Source: Curvularia clavata (taxonomy: Eukaryota). From it: a stretch of 64,000 bases of DNA. Positions 1-64,000 of the stretch are shown piece after piece; positions within the stretch are counted from its first letter, which is position 1; each line of letters begins with the position of its first letter. The notes beneath the pieces were generated by a model. The model had not been told where the DNA came from. It did not search any database and worked only from the letters and a program-made list of their open reading frames with translations. The DNA lies in the NCBI GenBank assembly GCA_023920165.1, contig CP089280.1, positions 1,488,001 through 1,552,000 on the forward strand. Direction: 5' to 3'. The position numbers were made by a program, and so were the translations under genes.

Positions 1-925
1 GAGGAAGAAGGACTGGATGTCACTAGGACAAATGAGAGACTGAGCAAGTGATGCTGTGGTGTGTCACTGAACAGCTGTATCATCGATTATATAAAAGCCT
101 TCTAAGATTAACGAAAAACCATGCAGCTATTACCCCACCGCGTGCCTGTATGACGTCCACGGCTGTGCAAGTGTCCGTTTCATGCGTCGCCATATTTTTG
201 CAGCTGATGATTCGACGACTGTTCAGCGAGAGTGATGTGTTTCCTTGGGATCCCAGATAATCCTGGTGGGTAGTCCACGCCCGAAACATGTTTAGTTTCT
301 TTGCATAAACAAACTGGACTGAAGCAAGCAGGTGACAGGCCATTACAGGGCACACTAATTCCGGCAGTTACCCGCAAAAACTATCGAAACAAGGTACTGG
401 AATGCTTCATCTCATATTGGAGAGTTGCCAGGTGGGAAGGTACAGTCTCTTAGTGCTAGGGTTCAAAGTCTACACTTGCGATGGCGACTATTTGGGGTGG
501 GGACGAGCCCTACTAGGGGATTGCTGGTCTGTGTTCATATCCCTGTATGCTAAGCTCTCTAGCAATGGCTGCGCAGTATAGTCGTTTGTAGTGCACAGGA
601 ATCATCGTGGTGTACTCATCGTGATGATTCCCCTGCGGAGATAACAGGCACGTAGCACGGACCACCACGGCATGGTGAGACAAGTCAGAATGAAGTTGAT
701 GACCCTCTGGAATTTAAGGCATGCTTCAAACACGGCGGGGCAGTTTGAAGACGGGCGGCCCTTGACACCGGGTCACCGACATGCAGGTATCGATTGCTAG
801 CCGTCAGGGCCGTTGAACGTCGGTACCCGTGCGCGTTTCCCCACACTCGGTCACGTAGCATTGCATGGCGAAGATCATGGAACCTGACTCCCATGCTCGA
901 ATGGAAGAAACCAATCATACTCCCT

Positions 926-2080
926 CTAGACACTTTCCATGGTATCCGGTGGCATCGAGTCATCCAGGTCCCTGTTTTCAATAGTTCGTTTTACAGAGCC
1001 ATCTTGTTTCATCACACTTCCTTTCCTCTTCCGCGGGCCGGCATTATCAGAAGCGATGTGCATTCTCGCCCATTTCTTGACTCTTGAGAATGCTTCATCA
1101 ACCGAAGCAGGCAGTTTAGCAGAATGAACACCAGAGATTCCGTTGCTTTTCATCAAGACTTGAATGTCTGTTCGAGCGCGTGCAATAGCTGGATTCAAAG
1201 ACTGGCCAAAGACTGTGTCGCGGAAGGATGTGAGTGCGATATTCCTCAACAGGATGATGTCGCCGACCTTGATGTCTTGAAGAGTTTGAAGGATGGCGCT
1301 TTGAGCTCGTATGCGCTCACTGTTCGAATTTTGGCTGGGGTGCATCCAGAAAGCTACCTTGAAGCCAGAGAGGGAGTCATCTGCTATGATGATTTCCCAA
1401 AGATCCATTTTGTAACCACCCCTGCGAACAAAGACCTCTCGCGTTTCTGGGTTTGCCGTTACAGCACAGAGAAAATTAGGCGTCGGTGTCTGGGGGTAGA
1501 TGGCTCGCAGCCGCTGTGCACTAGGAAGCGAAGCAAGCGATGTTATACTCAACTTGGCTGGAAGATGAAGAACGACAGGGTATTCATCGGCCTTCTCGAG
1601 GCCACTGAAGTCCGAGGTAGTGGTTTCGAACGATGTGGAAAGGAAGGAAGAGGAGTTGATAGTACTCTCAGTCCCTTCTTCTGACACCACTTGAGAGGAA
1701 ACTAATGTGTCATGGAAGATGAGCGAATGCTCAATCATAGCATCGGTGGTAAACGTTGGGTCCAAGAAGCTGGCGGTAACATCAAGCATCGTGTCTTCCT
1801 TTGCAAAAGACGGAAACCGGTCTATTGCGGGGAGCGAAACATCGGCTATATTGCTGCCCAGTATAGAGCTGGGTAGATAAGGCTGCTGCCATTCTGCCTG
1901 GAGTCGTGTATTCTTTTTCGCAAGGCAGCGCCATTTCATCGCCGGCGTAGATTCTGCCACATTCGTCTCCCGTGTTGAGATGACATTGAAAGCGCCGCAT
2001 TCATGAGCAGGCAAAAGAAAGTTCTCGCTGAAATCCAAATCTTCACGGCGAGGTGCGCCATTGAGCATTTTGAGCTTCAT
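926..2080 (-). CDS. Conserved fungal nucleic-acid-binding OB-fold protein, single exon, ~384 aa
   Basis: Long ORF with likely ATG at 2080 (MKLKMLNGAP). S/T-rich linker followed by a beta-rich C-terminal block (YPQTPTPNFLCAV...MDLWEIIIADDSLSGFKVAFW...VGDIILLRNIALTSFRDTVFGQSL) that resembles an OB fold. Confidence 0.7.
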   Translation of the reverse strand: MKLKMLNGAPRREDLDFSENFLLPAHECGAFNVISTRETNVAESTPAMKWRCLAKKNTRLQAEWQQPYLPSSILGSNIADVSLPAIDRFPSFAKEDTMLDVTASFLDPTFTTDAMIEHSLIFHDTLVSSQVVSEEGTESTINSSSFLSTSFETTTSDFSGLEKADEYPVVLHLPAKLSITSLASLPSAQRLRAIYPQTPTPNFLCAVTANPETREVFVRRGGYKMDLWEIIIADDSLSGFKVAFWMHPSQNSNSERIRAQSAILQTLQDIKVGDIILLRNIALTSFRDTVFGQSLNPAIARARTDIQVLMKSNGISGVHSAKLPASVDEAFSRVKKWARMHIASDNAGPRKRKGSVMKQDGSVKRTIENRDLDDSMPPDTMESV

Positions 2081-2591
2081 TTGTTGAATATGACGCGTCT
2101 GCACGCCAACACACGCGGCACAACTATAAGGCAGCAACGTAGCTGACACTTCCCATTGGCGTAATTAACAGCCAAACAGTAGCTTTGTAATGCAAATGTG
2201 GAGCCGAGTAGGAGAGACTTGGGGGTTCGGAGAAGAAGAACAACTCCGGGTGACGATGATAGCTTGCTCCGAAGGGTGGTCCTTGCTTGCCTGCTTACGC
2301 GCTCAACTGGCTCGGACGCTGTCCGAAAGCCCGTGTCATGGATAGGGACATAAAGCCAGCTGACCGCCACAATTGAAGATTGTCGATGTAAAATTGCCGC
2401 ATCCGTATTCCAGACGAGAGAGACTTACTCCGGCCTTCATCCACTCTCCTAACTAGACACGGGGCTAACTGCAGTTGGGGCGCCCACATTCCGAGGCTTG
2501 GCGATCTAATCTACTAATCTGATATAAAATGTCCCAAACAGCACCCTCCCAGAAGCCCCACCGGCCGATCAACGCATACAGAGTCCCTGCC

Positions 2592-3816
2592 ATGTTACGA
2601 AATCTATCATACAAGCTGACTTCAGCACTGTCGTCCTCTGAAGCCTCTCCTACTAAGGACAGCAACGGATTTACCAAGGCATCGAAAACAGGGGATTTGT
2701 TTCCGGCTACCGATCCAGCGATTGATGGCGAAGACTGTCTGCACGATTGCGCAAGTTGCAGCGTCAAGTACCCCCGAAAGTTCGATATCGATGAAACAGA
2801 GGAATTGTACGGTCATGTGAAAGGATTCAATACGCACTTGATTGTTGCAACAGGAAAAACCGACTGGGTACGAGATGTCGCCGACGAGAAGGGCAGTATC
2901 ATGGAGGCAGTCGACCGAGGGACAGTAAAGCCTAGCAATGGAGTGAGTCTGCCAATATTCAGAGATGAATCCAGGGAAACTGTGGCGCGCGCAAGTGGAT
3001 GTTAACCGTACCCAGAAACTCATGTTGTCAGCCTCCAACATCCCCGTCCCAGACCACTCCGACCACAGCTCCATGGTCCTCCTGCTACCATCGTGGCAAT
3101 TCATAGACAATGTCACGCCTGCAAACGTACCGGAACTCATTACCGGCTTCGTCAATCCCGGTCCTACAAATAACACCCCGTTGCGCTCGCGAGCCGCCAC
3201 CTTGCCTACCTCCACATCACCGGAAGAGTCTTCTTCCGGGTCCTCGTCCACCCCCGATACACCCGCGATACCGTCGTCCCTACCCGCAACCTCACAACTA
3301 AAGGCGCGACCATGTCCCCACAAATATCTCATACTGATGTGCAGTCAAAAGACGCGCGATGCGCGCTGTGGGCAGTCGGCGCCTCTGCTGCGCAAGGAGT
3401 TTGAGCGATTACTGAGGCCCATGGGGCTCTACCGCGATCTCCATGACGAACGACCCGGAGGCGTAGGAATCTACTTCATAAGCCACGTCGGTGGCCACAA
3501 GTTCTCGGCCAATGTCATGGTCTATCGCCACTCGTCGGTCGTCTCGCGGCCCGAGGGAGCAACCAACGGCACTGAGAAACGGCTTGCAGATATGAAGATT
3601 GAGGATGAACAAGGTCAGGAAATCTTGCTGGACGCGAACAAGGAACAGGAGGCTGAGGGTAATGGTGAGGCTGCGCAATGCATATGGCTTGCCAGGGTGA
3701 AACCTGAAGACTGCGAGAATATTATCAAATATACGGTGTTGCAGGGCAAGGTTGTAAAGCCTGAAAGGCAGCTCCGGGGTGGGTTTGATAGGTGTAAGCA
3801 GCTGGCTAGCTGGTAG
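2592..3816 (+). CDS. APD1: Sucrase/ferredoxin-like (thioredoxin-like [2Fe-2S]) protein, Apd1/Aim32 family
   Basis: Exons 2592-2942 and 3016-3816 (GTGAGT...CCCAG intron, phase 0). Motifs: N-terminal CLHDCASC, ILMCSQKTRDARCG and SHVGGHKF (Cys2-His2 cluster ligands), ending LRGGFDR...SW. Confidence 0.85.
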
Positions 3817-4510
3817 ATGGTCTTACGATAAATGTTTGAAATGCTTGAGGAGATCCTTCTTGCTGTAGACGATGTATACCCCACTGCTGGTGGCAGTTTG
3901 TGTAGTAGATTTTCGGTTTACGGCATATCTAACATACGCCTCGGTGTCAATATAGTTTGTTAATGGAAAGCATATGATTTCAAATACAAGAGCGACTACA
4001 TGCAGCTAATAGAAGCATTGATTGGGTATCTAAGTTTATGGTGATATTGGAACAGGCTAGTGTACTATACGAACCCCCGTGCAGAGGCATCCCGATTTTT
4101 GGCTCGCGAGGTTCTCAGTATTCATCTTTGAGACCACGGTGCATATAAGAGCCATGTGCTGATTCCTACTGATTCCTGTCTGATAATCGATACGACATAG
4201 CAGCTGGATGTCGAGCTATGCGTACGCGTATTGGCGGAGTGTTGTGCAGCTCGCCACCGCTCAAAGAACAGTAAGCTTCACGAACGCATCGAGTAAGCTT
4301 TCCTCGAACAAACGACATTGGGGATCTTCGAATTAGTATGTTCGCGAGGAACTTATGGCTGCAACTAGATTCTTCGGCGCAGCAGGGTGACTGAGACGAA
4401 GTGGGGGCGAGATGCCAGAGGTGTTGCGTGCCTGACGGGGGCTCAAAGTAGTCTCTTCGACGGTTGTAGATTCATCGCAGCAAGACCGACATCTCAGCAC
4501 AGCCATCTCA

Positions 4511-5202
4511 TCAACCCGCGGCTTCCTTGACCTTGTCACTGGCAGTAGGCGCTTCATCGATGAACTGCGGTGGTGCGGTCTCGTCGAGCATGAAGTTGGG
4601 TACGCCGGAAGATTCTCCGATGCCCTCAAAGTCCACTTCATCACCCAAGGCCTCCAACTCAGCATCCAGTTCCGACTCATCCACATCCTCCGGTACGTCG
4701 TAGCTGCGGCTTATAGCATCCTGTATGTCGTTGCCCATATCCATAAGGTCTGCCATCTCATCCTGGAGCTTGTCGATCTTATCGATGTTGACCTTTCCGT
4801 ATTGCTTCCGCAATTCTTTCGTCGTTGTCTTCATGGCGTCGATGGTGGTCATGGTGTTCTTGAGGTTATCCTGCATCATGCCGGCTTGCTCCATGTTCCA
4901 CGACTGGGCCTGCAGTTGATCGCGTTGCGCTTCGTACTGTTTCCGCTGCTGCAGGACTTTGAGAGCCTTTTGCTTGATAGCCGTCTTGCCCGGCCCGTCT
5001 CGCATCTTGGAGAGCTTTTGCTGATATGTGCTTAACTCGGCGTTAAGTTTCGCGAGCTTGACATCGAGACTTTCTATCCGTGTGTCGACCTAGGACAATC
5101 AGTATGTGAGATACATACACAAATGCGCACGCCTACATTTGCGATGGCACTGCTGAGCGTCGGCTTGGGCGCGTTGCTCTTTGCTCCAAATAGACGGTTC
5201 AT
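4511..5202 (-). CDS. VPS60: ESCRT-III Snf7-family protein Vps60/CHMP5
   Basis: Exons 5202-5137 (MNRLFGAKSNAPKPTLSSAIAN) and 5089-4511 (VDTRIESLDVK...KQKALKVLQQRKQYEAQ...SRSYDVPEDVDESELDAELEAL). Confidence 0.93.
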
Positions 5203-6811
5203 GGTTGATTAATTTCCTAGGATTATCGCGACAGGCAGGTTGAGTCTCTCAGTATTGTGCATGCAGCTCTAAAAACAAAGACGCGTAGAGGCGGCAGTGA
5301 CGAATGTGGGGTGAAGCGCAGGCAGACAACTATTGATGGTTCCAAGGATGGACCAACCAGGACCATGCCAAGATATACAACGATCTAGCCCAAATAGGAC
5401 ATTCAGAACCTAATGACATCAATCCCTACATCTAGTCCGACAATATGATGATACCAATGAGCTTGTCAGTTTTTATGCAAGCCATTTTCGATATGTAAGG
5501 GCCAGGATACCAGGATGAGGGCGAACCTGGTACTATGACAATGCTTGGCACGGTTGGGAATGGCTGTACCAGCCCTGTATCACGTGACCAAGTGTCCACA
5601 ACTGCCTTCGAGTCCTGGTTTATTTTCCGAGTCTCTTGCGCGCAGCTACTTCACAGCAAGTCTGTATGTATGCTTCATAGAGCCTCTTGTAAGGCTTTAG
5701 GTAGACGACGCAATGAACCATGGTTTTTCAGCGTTATTGACGGCACAAAGAGCTAAAGGAAGCTACAATGGCCCATTGGAGCGCAAACCCATTTCAGTCA
5801 AATGAAAACGGCGCTAAGCTACTTCAATCCATGAAGCAATCTGGACTTTGATTATTCAACCGAGCAACCTGGCAATACAATCGAGGCCTCTCGGTTCTTG
5901 GCCAAAGGGCATGCTTACAAGCGCCGGCCGTTCCCGCCTACGTTGTTCTCTATCACGTGCGTTGCTGCCAAAACTAGCATCACGAGCACCGGGTCATGGA
6001 GACGGCCTTGGGATAGGCATGTGATGGTGCAGAATTTGGTGTCTGACTGTGTTGCTGCCCACCACCGTGTAGTAGGACCCACTCGTGTTTGCGGCTTATT
6101 ACCGATCCGAGCAAAGATGTAGACATGTCCTATAGTCGCAACGAGCACCGGTCTTCAACGTGAAGCCTAGCGTCGTTGATGGCCATGGCCAGCCAGTACC
6201 AGTCTGCGATTGCGTCATGAGCAGGGCCAAGTCTGGTTTGCGAGCACACAATGCGTACTATGTGCCGTGGCGGCTGTTATCAAGGACAAGGAGGTTGCAA
6301 GTAGTGATCTGCGGCACGCTACCAGTACACAGCTCCTAGTCTTGGGCTGTCACCACCAAAAAACCCAACAATTGCCCTCCCCTTGCTGCACCCGCGCCGC
6401 CTCCCTAGGATCCCCGCCGGCTTGTCCCGTGTGCATTAGTAACGACTGTTCACGACACTGCTTGTGCCTGCGTTGCTTGCGACCCTCTCCCCATACGCCT
6501 CGCTTGGTGTTGCCTTCCCCCGCTGTCGTCTTCGCTTGTAGGTACCTGTCCCACCTACTGCACTCAGCCCGCCGGCCCAAGCCTCGACGCGCCCTCTGCA
6601 GTCTCACCCCCGAGTCGCCTCTGCTAACCCAGACGCCTCTCCTCCGCGCAGGCCTTTTTGTTGCATCCGTGTCCCTGCTTCCCATGACGCATTGGTCGCT
6701 GCAGTAGTCCTACGCATGTTCAGCCCCACCGGCCTACAGCTGCTGCTCTCGAGTCCCTCGCCCGGCCCTTCCCCTGCCCCGCCCTTGTAGCCGCAAGCAC
6801 CGCATACGACC

Positions 6812-9800
6812 ATGTTCTGGCGCTTTGGCGGCTACGCACAGCTGTCGTCGCTGGACAGCATTCTCGACAAGCCCGATGTCACCGTCGAAGAGCTGCTGGA
6901 CGAGTCCGATCTGATACAGGAGCTCAAGCAGCAGAACTCGAAGCTTATAGAATACCTTCGCGATGAGAATGTCTTGGAGCGCCTGTTGCGCTATGTCATC
7001 GCCGCGAGGCCCAGCCCCCCGCTCGACGATGAGTCTGGAGGATCGCTGGCACACGAGGCAAGGAGTCCCAGCCGGGCTGGCTTCTTTGGCAGGGTTCGGG
7101 CTCGCTCAACGTCGACCACAAAGTCGGACGCAGGCGACAATGAGGAGAGCAAGGAGGAGCGACAGCGCATGAAGTACGCTTACGTATCGTGCGAGATCCT
7201 GTCTTCTGAAGTATGGTCCATATCAGAGGCTGTTCTGGAGAACCAGGACAGTCTGCGCCAGTTCTGGGCCTACATCAAGCAGCCTGCACCTCTTGATCCT
7301 GTCCAGGCAGGCTACTTCACCAAAGTGAACGAGTCATTGCTTGATCGCAAGATGGAAGAGATGCTTGAATTCTTCAAATCGCTGGATAACGTTGTGCCAG
7401 ACATGCTGCAACACGTTGATTGTCCAGTCATCATGGACCTGTTGTTGAAGATCATCAGCCTTGAAAAGAGCGAGGGTGGCCAAGGCATTGTGGATGTGGG
7501 TTCCCTCATTCCTGTCAAATTGCAAAACTGATAAGAGTATAGTGGCTACAACAGCAAGACCTTATCCCGCGACTGATCGCATTCCTCGGCCCAGAACAGT
7601 CCACTTCGACACAAACCTCGGCCGGGGACTTCCTTAAAGCCATCATTACCATATCTGCCAACGCTACAACACAGGATCAGTCAGTGATTGGGCCAAACGA
7701 GCTCACGCGGCAGCTTGTTTCCGAACCATGCCTTAAGCAATTGATAGAGTACATGCTTCGCGGCGGCAACCCATTGACTGTGGGCGTGGGTATTGTTATC
7801 GAAGTCATCAGGAAAAACAACTCCGATTACGACCTAGAGAACCAAATCGGGCCCGTACCCAAGAACTCAGACCCCATTTACCTAGGAACGCTGCTTCGGC
7901 AGTTCGCAAACCATATTCCACAGTTCATGGAGTTGGTCAACAGTTCAAGTCAGGTGGTGACAGAAACGGACGGCAGCACCACAAAGAAGAAGAGAGAGCT
8001 CAAGACAGCGTTCGGCGACAAGATAGAGCCTTTGGGCTTCGACCGTTTCAAGACTTGCGAATTGATGGCCGAGCTGCTGCATTGCAGCAACATGGCGCTG
8101 CTCAATGAACGAGGAAGTGAGGCTGAAGTCCGAAGAAGAGATGCTGAGCGAGAGCGTCTGAAGGCTGACGGCAAGCTGACTTCGGCCAATCCTGGAAACC
8201 CAGGCGACTTCTCTACCAGCGTTGACAGTCAAGGTTTCCACCACGCTCGTGCTCCATCTATGGACTCACCTGCCGAGATCAAGCCCCTGCACGTCCAGAA
8301 TAGTTCTGAGGACGATTTCGAAAAGGTTGTTGCACCAGAAGTTTCGCTCGAAGACTCAAAAGAGACGATAAACGAGAAGGAGCAGATTGGCGAACCACTG
8401 GAGCCTTCACCTAAGATGGCGCCTCGAGATGCACCAAAAGAAACTTCCACTGAGAAGAAGGCGGGTGACGATGGTGAATTTGTCGATGAGCCTCTCACAC
8501 CACCCAAGGATACCACCACATCCAGTGAGGCGGCGCCTTCTCCTGCCAAAACCGCGGACGATGCAGAGTCCCCCACATCAGCGGGTCTAACAGCCAAGGT
8601 TGACGATCTTGGTTTGGGCAGCGATACTGTTATGAACGATCGCCAGGAACCCTCAGAGCCCTCGAAAACTGAGAAACCTGATGAGATCAAGACCTCGCCG
8701 TCTCTTCTAACCCAGCAACTCAATCAGACTACAGAGTCTAGTAATCTAGATCTCCCAGAGCCTCCTCTTTCACCTCACCCAGACGACAAACCAGCCCCGC
8801 TTTTTGCTGGTAAGAACCGCTCAGGCAGCAACTCGCCTTCAAAGATTGATACTTCACGTTTTACCGCACCCGTTCCGGAGTCAGATCTTTCCGAAATTAC
8901 TCCTATTGACGAGACTCAAAGCGTCCGCTCTGTGGTGTTTGGCAGCACAGAAGAGACCCTAGGCTTCGAAGTCGATATCGACGGCACACCTGTTGTTGGC
9001 GATCTGTTGAAGATTACGTTTGTCGAGAACAAAGTCGTGCCAACTATTCTCGTAAGTTCCTATCCAAATCCAGTTGCTGCGATGCCTAACATGTGTAGGA
9101 CTTTTTCTTCCGTTTCCCTTGGAACAACTTCCTCCACAACGTGGTCTATGATGTTGTTCAGCAGGTGTTCAACGGCCAGATGGAGCACGGCTACAACCGA
9201 CAACTGGCGATCGACCTCTTCGACAGCGGTGCCATAACCGAGCGGATCATCAGGGGGCAGGAGGAGAGTGACCGATCGCACAGAGAGACGCACATGCGCC
9301 TAGGATACATGGGCCACCTTACTCTGATTGCAGAGGAAGTGTTGAAGTTCACCGAGCGACACACTGATGAAGTCTTATCACCTTTAGTCTTGGAAAAGGT
9401 GCATGCTGATGAGTGGGTGCATTACGTTGAAAATGTCCTCGCAGAGACACGAGAGCGTGACAACGCTATTCTAGGAGGAGTACGCCCCGACATGAGCGTC
9501 GGCCCAAGACAAGCAGTACTCAATGCTGTCAACGCAGCAAATAACTTTGGAGGCGACAGTGGAGGGCTCTCCAACGCTAGCCTCGCCGGCAACGGCGCCA
9601 TAGGCCTCGACAGCATGGAGCTCACCAACGCTGGTGACACTGGAGGTGGTGGGTACACCTTCAGCGGAGGCTCCTTGCTCAGTGGCTTTACTAACTCGAG
9701 TGACGAAGAAGACGAAGACATGGACGATGTCGACACCGAGAGAGAACGGGAACATCGACAGGGACCTGTCGACGACTCCGAACAAGTGGGTGAAATCTCA

Positions 9801-10611
9801 TTTGACGATGCTGATATGGACTATCGATAATCACATCGCCCCGACCATACACACTACTGCCACGATCGTTTTCCGCCCTTGGTGCGTTTCTTTTTTCTTA
9901 TAACTGTTTGTATCATGAGTTGGAGCAGGCAAAGGGCTGGCATGCTAGACCCATGGACCAAGCGTCATCTCTTCTGTACATACATTCCTTCGCCATCCGA
10001 CAGGGTGTATGATACATGTAGTAATACACACCGTGAGATATTGTTTTCACTATCTCCTCTGTGTGACGAGATGATTGCCGTGATCTAGCATGCCGTCCCT
10101 GTCGCCGTGCCTGTTTCTCAATTCTCTTTGTTGTTTAATATGGGGGTTTCTCTTCTTGATTTGAGTCATACGCGTTCCATCTCCATCCCGCTGAGAAGTA
10201 TTCACAACCCTTGGTATGCTATGCTGACAGAAAACCTCACAGTCAAGCATTCCCCAGCCTCTACAGGTACAGCCCTCGCGGGCGCGTCGCCAATTCGCAC
10301 TCCGGCTCGCCCAACGCAAGGCCCAGCTCGAATCGACTCGTGAAGCAGAGGAAGACGCCGAAGATCCTTCTGTACCGCCCAAGACCCAAGAAGAGGAAGA
10401 ACGAGAAGGTCACCAGCGTTTTGCCCGCATGTTTGAAGGCATCGAAGACTCGTCTGATGATGAAGACAGCATGCATAGCGGCGAAGGGCACGGAGAGGGG
10501 GGCCATGACTTGGGTAGAAACTCTCCTGAGAAGTGTGCCAGTCCTGAGAAAGAGGACCTTGATGCTGAAGGAGCGATGAGTAGTGAGGGAGGGCGGAAGT
10601 TTGTGGTGTAG
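6812..10611 (+). CDS. SIT4 phosphatase-associated protein (SAPS domain, Sap185/190-like), with two possible C-termini
   Basis: Exons 6812-7495, 7543-9051 and 9099-9785, then 10243-10611; retention of the last intron instead stops at 9830. Hallmarks: MFWRFGGYA, LGFDRFKTCELMAELLHCSNM, DFFFRFPWNNFLHNVVYD, RLGYMGHLTLIAEEV. Confidence 0.92.
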
Positions 10612-11028
10612 TGTTTGATATGGTGCTTGTCCGCTTGCATAGCTTGGTGTGATTTTTCGTCAATAGATCGAGCATATCTCGCTGGTGAGCTGACGACGTC
10701 AGATGTTAGCTGGCGAGGATGTATGCAGTATATGAGATGAATGGATGTGATATACGTAGTAATGCAAGGTTATGAGATACCCATCTGTTTATTTTATAGG
10801 CATTCTGTGTGGTATGTTGATATAAAACAACTCTATCCGGTTGAGTAGAATGTTACATTGGAACTAACTACAGTATCAAAATGTCAAGGTACTGCTTCCA
10901 AGTGGGATGAACACGAAGTATGCATCATGTGACTCGGCGATACGCTAACGCCGTAGCGCGTTTTCGGAATGCGGTCACCAATTGTATCCAACGTTACCGA
11001 CCTCATCATACAGGTAACAAACTCTCAA

Positions 11029-11773
11029 ATGTCCGCGCAGCCGTCCTCAGGCCGTCCCACGTCGGATCGCCGTTCATCTACTGCACCGAAACGAACCTCA
11101 CTCCTCCCGAAGCCCTCATCGATTGTACTAGACTCCTCCGTCCTCATTGCCCAGCATGTACAACTTACCGGCCTTCACCCAATAACAATTGGCCCGAACA
11201 CCGTACTGCATCCACATAGCAAGCTCAGCAGCGCACTGGCACCCGTTGTTCTAGACGAAGGCTGTGTTGTTTTCGAGCGAGCAAAAGTAGGCGTAGGCAT
11301 GGGTCAGGAGCTTGATGCTGAGAGCCGGCGTACCGTCATGTCGTCGGCACGCAGTAACACAAATATCAGAGAGTCAATGAGGAGTGAGGGCACGGTGCTG
11401 GGACGGAATGTAGTCGTCGAGTCCAACGCGGTAGTTGAAGCAGCCGAGGTAGGCGAGGGCACGGTGATTGAGGTCGGTGCTGTGATAGGAAGGGGTAGCA
11501 TTATCGGAAAGGTATGCATGCTTCTCACAATCAATTCCCATGTACAAATGCTGAAATATATCGTAGTATTGCACCATAACAGCTTCGTCATTTATACCGC
11601 CAAATAGCCGTTTGCCAGATTATACCGTTGTGTTTGGCGGCTCTCAGCAACGCATCGATCGCACGTTACAGCTACGACCAGAGATTCTGCATGCTAAGAT
11701 GGCGGTGCACGCGAAACAGCTGGATATGTTTAAGAGATTGGTTCCGAACAATATTGCCAAGTGGTCGTCATGA
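11029..11773 (+). CDS. Trimeric LpxA-like left-handed beta-helix protein, dynactin p27 (DCTN6)-like
   Basis: Exons 11029-11511 and 11567-11773 (GTATGC...CGTAG). Hexapeptide repeats (ITIGPNTVLHP, VVLDEGCVVFE, VGEGTVIEVGAVIGRGSIIGKYC) and a C-terminal helix HAKQLDMFKRLVP. Confidence 0.75.
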
Positions 11774-12368
11774 GCGGTCACCATATTACTGGCAGTGGAT
11801 TTGAGCGCAAACGGTGTCCTGTGTCGGTGAATACTATGAAGATAACGATTACGACGACGGATATGATTCTTATAACGAATTTTTGCGATGGCACGGATGC
11901 CGACGATGGACAATTTTGTGAATGATGATGGAGTTATATGGTCATGGAACATGCAGGAATAGGTCATCATCTGGTGTGTTGCATTGACTGATGTGAGAGA
12001 TACTCTACTCATTGCTTTCATAGGTCGACCGAGAAACTGATACATACCACCATCAGCTAGGCATGATGTACAGCCTCCACGCATGTCAAGCGTCGGGATA
12101 TATCTTACTGTCTGCATATCAATTGCCACGATGAAGTCTTTTAGTTGTTATGCGACGCAATGCATAAAATGGGTTCTTAACGTTATACATGGTCTTCTCA
12201 ACGCCCAGTCTGCAAACGATACCCAATGGCCTCCTCTATTTACCGTATTCTGAAAAAATACCATCACCGCCCCTGTGCATCAAGTGCCAGAATGCAATAC
12301 CATTTAATTCCCTTCCCATAACCACAGTACATTTTATCCGCTCCCCTCGCCGCGACTTCAACTTCATA

Positions 12369-15111
12369 CTACCAACGGAACGTATCCCCCGGCAGCAAAA
12401 AATTCGCCTCTTCAAACGTAATCACACGATCCATATCTAGAAAATGCGAATCCATAAACGCATCACTGAGATTAAGCAGAGACTGGTCTTGAGTACTTTG
12501 CTGTGTCCCCGGCACGGCACCTAGCGCATTATTGTTGTTATGATACGGGGAAGGCGCAGCATGATACAACGGTGGAGCAGGAGGATAGCTAGGTGTTGCA
12601 GGTACCTGCGGCGAATTGTAGAGTGGCGATGGTGCCGTGGATAGACGCGGGATGAAGGCGGCTGGGGAGGTGAGTGTGTTGCGTGCTGCATCTGGGTGTC
12701 TTGGGCTAAGTGTCGTCTGGCTGTTGAAGCTACTTTTCCGCACATGATGGTCTTTTATCCCTGGACGCTCGTGTGTAACGCTCTCAGGGCGGGTCTGGGG
12801 CGTGGGTGCATACGTGGGACTGGCAAAGTGATGCGGGTATAATGATATGCCGCTGTGGTCGTAGAAGTCGAAGCAGAAGTTGGGGTCGTTCTGGCAGGCG
12901 TCGTGGAGGAGCGAGAGTTGCTCGGCGTACAGACCGGCTTGGGTGTTGGGTCTTTGATCGTCATTGCACCGCTTTTGCCAGCGTGAGGACATGTCACAGA
13001 GATCGTGGACTAGGCGTTGGAACTCTGGTCGTAGAGGGCGTCGTGTAGCTTGGTGCTCGAACAAAAGGGCTTTGGCGGCGACGAAGGCGCAAAAAGAGAA
13101 TTGCACGTTAACAAAGGGAATTGGTGTGTGAGCTAAGAACTTGTTGACAATGTTCGAAGTCTCGATTGCAGCGAGCTCGCAGGTCTGCGCACTGCATTCT
13201 TTCGGGAGAGCGACAAAGTCGTTCCATTCTTTGGGAGGGTGCCCGATTGGATGATGGAGCAGTATCATTGACGTATTATGAGTGATGTGGGCTAAAGTGA
13301 GATTGGGGTCCATGTCGACCACTGTCCTGTCGGCGGAGATATTAGAGTCCTTCCACCTGGGCGGAAGGAACATTTTCCACTGAACGAGTCGTAGGTCCAG
13401 CTCTTTGAATCTTGTCAGCCAGCTGACGGCATTCTCTTTATCTTGCCAGTTGATTCGTTGCTGGAGGAAGAATGTAGTGACTTGACTTAGACTCTCGGTT
13501 GCCTCGACACAATACGCAAAAGCGCCGAGTTTGGATGCGTCAATGTAGCTGTTGCTAGAATTTGGACTAGCACCTGGAAGCAGTTCGGTGGTTGGGTCAT
13601 CCTCGTTGTACTGAGCAGGCACGTTTGCCAGCGAGCGCCCGATACGAGCTGCTGCTTTGTTCCAGATTCCTGAAATGGTTGTTAGTAAGCCGAGTGATAT
13701 TAGGTGAGCTATATTGGCTCTCGTTTTAGGCTCAAGACCTAGTAGATGAAGGCATACAATAGACCGAGAAGTGGTCCAGATGCATCCGTTCTCCAGCAGA
13801 TCAGAGGAGCTCACATACCAAAATAGGGTGTGGTGACAGGCTCTTCACGCGTGAAATAGCCTCCGTCTGCCGGAAGCCTCCGATGGACATCTTCTGCCGT
13901 CAGACTAGTATTCCACCCAGCCGACACTGAACAAAACCGATCGAGCAAGAAGATGACCCAGAACAGTCTTCTTCGCTCTTCCAGCTCCGTCCAGTCATTC
14001 GTAGGCTTCACTAGACGTACAGGCGGCATCAGTGATCTAAGTTGCGACGGCGACGGCTCAGTAGTAAGCTGAAGGTAGTCGATAGTCCTAGTGAGCGACC
14101 CGATGAGCGGCCATGCCCTCTGCGGTTGGCCATCATTCAAAAGGTCAAACACAAGAAAGATGAGGGCCTGCAGACTCTCAATAGTGACATTCCGCATCGC
14201 ATGTGTTTCCACAATCATACGCGAGACTTGGATCTGCTGGAGGATCTGATCCTGATCCAAAAACAGCACTCCAGGGTCCATGTGGCGCAGCCCAACAGCG
14301 ACCAGGGCATGGAGAACAAGCACCAGGCCAGGGTCTTGGGATCCTTGACGGACTCGTGTCTGGAGGCGCTTTTTGTGGATGTAGGGAATCCAGTGGTGGA
14401 AGGAGATGCAGAAGAAATCCGCGAGCTTTTCGAGGAGTGGCTGCGGCGGAAGATGCTGGGCAATGTCGACGTCGCCGAATGGGAAAAGCCAGTTCTCAAG
14501 AAGAGGTGTGGTGTGTTTTCTCTTCAACGGATTCGAAGACATTATTTCTTCTTTATGGACAGCTGGCGCACTTTCTCTTGACAACTTCGCATATTGCTGT
14601 TGAGAAGTAGGATTGGTAGGCTGAGCATGCTCATTGCCACGAGACGGGGTTTCTGTCGCCGTGGTGGTTGGTGTTTCTTGACTGACAGCCTGTTTGGTAG
14701 GCGCATCCTCATCTACATAACGTGCACGTATCTGTCCATTTTCGTCCAGGAGTATCTTCTCCAAAAAAGCTGTTGTTTGTAAGACGCGTCTCTTGGTAGA
14801 AGGATGCTAGCATACCAACGCGCCGAGTCAAGGCCTCAACAGCACCCGGCTTAAGCCCTGGCTTATTCTTGGGCTGGTACACGCATTCCGACGCTGCGTC
14901 TCAGGTCAGCGAAAGAGCGTGGGTCCCTTTAAAGCAGAGACATACAAAGCCTCAGGCAATGAGTACACGAAGGCAGTTCGCGTGAGCAACGCAGCTTGCG
15001 TTGCTTGCAGCTGACGCAGGCAGGGATCTCGCCGGTGGCGGAAACGGGAGCATCGTCCTCTGCTGCTTGACTGCCATTGCCAGTCGAGTAATTGGTCCAG
15101 CTAGCCGACAT
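12369..15111 (-). CDS. Zn(II)2Cys6 transcription factor with a fungal-specific TF (middle homology) domain
   Basis: Exons 15111-14946, 14893-14816, 14769-13819 and 13669-12369. Zinc cluster [31 protein letters not shown]; Fungal_trans motif [23 protein letters not shown]. Confidence 0.92.
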
Positions 15112-15535
15112 CAGCGCGACATTTCCAGAGGCCGATCGCAAAAGGAAGAAATAGTGGGCTTGAGATACGGTATCCAGCGGGACGGGCATCGGGTTAAAGC
15201 ACCCGCTTCTTTTCTCTCCACATTTCAGCCCCGCGAGACTAACCTTCGTTTCGGCTCAGCATTGCCTCCTTGGATAAATTCCCGCTGCCGCAGACTAAGC
15301 TACGTGCCGACATGCGTGAACGAGATCTGGTGATGTCGTGGCATGATGGCAATCGTGCAGCGGGTGTGCTGCCTTTTCTATGGATAATACAGGTTGCATG
15401 CAAGACGTTGACGATGAATACTCCAACAGAACCAAAAACTTAGGCTACAGCATGAGATAACCGATACTGAGGGATCCTACACCTACATAGTCACTAGGCC
15501 AGCATCACGACCACCACATACCATACAAAAACACT

Positions 15536-17706
15536 ATGCCACCATTATCAGGCTTCTCCTCTAACCCCCTGCTCACCCGCACCCATTTCCAAACCGCCGC
15601 CACAGCCCTCCTACATGCCCTGCTCCCCTACCAATCCCCCGGCGGTGCGCGAATCAGCCTCCCACTAGCAACAGGCACGCATTTCGACGACATCGCCGCG
15701 CAACTAGAAGGCTATGCGCGTCCCCTCTGGGCCGTCGGCGCCCTCCTGCACTCACAGTCCCTCTCCCCCGCCGAACAGCAGCAACTCATTTCACCATTTG
15801 CCCGCGGCTTAGCCAACGGCACCGACCCTTCTCATGCCGAGTACTGGAGCCCAGTCGTCGTTCGCGACCAGCGAATGGTCGAAATGGAGATTATCTCTTT
15901 TGCCCTCCTCGCTGCTCCAGATGCCATGTTCCACTCGCAATCCCCCAAGGCGAAGCAGAATATCACCGAGTGGTTGACAACGCTCAACGGAAAGGACTTT
16001 CCAACCACAAATTGGCTCTGGTTCAGGGTCTTGACGAATCTAGCACTGATCAAAGTGTGCGATGTGCCGAAGGAAGAGGTGCTAGGGCTCATGAAGCAGG
16101 ATTTGGATTTGATGGAGGGGTTTTATAGGGGCGAGGGGTGGGCAGCGGACGGAGTGTGGAATGACGAGGGGAGGCAGGCGGATTACTATTCTGGCAGCTT
16201 TGCGATTCAATTCTCGCAGCTCATTTACGTTAAGATGGCCGGAGATTTGGATCCGGATCGGTGCGAGAGGTTTCGGGAGAGAGCGAAGGAGTTTGCGGGC
16301 GGCTTTTGGCGGTATTTTGATACTGATGGTATGGTTCCCTTTTTCTGTGGTATATGAAATTTGAATAGCGGCTGACGAACGAATACTCAGGTGCCGCAAT
16401 CCCCTTTGGCCGCAGTCTAACGTACCGCTTTGCCCTGGCAGGTTTCTGGTCCGCCGTTGCCTTCGCAGAAGTATCTCTGCCCGCTCCTCTAGACGACTGG
16501 GGCGTAATAAAAGGCCTGCTCCTTCGACACTTCCGCTGGTGGAGCAAAAACCCCGATGTATTCAACTGCGACGGGACTCTTACCATCGGCTTTGCATATC
16601 CGAACATGTACCTCAGCGAAGACTACAACAGCCCGCAGTCGCCCTACTGGGCCATGAAATCTTTTCTCGCCCTTGCCCTATCTGAAAATCACCCCTTCTG
16701 GACAGCTGCTGAAAAACCACTCCCAAATATACCCGGCCCCAGCACCGTTATGAAACTTGAGCCACCAATGCACATCCTCTGTGACCACCCAAATCACCAC
16801 TTCCTACTCTCCATGGGCCAGTTCTGTCCCTGGCCTCTCAAAGCCACAGAAGCAAAATATGGTAAATATGCCTACTCCTCACACTTCGGCTTTAGTGTGC
16901 CTACTGGCCCTTTGCTCCCGCAACTCGCGCCCGACAGCACACTCGCGCTGAGTAAAGACGGGGGCGATACATGGCGCGTACCATGGAAAGTCAGTTCACC
17001 TCGCTTCGACACCGTAGATGTATTGCGTAATGGCGAAGTAGCAGAGACACTGCCTGTGCTGAAAAGCGAATGGAAACCCTGGAAAGATGCGAATGTGCTC
17101 GTGACTACGCTTCTCATCCCGCCAACGAAGCGCTGGCCAGATTGGTATATCCGGTGGCATCACATCACCAACACTGGCTTACAAGATGTCTCACTCCAAG
17201 CTGTGCAGGGTGGCTTTGCGATTCAAGGCCGGGGCAGTAGAAAGGGCGAGGTATTACCGTCCCTGACAATCGCATCAGAGCTGAATACTCCAAACATGCA
17301 CAATGAGATACCGTTTCCCGAAGGAACACTCACCCAGGATAACCGTTCAGCACTCGTGGTATCGAGTGCGGGAGCGAGCGGGATCCGCGCGTTGAGTGCG
17401 TACAGCGAACAAGCTTCTGTGGTGCAAGAACAGGCGCAGGTGCTTAAGCCGGATGCGAATACGAATCTCATCTGGCAGCGTACGCTTATACCGACCATCC
17501 ATGTACAAGGGGAGGCGAAGTGTTCTATCTCGGGGGAGAAGCCGGTGCAATTTGGCTGTGCGGTGTTTGCGCTTGCGTTAACGGAGAACAGGGCTGAGCG
17601 GTATGCGGATGGGCTGGATGTGGAGAAGTTGTGGTTGGATGCGCCTGTCATTAGGGCTGGGGATGAGGAGAAGAGCGAGGACGGGTGGTATATTAGAGTT
17701 GGGTAG
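15536..17706 (+). CDS. DUF2264 family protein, putative carbohydrate-active (alpha/alpha)-barrel enzyme
   Basis: Exons 15536-16328 and 16391-17706. Family motifs [67 protein letters not shown] and [17 protein letters not shown]. Confidence 0.88.
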
Positions 17707-18200
17707 ATGGGTCGTGAATGACCTGTCAGTAATGCTTCTCGAATAAAGAAAGACCTCACTATACCACTTGAAAATCATCCCAGACATCACGCACGTCCAA
17801 ATTCAAACACTCATGTTAACATATGTGGTATTTCCAATCTAATCAGATTACAAAGAATTTCATCTTCCACGTGCATTGAAGCAAGCCCGCAAGCTTCGAC
17901 CGTAACAGAACAATTGAACGTTAGATATCATTGTCTTTCTCCTTTTCCCCTTGTCCAACGCAAACATTTCGTGTCTGTGCCACGCTGGACAAGGAGGCGC
18001 CCGTGTAGAATCTCAAATCCGCGAACAGGGCGCGTGTGCGCACGTTAATATTTTTATCTTCAGAAAAAAGCAAAAACCACAGCTCCTAGCTGACTGCCAA
18101 AATCCAAGACACCAAAAAACGCCAATTACATCTGATTAGGGCAATCGAAGTTGGGCTTTGGGGGATCCAAAGGTGGCCGTTGCGGGGACGCTTGGGCCAT

Positions 18201-21133
<2,933 letters not shown>

Positions 21134-22897
21134 GGCGGGCCGCAGACCACGGGCAGGTGGTGCAGGTTACTAGGCGTAGAGGGATATGGGGTGGAGATGG
21201 AGAGAGGAGTGCTTGAGGAAAAAAAGAGCACTGAGCGCACGACTGGCGGTGTCGCTTGATAAAGAGCCGATGGGCTGTCTGGGGCGTTGGAGGGCTGAGA
21301 AAGGTGCAGGAAACCGCGCTATTCCTGTTTCGGAGGGGAGAATGGGGGAAGAGACTGCGCTAGGAAAACGGCCGCGCTGAAACACGCGTAGGCCACAGAG
21401 CGAGACAGGGTAATTGGTCGGCCTGTGGTTTCGGGGGTGCAGATGGACAAGCCTGCCACGGAATGTAATTATACTCGGCGTGCGGCCAGTGGGTTGGACT
21501 GGCACAGGGCGAGCGGGCTGCTCTACGTACTTGAATCTCCAGGGGAGGGCTGCCCTGCTGACGCGCAGCCACAGGCCGTTGTGCACATATCTTGGTCGTC
21601 GCTCAAACCTGCTCTACCACCTGCTGGCGGTGTGGCGCGTGCTGGCCTGCCCAGGGCTAAAATTAGAGCGACGGCCCTAATCAGCTCCACGCTGACCTGC
21701 TCAGCCTCACACAAACCCTCGCCCATCGCTGTGTCCGGTGCACAGTCGGGTGGCCTTGGCCAAGAAGGGCATACGACGTGCATTGTGTTTACTGAGGCGC
21801 CGAAAAAATAGATGTCCTGCCAGTGGCTTGGTTGGTTGACTTGGGATAACTTTTCTCCCAGCCAGGGGTCGCACGGTACGTCAGCCCTCTTTCACACGAG
21901 AGAGATCTTCACTCCTTCTGGAAGGGCCGGCATGCATTGGCACAGGCACCGAATGCAACACAGCAGCCTGACTGTGTAGCATCTACGCCGCTCTGTGGTT
22001 GCAACTGTCTTAGTCTTAGTCTTGCCTGCATCCACATATACGAGGCGGCTGTCTTTTCCCCGGTATGCATCGTCTTGATAATCCATTGCTCACCAGGGGC
22101 CTGTACATAGTAGCCAAGGGCCCATGGCATGACGGGGGCGTGTATCCGCTAAGGATGGAGGCTGTTACCCTACAATCCTAATCCCATTGCTGGTGCTCGT
22201 GTGGGTCGAGAGCATCTTGCTGGGTGGGTTCGTCCCTGACGCACCGTATCTGCTGGACCGCCTTGTGCCCACAGCGTACCCAGCCCGGTGGACACTCGCC
22301 CATGTACAACACACAAGTACAGATTGCTCTGCTCGCAACCGAAATTCAACCCATCTCTTCTTCACCGACTGGGTGCCGCTCTCAATGTCGAGCTCCTTGC
22401 CATGTTTGCCACTGTCTGTAGCCGTGGCGCCGAAAAGAAAGCGTACAAGCAAGTAGCAATACAAAAAGAGAAAAACCCCCGCAAGCGAGTTTTGGCGCTT
22501 CCCGACGATGACATCAGAGAGGAAGGAGCAGGCCATGCGTTCCTTCCGGGTCGCGTCAAGAGCGCGCTTCGCACCTGCCGTCATCCGCGTCTCAACAGAA
22601 CACCATTTCAACAACTGGGTGGGCCACTTGAAGGCTTCATTTCTCTACAAGATGATCTAATCAAACTGCACTAGGCAAACTTGCACCATGATGCTCTCTA
22701 GACTCTAGTAATGCCTTTGACTAACCACATACTTGGCTTGCCTCATGTCCTCAACTCGCCTACCCCGCATACTTCATGCTTGTCACACCATTCCCCCATC
22801 TTGCAACATCCTAGATACCATTGAGCTGACGCGATCAACCGCCTTGTATACCAATTGCTGACACTACCCCACATCGACTAAATCGGCGCGACCCGTC

Positions 22898-23991
22898 ATG
22901 GCCTCAGCCGCACAGCTGGTGGACCTTCCAAAGTCAAAGTCTAACTCCAAATCAAAGTCTAGGTCCAGGTCACAGTCTAGCTCCCGGTCACAAGGGTCAG
23001 CATCTACAGACAGCCCTGCCAAGGCTACGGAAAACACTGAGGCACAGACTGCCCTTGAGCACAGGCAGCAGCCGTTTCCACAGGGCCAATTCGTCCATCC
23101 GCCCCATGAAATACCACCTCCGTCCTATCCAGACGTACCCAACCTCATCATTGTATGCTGTCACGCCATCTTCTTGCCCAACGCCGATGCTTCCAATCTT
23201 CCGCTATACAGCCCCTATGACGAATCCAACTGGCTTCTGGCACCCTTTCAGAAGTCAGATGCCGCTGCTGGCAAGCCAGGCGAGCACGAGACCTTTATAT
23301 CCCACATCAAAGCTGGTCTCGATGCCTTGACTGTGGGTGTAGACGCCAAACACCCACTCTCAAGTATCCTGGTCTTTAGCGGTGGGGCCACCAAACGGGC
23401 GCAAACACTTAAGACTGAGGCGCGGTCTTACTACCATGCAGCACTGGCAACAGAATTAGCTGAAGGACACTTGGGTGGTGGCCGTGCTTATCAGTATGTA
23501 AACTCGCTGACACGTCACTGGCACAAGGCATACTTACCACTACGGACAGTCACTACGAAAAAAAGCACATACTGCTCGAAGAGGAAGCCACTGATTCGTT
23601 CCAGAACCTATTGTTCAGTATTTTGCTTTTCAGGAAAATAACGGGTAAATACCCCGAACATATTCGTGTCATTACCCATGCGTTCAAGGCCAAGCGGTTC
23701 CTCGAACTGCATGCCCCGACGATCAAATGGCCAAAAAACCGCATCCAGGTCCAAGGTATCGACCCAGTAATGCCAAAAGAAGCACTGACAGCCACCCTTC
23801 TCGGCGAAGAGAAGTCGGGCTACGCAGCTTGGGAAGAAGATCCTCTAGGTACTGGTGACCTCCTCGGGGGGAAGAGGCAAGTGCGTGGATGGAACGCCAG
23901 TACAGGATCCAAATACTTCAAAGATCTGGAAGACAGTGTTAAGGAATTGTTTCAAGGGAGAGTCTCCGATCAGCTGCCTTGGATTGAGTAG
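22898..23991 (+). CDS. DUF218-like Rossmann-type protein (yeast YOR238W-like)
   Basis: Exons 22898-23493 and 23550-23991. Motifs LIIVCCHAI, GEHETFISHI, LVFSGGATK, TEARSY, LEEEATDSFQNLLFS and ITHAFKAKRFLELH. Confidence 0.8.
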
Positions 23992-24048
23992 ATTGGTTGA
24001 CTCGACCAAGTTTTATATTACGAGGTAATTGTCGCCAGTTGGATGCTC

Positions 24049-24876
24049 TCACCGGAGCGACTTGTTCGGCCGCCCACAGAGCACGGCATCCTCTCCCAGC
24101 GGTATCCACCTGATGTCTTTCAACCTCGTGACAGGCAATCGGTCGCTGCCTCCGTCAGGACAGACCTGCACACCACCCTTTCCGAGCCATGTCGGAGCTA
24201 TTGTGACAATGACCGAATCCACGAGCGAATACGCTGGGCCGGGACCGAGTAGGTCGTTGATAACAAATCCACCACCCTCAATCATCACACTCTGTATGCC
24301 TTGCTGTTTTAGTGCATCAAGAATCATGTGCCACGAGGAACTATTGCCGCTCTTTGTAAATGCCGTCGGCCCTAGAACCAAGAATTTACCCCCTACACTC
24401 TCCAGCACAGCTTTACGACCGTCTGATGGCGCGACACACGTGATGATGAACGGCGCCTTTCCTTTGCCCTCTGCAGCAAGCTTGAGGACCTTGCTTTCTT
24501 CACTAAACTGCCAGCGGCCCTTTGGATCAACCACAATCGGCCTCGGCTGCCCAGCGAGGCCTTCACCACCATAGCCGCCCACGCCTTCTATCCGACAGTT
24601 TAGAGATGGGTTGTCAGCCACAGCTGTGCCCGCTCCAACCAAAATAGCATCATGCTTAGACCGCAGAAAATGCGTCATTGACTTGGACTGCGGTCCTGAA
24701 AGCGCAGTTTGTACTCCGGGAGCGATGGAGAGATGGCTGTCCAGCGAAGTGGCAAAGGTCAATGTGACAAAGGGTTTTTCCAAAGCACTATCCGCCGAGG
24801 GCGGCAGATATTCTTCAAATTGCTTGCTCTCCGAGTCTGGGAATTGCAGGGCTCCCCTTACGGGTGCCGCCGTCAT
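24049..24876 (-). CDS. RIB7: 2,5-diamino-6-ribosylamino-4(3H)-pyrimidinone 5'-phosphate reductase (riboflavin biosynthesis)
   Basis: RibD_C motifs PFVTLTFATSLDS, MTHFLRSKHDAILVGAGTAVADNPSLNCR, QPRPIVVDP, SVMIEGGG and TIAPTWLG. Single exon. Confidence 0.93.
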   Translation of the reverse strand: MTAAPVRGALQFPDSESKQFEEYLPPSADSALEKPFVTLTFATSLDSHLSIAPGVQTALSGPQSKSMTHFLRSKHDAILVGAGTAVADNPSLNCRIEGVGGYGGEGLAGQPRPIVVDPKGRWQFSEESKVLKLAAEGKGKAPFIITCVAPSDGRKAVLESVGGKFLVLGPTAFTKSGNSSSWHMILDALKQQGIQSVMIEGGGFVINDLLGPGPAYSLVDSVIVTIAPTWLGKGGVQVCPDGGSDRLPVTRLKDIRWIPLGEDAVLCGRPNKSLR

Positions 24877-25358
24877 GATGGCTGTTGTTGAAGATGCCAA
24901 AGCGTTGAAGAATGATTGCCGAATTCGAATCCCGAATGGTAGACCAGTGTAGATGAAAGCATGCGAGATTGAATGATTTTACTTGCAGAATAAAGTTTTA
25001 CATAGACATGGTAGATCGGCCAAGACTCGGAGCAACAACAAGAGATGGCGAGTGATGGTGTCGAACAAGTGAAATGCTGACTCAGGGAAGTGGCGCAGAT
25101 ACCGCGGCGACTGGACCCCACGTAGGGAGCACGGCCGCCCGACGTCGTGGCAGCCTGCCCAACTGTTCTTCCTCACTATCACGTTTACCAGCATAGAACT
25201 ATTTCCTTTGGCGTTTGTGCTTCTGTGGCCCTCCGCTCCTTTTCTCTCATCGAGTTTCGCGGCGCTTCGTCATCCCAGCGCCTTCCGCAGACTTTCGCCG
25301 CCTCCCCACGCGACCGTACCGAGGGCAATAGCCAGGAACCTTATACAACACCGCCAAG

Positions 25359-26090
25359 ATGATGAAAATATGGTCCATGGTACGTTTGAAAACGACTGGG
25401 CCTTGCGCATGGGGCTTTTGTGTATCTTTGGGTACTAACACGCATGCTACAGAAGAAGCAGCAACAGCAAGATGAGGCTGCTGCTGCTGCGTCCAGCAAG
25501 AAGAAGAAGGTCACCCCAGCCCAACTACGCACACAAAAAGGTACACGATACGCCGGACTCTTAGCATGACGCGCGTGCAACTAATGCGACTAAAGATCTC
25601 GAAGAGCTGTCGCTCGGCACGACGATGAAGACACACTTCCCAAACCCCGACGACATCCTCAACTTTGAACTCACAATTGACCCTGACGAGGGCATGTACA
25701 AGGGCGGCCACTTCAAGTTTGACTTCAAGATCAACCAGAACTTTCCACACGACCCGCCAAAAGTCAAGTGCACACAGAAGATCTACCACCCTAACATCGA
25801 TCTTGAAGGCAACGTTTGCCTGAACATTCTGCGAGAAGACTGGAAGCCGGTGTTGAACCTGAACGCGGTTGTTGTTGGATTACAGGTATGATATGCTGAA
25901 CGCGGGAGAGAGGATGGTGATGGCTGACGGATGGTAGTTCCTTTTCCTCGAACCAAACGCTTCGGACCCGTTGAACAAGCAGGCTGCGGAAGACCTCAAA
26001 GCGAACCGAGAAGGATTCAAGCGCAACGTGCGCATGTCGCTGGGTGGTGGTACAGTCAAGGGACAAACTTTCGACCGTGTGCTCAAATGA
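25359..26090 (+). CDS. UBC12: NEDD8-conjugating E2 enzyme Ubc12
   Basis: Exons 25359-25379, 25453-25540, 25596-25885 and 25938-26090. MMKIWSMKK N-terminal docking peptide; [28 protein letters not shown] with the active-site Cys; [14 protein letters not shown]. Confidence 0.96.
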
Positions 26091-26369
26091 GCGGCATAAC
26101 AAATCGGTAGGGTTGCCTGACAAACAGGAAACAGGTTGCCTAGCCATGGGACACCACATTCACGATACATGACATGGTATCGAGGGCCCGGTGCCAAGTC
26201 AGAGGCGAGGAGAGCGGAGACGGAAGAAGGATGGTGGACATGGGCATGTGCATATTTAAGTAGTTGCATGTGTATGGGGGTGTACGGCGAAGGCGGCATA
26301 GCCCTGGGCGCATGTAGTTCTCCAAGATCTTGTAGTAACCTGATTGGGCATTTGTGTACAAACCAGCGT

Positions 26370-26376
26370 TGACTCA
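26370..26376 (+). promoter_or_regulatory. Putative Gcn4/CpcA response element (TGACTCA) upstream of ILV5
   Basis: Exact TGACTCA ~555 bp before the ILV5 ATG. Amino-acid biosynthesis genes are classic cross-pathway control targets. A single 7-mer can also occur by chance. Confidence 0.4.
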
Positions 26377-26929
26377 AGCATACCTTTTCCAATTTCAACA
26401 TGTGAGATCTGCAAATACGTAGTGTTGTGGGTGCAGTCCTGGAGGCATTGCGTTACCGTGCAAGCTTTTGTGTGCCATTGAGATCCTTCAACTCATGCTC
26501 GACTGGAGCCGACAGGTCATCCTCACATTACTGTGCACATCACTGACAGAGACTACGTGTCTATCAATCTCGCTCGCCAGACATCCAGCCCGTAAGACCC
26601 TCTATTCGGCGCGATATGTGCATGACTGTGTTGTGGAACGGCTCCAGTCACAGTCAGAAGCGCTCTCGGAGAAGCGCTTCTCTCCCCGAAGACCCTCCGC
26701 CACCCCTGCCCACAGCCCCGCCACCGCCGCACGCGCGCCGCTCATTGGCTCCCGACGCGAACGGCTCAGTGTCAGTGGTCTGGGGCAGCGATAATCGGCG
26801 TGGTCTAAGCTCCCCAAGCTCGAAATTCCAGGCGTGGTAATTGTTGAGCCAGAGAGTTTAAAAGCCATCCATCCCCGCCAGTTACTTCTGACCCCAAGAT
26901 ACCCCAATCCCTTCTCACATACCTTCACA

Positions 26930-28247
26930 ATGGCCTCAAGACCCGTCACCCGTGCTCTCCGCCAATCCGCCCGCCAATTGGCGGCTGCTCCTGCTCAGAA
27001 GCGGACTTTTGTCTCTGCTCTGAGTGCTGGTGCTAAGAAGGCCGCTCCCCGCGCTGCCGTCACCAGCCAGTTCCAGCAGACCCGTGGTGTCAAGACCATT
27101 GACTTTGCTGGCACCAAGGAGACCGTCTACGGTAAGCATCAATTGGATCTAACAGTGCAATTGAACAAACGCTGATGACGTCAAACAGAGCGTGCCGACT
27201 GGCCCAAGGAGAAGCTTCTTGAGTACTTCAAGGACGACACCCTCGCCCTCATCGGCTATGGCTCCCAGGGCCACGGCCAGGGTCTCAACATGCGTGACCA
27301 GGGACTCAACGTCATTGTCGGTGTCCGGAAGAACGGTGCCTCGTGGAAGGAGGCCGAGCAAGACGGCTGGGTCCCCGGCAAGAACCTCTTCGACATTGAC
27401 GAGGCCATTGGCAAGGCCACCATTGTCATGAACCTCCTCTCAGATGCCGCCCAGTCCGAGACCTGGCCCGCCATCAAGCCCCAGCTCACCAAGGGCAAGG
27501 TAAGCAGCCAACCTCGTAGCATCAATCCAGTGTCCATTCTAATAAACATAGACTCTCTACTTCTCCCACGGCTTCTCCCCCGTCTTCAAGGACCTCACCA
27601 AGGTCGAAGTCCCCAAGGACATTGATGTCATCCTCGTTGCCCCCAAGGGCTCCGGCCGTACCGTCCGTACTCTTTTCCGTGAGGGCCGTGGTATCAACTC
27701 TTCCATTGCCGTCTTCCAGGACGTCACCGGCAAGGCCAAGGAGAAGGCCGTCGCCCTCGGTGTTGCCGTCGGTTCCGGATACATGTACGAGACGACTTTC
27801 GAGAAGGAGGTCTACTCTGACCTGTACGGCGAGCGTGGCTGCCTCATGGGCGGTATCCACGGCATGTTCCTTGCTCAGTACGAGGTTCTCCGTGAGCGCG
27901 GCCACAGCCCATCTGAGGCTTTCAACGAGACTGTCGAGGAGGCTACCCAGTCACTGTACCCCTTGATCGGTGCCAACGGCATGGACTACATGTACGCTGC
28001 CTGCTCTACCACCGCTCGTCGTGGTGCTCTTGACTGGAGCAAGCGCTTCAAGGATGCCCTCAAGCCCGTCTTCGACGACCTCTACACCTCCGTCGAGAAC
28101 GGCACCGAGACCAAGCGCTCCCTCGAGTACAACTCTCAGCCAGACTACCGTGAGAAGTATAACCAGGAGCTCAAGGAGATTGACGACCTGGAGATCTGGC
28201 GCGCCGGTAAGGCGGTCCGCTCCCTCCGTCCCGAGAACGCCAAGTAA
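26930..28247 (+). CDS. ILV5: Mitochondrial ketol-acid reductoisomerase
   Basis: Exons 26930-27131, 27189-27499 and 27552-28247. Arg/Ala-rich presequence, ALIGYGSQGHGQGLNMRD, NLLSDAAQ and SDLYGERGCLMG. Strong codon bias. Confidence 0.97.
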
Positions 28248-30260
28248 ATTCCACTATGGTGGGCCTAATGGGGAGTTGGTTGCTTGTAGGACGAACATGG
28301 TCTTGTGTGTGTAGATATTTTTCATGTCTTGTTTACGATTACGGAAATCTTATGGCGTCTGTTGTGTTGCTCCGTTTTAGTTATATACGGACGCGGAATC
28401 CTCTCTAACAGAGAAAGGAGGGGGAAAAAGGGAAGAAAAAGTAGCTTGGTCTGAAGGAAAAAGCGAATATGATACCTTTTTTACATGATGATAATAATTC
28501 CCTATGTGCCTTGCTCTTTACAAAAGATTACCATGTATGTGCCACATCTTTGCACGACCGAGAAGAAAAACAAGGCGTGCCAACACTCTCCCCGACATGA
28601 AGCCTCTATTCTTGGCTCTTGGCTCGCAACAACCGGGCCTCCCGACTTGTATGTAGGAAACGGTATTCCCAAAGTGCAACCTGCAAGGCCCCCATCATCC
28701 TTTGCTCTTTCTTGGTAAAAACGTGTTATTCCCGCCCAATCGCATCAACACGACCCAGTCCTCTATTGTTGACTGCCGTGGCGGCAGTAGCGGCGTTGTG
28801 CAGAGAGCTAAGACGGGTGATGAGAGGGCTTGGTTGGGACGCTTAAACTCACACACCATACGATTTTATAAAGGGACTGGATGGGTGAGTGGGTGGGTGA
28901 CTGGCCATAGAGAGAGAGGACCTGCGTCGAGAGTGCAGGGTCGAGGCCCTTTGTACGCGTGCTCTGTGGCTGTTTGTGGTTGAGGAACACCGTTCTCTCG
29001 TGTGGAGATACATAGATGTGGCGGAGAGGAAGGGATAGTTAGGTAAAAGATATGGGCGCGACTCAGAGATGTTTTTGCAGTTTTACCATAATGGTGTTGT
29101 ATTTTCTTCATTCTTCTCTTATTTCTCAAGGTTCCTTATGGTGATTAATTCATAATTTTTTAAAAAAAAATCTTTTCTTTTTCTTATTTGAAAGCAGTTT
29201 CCCCATTTCAGTAAGAAATCGTAGTTCTATAAGCTAAGCAGGTTCGCAGCATGCTCGGTTGGTTTTAGTTAGCGAGTTCCTCAGTGAGGTTTGGAGACGT
29301 GCTGCACCGCGCTCTTTCGTTTGACTGGGTGAGAGGATGCATGTGTCTGTAAGAAAGAGTGGGACACAGAGTAGCGACACATCCTTGCCGCTTTGGATGC
29401 GGAGCACGAGCCGGGGTGCATTTCAGGATGCGGGTTGGTGGAATTTTCCCCGGATTACAAGGTTACATGGTTACATGGTTTGCTTGGCGCTCGGGGTATT
29501 TGGGTCCTGATATGTGTGGGGAGAGAGTTTGTAAGATGATGTTGATTAGGGGTTCTGTAACGAGTGAGAATAGAGAGGAGAGAGGAGTTGAGTATAGATC
29601 CGTGTACACATTCTTGGTGATTCGTCGGGGGTTGGAAGGGTTTGAGATTTGGACTTAAAACATAGGGTAAGAAACAAAAACCGTCCTTTTCGAAGTCATT
29701 TGGTACTGCAGATGCGATTGGTGAGGGACGAACGGCATGCTTGATTGTCCTTTCCATGTCCATCTTCCTCCCAATTCTTTTCCCTGCCGTCTCCCAAGAC
29801 CTCACTACGAGAAGCATACGAGTTCGAAGTTGTTTTTCTTGTTGGTGGTGTTTCGCGAGTGGGTGAGGCGGCTCCATGTCGGCAGGCAAAAACGACAATC
29901 ATACGACCAATTACCTGCCTCTCACCCGTGCACAGGGCGAGTCTCCAGTTTGACCCCGCAAAAAAGCCAAGGAAATGGGCATGGTTCAAATGTTTGACGA
30001 GGGGTAAAAGGGATTACGATGTGCAGATGCAGAGTTTGGGTGATTTTTAACGGAGTAGGATTCCGGACGTGCGATATATCAGCCGGTGGGGGGCCTGGGG
30101 TTGTATTCATATGTATATAGGCGTATGGTTTTGGTGGTGGTTGTCACCAGGACTTTGGTTGGGTAGCCTGGTAGCCCTGCCTCCTCTTTTACTGTGAACT
30201 TTGTGTGCTTGTCACGACGACTTTAAGAGGAAGAACGACAGTACCGACTGCGAAGACAAG

Positions 30261-31930
30261 ATGGCGCCAATTGCTGGTGACTTGGGCGAGGGCATCATCG
30301 AGCGCCTAGTCGCGAACGATAAAGTACGATGGTGGAATAAACCCAATCTGCGACGACTTTATTTTCTGCTCGTCCCGTTTTGTCTGTTTATCGAGTCTAC
30401 GTCCGGATTTGATAGGTGAGTTTGGGTTTTCGGCAAGGTCGGGAGAAAAGGTTTACTTATTCACATCTCTTAGCTCGATGATGAACGGCATGCAGGCGCT
30501 GCAGTACTGGAAAGATTACTTCAACGATCCCAAAGGAGGAGAGCTCGGCTTGCTGGTGGCTTGCTACAACCTCGGTGCTATTACCAGTATTCCGTTTGTA
30601 TCCATTGTATCGGATCATCTGGGGAGACGAAAGAGTATCGTGCTTGGGTCTACGATCATGGTCATCGGAGCGATCATGCAGGGATTATCGCGAAATTGTA
30701 CGTTGATTGAGAAATTTTTTGCAGTGAAATCGCTCACACATGAAAACAGTGGCCATGTTTGTTTTCAGCCGCATATTCCTCGGACACGGCATCGTTTATG
30801 CGATTATTTCTGGTGCTGCTCTCCTTGGCGAGCTCGGTCACCCAAAGGAAAGGCATTTCTTAGGAAGTATGTTCAATGCTTTCTTTGGCGTAGGCGCAGT
30901 CCTAGGAGCAGGAATCATTGTACGTACCTCGCTCATTAAGAGTGACTGGTCATGGCGTCTCCCGTCTATCCTGCAGGCCGGACCGTCGGTCATCCAGATT
31001 GTCTTTGCTTTCACGGTCCCTGAGAGCCCCAGGTGGTTGGTATCGAAAGACCGCAGCGAAGAGGCGCTCGAGATTCTGATCAAGTATCATGCCGAGGGCG
31101 ATGCTGCCAACGAGCTACCGCACCTGGAACTTGCCGAGATTCGCAAAGCACTGGAGTTGGAAAACGAGTCGCGTCGACGGGGATGGGCCGAGCTGTTTCA
31201 GTCAAAAGGCATGCGGCACCGTGCTATTGTTGCTGCTGGCCTCGGTATCTTCGTCCAGTACAGCGGAAACAATCTCATCAGCCAATACCTTGTACCTATC
31301 CTGAAAAAGATTGGGATCACAGACCCCAACGTGCAACTGCGCTACAACGTCGGATCAGAAGCATGGGGGTTTCTCATGGCGATCATCATAGCTTCTATCA
31401 CGCCCCGCTATCCTCGACGAAGAATGTACCTCCTCTGCGCAAGTTGCCTCTTGTGCGTATACACTGGATGGACCATTGCTCAAGCCCGCAACCGCATAAC
31501 ACGCTCCAAGGAATCAGGCTATGCCGTCTTAGTCATGATATTTCTATACAAACCCGCTTACAACATTGCCTACAACGCGCTCACCTACGTCTACATGGTC
31601 GAACTTTTCCCATACTTTGTTCGAACAAAGGGACTCTCTTGGTTCCAGCTGTTCAACAGATGTGCCGTGATGCTAGGTTCTTTTACCAATCCTATCGGAC
31701 TTGAAAACCTTGACTGGAAGTTTCTGTTTGTGTTTGTTGGTCTACTATGTTTTGAGATTGTCTTCATCTACTTCATGTTCCCAGAGACGTATGGAAAGAC
31801 GCTCGAAGAGCTGACGTTCCTGTTTGAGGATGAGAAACAGGATCGGGAGAAGCTGGCTGCATCGACGGCAAAGATCATGGGTGGTGATCCTGTTATCGAG
31901 CTGCGTGAGGCGCCAGAGAAGAAGGCTTAG
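30261..31930 (+). CDS. MFS sugar porter, lactose permease/cellodextrin transporter-like
   Basis: Exons 30261-30415, 30474-30697 and 30750-31930. Motifs TSGFDSSMMNGMQ, SDHLGRRK, ELGHPKER, WSWRLPSILQ, PESPRWL, QYSGNNLISQYL and FPETYGKTLEEL. Confidence 0.92.
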
Positions 31931-34014
31931 GTGGGTGGTCGGTGCGAGGTGGCTGAGCCGGGATGGACATGGAAATGGTTACATGGACATGGACCTGGGC
32001 GGGTCTTGCAAACGACGTTGCGTTTGGCGCTCGGGAAGTCGATGCGGAGGAGGTTGGTAGTTTATCTGATCCTTCAGGAATGTTTGAAACAATACGATGA
32101 CGAGATTAGAGGGAAATGCAGCTCAGTTTGTTATGCTATGCAGGTGTGTCTGATATTGATTGATGGTGTATAATGCTCCATATTGGGATCCGACGTAACC
32201 GCCGAACGGATTTAGTGTTGAAGATAGGTTGAAATGTGTGATTTGAACATGGCCAAACGAACTGCTCCCCTTCTTCGAGAGCTTTCTGCTACGCCAACAA
32301 TACCTGGTCTTTCAACTTGATAAGTTCGTTACGTACACCCACCATCAGACTGTTCCCCTCTTATCGGCCGTGAGGCTAACTCAAATTTGCCTGGACAACA
32401 CAGAAACCTCTAGGTCGACATTTGGTTATAGCGCCCCACCAGCCAACATGCAATACAGTGGCGTCCAAAACACTAACTTATATTAGTGGAGTTGCTATCA
32501 TCTGATGCGTCTCAAGACCAGCCATTCAAAGGATGGATTTGGTTAGACACGCGCTCATTGCTCTTCATTAGTCCGAAAACTGAAGCTCTCCGTGACAATT
32601 TACCAATTATGCAATCTTTGGTGTGACCATGATACCGATTATGAACGGCGGCTACGAGGAAACAATCCTAACATACCGGGATGTAAATAGTCTAGCGAGC
32701 GAATAGGAAGTTTGCGGGGTCGAAACAAACATAAACAGGTGAGTTCTTGCTGGTGGAGTTACCGAATCGTATGTAACATAGGCTAGATAGCCGCGACCCG
32801 ATAGGCTGGGTTGGTCCTCCGCCACTGTTGGTACACGTGTCAGAGCTACGACATATCGAATGGCATACTGAGCTTCAAGCCATGGTGGTATCAGGACATT
32901 CGGCCAAGTGTTGGAAGTAGATGGCAGCTGATCCTGGACTTGTTGATCTTACTCTAGGCTTGCTTTTGGTCTTTTGGTACTCTGGTAAATCTCCTAGATA
33001 GCATCCACCCGGGAATCCATTTCCTCATCACGTGAGTTGCACTTGATGCATGCGCGTGTTATGCGCTGTGAACTTGTGAATACACGATGGAAGCGATGTA
33101 GAATGTTCGGAAATAGACGACTAGACGACGTGTCTAAAATTTCCCTCTACTGTAATTGGCCGCTATTTTTGTGCAAGTGGGGTGGTCGGCTCCGCGCTTA
33201 ACGATAATGGGACCCCGCTATCGCAACCCCCCAAAAAGTCCTCGAAGACCACCATGACGACCGCCTTCAAAACGACCAACCCGTGTGAGAATTCATGCGA
33301 TAACCTCTGAGGCTGGAAATTTGCATTCTAATTCGCTTGCTCAGCAGCTTCAACACGCCTCCGCAGCTTTTGTGGTTGTCGCAATCGTTTCAAGTCATGA
33401 GGCTCCAAGCGCTAATATAACTGTGCCACAGTCTTACATCAACGTCACTTCACGTAGGGGCCAAAACTAAGAATATGCCTACTTGCATGTTGTTTTTAAT
33501 ACCACGGCGGCAATGGAGAACACGCTAGGCTAACCATGCGGCCACGCCAGCGGTTACACACTCGCTCTGTACGGCTACATCCTCACCGGTGCACGGCCTG
33601 ACAGCTTCCGAAGCCTACGCCGCATGCAGATGTCAAGGCAGATGCCCTCAGCCGCTTTTCTTGGCATATTTTCTGGAGGTTGGGGACGGGTCCTTGCGGC
33701 TAGCTCGTGCGATGAATGGTGGATGAGCTCGGCCATGCATCGATTCCCAGAATCAAGGCGTGGTTTGCATGTACGCCGCAGTAGCATTCGTGTTTGATGT
33801 TTGTTATATGACCCAATCAGGAGAGTACCCGGTAGAGGCTTATACAGTAGCTGAGTGCTGTTATAGTGCCGTGGGTGTAAGTACACAAGATACACCTGCA
33901 GCTTACTTTCAGTCTGGCATCTATCCCCCAGACATTTTCTCAATCCATCTCCACATAATACTCTACACTTCTTTTTGAATATCTGCAGTACCTTGTTCAT
34001 TCTTTTCTTTTCTA

Positions 34015-36489
34015 ATGCCTTATCCTATCACCATTCCAGGCTCTCCATCAAGTATGGCTCGGCCAGAGAGAAGTCCCATGCACTGGCCTAGCTTTCCAGA
34101 CGTTCCTATTTACCTCGACACAAGCAACAGCCACGCCGCCAACAAGACCTATGGAACAACACCCACAACCCCAACTACACCAGAAAGGGTACCAAGCGGA
34201 CGCCCAACACATCTCAGCCCAGCCCACATCAATGCCCCACCAATCAGTCCAGTAGAGCCCAGCCCTACCACAACCATAGAGACAAGCTCGGATCACAACT
34301 CCCAAATCTGGCCAATTCCCGAACCTCCTCCAGAAGTGAGGCATCAGAAGCCTCGACGACCCTATCTTCAATTTATCCCAAACGACCGGCCCCGTCTTCG
34401 CCTTGGTGAATCTCATCTGACGGTTCCTCAGCAGGCTCCCGTCCCTGAGAGCCAATATCCCCAAGATCACAAGTCGCACCACGGTCTTGGTATTAGCGGT
34501 GGTCCGCCCAAGCCACCATCCATCACAGTACAGCCACCACCATTTGACAGTGAGAAAGTTGAACCAGCCACAAATATTGCACAACGAATCGAGGAGAAAC
34601 TCTGGAACTACAATTCTTCAGGCAACGTTATTGAGCGATGGATTCTTGAGATAGTTAGTTGGCTGATCAGCGCTATCTGCATGGCTGCTATAATCGCTGT
34701 CCTGGCCGTTCTCAAGGACAAGCCAGCTGCAAAATGGCCTTTCGATAAGATGGGGCTCACTCTGAATGCCTTTGTATCTGTACTCTCCCGAATTGCCGGG
34801 GCTGCTCTCCTCCTGCCAGTAGCAGAAGCACTTGGCCAACTGAAATGGAGCTGGTTTGTTAGGGGCGACTCGAAGAAGATGTGGGACTTTGAAATGTTCG
34901 ACAACGCATCACGAGGACCTTGGGGCGCTTTCCTTCTTCTCATACATACAAGGGGCAAGACAATTGCTGCTCTGGGTGCGCTCGTCACAATCTTTGCGCT
35001 TGCATTGGACCCTTTCTTCCAACAGGTCGTCAGTTTTCCAGAACGGTGGACATTGCAGGAAGCGAACAGCTCTATACCTCGAACGGTACGATATCAGCCC
35101 GTTTACGATATTGAGTATGTGAACGGTATCGACATGGCTGAAACCGACGCGGACATCTGGGCCATCGCTGACCAATTCTTTCTCCATAACGGGACGCAGC
35201 CTGTTCCCTATGGGAATGGCACTCGTGCAGATATTCCCATCTCTTGTCCCAGTACCAACTGCACTTGGCCAAGCTATGAGACATTGGGAATGTGTAGCCA
35301 GTGTGTCGAAACACCAAATCTCCTAAACTTCACGTGTATGGAGACTCAGGTGGATTGGACCTCAACGCTTACTGCGAATGTGTCGACTTTCCCTAATACC
35401 ACAGTATGTGGATATTTCCTAAATTCCACCAGTGATGCACCAGTTCTCATGTCTGGATACATCGTGGAAGAAAATGGGAACAAGACCGGAGAAGCTTTGA
35501 TGATGCGAACTTTGCCGCTGGTAACCAACCCAGAACGATATGCTTTATGGGGAGACGGATCCATCAACTTCAAACACATACGAAATCCTATTATTGATTT
35601 CGTGATCGCGGCCAGTGCGAACAGCGCTGATGTCTACGCGGAGAAGATGCCCGTAGTCCACGAATGTGTTGTCTCCTGGTGCGTTAAAACCCTGGAGTCA
35701 TCTTACCACTTAGGCACCTACGAGGAGAAAATAACGAACGTCTTCTTAAACGAGACCCCAGGATCGTTTCCATGGTCAAGCACCCAAAGTGAAGACGAAA
35801 ACATCCTTATCGTGGACTATTTCGACAACGTAACGATCTCCGCACCCCCAGTGAACCCAGATTCAGCTAAATACGGATGGGGAGTCAACAATGATACCAT
35901 GTTCAACACGGTCTATGTGTTTGATCGCATATTTCCGGCATTCACAACTCTTACGAACTATTCTGAAACTCCGGTACTTCGCTGGAGGACTGGAAGCTTT
36001 ACACAGGCCAGAACTAAATATTTGGATTACAACCCCTGGTTACCGCCAAATAATATCTCGCGTCATATGGAACGGATGACCGAAGCCCTTACAAATGTTG
36101 TTCGATCATCAACTAGTAAAGAAATGGTATTCGGTCAAGCTTTCGATAATGAAGTTTATGTGGAAGTCAAATGGGGATGGCTGAGTTTGCCGCTGTGTCT
36201 GCTTCTTGTCAGCTGTTTGTTTCTCGTTTCGACAGTGATCAAGAGCGCTGCTGAAAAAGGCCAAGTTAGTATAAGGAAGAACTCTGCGATTGCGACCTTG
36301 CTTTACGGGCTTCCAGACCATTACCAGAAACGACTCGCAAAATCCAACTCGGAGGGTACACCAAGGGCGAGAGCTAAGGAGTTGAAAGTGAGACTGTCCG
36401 CTACACGCGGCTGGAGAAGTTCCGGAATGTTATTCACTCCTTCGACACCGAAAGGCCCTTCCAATCTACCACCACCGGGGTGGATTTAA
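34015..36489 (+). CDS. DUF3176-type multi-pass membrane protein, paralog 1 (intronless, 824 aa)
   Basis: Pro-rich N-terminus. TM block WILEIVSW...LTLNAFVSVLS...PVAEALGQLKWSWF...DFEMFDNASRGPWGA...LALDPFFQQVV (DUF3176 signature as recalled). Large Cys- and NxS/T-rich ectodomain (CPSTNCTWPSYETLGMCSQC) and a final TM VEVKWGWLSLP. Confidence 0.85.
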   Translation: MPYPITIPGSPSSMARPERSPMHWPSFPDVPIYLDTSNSHAANKTYGTTPTTPTTPERVPSGRPTHLSPAHINAPPISPVEPSPTTTIETSSDHNSQIWPIPEPPPEVRHQKPRRPYLQFIPNDRPRLRLGESHLTVPQQAPVPESQYPQDHKSHHGLGISGGPPKPPSITVQPPPFDSEKVEPATNIAQRIEEKLWNYNSSGNVIERWILEIVSWLISAICMAAIIAVLAVLKDKPAAKWPFDKMGLTLNAFVSVLSRIAGAALLLPVAEALGQLKWSWFVRGDSKKMWDFEMFDNASRGPWGAFLLLIHTRGKTIAALGALVTIFALALDPFFQQVVSFPERWTLQEANSSIPRTVRYQPVYDIEYVNGIDMAETDADIWAIADQFFLHNGTQPVPYGNGTRADIPISCPSTNCTWPSYETLGMCSQCVETPNLLNFTCMETQVDWTSTLTANVSTFPNTTVCGYFLNSTSDAPVLMSGYIVEENGNKTGEALMMRTLPLVTNPERYALWGDGSINFKHIRNPIIDFVIAASANSADVYAEKMPVVHECVVSWCVKTLESSYHLGTYEEKITNVFLNETPGSFPWSSTQSEDENILIVDYFDNVTISAPPVNPDSAKYGWGVNNDTMFNTVYVFDRIFPAFTTLTNYSETPVLRWRTGSFTQARTKYLDYNPWLPPNNISRHMERMTEALTNVVRSSTSKEMVFGQAFDNEVYVEVKWGWLSLPLCLLLVSCLFLVSTVIKSAAEKGQVSIRKNSAIATLLYGLPDHYQKRLAKSNSEGTPRARAKELKVRLSATRGWRSSGMLFTPSTPKGPSNLPPPGWI

Positions 36490-36642
36490 TTGTATTTGAA
36501 TATCAAGGATTTACTATCCTTTTTACTACAATGGAGTACAAGAAATACAAAAGAAATTGTCAAAGAAATATTAGAAATGATACCTTCCGAAACGGTCTGC
36601 AGCAACATTGATAGCAGACTCTTTGTAAAATCTCCCTCCTCT

Positions 36643-37415
36643 TCAACTGCTTCCTCCGCGTTCGGCACCACGACCGCGCTCGACTAGACCCTCGGAAGAT
36701 TTAGCATTACGTTTGCCGCTTCCACCACGTTCGGCACCACGGCCTCGCTGTACGAGCTCTGTTTCTCCTTGGGACCTCCGTCGACCGCTTCCTCCGCGTT
36801 CTGCGCCGCGACCTCGCTCGACTAGACCCTCGGTAGGTTCAGCTTCGCGTTTACCACTTCCACCACGTTCTGCACCACGGCCTCGCTCTACGAGCTGTTC
36901 CATTTCTTCTTGAGATCTACGTCGACCACTTCCACCACGTTCGGCACCACGGCCTCGCTGTACGAGCTCTGTTTCTCCTTGGGACCTCCGTCGACCGCTT
37001 CCTCCGCGTTCTGCGCCGCGACCTCGCTCGACTAGACCCTCGGTAGGTTCAGCTTCGCGTTTACCACTTCCACCACGTTCTGCACCACGCCCTCGCTCTA
37101 CAAGCTCCTCTGTTTCTTCTTGGGACCTCCGTCGACCGCTATCTCTCCAGTGAACCCGACCACCCCAGTTCGAGGCTGGACGTTCGACAACAGGTAACCG
37201 TTCTGTACCAGTTGTTCGCTTTGCTTGATTGGCATTGAAGGTTTCAGTATGTCTCTTGACATCCAGTTCCACATTGAGAGAAGGTGTCTAATACAACCGT
37301 CAGCACAGTGATCATTGATGAAAGACTCAAGTCCACCTACGTCGATCAGTGGGACGGCGGCAGAAAGAGTTGGAACGACAAGGGTCGCAACGGCAAAGAT
37401 GATGGTTCCTCGCAT
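36643..37415 (-). CDS. Secreted Kex2-processed repeat protein (KEP), 239-aa multi-copy peptide precursor
   Basis: Exon 1 37415-37341 encodes the signal peptide MRGTIIFAVATLVVPTLSAAVP. A 53-nt phase-0 intron (GTAGGT...GCTGAC...TTAG, 37340-37288) joins it to exon 2 37287-36643, which carries 7x LV[EQ]R-GRGAERGGS[G/S], the first six followed by KR/RRR. Confidence 0.88.
36646..37140 (-). repeat. Coding tandem repeat of 69-72 nt units, with a 210-nt higher-order duplication
   Basis: The sequence at 36721 (tccaccacgttcggcaccacggcctcgctgtacgagctct...) recurs at 36931. The duplicated block is three units (24+23+23 codons). Confidence 0.92.
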
Positions 37416-40028
37416 GGTCGCAGATCCTAGAAGACAGTTGATTGGCCAGCAGATGGATGATCGATAAAATTAAAAGAGTGAAAGATCGCACAGCGAAACG
37501 TTGTCGAAGAAGCTTTGGGTTGTCTGGGAGTGGAGACGAGAACCTCGAGGACGTGTTGATTCATTTATCCCTCATGAACACACCACGGGGATTGCAGATT
37601 CGGTGATACCGCACGACCGACTCACACCTACAACCTTGCTGTCGGCGCTTCAACCCGTGGTCACTCATTACCTTGATAACCGCCTTTGAAGCCACCTATG
37701 CGGTGCAAGGCACACGGAACAGCATGCACAATGCGCGCATCATGCGGAGCTGTACAACCATTGGGAGAAGCAGGCGAAGGCATGATGGTTGAAGTACAAA
37801 CTGGGAAAGGTGAAACACAAAAGCCGACGCGACTGGAACGCGCGGCGTTAGATTGACATTGGTGGAGGCCTTGGAACGTCGCGCAATGGATCAGAAGGCT
37901 CCAGGGGCTTTCATCACATGGAGATATCACATTGGAAGCGCTGGAAGGGCTTTCTACAAGGCAGGTCAAAAGATTTGAGAATATGTAAGTCAAACTCTAG
38001 GCCTGTGATTGCCTTAGTTTTCAACAATTGTTAGAACGATTTCTAACCAATCGAAGATGTATAGTAATGTGACGAGACTTGGCGGCGTTTTGATCCCTTG
38101 ACAACAAATGAAGCGATTGGCTCTGCTTGATCGGTACCTTACGCCAATCAACCGCTCCCGCGACCTAGTCACAGGTGTTCGACATGCGAAATACGTGCCA
38201 GCGCTTCGCCTCCTTCAACAACTTTGTTCAGATTTTACAAAGATTGAATATATGCTGTTTGTACGGGTTTACGAAATCATTGTTAAGTTCCGCTGTTGCG
38301 ATGGTGCGTGGCGTTTTTACCCCTGCATAGCAGCCGCAGTTAGCAGCACCACGCTCGACAATGCAATTGTCACACATTGTCTGCAATCGCAATCGACACG
38401 AGGACTGGTGCAGCTTATACCAGGACTATAGCGGAGTTCTATGATTCGTGCCCTTTGTGGCATGCATGAAGGACCACTTCGATCATGTACACTTTGATTG
38501 CGACATTGCAAGAAACGATACCCATACAAACAAAGTTCTGGGGTATGCTGACCGAGAAGCGTTCACCAATCATGCATTTCTATTAAGCGCCCAGTCTCAA
38601 CACTGACGTCGTTAGGTCTCCTCCATTACCACCCGGGCAAAACAATGAAAATCATGTATACCTTATCAGAAGTGTCCTTCATGCAGGTTCGTCTCTTTTT
38701 TGCTCTTAGTACTACACCTACAGCCCTACCCGTAACTATGTCATGCTTGCACGCACCTCGGTTGTAAGCACCAGGTATAAGTAATCACAACGTTTATGCA
38801 GTGTGATATCAACAGAACCCCTCCGCTTATCCCATTGTCAACGCTTTAGCATTGGCGTCCTTATGGTTCGACGACTTTAGGACCGCACAGGCTTCCTCCA
38901 GCCAGGGTCATTTAGTCATTCAACTGTCACGTGATCATAGCGATTTCTGTAATGAACCTGCTTACATGTGTAAAGCAAAGACTCAGTTTACTCACAAAGA
39001 TAGAATGTTCTATAGTTACTAGAAATAAGAAGTGTGCCAAGTGATGTTTAGATTTCTATTGCCCCAGACATACCCCTTCCCTTCTGCAACCAGCACCTGT
39101 ATACTATGTGCATCACGATATCTGTAAAGATGCATAGCGATTCGGGCCATATGTGAAAATGTTACAAAAAATTCAGTCTTCTTTGACAAGATTCTTAGAA
39201 GAGGAGGCTCTAGTCTCAATCCCGCTCGTCTTTGGTTATGTCCTTCATGCGCGAAGGTGGCGTCTAGAAGTCCCACCGTTGATACGAGTTCGATGTATGT
39301 TTTTCTTTGCGCTGTCTTGCGCTATCTGTATGCTTGTGTCAACGTTGAGCAATCCACGATATCAGGTGTTCGAGAGAGCCTCCAGTTCAACCCCATCGGC
39401 CACGTCAACTTGAGTATAGGCCTATCAGGACTCTGCTGATCCTGCTGCACGTCGATGAAGGAGTAAAATCGCCTTGCGTTATGCCTAGGACATCATGCCT
39501 CATAATCGCACCACTTCCAGCGCTTGCATGCAAGTATGTATTGTGCTTCCAGTGGGTACTGTAATTTTGATCTGCCTAACCCTCTCGAGAATGGTTCATC
39601 AAGCACAGCATTGCGCCACGGCGCTACCACGAATGTCTAAGTACCGCATGATTGGCGCAACTAACTTTGTCGCTCTATAAGCCGCCCAACGACTCATGTG
39701 CTGTCAAGTTACGGCGCTAAGCATCTTACTTCCAATGGTTCAATAATAAAGCCCAGTACACGTCTACAGTTAAACGATATAATTTTCCGATCTAGAACTA
39801 CACGTTTGGTGTCGGCTAATTGCCGAAGCGCGAACTGATAACTAGATCACCTTGACTAGACAAGTTGCCGCCCGCCTACCGGTAGCCGATAAGCGCCTGG
39901 CTTCATCACTGCAACAAGGCTTGAATGCTGCGGATGTGGCTACCAATCATGGGGTCTACAACCTCATTCAAAATACAGCCTCTCGTATCACATCATGTAA
40001 TTTCAAATTTTCGTGCAAACGCAGTCGT

Positions 40029-42266
40029 ATGATGCCGCGAACACGAGAGAAAGTCTTACCTTTTGTTTTCAACGGACCTCAACCTTCCTATTTCCCAACG
40101 AGCAGGGATGCACCAGAACCACCACCTAATGAATATCGGGCTTCAGCACACGAAAAGCCCTCTCTTGACCTACCGGGCCGCCTCGAGCAAAAGCTTGCAC
40201 AATACAATGCATCCCAAAGTGTCCTCAAGCGTTGGTTGTTCGAAATCACAAGCGTCACAATAAGTGCAGTTTGTATGGGTACGAGGATCCTCATTCATTC
40301 AACTTCGCATGTGTCGCTGACTAGTTATTTTTTCAGGCGCAATTATCGGCATCCTGCATTACCTCAAAGACAAGCCCCTCAACGCATGGGCTCCCGGCCT
40401 CACTATTATCACAATTCTCTCAAAAGTTGCGTCAGCGGCGCTCATCTTACCAATATCCGAGGCCATCGGACAGCTTAAGTGGACTTGGTTCCATGGTGAA
40501 AAGTCTAGAGATGTATTCGACTTTGAGATCTTTGATAAAGCGTCGCGTGGTGCTTGGGGCTCGTTCATGCTCTTGTGTCGCACAAAGGGCAAGTCGCTCG
40601 CCGCACTAGGTGCTCTTCTAACAATCCTTCTGCTGGCAATCGATACGTTCTTCCAACAGGTAACCGACTTGCCAGAACGCTGGAAAGAGCAGGGTGAAAG
40701 CTTTATACCACGCATTGTCCGTTACGAACCGGCTCCCGAAAATCAATACCAGGACGACGATACTATACCATTGGCCCTAACGAACAACGAGCTTCGGAGA
40801 GGGATATACCCGTTCTTCTATAACCAGAATGGAACTCGTCCGCTTACGACAGGGAATGCCACGCAAGCCGAGATACCGCTTGTGTGTCCTACCGGTACAT
40901 GCGAATGGCCATCATACGAGACTTTGGGGGTTTGTAGTGCCTGTGAGGATGTCTCGCACCTGCTTGAATACGCTTGCCTTACGACAAAAATGGATTGGAT
41001 TAGGACAGCGAAGGGTCCTGAATTGAATGCTTCTAGCTTTCCACGAGGTATGTTCCACTTATGTACTGAACTTCCTGCTCATTCTCTACAATTCCACAAA
41101 TTATATTCAATGGGTTTGGTATGACCACCAATCCGTCTCAAAGCCGACACCGTCTTTTGCTACTAGCTAATTATTTGTTAACAGATACTGCATGTGGCTA
41201 TTTTCTGAATGCAACCAGCGACAATCCTGTCCTGATGTCAGGTTTTCGAGTTGATAACCTCACCAATCCTGTCCCGGGCGAGACTCTTCTCATGCGGACT
41301 CTGCCGCTCGTCACCAATCTGTTCAGAGAACCACTTTATGGCAACGCGACCATCAGTTTCGATCATATCCAATATCGAATATTAGACGCGTTGATCGTGA
41401 GCTCTGCTGATGGCACTGCTGACAGTGTTTACAAAAAACAGCGCCCTATCGCTCAGGAATGCATGTTGACGTGGTGTGTCAAGACGCTCCGTTCTTCATA
41501 TCAATCTGGTGACTATCGAGAAGAAGTACAAGAGGTGTTTATAAACAACACCAAGGCAGCTTACCCATGGACTGCCATAGTTCATGCCGAAGAACAATAC
41601 GTCGAACAAGGTTTTGCGCCAAATATCAGCATACGTCCCCCCTCGCTAGCAACAGACAAGCCTGCATTCGGGGTTTCCAATGAGACATTCTTCGACTTTG
41701 TGATCATTTTTGACGAGATTTTTCCGTCCATGATTACAGTTACCAGCCCAACGGCGGCGCCCGGCATTAAGATATTTACTAGTAACTCAAAAACATCCCA
41801 ATGGCGTTCCTTCCGATTCAGCCCTTGGCTCGCACCAAATAACGTCACGTACCACTTAGAACGAATGGCTCAAGCTATGACGAATGTGATCAGATCTGAC
41901 ACAGAAAGTAGCGAGCTTATTGCCGGCACTGCTTATGCACGAGAAACATACGTTGCAGTTCATTGGGGCTGGCTTGCGTTTCCGTTAGCAATGCTCTTTC
42001 TAAGTGGTATTTTTCTGGTTTCGACAATTTTAAAAACCTCAAGCGGGAATTACGAAGATATTGGCGTGTGGAAGACATCGGCAATGCCAACTTTGATGTA
42101 TAGTCTACCGAAAGACATACAACATGGGGTTCTATCGACAACTCGCCCAAGGACTATGACAAGCAAGCGCTCAAGTAGGGTTCGAATTAGACTGTTACCC
42201 AAACAAGGCTGGAGGGTTTCTGGCCAAATACCTGCTAGACCACCTCCTCCACCTGGCTTCTTCTAG
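40029..42266 (+). CDS. DUF3176-type multi-pass membrane protein, paralog 2 (2 introns)
   Basis: Exons ~40029-40278, 40337-41047 and 41185-42266; start codon uncertain. Motifs PISEAIGQLKWTWF, DFEIFDKASRGAWGS, LAIDTFFQQV, CPTGTCEWPSYETLGVCSAC and VAVHWGWLAFP; collinear with paralog 1. Confidence 0.85.
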
Positions 42267-45200
42267 TGTAGTATTATACTGTAGACTCTTTATGAGTTAA
42301 TGGTGAATGATGGATTTCTTCATCGAGATTCTAGGACGTACAGCTCATCGAGTTCGAACAAATTCTATTTCATCTGAGTTCGGGCGGTTTGAAGCTGTGC
42401 CGTAGCACTAACAGCGAGGCTACGATAGGTACATGATAACGAATCGCAAGGCCAGGCTCGTGAAGCGTGATACCAAGACTCAAATCTAGAAAATGCTGCG
42501 GATTGGCATTCATCGTTACTATTCTACTAGGGAAGTTTCCGTCATGTTTAGCGCTTCGATATCTCCAGATGCAAGCATGTTGGTAGCACGGAGTTTATCC
42601 GACACCGAACCGTCGTCCTCAAATAACAGATGATTTCACCTCTCTACCTTATTATTGCACAAAATGATTTTCGATCTCTAGGGGTAATGGGCAGAGTCCC
42701 AGATTCCGACTCAGTACGACTTGGTTGTACATCTCAGATTTGCTTCATCTGGTTGCATGCAGCGAATTGTTGAATCTAATGGCCGCACCGTTCAGACACA
42801 TCAACCCAAGCTCCACACCGGCACAGAATAGTGCTTTATCGGTTTTACATTACCGACTCTCAATAGCTGTACTCCCAAATCAACTAGGACATGGGCCAGA
42901 TATGTCATACTCATGTGGTTCGACTACGAAAAAGAAATTCCCACTGTATATTACACAACGACTGAAAAAAAGGTTGCGGGATACGACGCATTTCGAAATA
43001 TTCTCTTGCGATGATTCAAATACATATTTCCTTTCCAAATTTGTGCCATTCCTATGACTCATATCTTCATACAAAGCTTTCCCAGCACACCTAATACCAA
43101 GGTCGCATGCGTGTAATGCTAAAGTTGGATCGCCAGATGCTAGAGATTTTTACTGCCTTCCCTCGTAATTCTATCAGGCCCTAATCGGTTGCCGCACCTA
43201 TACTGCAGCATCTTTTGCCTGCAGTTCGCGAACGGAGAGGGGCTCATACACGGTAAATATGATCCACAGCCTCAACTTCTCTTCTCACTCACTTCTACCA
43301 CTTTCAACTTCCATTTCTATATTGATACCACCGCTATATACATCTGTTGTCTAGTCCTACTAACTCACTCCACTAATCGCGAACGTCCAGGGAGTATACA
43401 GTATACCCGCAATATTTACGATCGAGGCGCGCGTTCGCAGGATACCAGTACCAGCCTTCCAGTTCATCACCATTCCGAATATCGCTGACCTTGATGCCAA
43501 GCCGTAGCGCTGGGTCGTTGTATTCTTTCCGAACGCCAGAGTAACGGGTGATGCCGTTCTTGTGGACTTAGCCTTCAGGCCGCATATCACACCATATGCG
43601 AATTGCGTTTATATCGCAACGGTCAACCCAGGATTTGCCAATGGGCATTTTCACGCTCCAGGTTTGGGGCTCATAGTTCCCCTTTTGATACCATCGGGGG
43701 CGTTCCAAAAGGAGACCTCGAGAATGTCGCAGCGCAAGAACGATGCTGACCGAATCGCAACTTCCTGGTTGCGATTTACTTCATACCACTCTCGCTTCAA
43801 AGAGAGAGGCTAGTATCGGAACGGACTGCCTCTCATAGGGAATTCGGCAAAGTTGAAGTTTAAGCCAAAGGCTTACGGGCGTTCGCCCCCTTCTGTATCT
43901 CGTCGGCGGGAATCCAACGGAGTGAATCCAAGGAAAGATTACTTTTCATGTCTGGGGGCTGCAAAGATCGAAAAAGAAGAGACATCTAGTGTTCTAGGAT
44001 GTTGAGAATGGGTCCGGGTGTTCTGCGATCATTTTCAAGTAGGGATCAAATAATGTGCTTCTTTGGCACGGTCTCGGAGAAAGTAAAAAAGCTAAGATGT
44101 GAACCTCCATACTTCTGATGTTCATGGTTCTTTGTAATTCGATCATGGCCGTTGGCAGATTGGCCAGTATAACGAAATTCTTACCCCTCGACAAGGAGGA
44201 GGTGCATATATATGACGCTGTGGCGAGGATATTCGGTTAAGACTTGCCGCTTCAGCCTTTTATGATGGTAAATAACAGTTATAGTAGGCCGAAGGTAATT
44301 CCATACTTGTAATGCTTCCACAGTGTTGCCTGGCCCCACATTTGTAGATCCAGGCTGGAAGGAGGCCCTTGCACTCCTTGATGGTTTGAGCAGGGTTGTC
44401 AAGTTGCTCTTGGTAAAAGGTCAAGACCCTTTCGTAATGGCACTTTGCTGGTAGAACCTCACGGACGAGATGTTCAAGGATATAGAGCGGGGGCGTCGGG
44501 TGCTCTTCATTCGCCCTTGCTTTATTAGCTACATGCTGTGCGGGTGCGGGATCGTTATCTACATCGAGAACACGCTTGGTGGTGAGCTTGGAGGATACTG
44601 TAGTCGCCGCAGTGGACCAAGATATGTCTAGCGTGCGTGGTATGGTCACCCATCATCCTCTGGTCAATTGTATAGTCTGGCGGAAACAGCAAGCCATCCT
44701 TAGCCTTACGCAGATGGAAGCTTTCAACTTGAAACTGGGTAGGCTGGCCAACAAGCTTTTCTACCTAGTAATCAATCGTGTTAGCAAAAGCGTTTGCAAT
44801 AGGTAAGGGAGGGCAGAGATGCGATAGTTACCTTAGGCAGCTGGCCGGCACTGAGCCAGGCATCGATGACGGCGTTGATGTTGGCCATCTGGATGATGTG
44901 TTAGCAAGCAAACACAGGAGAAGTAAGCCTGGGAGGTGAGACTACGTAAGTGCAGGGCGTGGACTACGTAGCGCTCCACTAGCGGTGCCCGATATGCGCA
45001 CGCACCATCTACCTCTATCACTCCTCTACCCAGTGTCTCACTTTGTAGACTAATCAATATACTTGACCCTACTCATACTTTTACAAGTAAAGGCAAGGTC
45101 AATATATCCCAGCTGCCTTCTCATCAAGCCACCACTGTCACGTGCCTCCTGTTCTCGCGGATTCGTGTCACGCTTTAGCGAAGCTGATGTAGTCGCTCAT

Positions 45201-45486
45201 CACACGATACTACACAGCGGCGCAAAAAATCGAAAAGTCTTGATTAACCTTTTTATCTACCGTTCTTCCTCAAACTCCAGATAGAGGAAGCACCATGTCG
45301 TGCCCAAGACTTTTGTGACGTTATGCCGTGACGTGGTTGTGAATCGCTTTCCATCACCCTAGCCCTCTAAAAAGAAAATAGATCCCCGAACGCCCATTTA
45401 CCCAACCCGCTACCCTGCAGCATTGTTTCCGTCATGGTATTTTGACAGCCGCGTTTGTCGGTAACCCCCACGGCATGTCTGGTATC

Positions 45487-46162
45487 TCATCCAATAAGCT
45501 CAAGCTCACTGGGGTACCCAGGCATCAGCGCATCATTGCCTCCAAACCCAGCGCCCATCTCCAGCAAATCGGTGCTAAGCCTCTGGGCATCGAACGACAG
45601 GTTCGCCAGGGGCGCTCCAGAGTCCAGTCCGTGGATCTCATTGAGCGCATCAAGCGCGTCATCCGAGTTGCGTGTTGATGCAGCTGACGACGGGCCGTCT
45701 TGCTGCATCATGCCTTCGTGGAATTGGAAGTATCGCTGGCGCACCCAGCGAAAGTAGATGGCGAGGACGTCCCTGTGGTCTGGAATACCGCTGGTGGCGA
45801 GGGCGTGGTGGGACGGGCCCTTGACTAGAGCAGGGGGATCAGCGGGGAAGCTCAGGAACGTGGATCCTCATGCAGCCAGGCGGCCTGCGTAGTCTCTGGT
45901 ACGCTAGGCGTCGGTACCTTCGTACCGTATCCGTGTACAAGTAAGAGACAGGGCAGTAAGCTGACTTACTAGAGTAAAACATGTTTCTCAGTGGCAACGA
46001 CGGATAGTCTACGGCATTACCAGGATACAGTGGCAGGAGGGTGGAAAGTGGTGGTGGATGAAAGTGAACCGGCACGGAGCGGATCCGAGCTTTTTGTATG
46101 GTGCAGTGCTGGAGGGGAGGTCCTCTCGGGCAGTGAATGTTGGCGCCGTTGGACTGGCGTGG
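45487..46162 (-). pseudogene. Degenerate small spliced gene of unknown function
   Basis: Protein-like segments (PVQRRQHSLPERTSPPALHH...; QLTALSLTCTRIRYE / VPTPSVPETTQAAWLHE; KGPSHHALATSGIPDHRDVLAIYFRWVRQRYFQF...) separated by intron-like 3' ends (…CTCTAG). No ATG and no clean spliced frame. Confidence 0.3.
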
Positions 46163-49100
46163 CGCTGTAATGGCGGCCGCACAGGGTAAAGCAACAGAAA
46201 ATGACGCTGTATTGGCAGTCAGGCTGGGGTGGTGTAAAGATATACGGCGTTGCGCAAGATGCTGGTTTCGTTGACAAGGGGATTTGACGACTTGCGCAAT
46301 AACTCAGTACGGACAAGCAGCAAGATGCGCAAACGCGTCCACGTCGCATTTATAACCATCCCTCCCGGCGGCCACATTGGAGACCGGATAGCAGAGCCTC
46401 AAAAATTAGGCAGAGCGATTTGCTGTCCCATACAGTATGACGATGCAGTAGCTTACCCTGAAACCTGGGTTGCTGTATTAGCGGGCTTGGCTTGGCTGGT
46501 GGTCGAGTCCTAAAACGAACACCAAAAGGTGGGTGGCGAAAGCAGAGCCGGAGATTTTGATGTCCCGTCGTGGAATGAGCTCGGCTGGCCTGTTGCTGCA
46601 CATTAGCCGGACCCGGGGCAAGAGGGTGTCCACAAAGCAGCTGCGTCTTGCGATACGCTGAAAGTTGTTTCAGAAACTTGACCGGAAACCGCTGCAGGAG
46701 AAGTGTGAACGCTGGGAAATGGCGGCACTCATGGTGCCCCTTTCTTGCATACGTCAAAGGTTCACGCAAGGTATGTTCGCGTCTGCACCCAATCTGACAG
46801 GCACAGCTGCCAACCACTGAGAATGGTCTCTTCCGGCCCCTTTGCTTACGCGGTCCGTGATAACGCATCAAAAAAAAATTCTCGTTATCCACGCCTCGAA
46901 GCGCACGAGACACTGCCCTGACTCCAGTACGTAACGCGAGCCCTGCATGCGGGGTACACACCATGTATGATAGCCCGGTATACGTAGAGGTCTGAGCCAT
47001 CAGCAATGATGGCATTTGAGGGCAACTGTGCTGGACAGTTGGCCCTTTCTTGATCAGTGCGCGACAGTACTTGGTCTCTTTCCTTCGACACTGCAGAAAA
47101 TTTGACAGCTGCAGACCCCTGTGGTGTGCTTTGAAATGGAGAAGGCACAAGGGCTCGCGGAACGAATGTGCCAGCCCGGAATTGCGGGGGACACTCTGAA
47201 GTGGGAGGCGATTAGCGATTAGTGTGGGATGAGATGTGCTACCCCGCAAGTGTACCTTTTTAAAGTAGTTCAATATCGCATCTTTGCAATTGGGTAGATG
47301 CAAGACGTGGAATGTGCAACGTACCTTTCTGCTGTCGCATTCTTGAGTAGTAGTGTTGCGTCTCAGCACATGTCTGGTCGAACCCAGCACGACTTGCGAA
47401 GACTTGGTCTGCAAACCAGTAATACACGGCCACAAACTTGGTTTAGACACTAACACCTTTCTGAAAACATCGTGATGACCAGATCGATTTTGTTGGGAAC
47501 CGGGCCAAGTGCACGAGCCCGTTTGCCTGATTTTTGAAAGCACGGGGGCTCACAATCTGAATTTTGAGGCCCCCATGACGGAGCCGTGACCTAGGCGGAT
47601 TCGTGGTTGCGGCGTTAAGTAAGCAAGCCCACGAACCGGTACTGCCAAAGCCGGTCCCAGAATTTGGACATAACCACAGTGCCAGTTTGCCACCCTACTC
47701 CAGGATGTATCCACTGCGTAAAAAGGAGGTGCCTGGTTCAGTGACAATCATCTCGATGCACGGAAAAATGAAGCATTTTGGACATATTTTCACTTGTCAG
47801 TCAGCCACAATATGATGGCCCTTGGGCTAGATTGTCGTCGTGTGACACAACGCGTTGACCTGCTGTATCGTGAAGCCCCAGGACCTGTTTCTGCAAATCC
47901 GAATTTTCAGTATCATGGCGCAGCCTTTGTTGTTGGAAGTGATCTGCGTTGCAATCTAAGCGCTGGTGGCGTTTCTGGGGCGTTATCGACCTCTCGACAG
48001 GCCAGCGGTGTCATACATCCTCGGTCGTACTTCCGGCGTCCAAATCCTCTCACGATCTGACATTTAGAAACCCCAGATATCGGGTGGTGGCCTGGAGTAC
48101 GTGCACGCATGCGTGGTGGTTGAAGCTTCAAGATGAAGTGCCTCGGCACGCCTCCATCTCACTGCCCACACCTATCGCATTTCTAGGCAGCATCCAATGC
48201 ACCGCCTCCAAAGCCAAATAAATTTTTGATGTACCTCTTTTTCTACGGATACTCAGACTCGTTGTGTCTCTCAGGCATATGGAGCTCCATTTTCCAGAAT
48301 CGATCGGTCGGATAAACAGTGCACGGCTTTTAATGCAAACACATCTCTCCAAGTTGTGGCAACGTCGCCTGCTCCTGAAGAAAAAGAAACTCTGGGCAGA
48401 ACTCTCGGGTCAAAGATTCCTCCGCCATGCTGCGTGAAGGTTGCACAGCCGCAGTGTTGAGGCAGCATCTGTGCTTGGCACCAGCACAGCCACCAGCACG
48501 GCCACCATCAATCCCAGAAGCTATTAGATCCTCTCAACAAGATGAGAATTCCTAGTGTTCGTACCCTAGACAGTCTCAGGCTCCAGTTTACAGTAAAATG
48601 TTAGGTGGTATACCAAGTTGTGGCGGTGCCTTTGCGAAGGCAGTACATATAAGGCGCAGTGCTTGGACCGTTGATGGTTCAGTACAGCGTTGAACAAACA
48701 GGTCATGGAGATAGCCATTAGAAGTGACGTGAACTGCGGTAGCCTCAAATTCCGGACATCGTGAGCAGAGAAAGAGAGATCCTTGTGAGGTCACATGATC
48801 AGCTCTTGTCCAACTCCATCGCTGCACTCATCTCAGAAGTACCACCGTACAAATATACGTATTTGTCTCAATAGTTGTCTCTGAAGTTCTCGTTTGTAGC
48901 CTGAAGCTCATCAGCGAAAAAGATAAGAGAAGTTTGTCCGTCATCACGTGATGAGTTCACACTGAGCACTTTCACCATGTCGACAATAGATGCAGCAATG
49001 AAATTTGACGTGCGTTCTTCTCAGGAATTTGACCTAAAGCTCTGTCTGACACATTTCAGCGACTCGTTTGCTATGCAGTCATTGCTAATTCTCCGTATGC

Positions 49101-49478
49101 AGGGCAACACCCTGTGCCTGTACAGCAAGGTACCTTAGCTGTTGATTTCTTGGCACCTAACGTACCAACTCTTTGGACCTCTCTAGTGTTCTGCAGCCCT
49201 ATTACCCCTATGCTCTTGCATGCCTTATACTCGTCTCAAGGATACCAAGGTCTTGGTATGAACAGGACAACATGACGAGAAAGACAATTGACTTCCACAC
49301 TAGCTCGGCTAAGTCGAGTTAACCTGGTGGCCTGATTGAGAGCGAGTGGAGTACGTTGGGATGGTGGCTGTTTCCAATACCGCGTGGTCGCGCAAAAGGC
49401 TTGAAAAAATGCCCTTGGAGCTCCACTCTGAAGCTCCAAATTATACTGAACCCGGTAACGTCCGAGCCAAATGCGACG

Positions 49479-49993
49479 ATCTGATAAGATTAGATGTCAT
49501 CGTGACCCTTTCCAACCCACTAGCGCCGGAGGCAATGAGGGGCAGTTGCAGAGCTAGTCGCCATTCCGTAGCTCCATCTATCCAACTTGTGGCCATCAGC
49601 CCAGCCGCCGCTTGCTCGAATACAGGCTTCTTGAAGCGAAAATCTGAGTGTTTTCATTCCATGTAGAAATTGTGAGGTTCTTGTACGCCTTGTCCCTCTA
49701 GCCCATCGGGAACGCGGGGACCGCGGTAGATTATCACGCGATTTCCACGTGAGGCCAGCAATAAAAGCCGCTACCATCCCTCGGGTGCTTCCATCGGTTG
49801 GGCGAGACCTGCTGCCATTAAGACCTGACTGAGGCTTCGGCGCGGATTGCTGGATTAGACGACCTGGAAGCTATGGCCGCCACCCATCATACGGGCCAAG
49901 CTCTTGGCAATGCAGGCTTGTGGTGGGGCTTCTAATGAGCGAGAGGAAACATTGGATCTTATCTGATCATCTAGGACTTATCTGATCATCTAG
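49479..49993. promoter_or_regulatory. Three SreA/Sre1-type iron-repression GATA elements (ATCWGATAA)
   Basis: ATCTGATAA at 49479-49487. TTATCTGAT (reverse complement ATCAGATAA) at 49959-49967 and 49978-49986, inside a 17-bp direct repeat. All lie upstream of the siderophore transporter. Confidence 0.8.
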
Positions 49994-50241
49994 CCGTTGC
50001 TAAGGCTGTCTGGGCACCGCATCCTACCCAGGTGGTGGGAAACAATCCCAAGCCACCGGGCGGAATAAAATGGGCAAATTTTTCATATGCTGCTCCTGTG
50101 CTGCCTTCCTTGTCCGGTTCTCGGCGTGGGGCCTGGGGATACTTAAGAATGTTCATCTGCCGGTGTTGAGATCGACATCCACCTGCACTCCAATTCTGTA
50201 CCCTGCCTCGCCCGGCATCTTTTCGACAGTCTGTTTTGATC

Positions 50242-52126
50242 ATGTCGGACACGCTTGCAACCGACGTAGTGCGGCCCGCAGAAGGCTTCACTCGCCCATC
50301 ACACGATATCGACATCGAAAAGAGAGGCGACGGCGCAGTCCATGCCCACGAGACAAACAGTGACGCCGAGACCAAGTCTGTTGAATCGGATAACTTTCAA
50401 AATGGTGTTCAACGTGTTCGCGCCATCACCGAGATTTGGAGCAAGGAAACACTGATTATCATGTTCATCTTGTATGTCGCTCGCCTTCAGAGCAAGACCA
50501 CTTACTAATTGGCTCTTAGCTTGTACCTCATCGAATTCGTTGCTTTTCTGCAGAATGCTATCGACGCGGCACTCAACCCATTCATCACCTCAGCTTTTGG
50601 CACACATGGACTGTTGACCGTTTCAAGCGTCATGGCGACTGCACTGAGCGGCTGCATACCCCTCCTTATTGCCAAAGTAATCGATGTTTTTGGCCGTGTA
50701 GAGGGCTTCTTCGTCATGCTGATCCTTGTCGTCACCGGTATGGCTATGAAAGCCGCTTGCCACAACGTGCAGACATACATGGCTGGTCACGTTCTCTACT
50801 GGGCGGGCCACATTGGTGTACTATATGTTACCGACATCATGGCTGCTGATATCACTACCTTGAAGAACCGAATGATTATCTTCACGATCAACGGAACGCC
50901 TCGTATTGCCAGCACATTCGCCGGCCCCAAGATTGCCGATCTGTTCTACTACCACAACAACTGGCGCTGGGCTTTCGGTGCCTTTATCATCATCTTTATT
51001 GGCTGCTGCCTGCCTGCGATGGTTGTTATGATCTTCATGTACCGCAAGGCCAAGAACGCCGGTTTGGTCAAGTCGCAAAAGTCCGAGCGCAACGTCTTGC
51101 AGTCGCTGTGGTACTACTTTGTACAGTTTGACAGTAGGTGTCTCATACGCTACAGAAATGACGTACTAACAAAATCTAGTCTTTGGCATCATACTCATCA
51201 TGTGCGCGTGGTGCTTATTCGTCCTTCCCTTCACTCTCGTGGCATACGCTCCCAACGGCTGGAAGACGCCCTACATCATCGCCTGCATTGTGCTTGGTCT
51301 CGTGCTCTTCCCAGTGTTCTACCTCTGGGAGGCTAAGTTCGCGCCTGTCCAGTTTTTGCCTTGGGTCTACCTCAAGAACGGAACTATTGTCGGCTCGTGT
51401 CTTCTTTACGGAGTCATGTTCCTGTCTGTGTTTTGCTGGAACGGATACTTCAACTCGTACTTGCTTGTCGTTCACAGACAGAGCATCACCAATGCTGGAT
51501 ACATCCTCAACGCCTTCTCCCTTACGTCGTCGGTTTTCAGCCCAATAATTGCGTCGTGGATCAGGTACTCTGGAAACTTCAAGTGGACTGCTTACGTTGG
51601 TGTACCCATCGTCCTGCTCGGTACTGCTCTTTTGATCCCACTCCGAGCTCCATCTACCAATCCTGGTGTTCTTGCCTTTACGCAGATCCTCGTTGGTCTT
51701 GGCACAGGATTTTTCGTTACATGCGCTCAGCTTGCCGTCATGGTCCCTGTCACGCACCAAGAGATTGCCGTCATCAACGCAATCTGGGGTCTCTTTGGTA
51801 GCTTTGGCTCTTCTATTGGTTACGCCATTGCTGGAGCCATGTGGAACAACATCCTTCCTCAACAACTGCTTATGCGTTTACCTGAATCTAAGAAAGCAGA
51901 CTATCGCACCATCTTTGGCGACATCACCGTTCAAATGTCCTTCCTCGACGGCACACCCGAACGCGATGCCGTTGTTGGCGCATATGCTGATGTGCAACGC
52001 AAGATGGTCATCACCGGTGCATGCTTCGTTCCGCTTTGCCTAGCTTGCATCTTTGTTTGGAAGAATATCAATGTCAAGAAGTTGGAAGAGGAGAAGGGCA
52101 AACAGACTAAGGGCAACGTCTTTTAA
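50242..52126 (+). CDS. MFS siderophore-iron transporter (MirB/Sit1/Arn family)
   Basis: Exons 50242-50471, 50520-51133 and 51180-52126. Motifs FQNGVQRVRAITEIWSK, PFITSAFGTHGLL, AKVIDVFGRVEGF, ADITTLKNR, NWRWAFGAF and GTPERDAVVGAYADVQRKM. Confidence 0.92.
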
Positions 52127-52702
52127 ACGGTTTCATGTAAGATAGCCAACGTAGTCTTAGCCTTGGTTCAACGTATAAAGTCATGATTGGGATACCCTTA
52201 TTGTTATGGACCGTGTCATAGTTAACAACAAATTGGAAAATTCATAATATTGCTAGCTGTACATCTTCCCTGCTAATTTTGTATGACCTGGTCAATATAC
52301 GGTCTAATTAATTAACCGAATGGAGCATCACATGTCATCACCTGTAGCAGCCTGTTACTCAGTATTCCCGCTCCTAAGCTTCCGCACGTGACTGACGTAA
52401 AACGCCGGTACCGCCACCGCTACAAACGGAGACATACCAGCTGCTGCCTACAATTCGTTTGCTGCTGCCTAAGCGGCGTTTGATCTGACATCGCAACTCG
52501 TGGTGAAGCCAACTTCGCTGGCGGTGAAGCAGCGGTACGCTAGTACTACCCTTTGGTATATAAACCTGCCCATCCGCTCCTCTGCTCCTTCACTCTACAA
52601 CTCATTTGTAGTTCTGGCATTCGTTGTTGCCAGAGTTGATTGTCTATATATTAGTGCTTTCCGCCATAGCCACCACGTATATACAGTCCGATTACATCGG
52701 TC

Positions 52703-54300
52703 ATGATTTTCATGGCACCAAAAGCATTCCTGCCAACCAAGAGCCCAATGAATGGGCTTGGTCCTGCCCAGACAGCCATGTGTGGTTTACTCTGCCTCAA
52801 CACCATCGGAGCTGTCGTAGGTAGCGCAAACAAGTTTCCATACTGCAGAGGGACAGCCGCAGTCGCTATCAAGGATGCCATCAATCGAGTCAAGCACATC
52901 CACGGCCGCAATCACGTCATCATTACGCAGTACAAGACTCAAGTTATAATCCTTCTTCGCGATCGCGAACGCGACTATATTGGAAGTCAGCTCCAAGAAC
53001 GCAACGCTAATCATGCGCGAGCCCCTCGACGTTAAGATAGCCAAGATCGACTCCTTCATGAGTAAGGATCGGAACTCAGTAACCGTAGATACAGTCGGCG
53101 CTGTTCATCATTCATTAGAGCATGGACAAAAGGTTGTTGCCCTTACCAGGGCACGTGCAAGCTGTCAGACTGTAAAAGAATACGCCTTCTGCACGGCCAA
53201 AGTGGGACAATCCCATACCTTGACGCAAGCAATTCGCAAGATGTTCTACCTCCCTCATTAGAGACGAGTCGAATTTCTGGTGAATCAGGGTGTCGAGGAC
53301 AACATAAACTTCTATCTACTTGATTACATCGAGTTCGGCGAAACCACTGCATGGGATCCCAGTATACGCCTGATCAAAACTACCTCGATGCCCAAAACTG
53401 AAGACAAGTAACCAGACCCGATACCACCTCAAGAGGGGTTTCCCGCCTACTTCTGGTACGACTATGTGGGCAAAGGATGCACGGACTGGAATCATGGCCC
53501 GGAAGGCTCTGTTCCTTCCATAGTCGTGCTTGATAGGGCTCAATAGGGCTCTGCCTATGGGCAGCAGATGAAGGCGTCGACGGGACCCTTGGCCGCATGG
53601 GACCTCCGTTATGAATTAGAAGGAACTGGATACGCTATTCAGACTTTTGGAGCAACGCATGAGGGAATGGTACACATCAAACCAAGAGGAGAAAGCACTC
53701 CTTTTAGCAGCAGCCCGTCAGCTGTTTACCTATACTGATCATACCACTTCCACCCCATCCCCCTGTACCACGGTATCAAGGAAGGATAATGAACAGCCGC
53801 TATCAGATTCGTCAAGCTACTGCTCCGTCCAGACCAGCAGCTGGAGTATGAGCGCTAGCTTTATGAGGGCGTTCATAATAACACGGTCTGGCTCACCAAT
53901 CCATCTAACTACGGCGAAAACATCTCGATATAGCTACCTTGCTTCTATACCATCACAGAGCGAGGTTGCATCGCCGTCGTCGCTATGCAAAACGAGGCGG
54001 TCGATTCCCAATACGAGCTGATGTCTAACCTGGCCCGTGGATACTACAGCCGGATGGGACTGCCATATCCGTCAGTATTGCCCTTGCACAGCGGGGACCT
54101 CGAAGTAAAGGCTATATGCAAGATATCCCATTCCGTATACAACCCAGACCAAGAAGCCCCAAGGTATAACGTCCATCCGGCTATAAAAATCGCCGAGGAG
54201 CTGCTGAACAGTCTCCTTACATATTTCCTTAAAGCGTTCCAGAGGGGAGTACCAGGCATCCCCGACAGACGATTCAAACCCGACCGTACCAAAAGTTGAT
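52703..54300 (+). pseudogene. Decayed Upf1/Nam7-like SF1 helicase fragments
   Basis: VIITQYKTQV (~52916-52945), then a frame change to KIAKIDSFMSKDRNSVTVDTV (~53034) and VVALTRAR (~53133), resembling motifs IV-VI. Downstream, IAVVAMQNEAVD (~53970-54005) resembles motif Ia and follows an in-frame stop. Confidence 0.55.
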
Positions 54301-55298
54301 TTCTTTCCCAAGTCGGAACCTGGAGTTTCATGAAATTCCGGCAGGAATCAGACAAACTCTGGGCTTCCTGAGAGGAGACACCTTGGTCAATTCGGCCAAG
54401 GTGGGCCTCAACGGACGGGCGGTGAACGGGCGGTGGTGCTTCAAGCAGCTCCTCACGGAGCAGGAATGCCGTGAGCGAGACTGCTTGGGCTCACACGTCC
54501 CGCCTACGAGGGAAGTCTTCTTTTTTATACTCTCTCTAGACGTGCAGAATTCACAAGGAAACGACATTAACAGGACGTTCTGTTACAACGTCTTGAAAAT
54601 GTACTATAGGAAAGAAACACTTTCGCAAAGGAACCGTACCAGTCTTGACGCCTCGTTGGTATGGAACCCCAACGACGGCGTACCCGTCATCCATGGAGAA
54701 GCCCTTCCGAGTGAAGGCAGATGTCCCAAAAGACATCTTCCACAACACCATCATCGACAAGATGTTGGATGAGTGGGATGATTTGGCCAGGGTGGAAGCC
54801 AGCATGCCTATGCGGGCCAAGCCCTGGCCATCTCAGGCCTGAACACAAGGAATCACCATGGATGACGGGGAGGTTTAGTGGCATTGGGGTATGTCAGTTA
54901 GCTTGACTGACAAATGAGTTCAGTACGTGAACTAATTTTCAGACGTCTGCCAAAACAACACTGCATCATATGTGCGTGTGGCAAGATCAATGAGCTGAAA
55001 TCATTAAGAGTCTGCTTGCTCGCATTGTACCTAGGTATCAGAGTAGCGGATAGAGCCGTCACATGAAGACCATTAGCTTAGTTACAATCATTAGAGAGGT
55101 ATAAATCTTGTACGATGAATCGTATTTGGAGACATGTTCATATCTGCCTTGTGTGTTTGAGACTTGAAGAGTATTTTGTCAGAGTTGTGGTAGGAGCAGC
55201 TTTAGGTATTCCCACTACTTCGTTACACCGAGACGGTGCATAAAATCTATCTCCACCCATGTCTGTCACCTTGGCATTGTATGTGCTATACCACAGCA

Positions 55299-57178
55299 TC
55301 ATTCATCAGTCTCCGTCTCGCTCTCAGGGGCAGGCGAAAGCGATGAGGCAGAACCAAATGACAGGAATGCCGAAGCGATGCCAGCCCGGCCCTTTCCCTG
55401 TGCCATCTGCGGCGGCATGCCCGCAGACATCTCCAGCACCTCCAGCAATCCCAGCAGCCTCTCCGAACACGCGAAAATCGATTCCTTGGCCTGCTCCTCC
55501 TCTTGTGCATTCCCCTTCTTGCCCTTTCCGGTGCCATGCACACCCTTCCGCGCCTCGATGCCCGTTACCACGGCTTTTCGCAGCGTCTTCGTGGGTTCGA
55601 GAGCATTGTGCTTCACCATGTACATGAACAATTGCTCTAGGATAAGTGAAATCTTGGCATTTGCGGCGTAGCTCTGTGTGGTGCCTTTGAGTGGAAGAAG
55701 TCTCTTTTCAAGGTGTTCTTGCGTGGGCGTGACCGCAAAGTAGTTGGGCGGCTTGCCACTTATTAGCGGAGAGAGGAGGTTGGAATTGAAGGCGACTTGG
55801 ATGATGTCCGGCAGCTTCGTCGTGGAGAGGAGTACTTGGAATATGAGAGTGGGTAGCTGGCTAAAGTCTTCGAGAATCGTATCGCAAAGATCAAACAGCC
55901 GTGTGAAGGAAGTCGGTAGGGCTAGAGCTACTTGCGCGAGCTGTCTAATGTTAGTTGTTGTCGCGTTGGAGAGGAGCAGGTACTCACTAAGGCTATGAGG
56001 CGCTGTCGCAGCTCGATCGTATCGTGTCCGCCAAGGTACTCTATGGCATCGTGTACGTTCTGGACGTACTGGTAGTCTTGCACAGAAGGCGCTCCGTCCC
56101 CTTCGGAATCTGAGCTTTCGGATGCATCTTGCATCTCGTCATCGCTTGCATAGTCAGCGATGTCGCCAGTCTCAAAGTCGACCTTGCCAATTCGCTCATT
56201 GTCGCCCTTTTTCCGCTTGGGCTCTGTCATCTCCTTGTCCCAGATCTCAGGGTACTCCCTAAGCGACTCAGGTGTTCCTGTCGCCAGAATGGCCTTGACG
56301 ATGCGCCGCCTTCTTACGCGGTTCGTAGGCGCAGACTCATCGCCGATAATATAACGCCACAGCAGGCTCTCCTGGAAAATGACTTCCTGCTCCGTATCAT
56401 CGAACTTGCTCTGGCGCACACAGACTTCCCAATCGGCTTCGAGGAAGTCCAGCATGTTCGTCAGCCATAGCTTCCATCGATCCCATCGCTTCTTGTGCAC
56501 TGTGGCGCAGTTGAATGCCCATCCGATGATATGCCAAAAGTCGTCCGCGCGATACCACAGGCTCTTCTCGTTCGCAGCATCCCCAGCTATGCGCTCAATG
56601 TCTCCGCCAGGCTCAGGCGAAAGGCTTCCTCCGCTCCTGTGGCCTGGTCCACGCCTCCTGTTGCGCTCTTCAGGAAAACCAAAGGCTTTCCGTATAGTAG
56701 TGTATGCAGGGTCATCTATGGTGGTGTGCACGCATTGAAGATATTGCAGAGCAGCATCGGCGCCCTTGATCGCGTCTCTCGATTGAGCCTTTGTTGTAAA
56801 TTTGGGGTCGACGACCAAGGAAGAGGCAAAGGCGATGTAGGCAGGCGGTGCAAGGTAGCCGATGTAGGGTCGGGCAGGCGTCGAAATACTGGTACCAGCA
56901 GCGAGGAGACTGCAGAGGAGACCATAGCCGCTCACATCTGTAGTGAACGTTAGACAGTTCTTCGGCGTCGCGTCGTGCTGCATACATTGTCCAGCCTCAA
57001 GATAGGCTTTTGCGTGATTCGCAAGTTCATACGACACTTGCTTTGTCGGCTGCCGTTGCGCACGTCGCGGGCGAGCAGCTATAGCCTTAATCGCCGGCGA
57101 TGATGCGCTGGCTCTGGCGGCGGCCGAGGAGGCATGTGGAGCCTTGGGAGCAGACGCAGGTGTTTTGAGTCGCGCCAT
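55299..57178 (-). CDS. Conserved fungal protein, possibly Smc5/6 subunit Nse5-like
   Basis: Exons 57178-56986, 56937-55988 and 55940-55299. Conserved-looking block SLWYRADDFWHIIGWAFNC...RWDRWKLWLTNMLDFLEADW. The gene model is well supported; the Nse5 label is tentative. Confidence 0.7.
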
Positions 57179-57507
57179 TTCGCGATGCGACGCGTTATGG
57201 AGGCGATGTAGATGCTGGCGCGTGCGCGGAACTCAGATGCAATCAGAGATGCTCAAAGGGATATTGCAGCACATTGATGGAACCACTACACCGGCCACCC
57301 ATCTTCAGTCGTAGGACGTTCGCCTTGGAAGGTTTTGTTGCATCACCTTGCATTGCTAGAATTCAAAGACATTACTGAGACAATAGAGCGCCTATTTATG
57401 CGCTGTGACCTTGCAAACATACCACACTGACAAATACACGTCCCCAGCAACAAAAACAAAAGAACTGGTTCAATTCAGAGACCTAAAAAGAGGCAAAAAG
57501 AAACACT

Positions 57508-57595
57508 TTCCGGTACCGGGAGTCGAACCCGGCTCTCGTCGGGCGCTGACATTGGGAATGAAAGCGACGGATGCTAGCCGATACACCATACCGGA
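57508..57595 (-). tRNA. tRNA-Glu(TTC) with a 16-nt intron
   Basis: Reverse complement folds: acceptor stem TCCGGTA/TACCGGA+A; D-arm TGGTGTATCGGCTAGCATC; anticodon arm CGTCG-CTTTCA[TTCCCAATGTCAGCGC]C-CGACG; T-arm CCGGGTTCGACTCCCGG. A T-run Pol III terminator follows just downstream. Confidence 0.95.
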
Positions 57596-57980
57596 TGGTG
57601 GATGATTGATGAAAAGACGGCGAATCTGTGGAAATATATTTCTCACATTGTGCGATTTGCTAGAAGTGGGGTTCGGCTCGGTGTTTTGCCTGCTCTTCCA
57701 TTCTCGCATGAACACCACATCCACTCTTGTTCCTTTCCATACCGGACCACAACCCATTTGACACTTCCCGGCGACCCAGATTTCCTTGTTTTGTACCTCA
57801 GGCGATGCTTCTTCGATAGCTGATCAGATGTTCGATGGTAATGCTCGACCTGTGTTGCATTATGCTTTTTACTCGACATTAAAGTAAAACGTACACAGTA
57901 AGCTGGTCCTTATATCAGTACATACTTCCACACTTACTAGACATTGTCTTGCTGCCGCTAGGAACTGCATTTTGCAGCCA

Positions 57981-59300
57981 CTATATCCATTTCTCATACT
58001 CGATGACTGTTGTCGTGTTTCCTTCGTCTCGAGCCCTTAGGTAATATTGCATGGTTCCTTGTTCAACCCCCCGTCGCTGGCCCTCTGGAAGAGGATACCA
58101 GGCGACTACGATACCTGGGAATCTAAGAACAACTGCTAGCCTTATACAAGGGCTCTTACGCTTAATACACGTATCGCAAGCAAAGTGGGAATAGCCGTTT
58201 GACAGGTTCCATCTCGGGACTGGTGCCTTGTTTCCTTTTCCTGGGATTTTCCAGGCTATGTACCGAGTTTGGTCGATGCGATCGACGGGTGTGCGGCTTA
58301 TACTTGCCCACGTCTGTCGCTGGAGTGGATCCTTGAGGATGGTATCTCTCAACACTGTCACAATCTCGTTTTGAAATGTGGCAGAGAATTGATTCCAGGG
58401 CCGCCATTGCGCCTGATCCGGCATCCAAAACAGATGCGGCAGGGCAATTTCGCCACCCACAATCTCGCCGTTCTGGCGCGTGCGAGGCTGTAGCGCATCT
58501 GGTATGCTAACGGGGAGATAGGCGATTGGATGTTCTTGAGATGGTTCCTGGCTATTTTGTGTTGCAGGAGGATAATCCTCTAGAACTGGATCTGGGTCGT
58601 CTGCGTCAATGTCTACGAGTTGGGGTCTCAGCTCTGGAACCGGCAGATCTTGGTCCAGGTCGAACGGAATAGAGCCGTCCAGCACAGGACTGACTTCCCA
58701 AGTTCTGAGATTATAAGCAGCTTCCTTGTTGTAATCTTCGAGGTTCTTGATTCCTTGACTTTGCACCTCTACACGTCGAAGCATATCGTTGCATTAAGAA
58801 GCGAACTTGGCACTGTGATTCTCTATCGCTTCATTGATGAGCTATTGTTGGTCCAAAAGCTTTTTCAAAAGCTGGGCATTTTCCTCACTTCGTTCGAGCA
58901 GAGTCCTCGTGGTTGTTTCCTGATTTTTCCTCATGTCAAAGACGAGGGTGTTGATCAGCGCGATGAAACAGGAAGAAGGAATAGCATACCCGCTTGATAG
59001 ATATTGTGATTCAACGTTTCCCACTCCAAGAGAGCTATTGTCGCCATGACGGCACGCCTTTCCTGCTCAGTTGGCGAAGGCTCAGGTGATTGTTGTTCCG
59101 GTGCTGCCTCTTGATCCTGGCCAGTTTCTTTCTCCAACTGGTCTGGGAACAGCTGAACCTCGTTTACTAGTCGTTCTTATATGATGCTGGAACGGTTGTG
59201 GTACTTGGAGTGGTGTTAAAGTGTCTTGTTTGCTACGGTAAGGCGATAATGATGGGTGTTCCTTCCTTTGGCTGCGTGCCAAGACTTTTGCAAACGGCAT
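57981..59300 (-). pseudogene. Disrupted hypothetical gene (coiled-coil region plus C-terminal CxxC-x6-C domain)
   Basis: Consecutive protein-like ORF pieces 59300-59082, 59137-58955, 59024-58842 and 58784-57981 joined by frame changes, plus in-frame TAG (58844-58842) and TAA (58796-58794). C-terminus ACDTCIKRKSPCIRL...WYPLP...MQYYL. Confidence 0.55.
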
Positions 59301-59812
59301 CGTTCACGCTTCCCACTCACTCTTGTTCCTCCTAATCACGATCTTTCTTCAAACCTAAATGATTAAATCGGTCCCGAATGTACATATCTAACAGCTCATC
59401 CTGATATTTCTGGAACTGATCAAGAGCTTTTTCGGCAAGGTGAAGACTGAGCCCTCAGCCGCTACTTGATGGCAGTGACAGGGTCTAGTCTAGCCAGGAG
59501 CATTTAAAAAAAAATCTATCAAACAGATTGACGATCGAAAGCGTGAGGGGAATGATCAACAGTTAATGCACTCTGGTTGTATCCCGCTCCTCTTCAACAC
59601 ATATGCGAAAGAAGAGAAAACAACGACTCACAATGACTGACTTTCCAAAGCTGAATTACCCAATTTTATCTGATACAGCGACACGCATCACTACAAGAAG
59701 ACAGCCTCTAGCCAGTACACGGTACTATCAAAATGAAATTGATCGTGAACTTGTATGCCATATCTCCCACGAGTCGTTCCTAGGCGACCCCGAATGTCTG
59801 GATCCTTATGCC

Positions 59813-60420
59813 TCACTCATGGCTACCCTCACTCTCCTCTTCAGTTTCCTCAGTCTCCTCCTCAGTCTCTGCGACGGCCTCGGCCCACTCCTCTGCGGCG
59901 TCGCGAAGGTCCTTTACAAGGATTTTGAGGTTCCTAGTACCTGATTCCCTGTGCCACCTACTGTTCTCATAAATATATCGAGCTTGCCAAACCATGGCCA
60001 AGTTTATCTTTGCAGTTGCCACATGGGCAAAGAAGGGGACCAAGTGGTACAGAACTGGGGGAGGAGACCTGTCCAGAGCGGGTTTCCATTCTGGCTCCGA
60101 CCAAGCTGATTCCCATTCACGAAGTTCAGTTTCCTCGTCAATCCTCTCATGGTGGGGATGCCCGCTTTACTCCTCCATCTCTTTGGCAAGCGACGAAAGG
60201 TGATGTTTCCCGCGAACGGACCATAAAGACGAAGGTTCCGTTTATTGGGTCCTGGCCTTAGGTTGTTTCCTTGATTGGCTTCGATGGCATTGTTGACGTG
60301 GTATTAGATTTCTGGTATGTTGAAGTATTCCCAAAGGGGTCCGTATGCTTCGTAGTAAGCGGCGGCCACTTTGATCGCACATTAGCAATGTCCCAAAACC
60401 AGGAACATATTACTCACATG
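59813..60420 (-). pseudogene. Possible decayed small gene fragment with an acidic C-terminus
   Basis: ...VKDLRDAAEEWAEAVAETEEETEETEEESEGSHE* preceded by stop-interrupted, protein-like sequence. Confidence 0.25.
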
Positions 60421-62288
60421 ACCTTGGCGGAAGATTCTCCCAAAACTCTTTGTCGTCTGGGGTGAATGGCATAGTTGAGTGTTCTTAAAGTCAGAAAATC
60501 AGGAAGTTACGAAATCAGGGTTTTTGTCCGAAAGTTTAGGTTGTTAGACAGAAGATTTTGGGTAGGTGAGTCAAGATATACAAGGTTTCATGCTGCATGC
60601 GCAAACGAAAGTCGCCTTCACCTTCACATTCTCACCGCAAACTAGGTGGTTGAGAGATGCAACGCATAGCCGCTCTTACTACTGAGAGTTACCCTCAACG
60701 CTATCAGGCGGACAAGAACGCCAGCAATCAACACTCGATTGCTCTCACTACTAAGAGTGGATGGCATTTACCAAGTACAACGCCTTTTTTCTCTGTCATT
60801 ATACAATTTCTCTTCTGTCCACCACTATAGCGTTTCTTTTTTGTCCCAGAAGATTGATTATATCTGCCCTGCAATTACAATAGTTTTAGTTTGCTCTCAA
60901 TATGAGATATTGTCTTGACAGACTGCGTGCGGTGAAATGGGACGCCAAGGCATTTCAGAGTTCTGGTAAGTTTGTCCAGCTAGTAAACGCCAATTGCAGC
61001 ATTAGGCCAGATAACTATACATGATTTACTTAAACCATGCTCAAAACTGTATCACCGTCTTACAAAAGAAATCCGTGATAGAACGAATCTCGACATACAA
61101 CAATGTGCACTGAGCTGTAGCGTGGCTACCTTTCGATTCTGTGTTCTGGGTGGTAATGCGAAGTGAAACAGGTAAATGCTATGATTGGCCTGAAATGATG
61201 ATTCTGGGTATGTATGGGGCTGTTGCATGACTATTGGCAGACAACAATTTCCTTCCAACCACGGTGTATTGGGGCGATACACTACCTAGCCATGATCAAA
61301 CACGAAGTCAGTTGGAATGGTAGCCCGATAGCTCCAGTCGAAACTGAGAGCCAGGTAACCATTCACTTGGTCATGAGCATGAGTACTGATTTTGCACTGG
61401 TATTTTGGTACAGGAAAGTGCTCAAGGATTAGTCTTGAACAAGGCACGGGAAGCAAATCGAGACTGATCTAACGCCATCCACTTGCGCATCACTCATCGG
61501 AGCTAAGAGAGGTCTAGCTAAGATTCTCAAGCCGCACTAGAATGCTTGATCCGCTGCGCTCCGAGCTGTCAGGTACTTAGATAGGCCGTAGATTGGTCAG
61601 AATTCTCCTAGAACCATGTGGCTTTCGTCATGCGCAGATCCGACGCACGTCCATCAGCTTGACAGAAGCAAGGAAGACCAGCCTAAAGATGACGATGTGC
61701 GGAGTCTTGGTTTGGGACAATGCAGAAGCGCGGTGAAGGGCATCTGGTCTGGCCTGGCCTCTTGATTCCAAATCATCTCGTCTCTTGCGAGTAGTAGTAG
61801 TCTGTCCTAGCGACGGAACGAGGTACGTCAGGGAGGCGCATATCGCGAGCACGAATTGCTTTTTCTCGAATCCTCAACGGCGAGCATGCCCACAGGGCTG
61901 TCAACGGTACTGTGGTCAGATATATGGATGCAAGAAGCGTAGTGGAACGAGCCGCACCACGTGGAAGCCTGGTGATGCTGTGCAAATGGTGGGCCATTCA
62001 GCCATAAGGAAGCGTGGGAAAGCGAATGCGAGCTCCACCTCGTCGCCGATGCTGTCTCGTTATGCATAGGCCGGGATCCAAGAGGGCATAGCCTGTGTGC
62101 TCATCCCTGCGCGCAAAGAGGCCACGCTCCACCAACTCCCGCGTCCCTCCACGTCGCATTCGCATTCTCGACTCAATCGACGGTCTGACGACACGTCGAG
62201 AAGGTCCGTCGCCCGTTACACTGCTGTCATCGAGCGGTCAAGTGTCGCAGCCCAAGGCCCCAGCCACTGGCTGACCTGCTCCCCTCCA

Positions 62289-64000
62289 ATGCCACGCCTC
62301 GGGCACAAAAAGTCCGTACTCTACTTCCCCACCCGTCCATTCGTCACCCGCACACACACCAATAACCTCACCCCGTTTCAACGTCCTGGCCATACCGGGG
62401 CCTTTATTGGCAGCGGCGTACGCTAAATGTGCTTGACAGGTCACGACTGGGCTGCAGACAGTGCAAGGCTCGCCATGTGAAGGTACACCCGCCAGGCCAC
62501 CACCGGGCGCACAAGACCCTGTCCATCCAAGACAACTGCTGAGCCATCGACAGTGTGACGAACTCAAACCATGCTCCAACTGCGCCCGCCATGGCGTCCC
62601 GTGTAGTCTGGTTACATGGGATCCCACAACCCCCCAACCCTCCTCTCTCTCGGCATCTTCCGCCTCGACCAGTGCGCCTCGACGCACCAACCACTCGCCC
62701 TCTGAACGACACATAGCCGTACGATCCGACCCGTCCGTCTAAAGCTACCTCTGCTGACTGGCCCATAGGCTTCTTCGTCATCTGCAACGCCTCCCTCTCG
62801 TCTGGAAGCCCATTCTACCCAGCCCAGCACTATATCAGAAGGCTCCTCTCCAGAGTCCTCGGCCGATCAGTATCCATTTCTGTCAAGGTTTATCCATCGC
62901 ACCGAGGCCCCCCAAGCAGACCTTTGGTTGCGTGACCTGGAGCTCTTGTAAGAGAAGCCTTTGCCCCGGCCCGGATCAAGCAACGCAGACTCACCGCTTG
63001 CAGGCATATTTGGACCACTGAGGCCTACGATGAGTTGTCACATCGAAATGATATTCGCCGCATGTGGCGAATTGACGCTCCAAAACATGCCGTGACCCAT
63101 CCCTACTTCATGCATGAGATGTTGGCTTTTGCTGCCTTTCACATGGTCCACAAGACGCAGAATGAGCTACGCCAAGAGTATTATACATTTGGTGTGCATC
63201 ATCAAGATTGTGCCATCAGAGGGCTGCGAAGGAACATCGCTACCATCACACCACAGGAAGCCCCTTCTATAATAGCTACCTCAACCCTGCTCACTCTCAG
63301 CGTGTTTGCCTCGACGGGCTTCGACGCCGAGTGGGCTCCGCCAGATTCAGCACCGTGTGCCATTGATGGCCTCCTCAACTGCTTTTATCTTGCACAGGGT
63401 ATGGGCAATGTCCTCGCACTTGCACAATCCTTCATCAAAGACTCGTTTCTCGGGCCCTTGTATCGAGACCCACCCGAGGTGACTCCTTCACAACCACTGC
63501 TGACAGAACTGATGCTACAAACCCCTTCATTGACCGAGTACATCCGAAACAAACAGGACTTGCCCGAGAATGAGAGAGCAATATATCTCACTACGGTGGC
63601 ATGTTTCGATCCCTGTCTCAGCATCTCACTACCTCCCAAGGTTGATAACCGGGAGTTACGTTTCTTAATGTTCTGGCCATTACATCTCAGTGCAGACTAC
63701 ATGAGTCTTCTGCAACAACGACGACCGGGCGCGCTTGTTATTCTCATGTACTATTCCACCGTTCTTCTCGCTGCTGAGCCACGATATTGGTTCATGAATA
63801 ATTGGGGCCAACGAGTGCTCAAGGCATGCCACAATCTCATCGATCAAAGCTGGGTCCATGCCATACAATGGCCGCTCTCATTCCTCAACTCAGATGATAC
63901 ATTCGACCTGTTCACACACCTCGTGCGGCGCCAGGATAGCGCTTCATCATCAGGAGGAGCATTCTATCCGCAGCGGCTCGCAGCCGAGATACCTCATCGA
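62289..64000 (+). CDS. Zn(II)2Cys6 transcription factor, Upc2/Ecm22-like family (3'-truncated by the window edge)
   Basis: Exons 62289-62311, 62440-62482, 62554-62718, 62769-62947 and 63004->64000. MPRLGHKKSRLGCRQCKARHVKCDELKPCSNCARHGVPC, then DLELLHIWT and HPYFMHEMLAFAAFH. Confidence 0.9.

Follow-up and report, generated by a model that had tools for sequence, protein, structure and literature searches.

A gene for a Kex2-type repeat precursor (KEP), predicted to be secreted, stands tail to tail with a gene for a DUF3176 membrane protein in the window, the 64,000-nucleotide stretch of DNA analysed here, and the comparison of related loci shows that this KEP family was kept in the same position beside one clade of DUF3176 proteins, the P1 type. 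From this arrangement we infer, tentatively and short of calling it probable, a conserved module of Pleosporales-type fungi formed by a peptide and its membrane sensor or partner. Because the pairing recurs throughout an entire fungal order, DUF3176 proteins become candidates, open to testing, for the partners of orphan fungal peptides. The features of the locus are:

34015..36489, plus strand: P1, DUF3176 membrane glycoprotein, single exon, 824 aa (Pfam PF11374, E 3.6e-36)
36490..36642, no strand: tail-to-tail spacer of 153 bp, from the P1 stop to the KEP stop
36643..37287, minus strand: KEP exon 2, with the pro-region PSLNVELDVKRHTETFNANQAKR, a degenerate unit, seven cores and the stop codon (36643-36645)
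37288..37340, minus strand: KEP intron, 53 nt, GTAGGT...TATTAG, placed by frame logic
37341..37415, minus strand: KEP exon 1, encoding the predicted signal peptide MRGTIIFAVATLVVPTLSAAVPLID
37620..38220, plus strand: conserved non-coding transcribed element of about 600 nt, with a plus-strand intron at 37985-38056 (GTAAGT...TTCTAACCAATCGAAG)
40029..42266, plus strand: P2, second DUF3176 paralog, 680 aa (DUF3176 E 1.6e-32 on exon 2)
40029-40278, 40337-41047 and 41185-42266, plus strand: exons of P2, with introns at 40279-40336 and 41048-41184

The KEP gene (37415-36643, minus strand) encodes a product of 239 aa. Its N-terminus is hydrophobic (Kyte-Doolittle 2.2 over residues 5-23), which is the basis of the signal-peptide call, and with at least three near-identical repeats bounded by KR or RR it presents the features by which KEPs are recognised. 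The core array spans 36649-37095, and between its cores lie acidic spacers together with KR or RRR sites; the whole precursor has 13 dibasic positions. RGRGAERGGS is present in seven identical copies; read as GRGAERGGSG the unit occurs six times, plus one C-terminal GRGAERGGSS, and a degenerate eighth unit, RPASNWGGRVHWRDSGRRR, lies upstream of the seven cores. By TRF the repeat has a 69-nt period and 6.1 copies. Coordinates and repeat count thus bear out the sequence-only reading, which had described a precursor with seven identical cores at 153 bp from P1 and divergent from P2 (the ATGs are at 37415 and 40029, 2613 bp apart). Eight core nucleotides vary among the seven copies, all eight at third codon positions and all eight synonymous, while the 12-aa spacers show a mean of 6.2 residue differences among copies. 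The cores are under purifying selection and, because their changes are all synonymous while the spacers diverge, the repeats are the product neither of chance nor of mere homogenisation. The net charge of the peptide GRGAERGGSG is about +1, and it lacks both a hydrophobic face and aromatic residues. No Pfam family, MF_alpha included, was matched by either piece of the precursor.

Both neighbouring proteins belong to DUF3176 (PF11374, gathering score 27), with 124 bits for P1 and 112.3 bits for exon 2 of P2, and the same Pfam match was identified in 57 of 57 aligned homologues. The database model of P1 starts at Met14 and comprises 811 aa. Hydropathy places four hydrophobic segments in P1, at residues 213-231, 252-270, 317-335 and 724-742. 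The N-terminal region of about 200 aa is Pro-rich, conserved and assigned to the cytosol. TM1-3 come next, then an ectodomain of 388 aa that contains 8 Cys as well as 14 NxS/T sites, and after TM4 a tail with PPPGWI at its end. P2, with 44% identity to P1 over 649 aa, has the same layout without the long N-terminal region and ends in PPPPPGFF, so that the architecture described earlier for both paralogs (three TM helices, a Cys- and glycosylation-site-rich ectodomain, a fourth TM and a tail) was recovered. P1 orthologues of Pleosporales share 66-83% identity. Their cytosolic N- and C-terminal motifs are invariant in the orthologue alignment, as are the polar residues R, E, Y and H in the ectodomain alignment (A2). 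AlphaFold models of P1 have pLDDT 81.8 and 88.8. A four-helix bundle and an ectodomain are visible by AlphaFold, the latter confidently modelled (pLDDT 88.8, pTM 0.87) and mostly of beta structure. Structure prediction, which the sequence-only reading had put forward for these proteins, gave a confident ectodomain fold with no solved structure matching it, either by Foldseek at E<=0.001 or by VIA at Z>=5 across 48161 chains; profile searches against PDB sequences had no match at E<=1. With four TM segments, a confident ectodomain model and invariant cytosolic motifs, the predicted architecture of P1 fits a sensor.

The search for related loci kept 68, all of them metagenome contigs. Of the 84 DUF3176 copies placed in a tree, 43 rows fall into the P1-type clade, and a KEP was identified tail to tail in 31 of them (27 distinct after dropping four duplicate contigs, the window included), counts of non-independent events as the rows are related. 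The repeat gene at these rows is mostly an orthologous KEP. The remaining rows are four with the KEP otherwise arranged, four lacking it, three lacking flank and one second tandem copy; those lacking the KEP represent two lineages (L013/L016 and L022/L023), each with 3-10 kb of flank. In L015, L021 and L024/L025 the KEP is cut at the contig end or its frame is ambiguous. At E<=3e-5 an HMM of the KEP pro-region matched 16 ORFs in the loci. Fifteen lie directly after the P1 gene; the remaining one, in L067, stands where its contig begins, and no P1 gene is visible there. Homologues were also recovered by tblastn in L001, L002 and L003, and the KEP alignment contains 18 orthologues. Two Pleosporales genomes present the same pairing as consecutive accessions on one contig, KAF1944985.1/KAF1944986.1 in Clathrospora elynae and KAH7398491.1/KAH7398492.1 in Pyrenochaeta sp. 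The proposal that such precursors would recur beside this DUF3176 subclade was therefore upheld. Next after the P1-KEP pair comes the conserved element, followed by P2-type and often also P3-type paralogs; the P2 type forms a separate clade with 17 locus copies. As an internal control, the outer neighbours of the module in the window, 12 ORFs, were compared with the locus flanks, and not one had a counterpart there.

As judged from these alignments, the KEP family has a fixed signal-peptide exon, intron position and pro-region and fast-changing cores. The exon type M[HRY]G.T.FL.ASL.LPI.A.PVP and the intron right after the signal peptide were each identified in 24 of the 25 loci examined. Cores vary by lineage around a common pattern, basic-x-(P/G)-G-G...KR, and at about 75% P1 identity they are GRGAERGGSG in the window, GRHVNWGG in L001 and GRGYGYGGN in L003; W or Y is thus present in some orthologous cores, such as the last two.

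The spacer between KEP and P2 contains the conserved element, which blastn identified at the corresponding position of 26 loci with 65-73% nucleotide identity. Three-periodicity is absent from it, and 258 of 356 gap runs have a length of 1 mod 3. An Rfam search had no match at E<=1, and structure covariation is weak. Several CCAAT/ATTGG boxes are among its invariant blocks, as are GATAA and CACGTG. The canonical 72-nt intron is spliced out in contigs from four of four runs. Contigs of two related organisms support this intron together with that of KEP (net 53 nt, missing in transcript-like contigs of runs X1 and X6) and intron 1 of P2 (58 nt, GT..AG, spliced out in one contig of run X1). The module had been described as an island in gene-poor DNA; the gene-poor flanks, however, extend no further than about 2 kb on the upstream side and 2-4 kb on the downstream side, and the KEP-P2 spacer is occupied by the conserved transcribed element. 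On the other side, a 3008-nt transcript-like contig (X6 record 21) begins at 33879, covers P1 and stops at 36852, within the KEP repeats, and the 3' ends of the P1 and KEP transcripts probably overlap or abut.

Under the sensor or partner reading, the precursor would enter the secretory pathway and be cut at KR/RRR, with a second cut probably after the conserved (V/I/L)-E-x-R ahead of each core. The product would be a small basic peptide rich in Gly, in about seven copies, with the sequence GRGAERGGSG in the window. This peptide would act extracellularly on the large glycosylated DUF3176 ectodomain. The DUF3176 proteins are four-helix membrane proteins of tetraspanin-like topology, and the Pro-rich cytosolic ends of P1 could signal inward. 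The cores vary far more than P1 does, and this speaks against a lock-and-key fit to their variable residues; recognition would instead use the common basic-x-(P/G)-G-G pattern. Being linked, ligand and sensor would be inherited together, and the conserved intergenic element might also co-regulate them.

The conservation of P1 beside cores that are wholly different among close relatives also argues against a highly specific receptor, which would be expected to co-vary with its ligand, and the failure of P1 to track the changes in the cores counts in favour of neutral microsynteny. In that account KEP and P1 are functionally unrelated, breakpoints seldom fall between their 3' ends, which are tens to hundreds of bases apart, and the paralogs are tandem duplicates. 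It is a serious rival, which we consider rather unlikely. The gap between P1 and KEP across 25 loci is 52-458 bp (median 184), a distance at which rearrangement would seldom part the two genes even if selection played no role; in addition, P2 and P3 are tandem paralogs, and two lineages have lost or moved the KEP with the P1-type gene intact. Exceptions to the common arrangement speak against it: L031 has its KEP about 1 kb downstream, L032/L033 and L041 have theirs upstream, on the plus strand in each case, and in all of them it is still adjacent, contrary to what mere closeness would predict. Moreover, linkage reaches P2 over 3-5 kb with the conserved element between, the outer neighbours are unconserved, and L045, L055 and L058 have a second multi-core KEP at the far end of their arrays.

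The rearranged KEPs also bear on an account by coupling in cis only, where convergent transcription of KEP and P1 would produce antisense or interference, the divergent non-coding transcript contributing, and the products would not interact. The contig that covers P1 and enters the KEP repeats agrees with this, as do contigs joining KEP exon 1 to the plus-strand spliced element, a gap that is short in 25 of the 25 loci measured, and the many invariant motif-like blocks of the element. However, unstranded assemblies may merge overlapping transcripts and the run type was guessed, and the KEPs of L031, L033 and L041 are not convergent with the DUF3176 gene and remain adjacent; we regard this account as very improbable. 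By analogy with bacteriocin loci, whose membrane partners have an immunity or a maturation/export role, the DUF3176 protein could be a producer-side partner that gives immunity or aids peptide maturation or export instead of sensing. The peptides are short, basic and Gly-rich, the membrane protein is encoded beside the precursor, and the invariant R, E, Y and H of the ectodomain could make a binding or catalytic site. This too seems improbable, since the ectodomain is unlike known enzyme folds or motifs (Foldseek, VIA and PDB profile searches), GRGAERGGSG with its charge of about +1 and lack of a hydrophobic face is unlike membrane-active peptides, and the Kex2/secretory route of KEPs requires no dedicated exporter, as is established knowledge and stated in the portions of Le Marquer 2019 (PMC6339444) available.

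The window precursor resembles the KEPs of Le Marquer 2019 (PMC6339444) and Umemura 2020 (PMC7329392) in its signal peptide, tandem identical cores, KR/RR sites, acidic spacers and small size, and it presents EA/EP dipeptides after KR like alpha-factor-type precursors. No paper on the module was found in the literature searched, which agrees with the earlier view of it as undescribed; one family member, however, Alternaria alternata OAG15636.1, is already listed in Table S2 of Umemura 2020 (PMC7329392) as 'type 0', that is stand-alone. The family, defined here by signal-peptide exon, pro-region and synteny, is not recognised as such in the available portions of that study (PMC7329392), which looked at 7878 KEPs with their 15 nearest genes and in those portions gives enrichment for DUF3328 only; 'DUF3176' has no occurrence in its main text and the three supplements available. 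KEP plus DUF3328 (UstYa) RiPP clusters (ustiloxin, asperipin-2a, phomopsin) are alike in that a repeat precursor is clustered with genes of fungal DUF-family membrane proteins. Unlike them, the window cores lack the Tyr or other aromatics used for cyclisation, and the DUF3176 proteins have four TM and an ectodomain of about 390 aa, with no HxxHC motif noticed in an informal look. Searches for DUF3328 (PF11807-type) and tyrosinase had no match among the module genes, 20 large ORFs and 52 further ORFs of at least 90 aa in the window at 24-52 kb. The flanks of 31 other loci, where 84 of 258 candidate ORFs were scanned, had none either, confirming their absence as first noticed. On these scans the module is not a known RiPP cluster, and the missing DUF3328 gene together with a window core free of aromatics argues against a dikaritin-type cluster.

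Basidiomycota have pheromone/receptor (P/R) mating loci in which the genes for the peptide precursors and for the receptor that senses them are tightly linked and the cores diversify quickly; pheromone receptors, those of P/R loci as well as Ste2 for alpha-factor in Ascomycota, are 7-TM GPCRs. Linkage of precursor and membrane-protein genes and fast cores are shared by the present locus, but DUF3176 has four TM. A pheromone-receptor GPCR (Ste2/Ste3) was rejected on the four hydrophobic segments, instead of seven, and on the modelled four-helix bundle with ectodomain. An alpha-type mating pheromone precursor was also rejected, as the Pleosporales core motif PYG[LM]P[IV]G, given in the available part of Le Marquer 2019 (PMC6339444), is absent from KEP and no MF_alpha match was obtained.

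Tetraspanin, MARVEL and SUR7-type proteins share with DUF3176 an internal N-terminus, a small first loop and a large Cys-rich TM3-TM4 loop, which in DUF3176 is about 390 aa, mostly beta and without a solved-fold match. Among the 57 DUF3176 members, matches to MARVEL (6 of 57, best E 0.041) and SUR7 (1 of 57) are weak and below threshold. Tetraspanins were discarded despite the four TM, as P1 and P2 lack CC or CCG and the Tetraspanin family is absent from the Pfam matches at E<=1.

The allorecognition pair CWR-1/CWR-2 of Neurospora crassa is alike in that genes for an extracellular protein and a multi-pass DUF (DUF3433) membrane protein are linked and act in trans. As far as the available text of the preprint goes (bioRxiv 10.1101/2025.01.17.633681), CWR-2 combines 8 TM helices with two extracellular domains of large size, and looks, by analogy, like two DUF3176-like units in tandem. 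DUF3433 was identified in 11 of 30 look-alike clusters of P1 by ESM Atlas feature search (score 0.94), a likeness that is only feature-based, as PF11915 (DUF3433) matched 0 of 57 DUF3176 proteins at E<=1. In that same text the CWR partner is a chitin monooxygenase domain, in contrast to the diffusible repeat peptide proposed here, and the extracellular domains of CWR differ strongly from allele to allele (bioRxiv 10.1101/2025.01.17.633681), unlike the conserved P1. Finally, and in line with a sensor-like architecture, the accessible part of a preprint describes four Fusarium proteins that fuse an NDT80/PhoG-type DNA-binding domain with DUF3176.

The precursor gene of the window, a Kex2-processed repeat precursor (KEP, 36643-37415, minus strand), lies between the genes of P1 and P2, two paralogous DUF3176 (PF11374) membrane proteins.

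Genes of the module in the window
34015-36489, plus strand: P1, one open frame of 824 aa; Pfam DUF3176 E 3.6e-36
37415-37341, minus strand: KEP exon 1, encoding MRGTIIFAVATLVVPTLSAAVPLID
37340-37288, minus strand: KEP intron of 53 nt, GTAGGT...TATTAG
37287-36643, minus strand: KEP exon 2, with the pro-region, 1 degenerate unit and then 7 identical RGRGAERGGS units
40029-42266, plus strand: P2, 680 aa, with introns at 40279-40336 and 41048-41184; exon 2 matches DUF3176 at E 1.6e-32

In the KEP, acidic spacers with the dibasic or tribasic sites KR or RRR separate the RGRGAERGGS units. The sequence-only reading had counted 7 identical cores in a secreted precursor and placed its stop 153 bp from that of P1; the cores are RGRGAERGGS x7, of which 6 occur as GRGAERGGSG and the final copy ends in SS, the coordinates give the same 153 bp, and the observation was right in every particular readable from sequence. 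Among the seven 30-nt core copies 8 nucleotide positions are variable, all 8 in the third codon position and all 8 synonymous, while the 12 residues preceding each core have a mean of 6.2 differing positions. The core is therefore the unit under selection and the repeats are no accident, which demonstrates a selected, multi-copy secreted peptide gene. Within the repeat array (36716-37140) TRF detects the duplication of a three-unit block of 210 nt (95% identity), indicating a recent block duplication atop older, synonymously diverged units. As a single-sequence query the KEP of the window returned no match, and its relatives were recovered solely with a profile of syntenic orthologues. Since the window's own KEP protein was returned neither by this search nor by both profile searches (P1 did come back, as P0001), the source genome apparently lacks an annotation for this gene.

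The neighbourhood of P1 was followed in 68 metagenome loci obtained with a profile of P1 orthologues. In nearly every locus with enough flank a repeat ORF lies on the opposite strand directly after the P1-like gene, preceded in 24 of the 25 loci examined by a signal-peptide exon (M[HRY]G.T.FL.ASL.LPI.A.PVP) with the same intron place. This exon is followed by a conserved pro-region, ERRxxFSLTxLxRDxLKRxxxIEAxP, whose HMM identified 16 locus ORFs at E<=3e-5: 15 just past the P1 gene and one (in L067) at the contig start, where no P1 gene is visible. The tree of DUF3176 proteins comprises 84 copies, being P1 and P2 of the window and the 82 of 110 detected locus copies with sufficient coverage. 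In this tree the P1-type clade is separate from the P2-type (18 rows) and P3-type (23 rows) clades, whose genes follow P1 downstream and share its orientation.

Position of the precursor in the 43 P1-type rows of the tree
Tail-to-tail with the P1-type gene: 31 rows (27 distinct after subtraction of four duplicate contigs; window counted)
Elsewhere: 4 rows (L031, L032/L033, L041)
No precursor within 3-10 kb: 4 rows (L013/L016, L022/L023)
No flank: 3 rows
Second tandem copy: 1 row

In L015, L021 and L024/L025 the repeat gene is either truncated at the end of the contig or of ambiguous frame. A KEP-like precursor beside a P1-type gene, the synteny expected by the sequence-only reading, was thus found tail-to-tail in 31 of 43 rows, and the expectation survived a test able to refute it. 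As an internal control, 12 ORFs of the window's outer neighbourhood were searched and 0 of 12 were found in any locus flank; the flank genes nameable by Pfam vary from locus to locus. The loci demonstrate a persistent linkage of the precursor to P1-type DUF3176 genes and to the paralog arrays.

A second, multi-core precursor was identified past the last DUF3176 gene of the array in three loci (L045:7813-8973, L055:10533-11222 and L058:8414-9292, all on the plus strand), and the multi-core proteins listed are P0126, P0127, P0138 and P0152. Their cores (IKFNSPGGHRR, HNVPWGGKR, ARGRYRGSS and others) are a mix of the types that individual lineages amplify in their tail-to-tail KEPs. The window contains no multi-core precursor and no third DUF3176 copy.

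The cores vary between lineages and include GRHVNWGG, GRGYGYGGN, GLGVSRGG, KVFIPGGGPS, DALRGGGGD, GLQRGGGGGS, IKFNSPGGH and ARYRGNSG. Almost all keep one pattern, in which a basic residue, in many cases with a Pro after it, precedes a G-G or G-N located close before KR/RR, and (V/I/L)-E-x-R stands before most of them; a precursor family with fast-changing cores is thereby demonstrated. A C-terminal Gly-Lys-Arg amidation signal was considered, but orthologues frequently carry S, D, N, T or H immediately before KR. The profile of syntenic precursors recovered 8 proteins in a word-indexed search and 43 representatives in an exhaustive HMMER search (E<=0.001), of which 41 are, by eye, fungal precursors built in this way. 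The remaining pair, P0158 (525 aa) and P0166 (357 aa), contain many ...F.SWGGKR units and no fungal pro-region, match through the WGGKR repeat only, and look like amidated neuropeptide precursors of the animal type, the likeness being a convergent build. All named members looked up belong to the Pleosporales: Clathrospora, Neocucurbitaria, Pyrenochaeta, Alternaria, Curvularia, Cucurbitaria and Parastagonospora. The DUF3176 orthologue and the precursor are probably adjacent in Clathrospora elynae (KAF1944985.1/KAF1944986.1) and in Pyrenochaeta sp. (KAH7398491.1/KAH7398492.1), as their accession numbers are consecutive and their contigs equally long.

An element of about 600 nt between the KEP and P2 (window ~37620-38220, plus strand) recurs in 26 loci, where it occupies the corresponding place and has 65-73% nucleotide identity, which exceeds the expectation for a neutral spacer at such divergence. 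It contains a conserved plus-strand intron at 37985-38056 (GTAAGT...TTCTAAC...AG). The element is non-coding, as codon periodicity is absent and most gap runs of its alignment (258 of 356) are 1 mod 3; this lack of 3-periodicity, together with indels mostly of 1 nt, excludes a coding gene. A long 5' UTR of the KEP is also excluded because the intron is canonical on the plus strand alone. A known RNA is not supported (no Rfam match at E<=1), nor is a structured one (RNAalifold covariation term -3.21, compensatory changes in 11 of 87 pairs). The invariant blocks, read by eye, include several CCAAT/ATTGG boxes, GATAA and CACGTG. We read the element either as a regulatory region (promoter or enhancer) that also yields a transcript divergent from the precursor, or as a conserved lncRNA; it belongs to the module in both cases.

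Introns were also followed in contigs from four runs of two coded related organisms, the type of run being guessed. Contigs of the X1 and X6 sets, taken from these relatives, have a net loss of 53 nt that coincides exactly with the predicted KEP intron, an X1 contig lacks 58 nt (GT..AG) at intron 1 of P2, and about 72 nt at 37985-38056, the intron of the element, are missing from contigs of all 4 runs. The contigs are best explained as derived from spliced RNA, because the missing lengths exactly equal canonical introns. These gaps support the gene models in the relatives and bear on structure, not on expression level or co-expression.

P1 and P2 are 44% identical and share a layout: 3 hydrophobic helices are followed by a stretch of about 390 aa, in which there are 8 Cys and 10-14 NxS/T sites, and this by a fourth helix and the tail. 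Hydropathy and site counts bear out the arrangement first claimed for them, about three N-terminal TM helices, an ectodomain rich in Cys and N-glycosylation sites, one more TM and a tail. The window is fungal DNA, and its genes match best to Pleosporales proteins (66-76% identity, from Bipolaris, Pyrenophora, Alternaria and Parastagonospora) and, at 83%, to one from a metagenome. An AlphaFold model of P1 residues 190-765 (57 homologues, pLDDT 81.8) presents a four-helix bundle bearing a beta-rich domain, and the ectodomain modelled alone reached pLDDT 88.8 and pTM 0.87. Against the PDB this ectodomain gave nothing at E<=0.001 with Foldseek, and its full alignment with 48161 representative chains gave no Z>=5 (best Z 3.5); the sequence profile found no relative at E<=1 among PDB sequences. 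The predicted ectodomain therefore appears to have no match among solved folds, which does not prove a new fold. Weak Foldseek rows (bile-salt hydrolase, herpesvirus gB and EFF-1; E 4e-3 or worse, TM 0.07-0.13) were taken as noise. The matches of the full model (vinculin, talin and the like, Z 10-12) are generic bundles of four helices and were dismissed as uninformative because the TM bundle alone explains them.

P1 and P2 have a tetraspanin-like topology, in which the N-terminus is inside, the first loop is small and the loop joining helices 3 and 4 is large and rich in Cys, but lack the CCG motif; MARVEL and SUR7 Pfam matches of DUF3176 proteins are sub-threshold only. A feature search of the ESM Atlas with P1 returned DUF3433 clusters as 11 of 30 look-alikes (score 0.94). 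DUF3433 is a domain of Neurospora CWR-2, a membrane protein described as having 8 helices and two large extracellular domains and as recognising CWR-1 in trans (bioRxiv 10.1101/2025.01.17.633681). This relation remains a lead, since the Pfam DUF3433 model matches 0 of 57 DUF3176 proteins. The cytosolic N-terminal ~200 aa of P1-type proteins are Pro-rich and strongly conserved, with the invariant motifs YGTTPTTPTTPE, WPIPEPPPE and RRP.L.F.P (window 34015-34611). A conserved motif closes the tail, being PPPGWI in P1 (36430-36486) and PPPPPGFF in P2 (42230-42263), so that both C-termini read PPPG[WF][IF]. None of these terminal motifs matches a Pfam family; they may be docking or sorting motifs.

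The module differs from known peptide systems in its genes and in its core. Neither a DUF3328 nor a tyrosinase gene was identified in window 24-52 kb, as the sequence-only reading had stated, or among the 84 flank ORFs of other loci scanned (of 258 candidate ORFs). Unlike dikaritin-type RiPPs the window core has no aromatic residue, and unlike the Pleosporales alpha-pheromones it lacks the motif PYG[LM]P[IV]G, as that motif appears in Le Marquer 2019 (PMC6339444). The main text of the latter paper contains no 'DUF', 'neighbo' or 'synten'. In the portions consulted, Umemura 2020 (PMC7329392) examined the 15 nearest genes of each of 7878 KEPs and reported DUF3328 enrichment; 'DUF3176' is absent from its main text and the three supplements searched, and its Table S2 enters OAG15636.1, a member of the family from A. 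alternata, under type 0, i.e. stand-alone. In the searched literature DUF3176 was found only in the Fusarium NDT80/PhoG work, a preprint passage of which describes four proteins that join an NDT80/PhoG-type DNA-binding domain to DUF3176; such fusions would fit a signalling role. No mention was found there of PF11374/IPR021514 or of six orthologue locus tags, and among the papers listed as combining KEX2-processed repeats, receptors and transmembrane proteins none, judged from its title and the opening of its abstract, is about such a module. The precursor forms a new family of a known kind, and the module is a new form of the known theme of linked peptide and partner genes, for which no description was found in print. 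In PMC10589705, six Fusarium KEP knock-outs had no defect in sexual development, the sole trait examined.

The sequence-only reading had interpreted the DUF3176 proteins as receptors, channels, or processing or immunity partners of the released peptide; this is partly supported, as the synteny held, and the functional role is what we infer. The peptide released from the precursor might plausibly, if tentatively, act through the DUF3176 ectodomains. Neutral retention of a very tight convergent KEP-P1 pair would agree with gaps of 52-458 bp and with a P1 that is conserved while the cores turn over, but the adjacency outlasts rearrangement (L031, L033, L041) and the conserved module is wider than the pair; this explanation is considered rather unlikely, if a serious rival. 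A producer-side role of DUF3176 in immunity or maturation is improbable, and a purely cis-regulatory coupling slightly more so.

Action of the peptide through the ectodomains can be extended to a joint reading, which as a whole is rather doubtful. DUF3176 proteins would be previously unrecognised fungal cell-surface peptide sensors, a new class built of a four-helix membrane core and an ectodomain matching no solved structure, with ligands encoded by their neighbours. Each P1-type gene would keep its own single-core KEP, the P2/P3 arrays with a far-end multi-core KEP (L045, L055, L058) would serve self-signalling or kin recognition as a combinatorial code of peptides and sensors, and the module genes would be wired together by a spliced non-coding transcript or enhancer, itself conserved. 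Fungal KEPs have been catalogued by the thousands and, to our knowledge, almost none has a known target apart from alpha-pheromone and its GPCR. A KEP family that stays beside one DUF3176 clade across an order of fungi gives orphan KEPs a concrete candidate partner, opens the question of their targets to direct experiment and offers a first clue to the function of DUF3176, which is a large family in fungi. Because many Pleosporales are plant-associated, a self-signalling peptide system could, speculatively, bear on development or host interaction.

Several named species (P. teres, Alternaria, Clathrospora, Zopfia and Paraphoma) have 2-3 P1-type proteins in tiers of about 75%, 68% and 54% identity, and at least three distinct KEPs of the precursor family (P0122, P0128 and P0150) are present in A. 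alternata, which suggests that the whole module is present as several paralogous copies per genome. In Stemphylium lycopersici the DUF3176 models include P0018, P0025 (1318-1319 aa), P0078 and P0083, the 1318-aa models being probably merged neighbouring genes. By their locus tags, the paired models DDE83_000073/000075 and TW65_08331/08333 of this species have exactly one gene between them in each pair, and it could be the KEP.

Follow-up and report, generated by a model that had tools for sequence, protein, structure and literature searches.

What does a fungus release from a gene whose protein repeats one ten-residue sequence seven times, and at which residues would that protein be cut to release it? 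The question is raised by a locus within a 64,000-nucleotide stretch of Curvularia clavata DNA (contig CP089280.1), which is the whole of the sequence that we analysed and is referred to below as the window; all positions are counted from its first letter. An original prediction, made without database searches, had placed there a neuropeptide-like precursor that would yield the peptide GRGAERGGSG. Precursors of this general kind, the KEPs, carry a signal peptide and repeated near-identical peptides split by KR or RR. They have been surveyed in 250 secretomes (Le Marquer et al. 2019, PMC6339444), and a search of 1,461 genomes has brought together 7,878 of them (Umemura 2020, PMC7329392). Fungal KEPs have been catalogued by the thousand, but for very few of them has a peptide been observed or a role assigned. 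We believe that the locus as a whole is best explained as a Kex2-processed repeat precursor that releases the 10-mer as a species-specific secreted peptide, an explanation to which we give slightly better than an even chance.

Gene structure and transcription

The precursor gene lies on the minus strand, where its coding region extends from the ATG to the stop codon over 36643..37415, intron included. As read from the sequence, two exons are spliced to give a product of 239 amino acids. The coding part of exon 1 (37341..37415, minus strand) comprises 25 codons, has its start codon at 37415, and specifies a signal-peptide-like N-terminus as judged from sequence and hydropathy. It is followed by a 53-nt intron of the form GTAGGT...CTGAC...TAG (37288..37340, minus strand), by the coding part of exon 2 (36646..37287, minus strand) and by a TGA stop (36643..36645, minus strand). 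The intron is needed because the unspliced exon-1 frame continues into a 123-aa ORF and never reaches the repeats. The coordinates and architecture of the original prediction were borne out, in that every element it had listed is present where it had been placed on the minus strand.

Nine public sequencing runs were found whose RNA type is a guess only, and the contigs of four of these (X1-X4) were compared with the window over 36000..38000, where only the parts that a contig covers are informative. An X1 contig joins 37137..37287 directly to 37341..37432, and an X3 contig joins 37219..37287 to 37341..37463, in both cases with no other letters, such that two runs from two different studies miss exactly the same 53 nt. 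The skipped letters end in CT..AC on the plus strand, which corresponds to GT..AG on the minus strand. Given an exact GT..AG deletion in these contigs, and with the caveat that the RNA run type is guessed, spliced mRNA is the best explanation, and the precursor gene is very probably transcribed and spliced. An intron left unspliced or a gene left untranscribed had been named originally as grounds for abandoning the proposal, and the X1 and X3 contigs point the other way. The X4 contig, which comes from a relative, is without the homologous intron by 53 nt net, since 63 letters are skipped and 10 other letters stand in their place; the piece of it that aligns to 37344..37960 carries 68 other letters and 11 gaps.

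The contigs also provide minimum extents for the untranslated regions. The spliced X3 contig reaches 37463, which gives a 5' leader of at least 37416..37463 (minus strand) that holds no upstream ATG, and ACC precedes the start codon. An X1 contig covering 36519..36761 with no other letters spans the stop codon and thereby gives a 3' untranslated region of at least 124 nt (36519..36642, minus strand). The precursor was not found in a protein collection that holds the neighbour protein of its own assembly at 100%, which suggests that the source assembly either has no model for the gene or has a wrong one. Its apparent absence from its own assembly's protein set would then illustrate how short repeat genes escape annotation.

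The precursor protein

The N-terminus of the precursor begins with MRG, which places an Arg at position 2, and continues with hydrophobic residues at 4-14, where the Kyte-Doolittle mean over nine residues rises to 2.99; next comes S18-A19-A20 before V21. According to the -3/-1 rule, a signal peptide is probably cut after A20. The N-terminal 50 amino acids are 54% identical, across the exon junction, to those of a protein from Bipolaris maydis, ENI06972.1, that passed SignalP-4.1 in Umemura's pipeline (PMC7329392). Judged purely by these heuristics, the signal peptide that had been predicted appears to be present.

Exon 2 opens with a pro-region (37135..37287, minus strand) in which both of the expected dibasic sites, DVKR and QAKR, are found. 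The same region contains a degenerate unit, here called unit 0, that consists of VVER, then PASNWGGRVHWRDSG, and then RRR, and the intervening residues of this unit keep two Trp, as in the cores of the Alternaria homologues described below. The remainder of the coding sequence (36646..37134, minus strand) is an array of seven units, each composed of RRR or KR, six to seven variable acidic residues, LV[E/Q]R and a 10-aa core.

Overall, Cys, Tyr and N-glycosylation sequons are all absent from the precursor, in which G, R and E account for 119 of the 219 mature residues (43, 42 and 34, respectively). A Pfam scan of the precursor matched no families. AlphaFold2 modelled the precursor with a mean pLDDT of 45.5, a pTM of 0.12 and no secondary structure, an outcome that would fit a disordered precursor, but the low confidence is weak evidence of disorder because the alignment held only six sequences.

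The repeat array and its selection

Seven copies of GRGAERGGS[G/S] are present, a count that the original prediction had not given, and the layout it had described (acidic spacer, LV[E/Q]R, core, and KR or RRR) recurs in all seven units, with the last core meeting the stop codon. The residues before the core are LVER in five of the seven copies and LVQR in two, and those after it are KR in three copies, RRR in three, and the stop in the one copy that ends in GGSS. On the minus strand, LVER and GRGAERGGSG together occupy 37063..37104 in unit 1, 36994..37035 in unit 2, 36853..36894 in unit 4 and 36784..36825 in unit 5, and the spacers of units 2 and 5 open with KR-EAEP. Units 3 (36925..36966) and 6 (36715..36756) have LVQR before the same core, and unit 7 (36646..36687) has LVER and GRGAERGGSS, directly followed by the TGA. 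A degenerate DNA pattern for the core matches seven times in the 64-kb window, and all seven matches fall within the gene, with none expected from 100 shuffles. The protein therefore displays the pattern by which KEPs are recognized, with seven near-identical short peptides separated by KR or RR.

Two periods, 69 and 210 nt, are picked up by Tandem Repeats Finder, and the longer reflects a three-unit block of 210 nt that occurs twice with 95% identity (36719..37137, minus strand). This higher-order repeat is a recent duplication of units 1-3 into units 4-6, and in units 2 and 5 the codons are identical throughout the 14-codon block formed by LVxR and the core. When all seven copies of this block are compared, the codons vary in 12 of the 14 columns and the residues change in only two, namely the E/Q position and the final G/S. 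Units 1 and 2 differ by eight synonymous changes in 12.5 sites and by no non-synonymous change in 29.5 sites, and four of the seven residues that precede the block differ between their spacers. The peptide block is thus being held constant and has not simply been copied of late. These comparisons indicate strong purifying selection on LVxR and the core.

Homologues with changed cores

An exhaustive phmmer/HMMER search of 1.84 billion protein representatives (cut-off E <= 0.001) yielded three proteins, two of which were judged to be relatives. One is the B. maydis protein ENI06972.1 (phmmer E 1.9e-18; pairwise BLASTP E 6e-22 over 155 aligned columns) and the other is a homologue from Alternaria alternata (phmmer E 3e-8). 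A profile search added an A. tenuissima protein, a distant A. metachromatica protein and two metagenome proteins; A. arborescens contributes a further family member, and a metagenome scan revealed a homologous locus that we call L001. A word-index protein search with the exon-2 product produced no match at E <= 0.01, and a search of the ESM Atlas produced no usable match. The second-best phmmer match (P0003, 847 aa, E 6.7e-16) has TGAGAEVAGSA-like repeats and no dibasic sites, and was set aside as a compositional match.

All homologues have a common layout in which a signal peptide is followed by xVKR or xVERR, by a second KR, and then by units that each consist of an acidic spacer, LxxR, a core and KR. 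Their cores are 8-10 amino acids in length and differ from GRGAERGGSG. B. maydis carries GRGMRPGQ in three copies along with HRLVKPTK and GRMVTPTK, A. alternata and A. arborescens have cores resembling [DAG][RP]G(G)V[KH]WG[NGP], and A. tenuissima has four copies of GKGVHWGG. Between genera the spacer is more conserved than the core, as can be seen by comparing EAEPTEGLVER in the present precursor with DADPTEDLVER in B. maydis. Inspection of L001 by eye places its two GRGYGYGGN cores after LIER and LVER and its last core after LVVR; one degenerate early unit of this locus has Ser at P4.

Several of these relatives have been catalogued before. Type 514 in Table S2 of Umemura has only two entries, the B. 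maydis proteins ENI06972.1 and EMD93579.1, and type 246 includes the Alternaria homologues RYN41300.1 and RYN35363.1; none of these homologues bears a DUF3328 or pheromone flag (PMC7329392). The C. clavata precursor resembles both types in its signal peptide, in its repeated near-identical peptides split by KR or RR and in sequence homology, and resembles type 514 also in its position beside a DUF3176 gene. It differs from them in its core, which reads GRGAERGGSG where B. maydis has GRGMRPGQ and Alternaria has G[KR]GV[HK]WGG-like sequences. As far as sequence can tell, the precursor belongs to an already catalogued KEP class, and the original prediction overrated the novelty of an architecture whose homologues were on record. 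The rule for membership of a type is a reciprocal BLASTP E < 1e-30 with coverage > 70% (PMC7329392). The value of 6e-22 noted above misses this threshold, and the precursor would therefore be a separate type by that rule, though it is homologous to and syntenic with type 514. The catalogue divides the homologue groups between two type numbers and, in the part of it that was available to us, makes no mention of the LxxR site.

The comparison with homologues helps to judge whether the precursor is cut at all. A secreted protein with this composition might remain uncut, as an intact, disordered, Gly/Arg/Glu-rich component of the wall or matrix whose basic pairs are simply part of a charged repeat, and the extreme share of G, R and E and the lack of a predicted fold are both in keeping with such a protein. 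We nevertheless consider it improbable, given that dibasic sites stand in register at every unit boundary, that each homologue retains such sites although the intervening sequence has been replaced, and that selection focuses on a short block with a site at either end. In addition, known specificity suggests that a disordered chain with nine dibasic sites is unlikely to leave a Kex2-containing Golgi intact.

Candidate cleavage sites

If the precursor is cut, the identity of its products depends on whether LVxR is used as a site. An extension of the Kex2 motif to LxxR has been published, derived from five effectors that are cut by Kex2 in vitro (bioRxiv 10.1101/2020.05.27.120113; PMC8528282). 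The features of this extended site, namely an aliphatic P4, Arg at P1 and an acidic, disorder-prone segment, appear in seven of the seven units. The Kex2 pattern known from yeast has an aliphatic P4, K or R at P2 and R at P1, and Glu or Gln at P2, as in LVER and LVQR, is not a preferred Kex2 context.

The family offers a way to evaluate these sites. [LIVFM]xxR precedes 30 of 30 cores in five family proteins, a count that leaves out L001, which was found later, and the distant, larger multi-core precursors P0007-P0009, which were excluded because their cores are heterogeneous. At four of these 30 positions Lys occupies P2 and makes the site a canonical xKR; these are IVKR and FVKR in A. tenuissima and an LSKR in each of two Alternaria proteins. 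Within the single A. tenuissima protein, the core GKGVHWGG follows IVKR, LVQR, LEQR and FVKR, and QR and KR are hence interchangeable at that position. This family-wide pattern fits the original proposal that LxxR is a processing site, and is the main support, comparative in nature, for cutting at LxxR and release of the 10-mer.

A precedent for such a site is provided by the K2PP effectors SnTox3, ToxA, SIX1, SIX4 and SIX6, which likewise have a disordered, acidic pro-segment that ends in LxxR and is removed there by Kex2. The pro-domain junction cut by Kex2 in SnTox3 is LSKR, the very site found ahead of the first core in the Alternaria homologues. These effectors have a single pro-domain before a folded protein, whereas the present precursor has seven sites, each before an unstructured core of ten residues. 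In the literature searched, we found no paper that joins KEP repeats with LxxR sites, and the papers that contain both terms were on pro-domains.

An important alternative is that the secreted precursor is cut at its dibasic sites only and yields peptides of 20-21 residues with an acidic N-terminal half and a Gly/Arg C-terminal half (2232.04, 2113.01, 2029.99, 2261.05 and 2103.04 Da are examples of the masses to be expected). KR and RR are canonical Kex2 sites with the preferred basic residue at P2, and the conserved block comprises the 14 residues of LVxR and the core, not merely ten, which fits a longer mature peptide. The peptides so produced would be peculiar in two respects: their N-terminal six to seven residues vary freely among the units of one gene, and their net charge would range from -3.5 to +0.8. 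The occurrence of xKR at the LxxR position in four of 30 homologous units is hard to explain without a cut there, and Kex2 does cut LxxR junctions in vitro in the five effectors. We judge cutting at dibasic sites only to be possible but rather unlikely.

The two readings also treat the KR-EAEP sequence differently. The original prediction had drawn attention to this arrangement because it resembles the dipeptides trimmed by Ste13 in alpha-factor precursors, and it is present, as stated, in two spacers (those of units 2 and 5). If only dibasic sites were cut, Ste13 would trim EA-EP from these two units to leave a 17-mer, as in alpha-factor maturation. The X-Ala/X-Pro pairs directly after KR form an alpha-factor-type arrangement in which the product follows the dipeptides, and this would favour a 17-21-mer. 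With regard to the 10-mer, the resemblance does not carry over, since the dipeptides open the acidic spacer and do not adjoin the core, and thus any trimming by Ste13 would shorten the spacer and leave the core untouched. Of 250 fungal catalogues, all except 15 are reported to contain KEX1, KEX2 and STE13.

Genomic neighbourhood

The precursor gene is flanked by two DUF3176 genes. One of these, a membrane-protein gene identified by a Pfam scan (33979..36489, plus strand), is a convergent neighbour whose stop lies 153 nt from that of the precursor, and its protein has its best named matches in B. maydis and Pyrenophora teres (76%) and in Parastagonospora nodorum (72%), identities that put the window within Pleosporales but outside each of these three species. 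L001 carries the same tail-to-tail pair of DUF3176 and precursor genes with a gap of 179 nt, and the 3' end of its DUF3176 gene is 73% identical in DNA. In two strains of B. maydis, the accessions of the precursor and a DUF3176 protein are consecutive (ENI06971.1/ENI06972.1 and EMD93579.1/EMD93580.1), which we take to mean that the genes are adjacent. From the adjacency in the window, L001 and B. maydis, we conclude that the locus is orthologous by position and that the core has been replaced in situ. This conserved adjacency was judged in these three cases only, the DUF3176 accessions obtained for A. alternata, A. arborescens and A. tenuissima being from other assemblies or paralogues. No functional description of DUF3176 was found in the literature searched.

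The other neighbours are ordinary genes that encode Snf7, SAPS, chitin synthase, ketol-acid reductoisomerase, a ubiquitin-conjugating enzyme and sugar/MFS transporters. The 64-kb window has 156 stop-to-stop ORFs that reach 105 aa or more, and a Pfam scan of all of them detected no DUF3328, tyrosinase or other tailoring enzyme, with the caveats that short exons of split genes would escape such a scan and that tailoring genes could lie beyond the window. This result bears on the idea that the encoded protein matures into a modified or cyclised ribosomal peptide, a RiPP comparable to ustiloxin and the dikaritins or to victorin, for which the 10-mer would be the backbone only. RiPP precursors of that kind are KEPs too, a DUF3328 gene lies near 22% of catalogued KEPs, and the dikaritin precursors for ustiloxin, phomopsin and asperipin share the signal peptide and the Kex2-delimited repeats. 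Their cores, however, are Tyr-containing tetrapeptides and their genes adjoin those for DUF3328 proteins and tyrosinase, neither of which is seen here, and the homologues have been catalogued without a DUF3328 gene in their vicinity. Known cyclisation runs through Tyr, whereas a precursor without Tyr or Cys offers no handle for chemistry of the dikaritin type. A modified or cyclised product therefore strikes us as very improbable.

Relation to pheromone and other repeat precursors

The closest resemblance in layout is to MF(alpha)1 and the ascomycete alpha-pheromones, which have the same pre-pro-repeat organization, with KR followed by Glu/Asp-Ala/-Pro dipeptides, and which mature by Kex2, Kex1 and Ste13. 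In alpha-factor the dipeptides adjoin the mature peptide, whereas in the present precursor they stand at the head of an acidic spacer of 11 residues, which a second site, LVxR, closes before the core. Could the gene nonetheless be the one from which this fungus makes its alpha-type mating pheromone, as its signal peptide, pro-region, repeats, KR sites and X-Ala/X-Pro pairs might lead one to ask? The C-terminal motif reported for Pleosporales alpha-pheromones, PYG[L/M]P[I/V]G, is absent from the precursor and from its homologues, occurring neither in GRGAERGGSG nor in any homologue core, and the catalogued homologues carry no pheromone flag. We agree with the original prediction that the core does not look like such a pheromone, and give the idea hardly any weight.

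Rep1 of Ustilago maydis provides another comparison, for it is likewise a Kex2-processed repeat precursor with no Ste13 signature at its product. The Rep1 peptides are longer and hydrophobic and stay attached to hyphae, whereas the peptides expected here would be short, charged and Gly-rich.

Discussion

We are confident that the locus encodes an expressed, secreted precursor of the KEP type, and we see the 10-mer as its released product with about even prospects, perhaps a shade better. If Kex2 processing at both kinds of site is the correct reading, the signal peptide would be removed at about residue 20 and the disordered precursor would travel through the Golgi, and a Kex2-type convertase would cut after DVKR, QAKR and the unit-ending KR or RRR, with the LV[E/Q]R in front of each core as a further cutting site. 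The trailing K and R residues would then be taken off by a Kex1-type carboxypeptidase. The products would be six molecules of GRGAERGGSG (monoisotopic 902.43 Da), one of GRGAERGGSS (932.44 Da), and acidic spacer by-products of 10-11 residues (calculated masses 1228.59, 1347.62, 1145.57, 1376.62 and 1188.61 Da). We infer each of these cleavage steps, and likewise the function of the core; what the data themselves show is the structure of the gene and its spliced form, selection on LVxR and the core, a scaffold shared with homologues and a conserved position. Amidation of the core, which the original prediction had itself called speculative, is not supported: PAM is reported missing throughout fungi, at least in the part of that source available to us (PMC6529398), and the Gly before KR is for this reason not regarded as an amidation signal here.

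The core may act as a species-specific secreted peptide, either as a signal or as an interaction factor, that is kept constant within the gene by selection, and between genera the core is replaced as the processing scaffold is retained. Its function may be hard to show, given that published single knock-outs of KEP genes have been without detected phenotype. In F. graminearum, single knock-outs of six KEP genes gave no detected phenotype, and the same is stated for knock-outs of kep genes in C. cinerea in the portion of that source available to us.

A more ambitious reading would join most of these observations. The locus might be a position-conserved Pleosporales cassette beside DUF3176, with a fixed scaffold whose core is swapped between genera and then frozen, such that the product serves as a species-specific signal that co-evolves with a receptor or target. 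The DUF3176 neighbour could be the partner of the peptide, whether as receptor, exporter or immunity factor, and the repeated LxxR would amount to a second cutting rule. We regard this combination as a long shot. If it were true, repeated LxxR would be an uncounted cutting rule that KEP-mining pipelines ignore, and the peptides that they predict would be wrong for such families.

Even with these reservations, the locus is a clean, testable case. Its 10-mer is invariant over seven copies and has a defined mass, the gene shows evidence of expression, and its relatives have changed cores on a kept scaffold. The family also represents a natural test for the use of LxxR by Kex2 within repeat precursors. 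If Kex2 does use this site, published peptide predictions would need to be revised for families of this kind, because current pipelines delimit repeats by KR, RR or KK.

Genomic neighbourhood of the precursor gene

The DUF3176 membrane-protein gene that converges on the precursor gene (33979-36489) has a counterpart on the other side, 2.4 kb upstream of the precursor start. This second DUF3176 gene (39846-42266, plus strand) was recognized from Pfam matches, with the DUF3176 domain itself at 40321-41124, and because it is spread across three ORFs, it probably contains introns. Thus, the precursor is flanked by two DUF3176 paralogues. No Pfam match falls between the precursor and this second gene (37500-39800).

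A single 989-nt contig from X4, a public sequencing run from a relative, matches both the 3' end of the convergent DUF3176 gene (36101-36180) and 44 nt within the repeat array (36809-36852), and the two matches are spaced 601 letters apart in the contig versus 628 nt in the window. Because one contig matches both genes, there is a weak hint that they also adjoin in the X4 organism. In A. metachromatica, a precursor gene and a DUF3176 gene are located on the same contig, six locus tags apart.

Farther away, about 22 kb from the precursor, Pfam matches mark a Zn(2)Cys(6)/fungal-specific transcription factor gene (12372-15255, minus strand; Zn_clus at 14932-15255 and Fungal_trans at 13814-14806), which adjoins a DUF2264 gene (15491-17703). 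There is no evident link between this transcription factor gene and the precursor.

Annotation, strand and upstream region

The protein collection contains a protein 100% identical to the product of the convergent DUF3176 gene. Neither a word-index search nor an exhaustive search returned a protein matching the precursor of the window (36643-37415). Therefore, the source assembly probably either lacks a model of the precursor gene or models it wrongly.

Several antisense frames are open on the plus strand through the repeat array (36629-37197), such as one of 94 aa that is rich in Pro, Arg and Ser (36629-36913). These frames are a by-product of the repeat; intron polarity in the aligned contigs indicates the minus strand for the gene.

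On its upstream side, a spliced X4 contig (aligned to 37344-37960, minus strand) reaches about 545 nt past the site of the precursor ATG, which reflects either a long 5' leader in the relative or a second transcript that overlaps there. ATAAAT, a TATA-like element, is located about 150 nt upstream of this ATG in the window.

Larger multi-core relatives

Three distant relatives recovered by profile search (P0007, P0008 and P0009; 274-385 aa), from A. metachromatica and metagenomes, each carry many differing short cores. Several of these cores directly follow RR-EAEP or RR-DAEP, as in units with GGH-RR or GGN-RR ends, and LxxR-type units, named for the proposed Kex2 site, are present beside them. 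Thus, two processing layouts are combined within one precursor.
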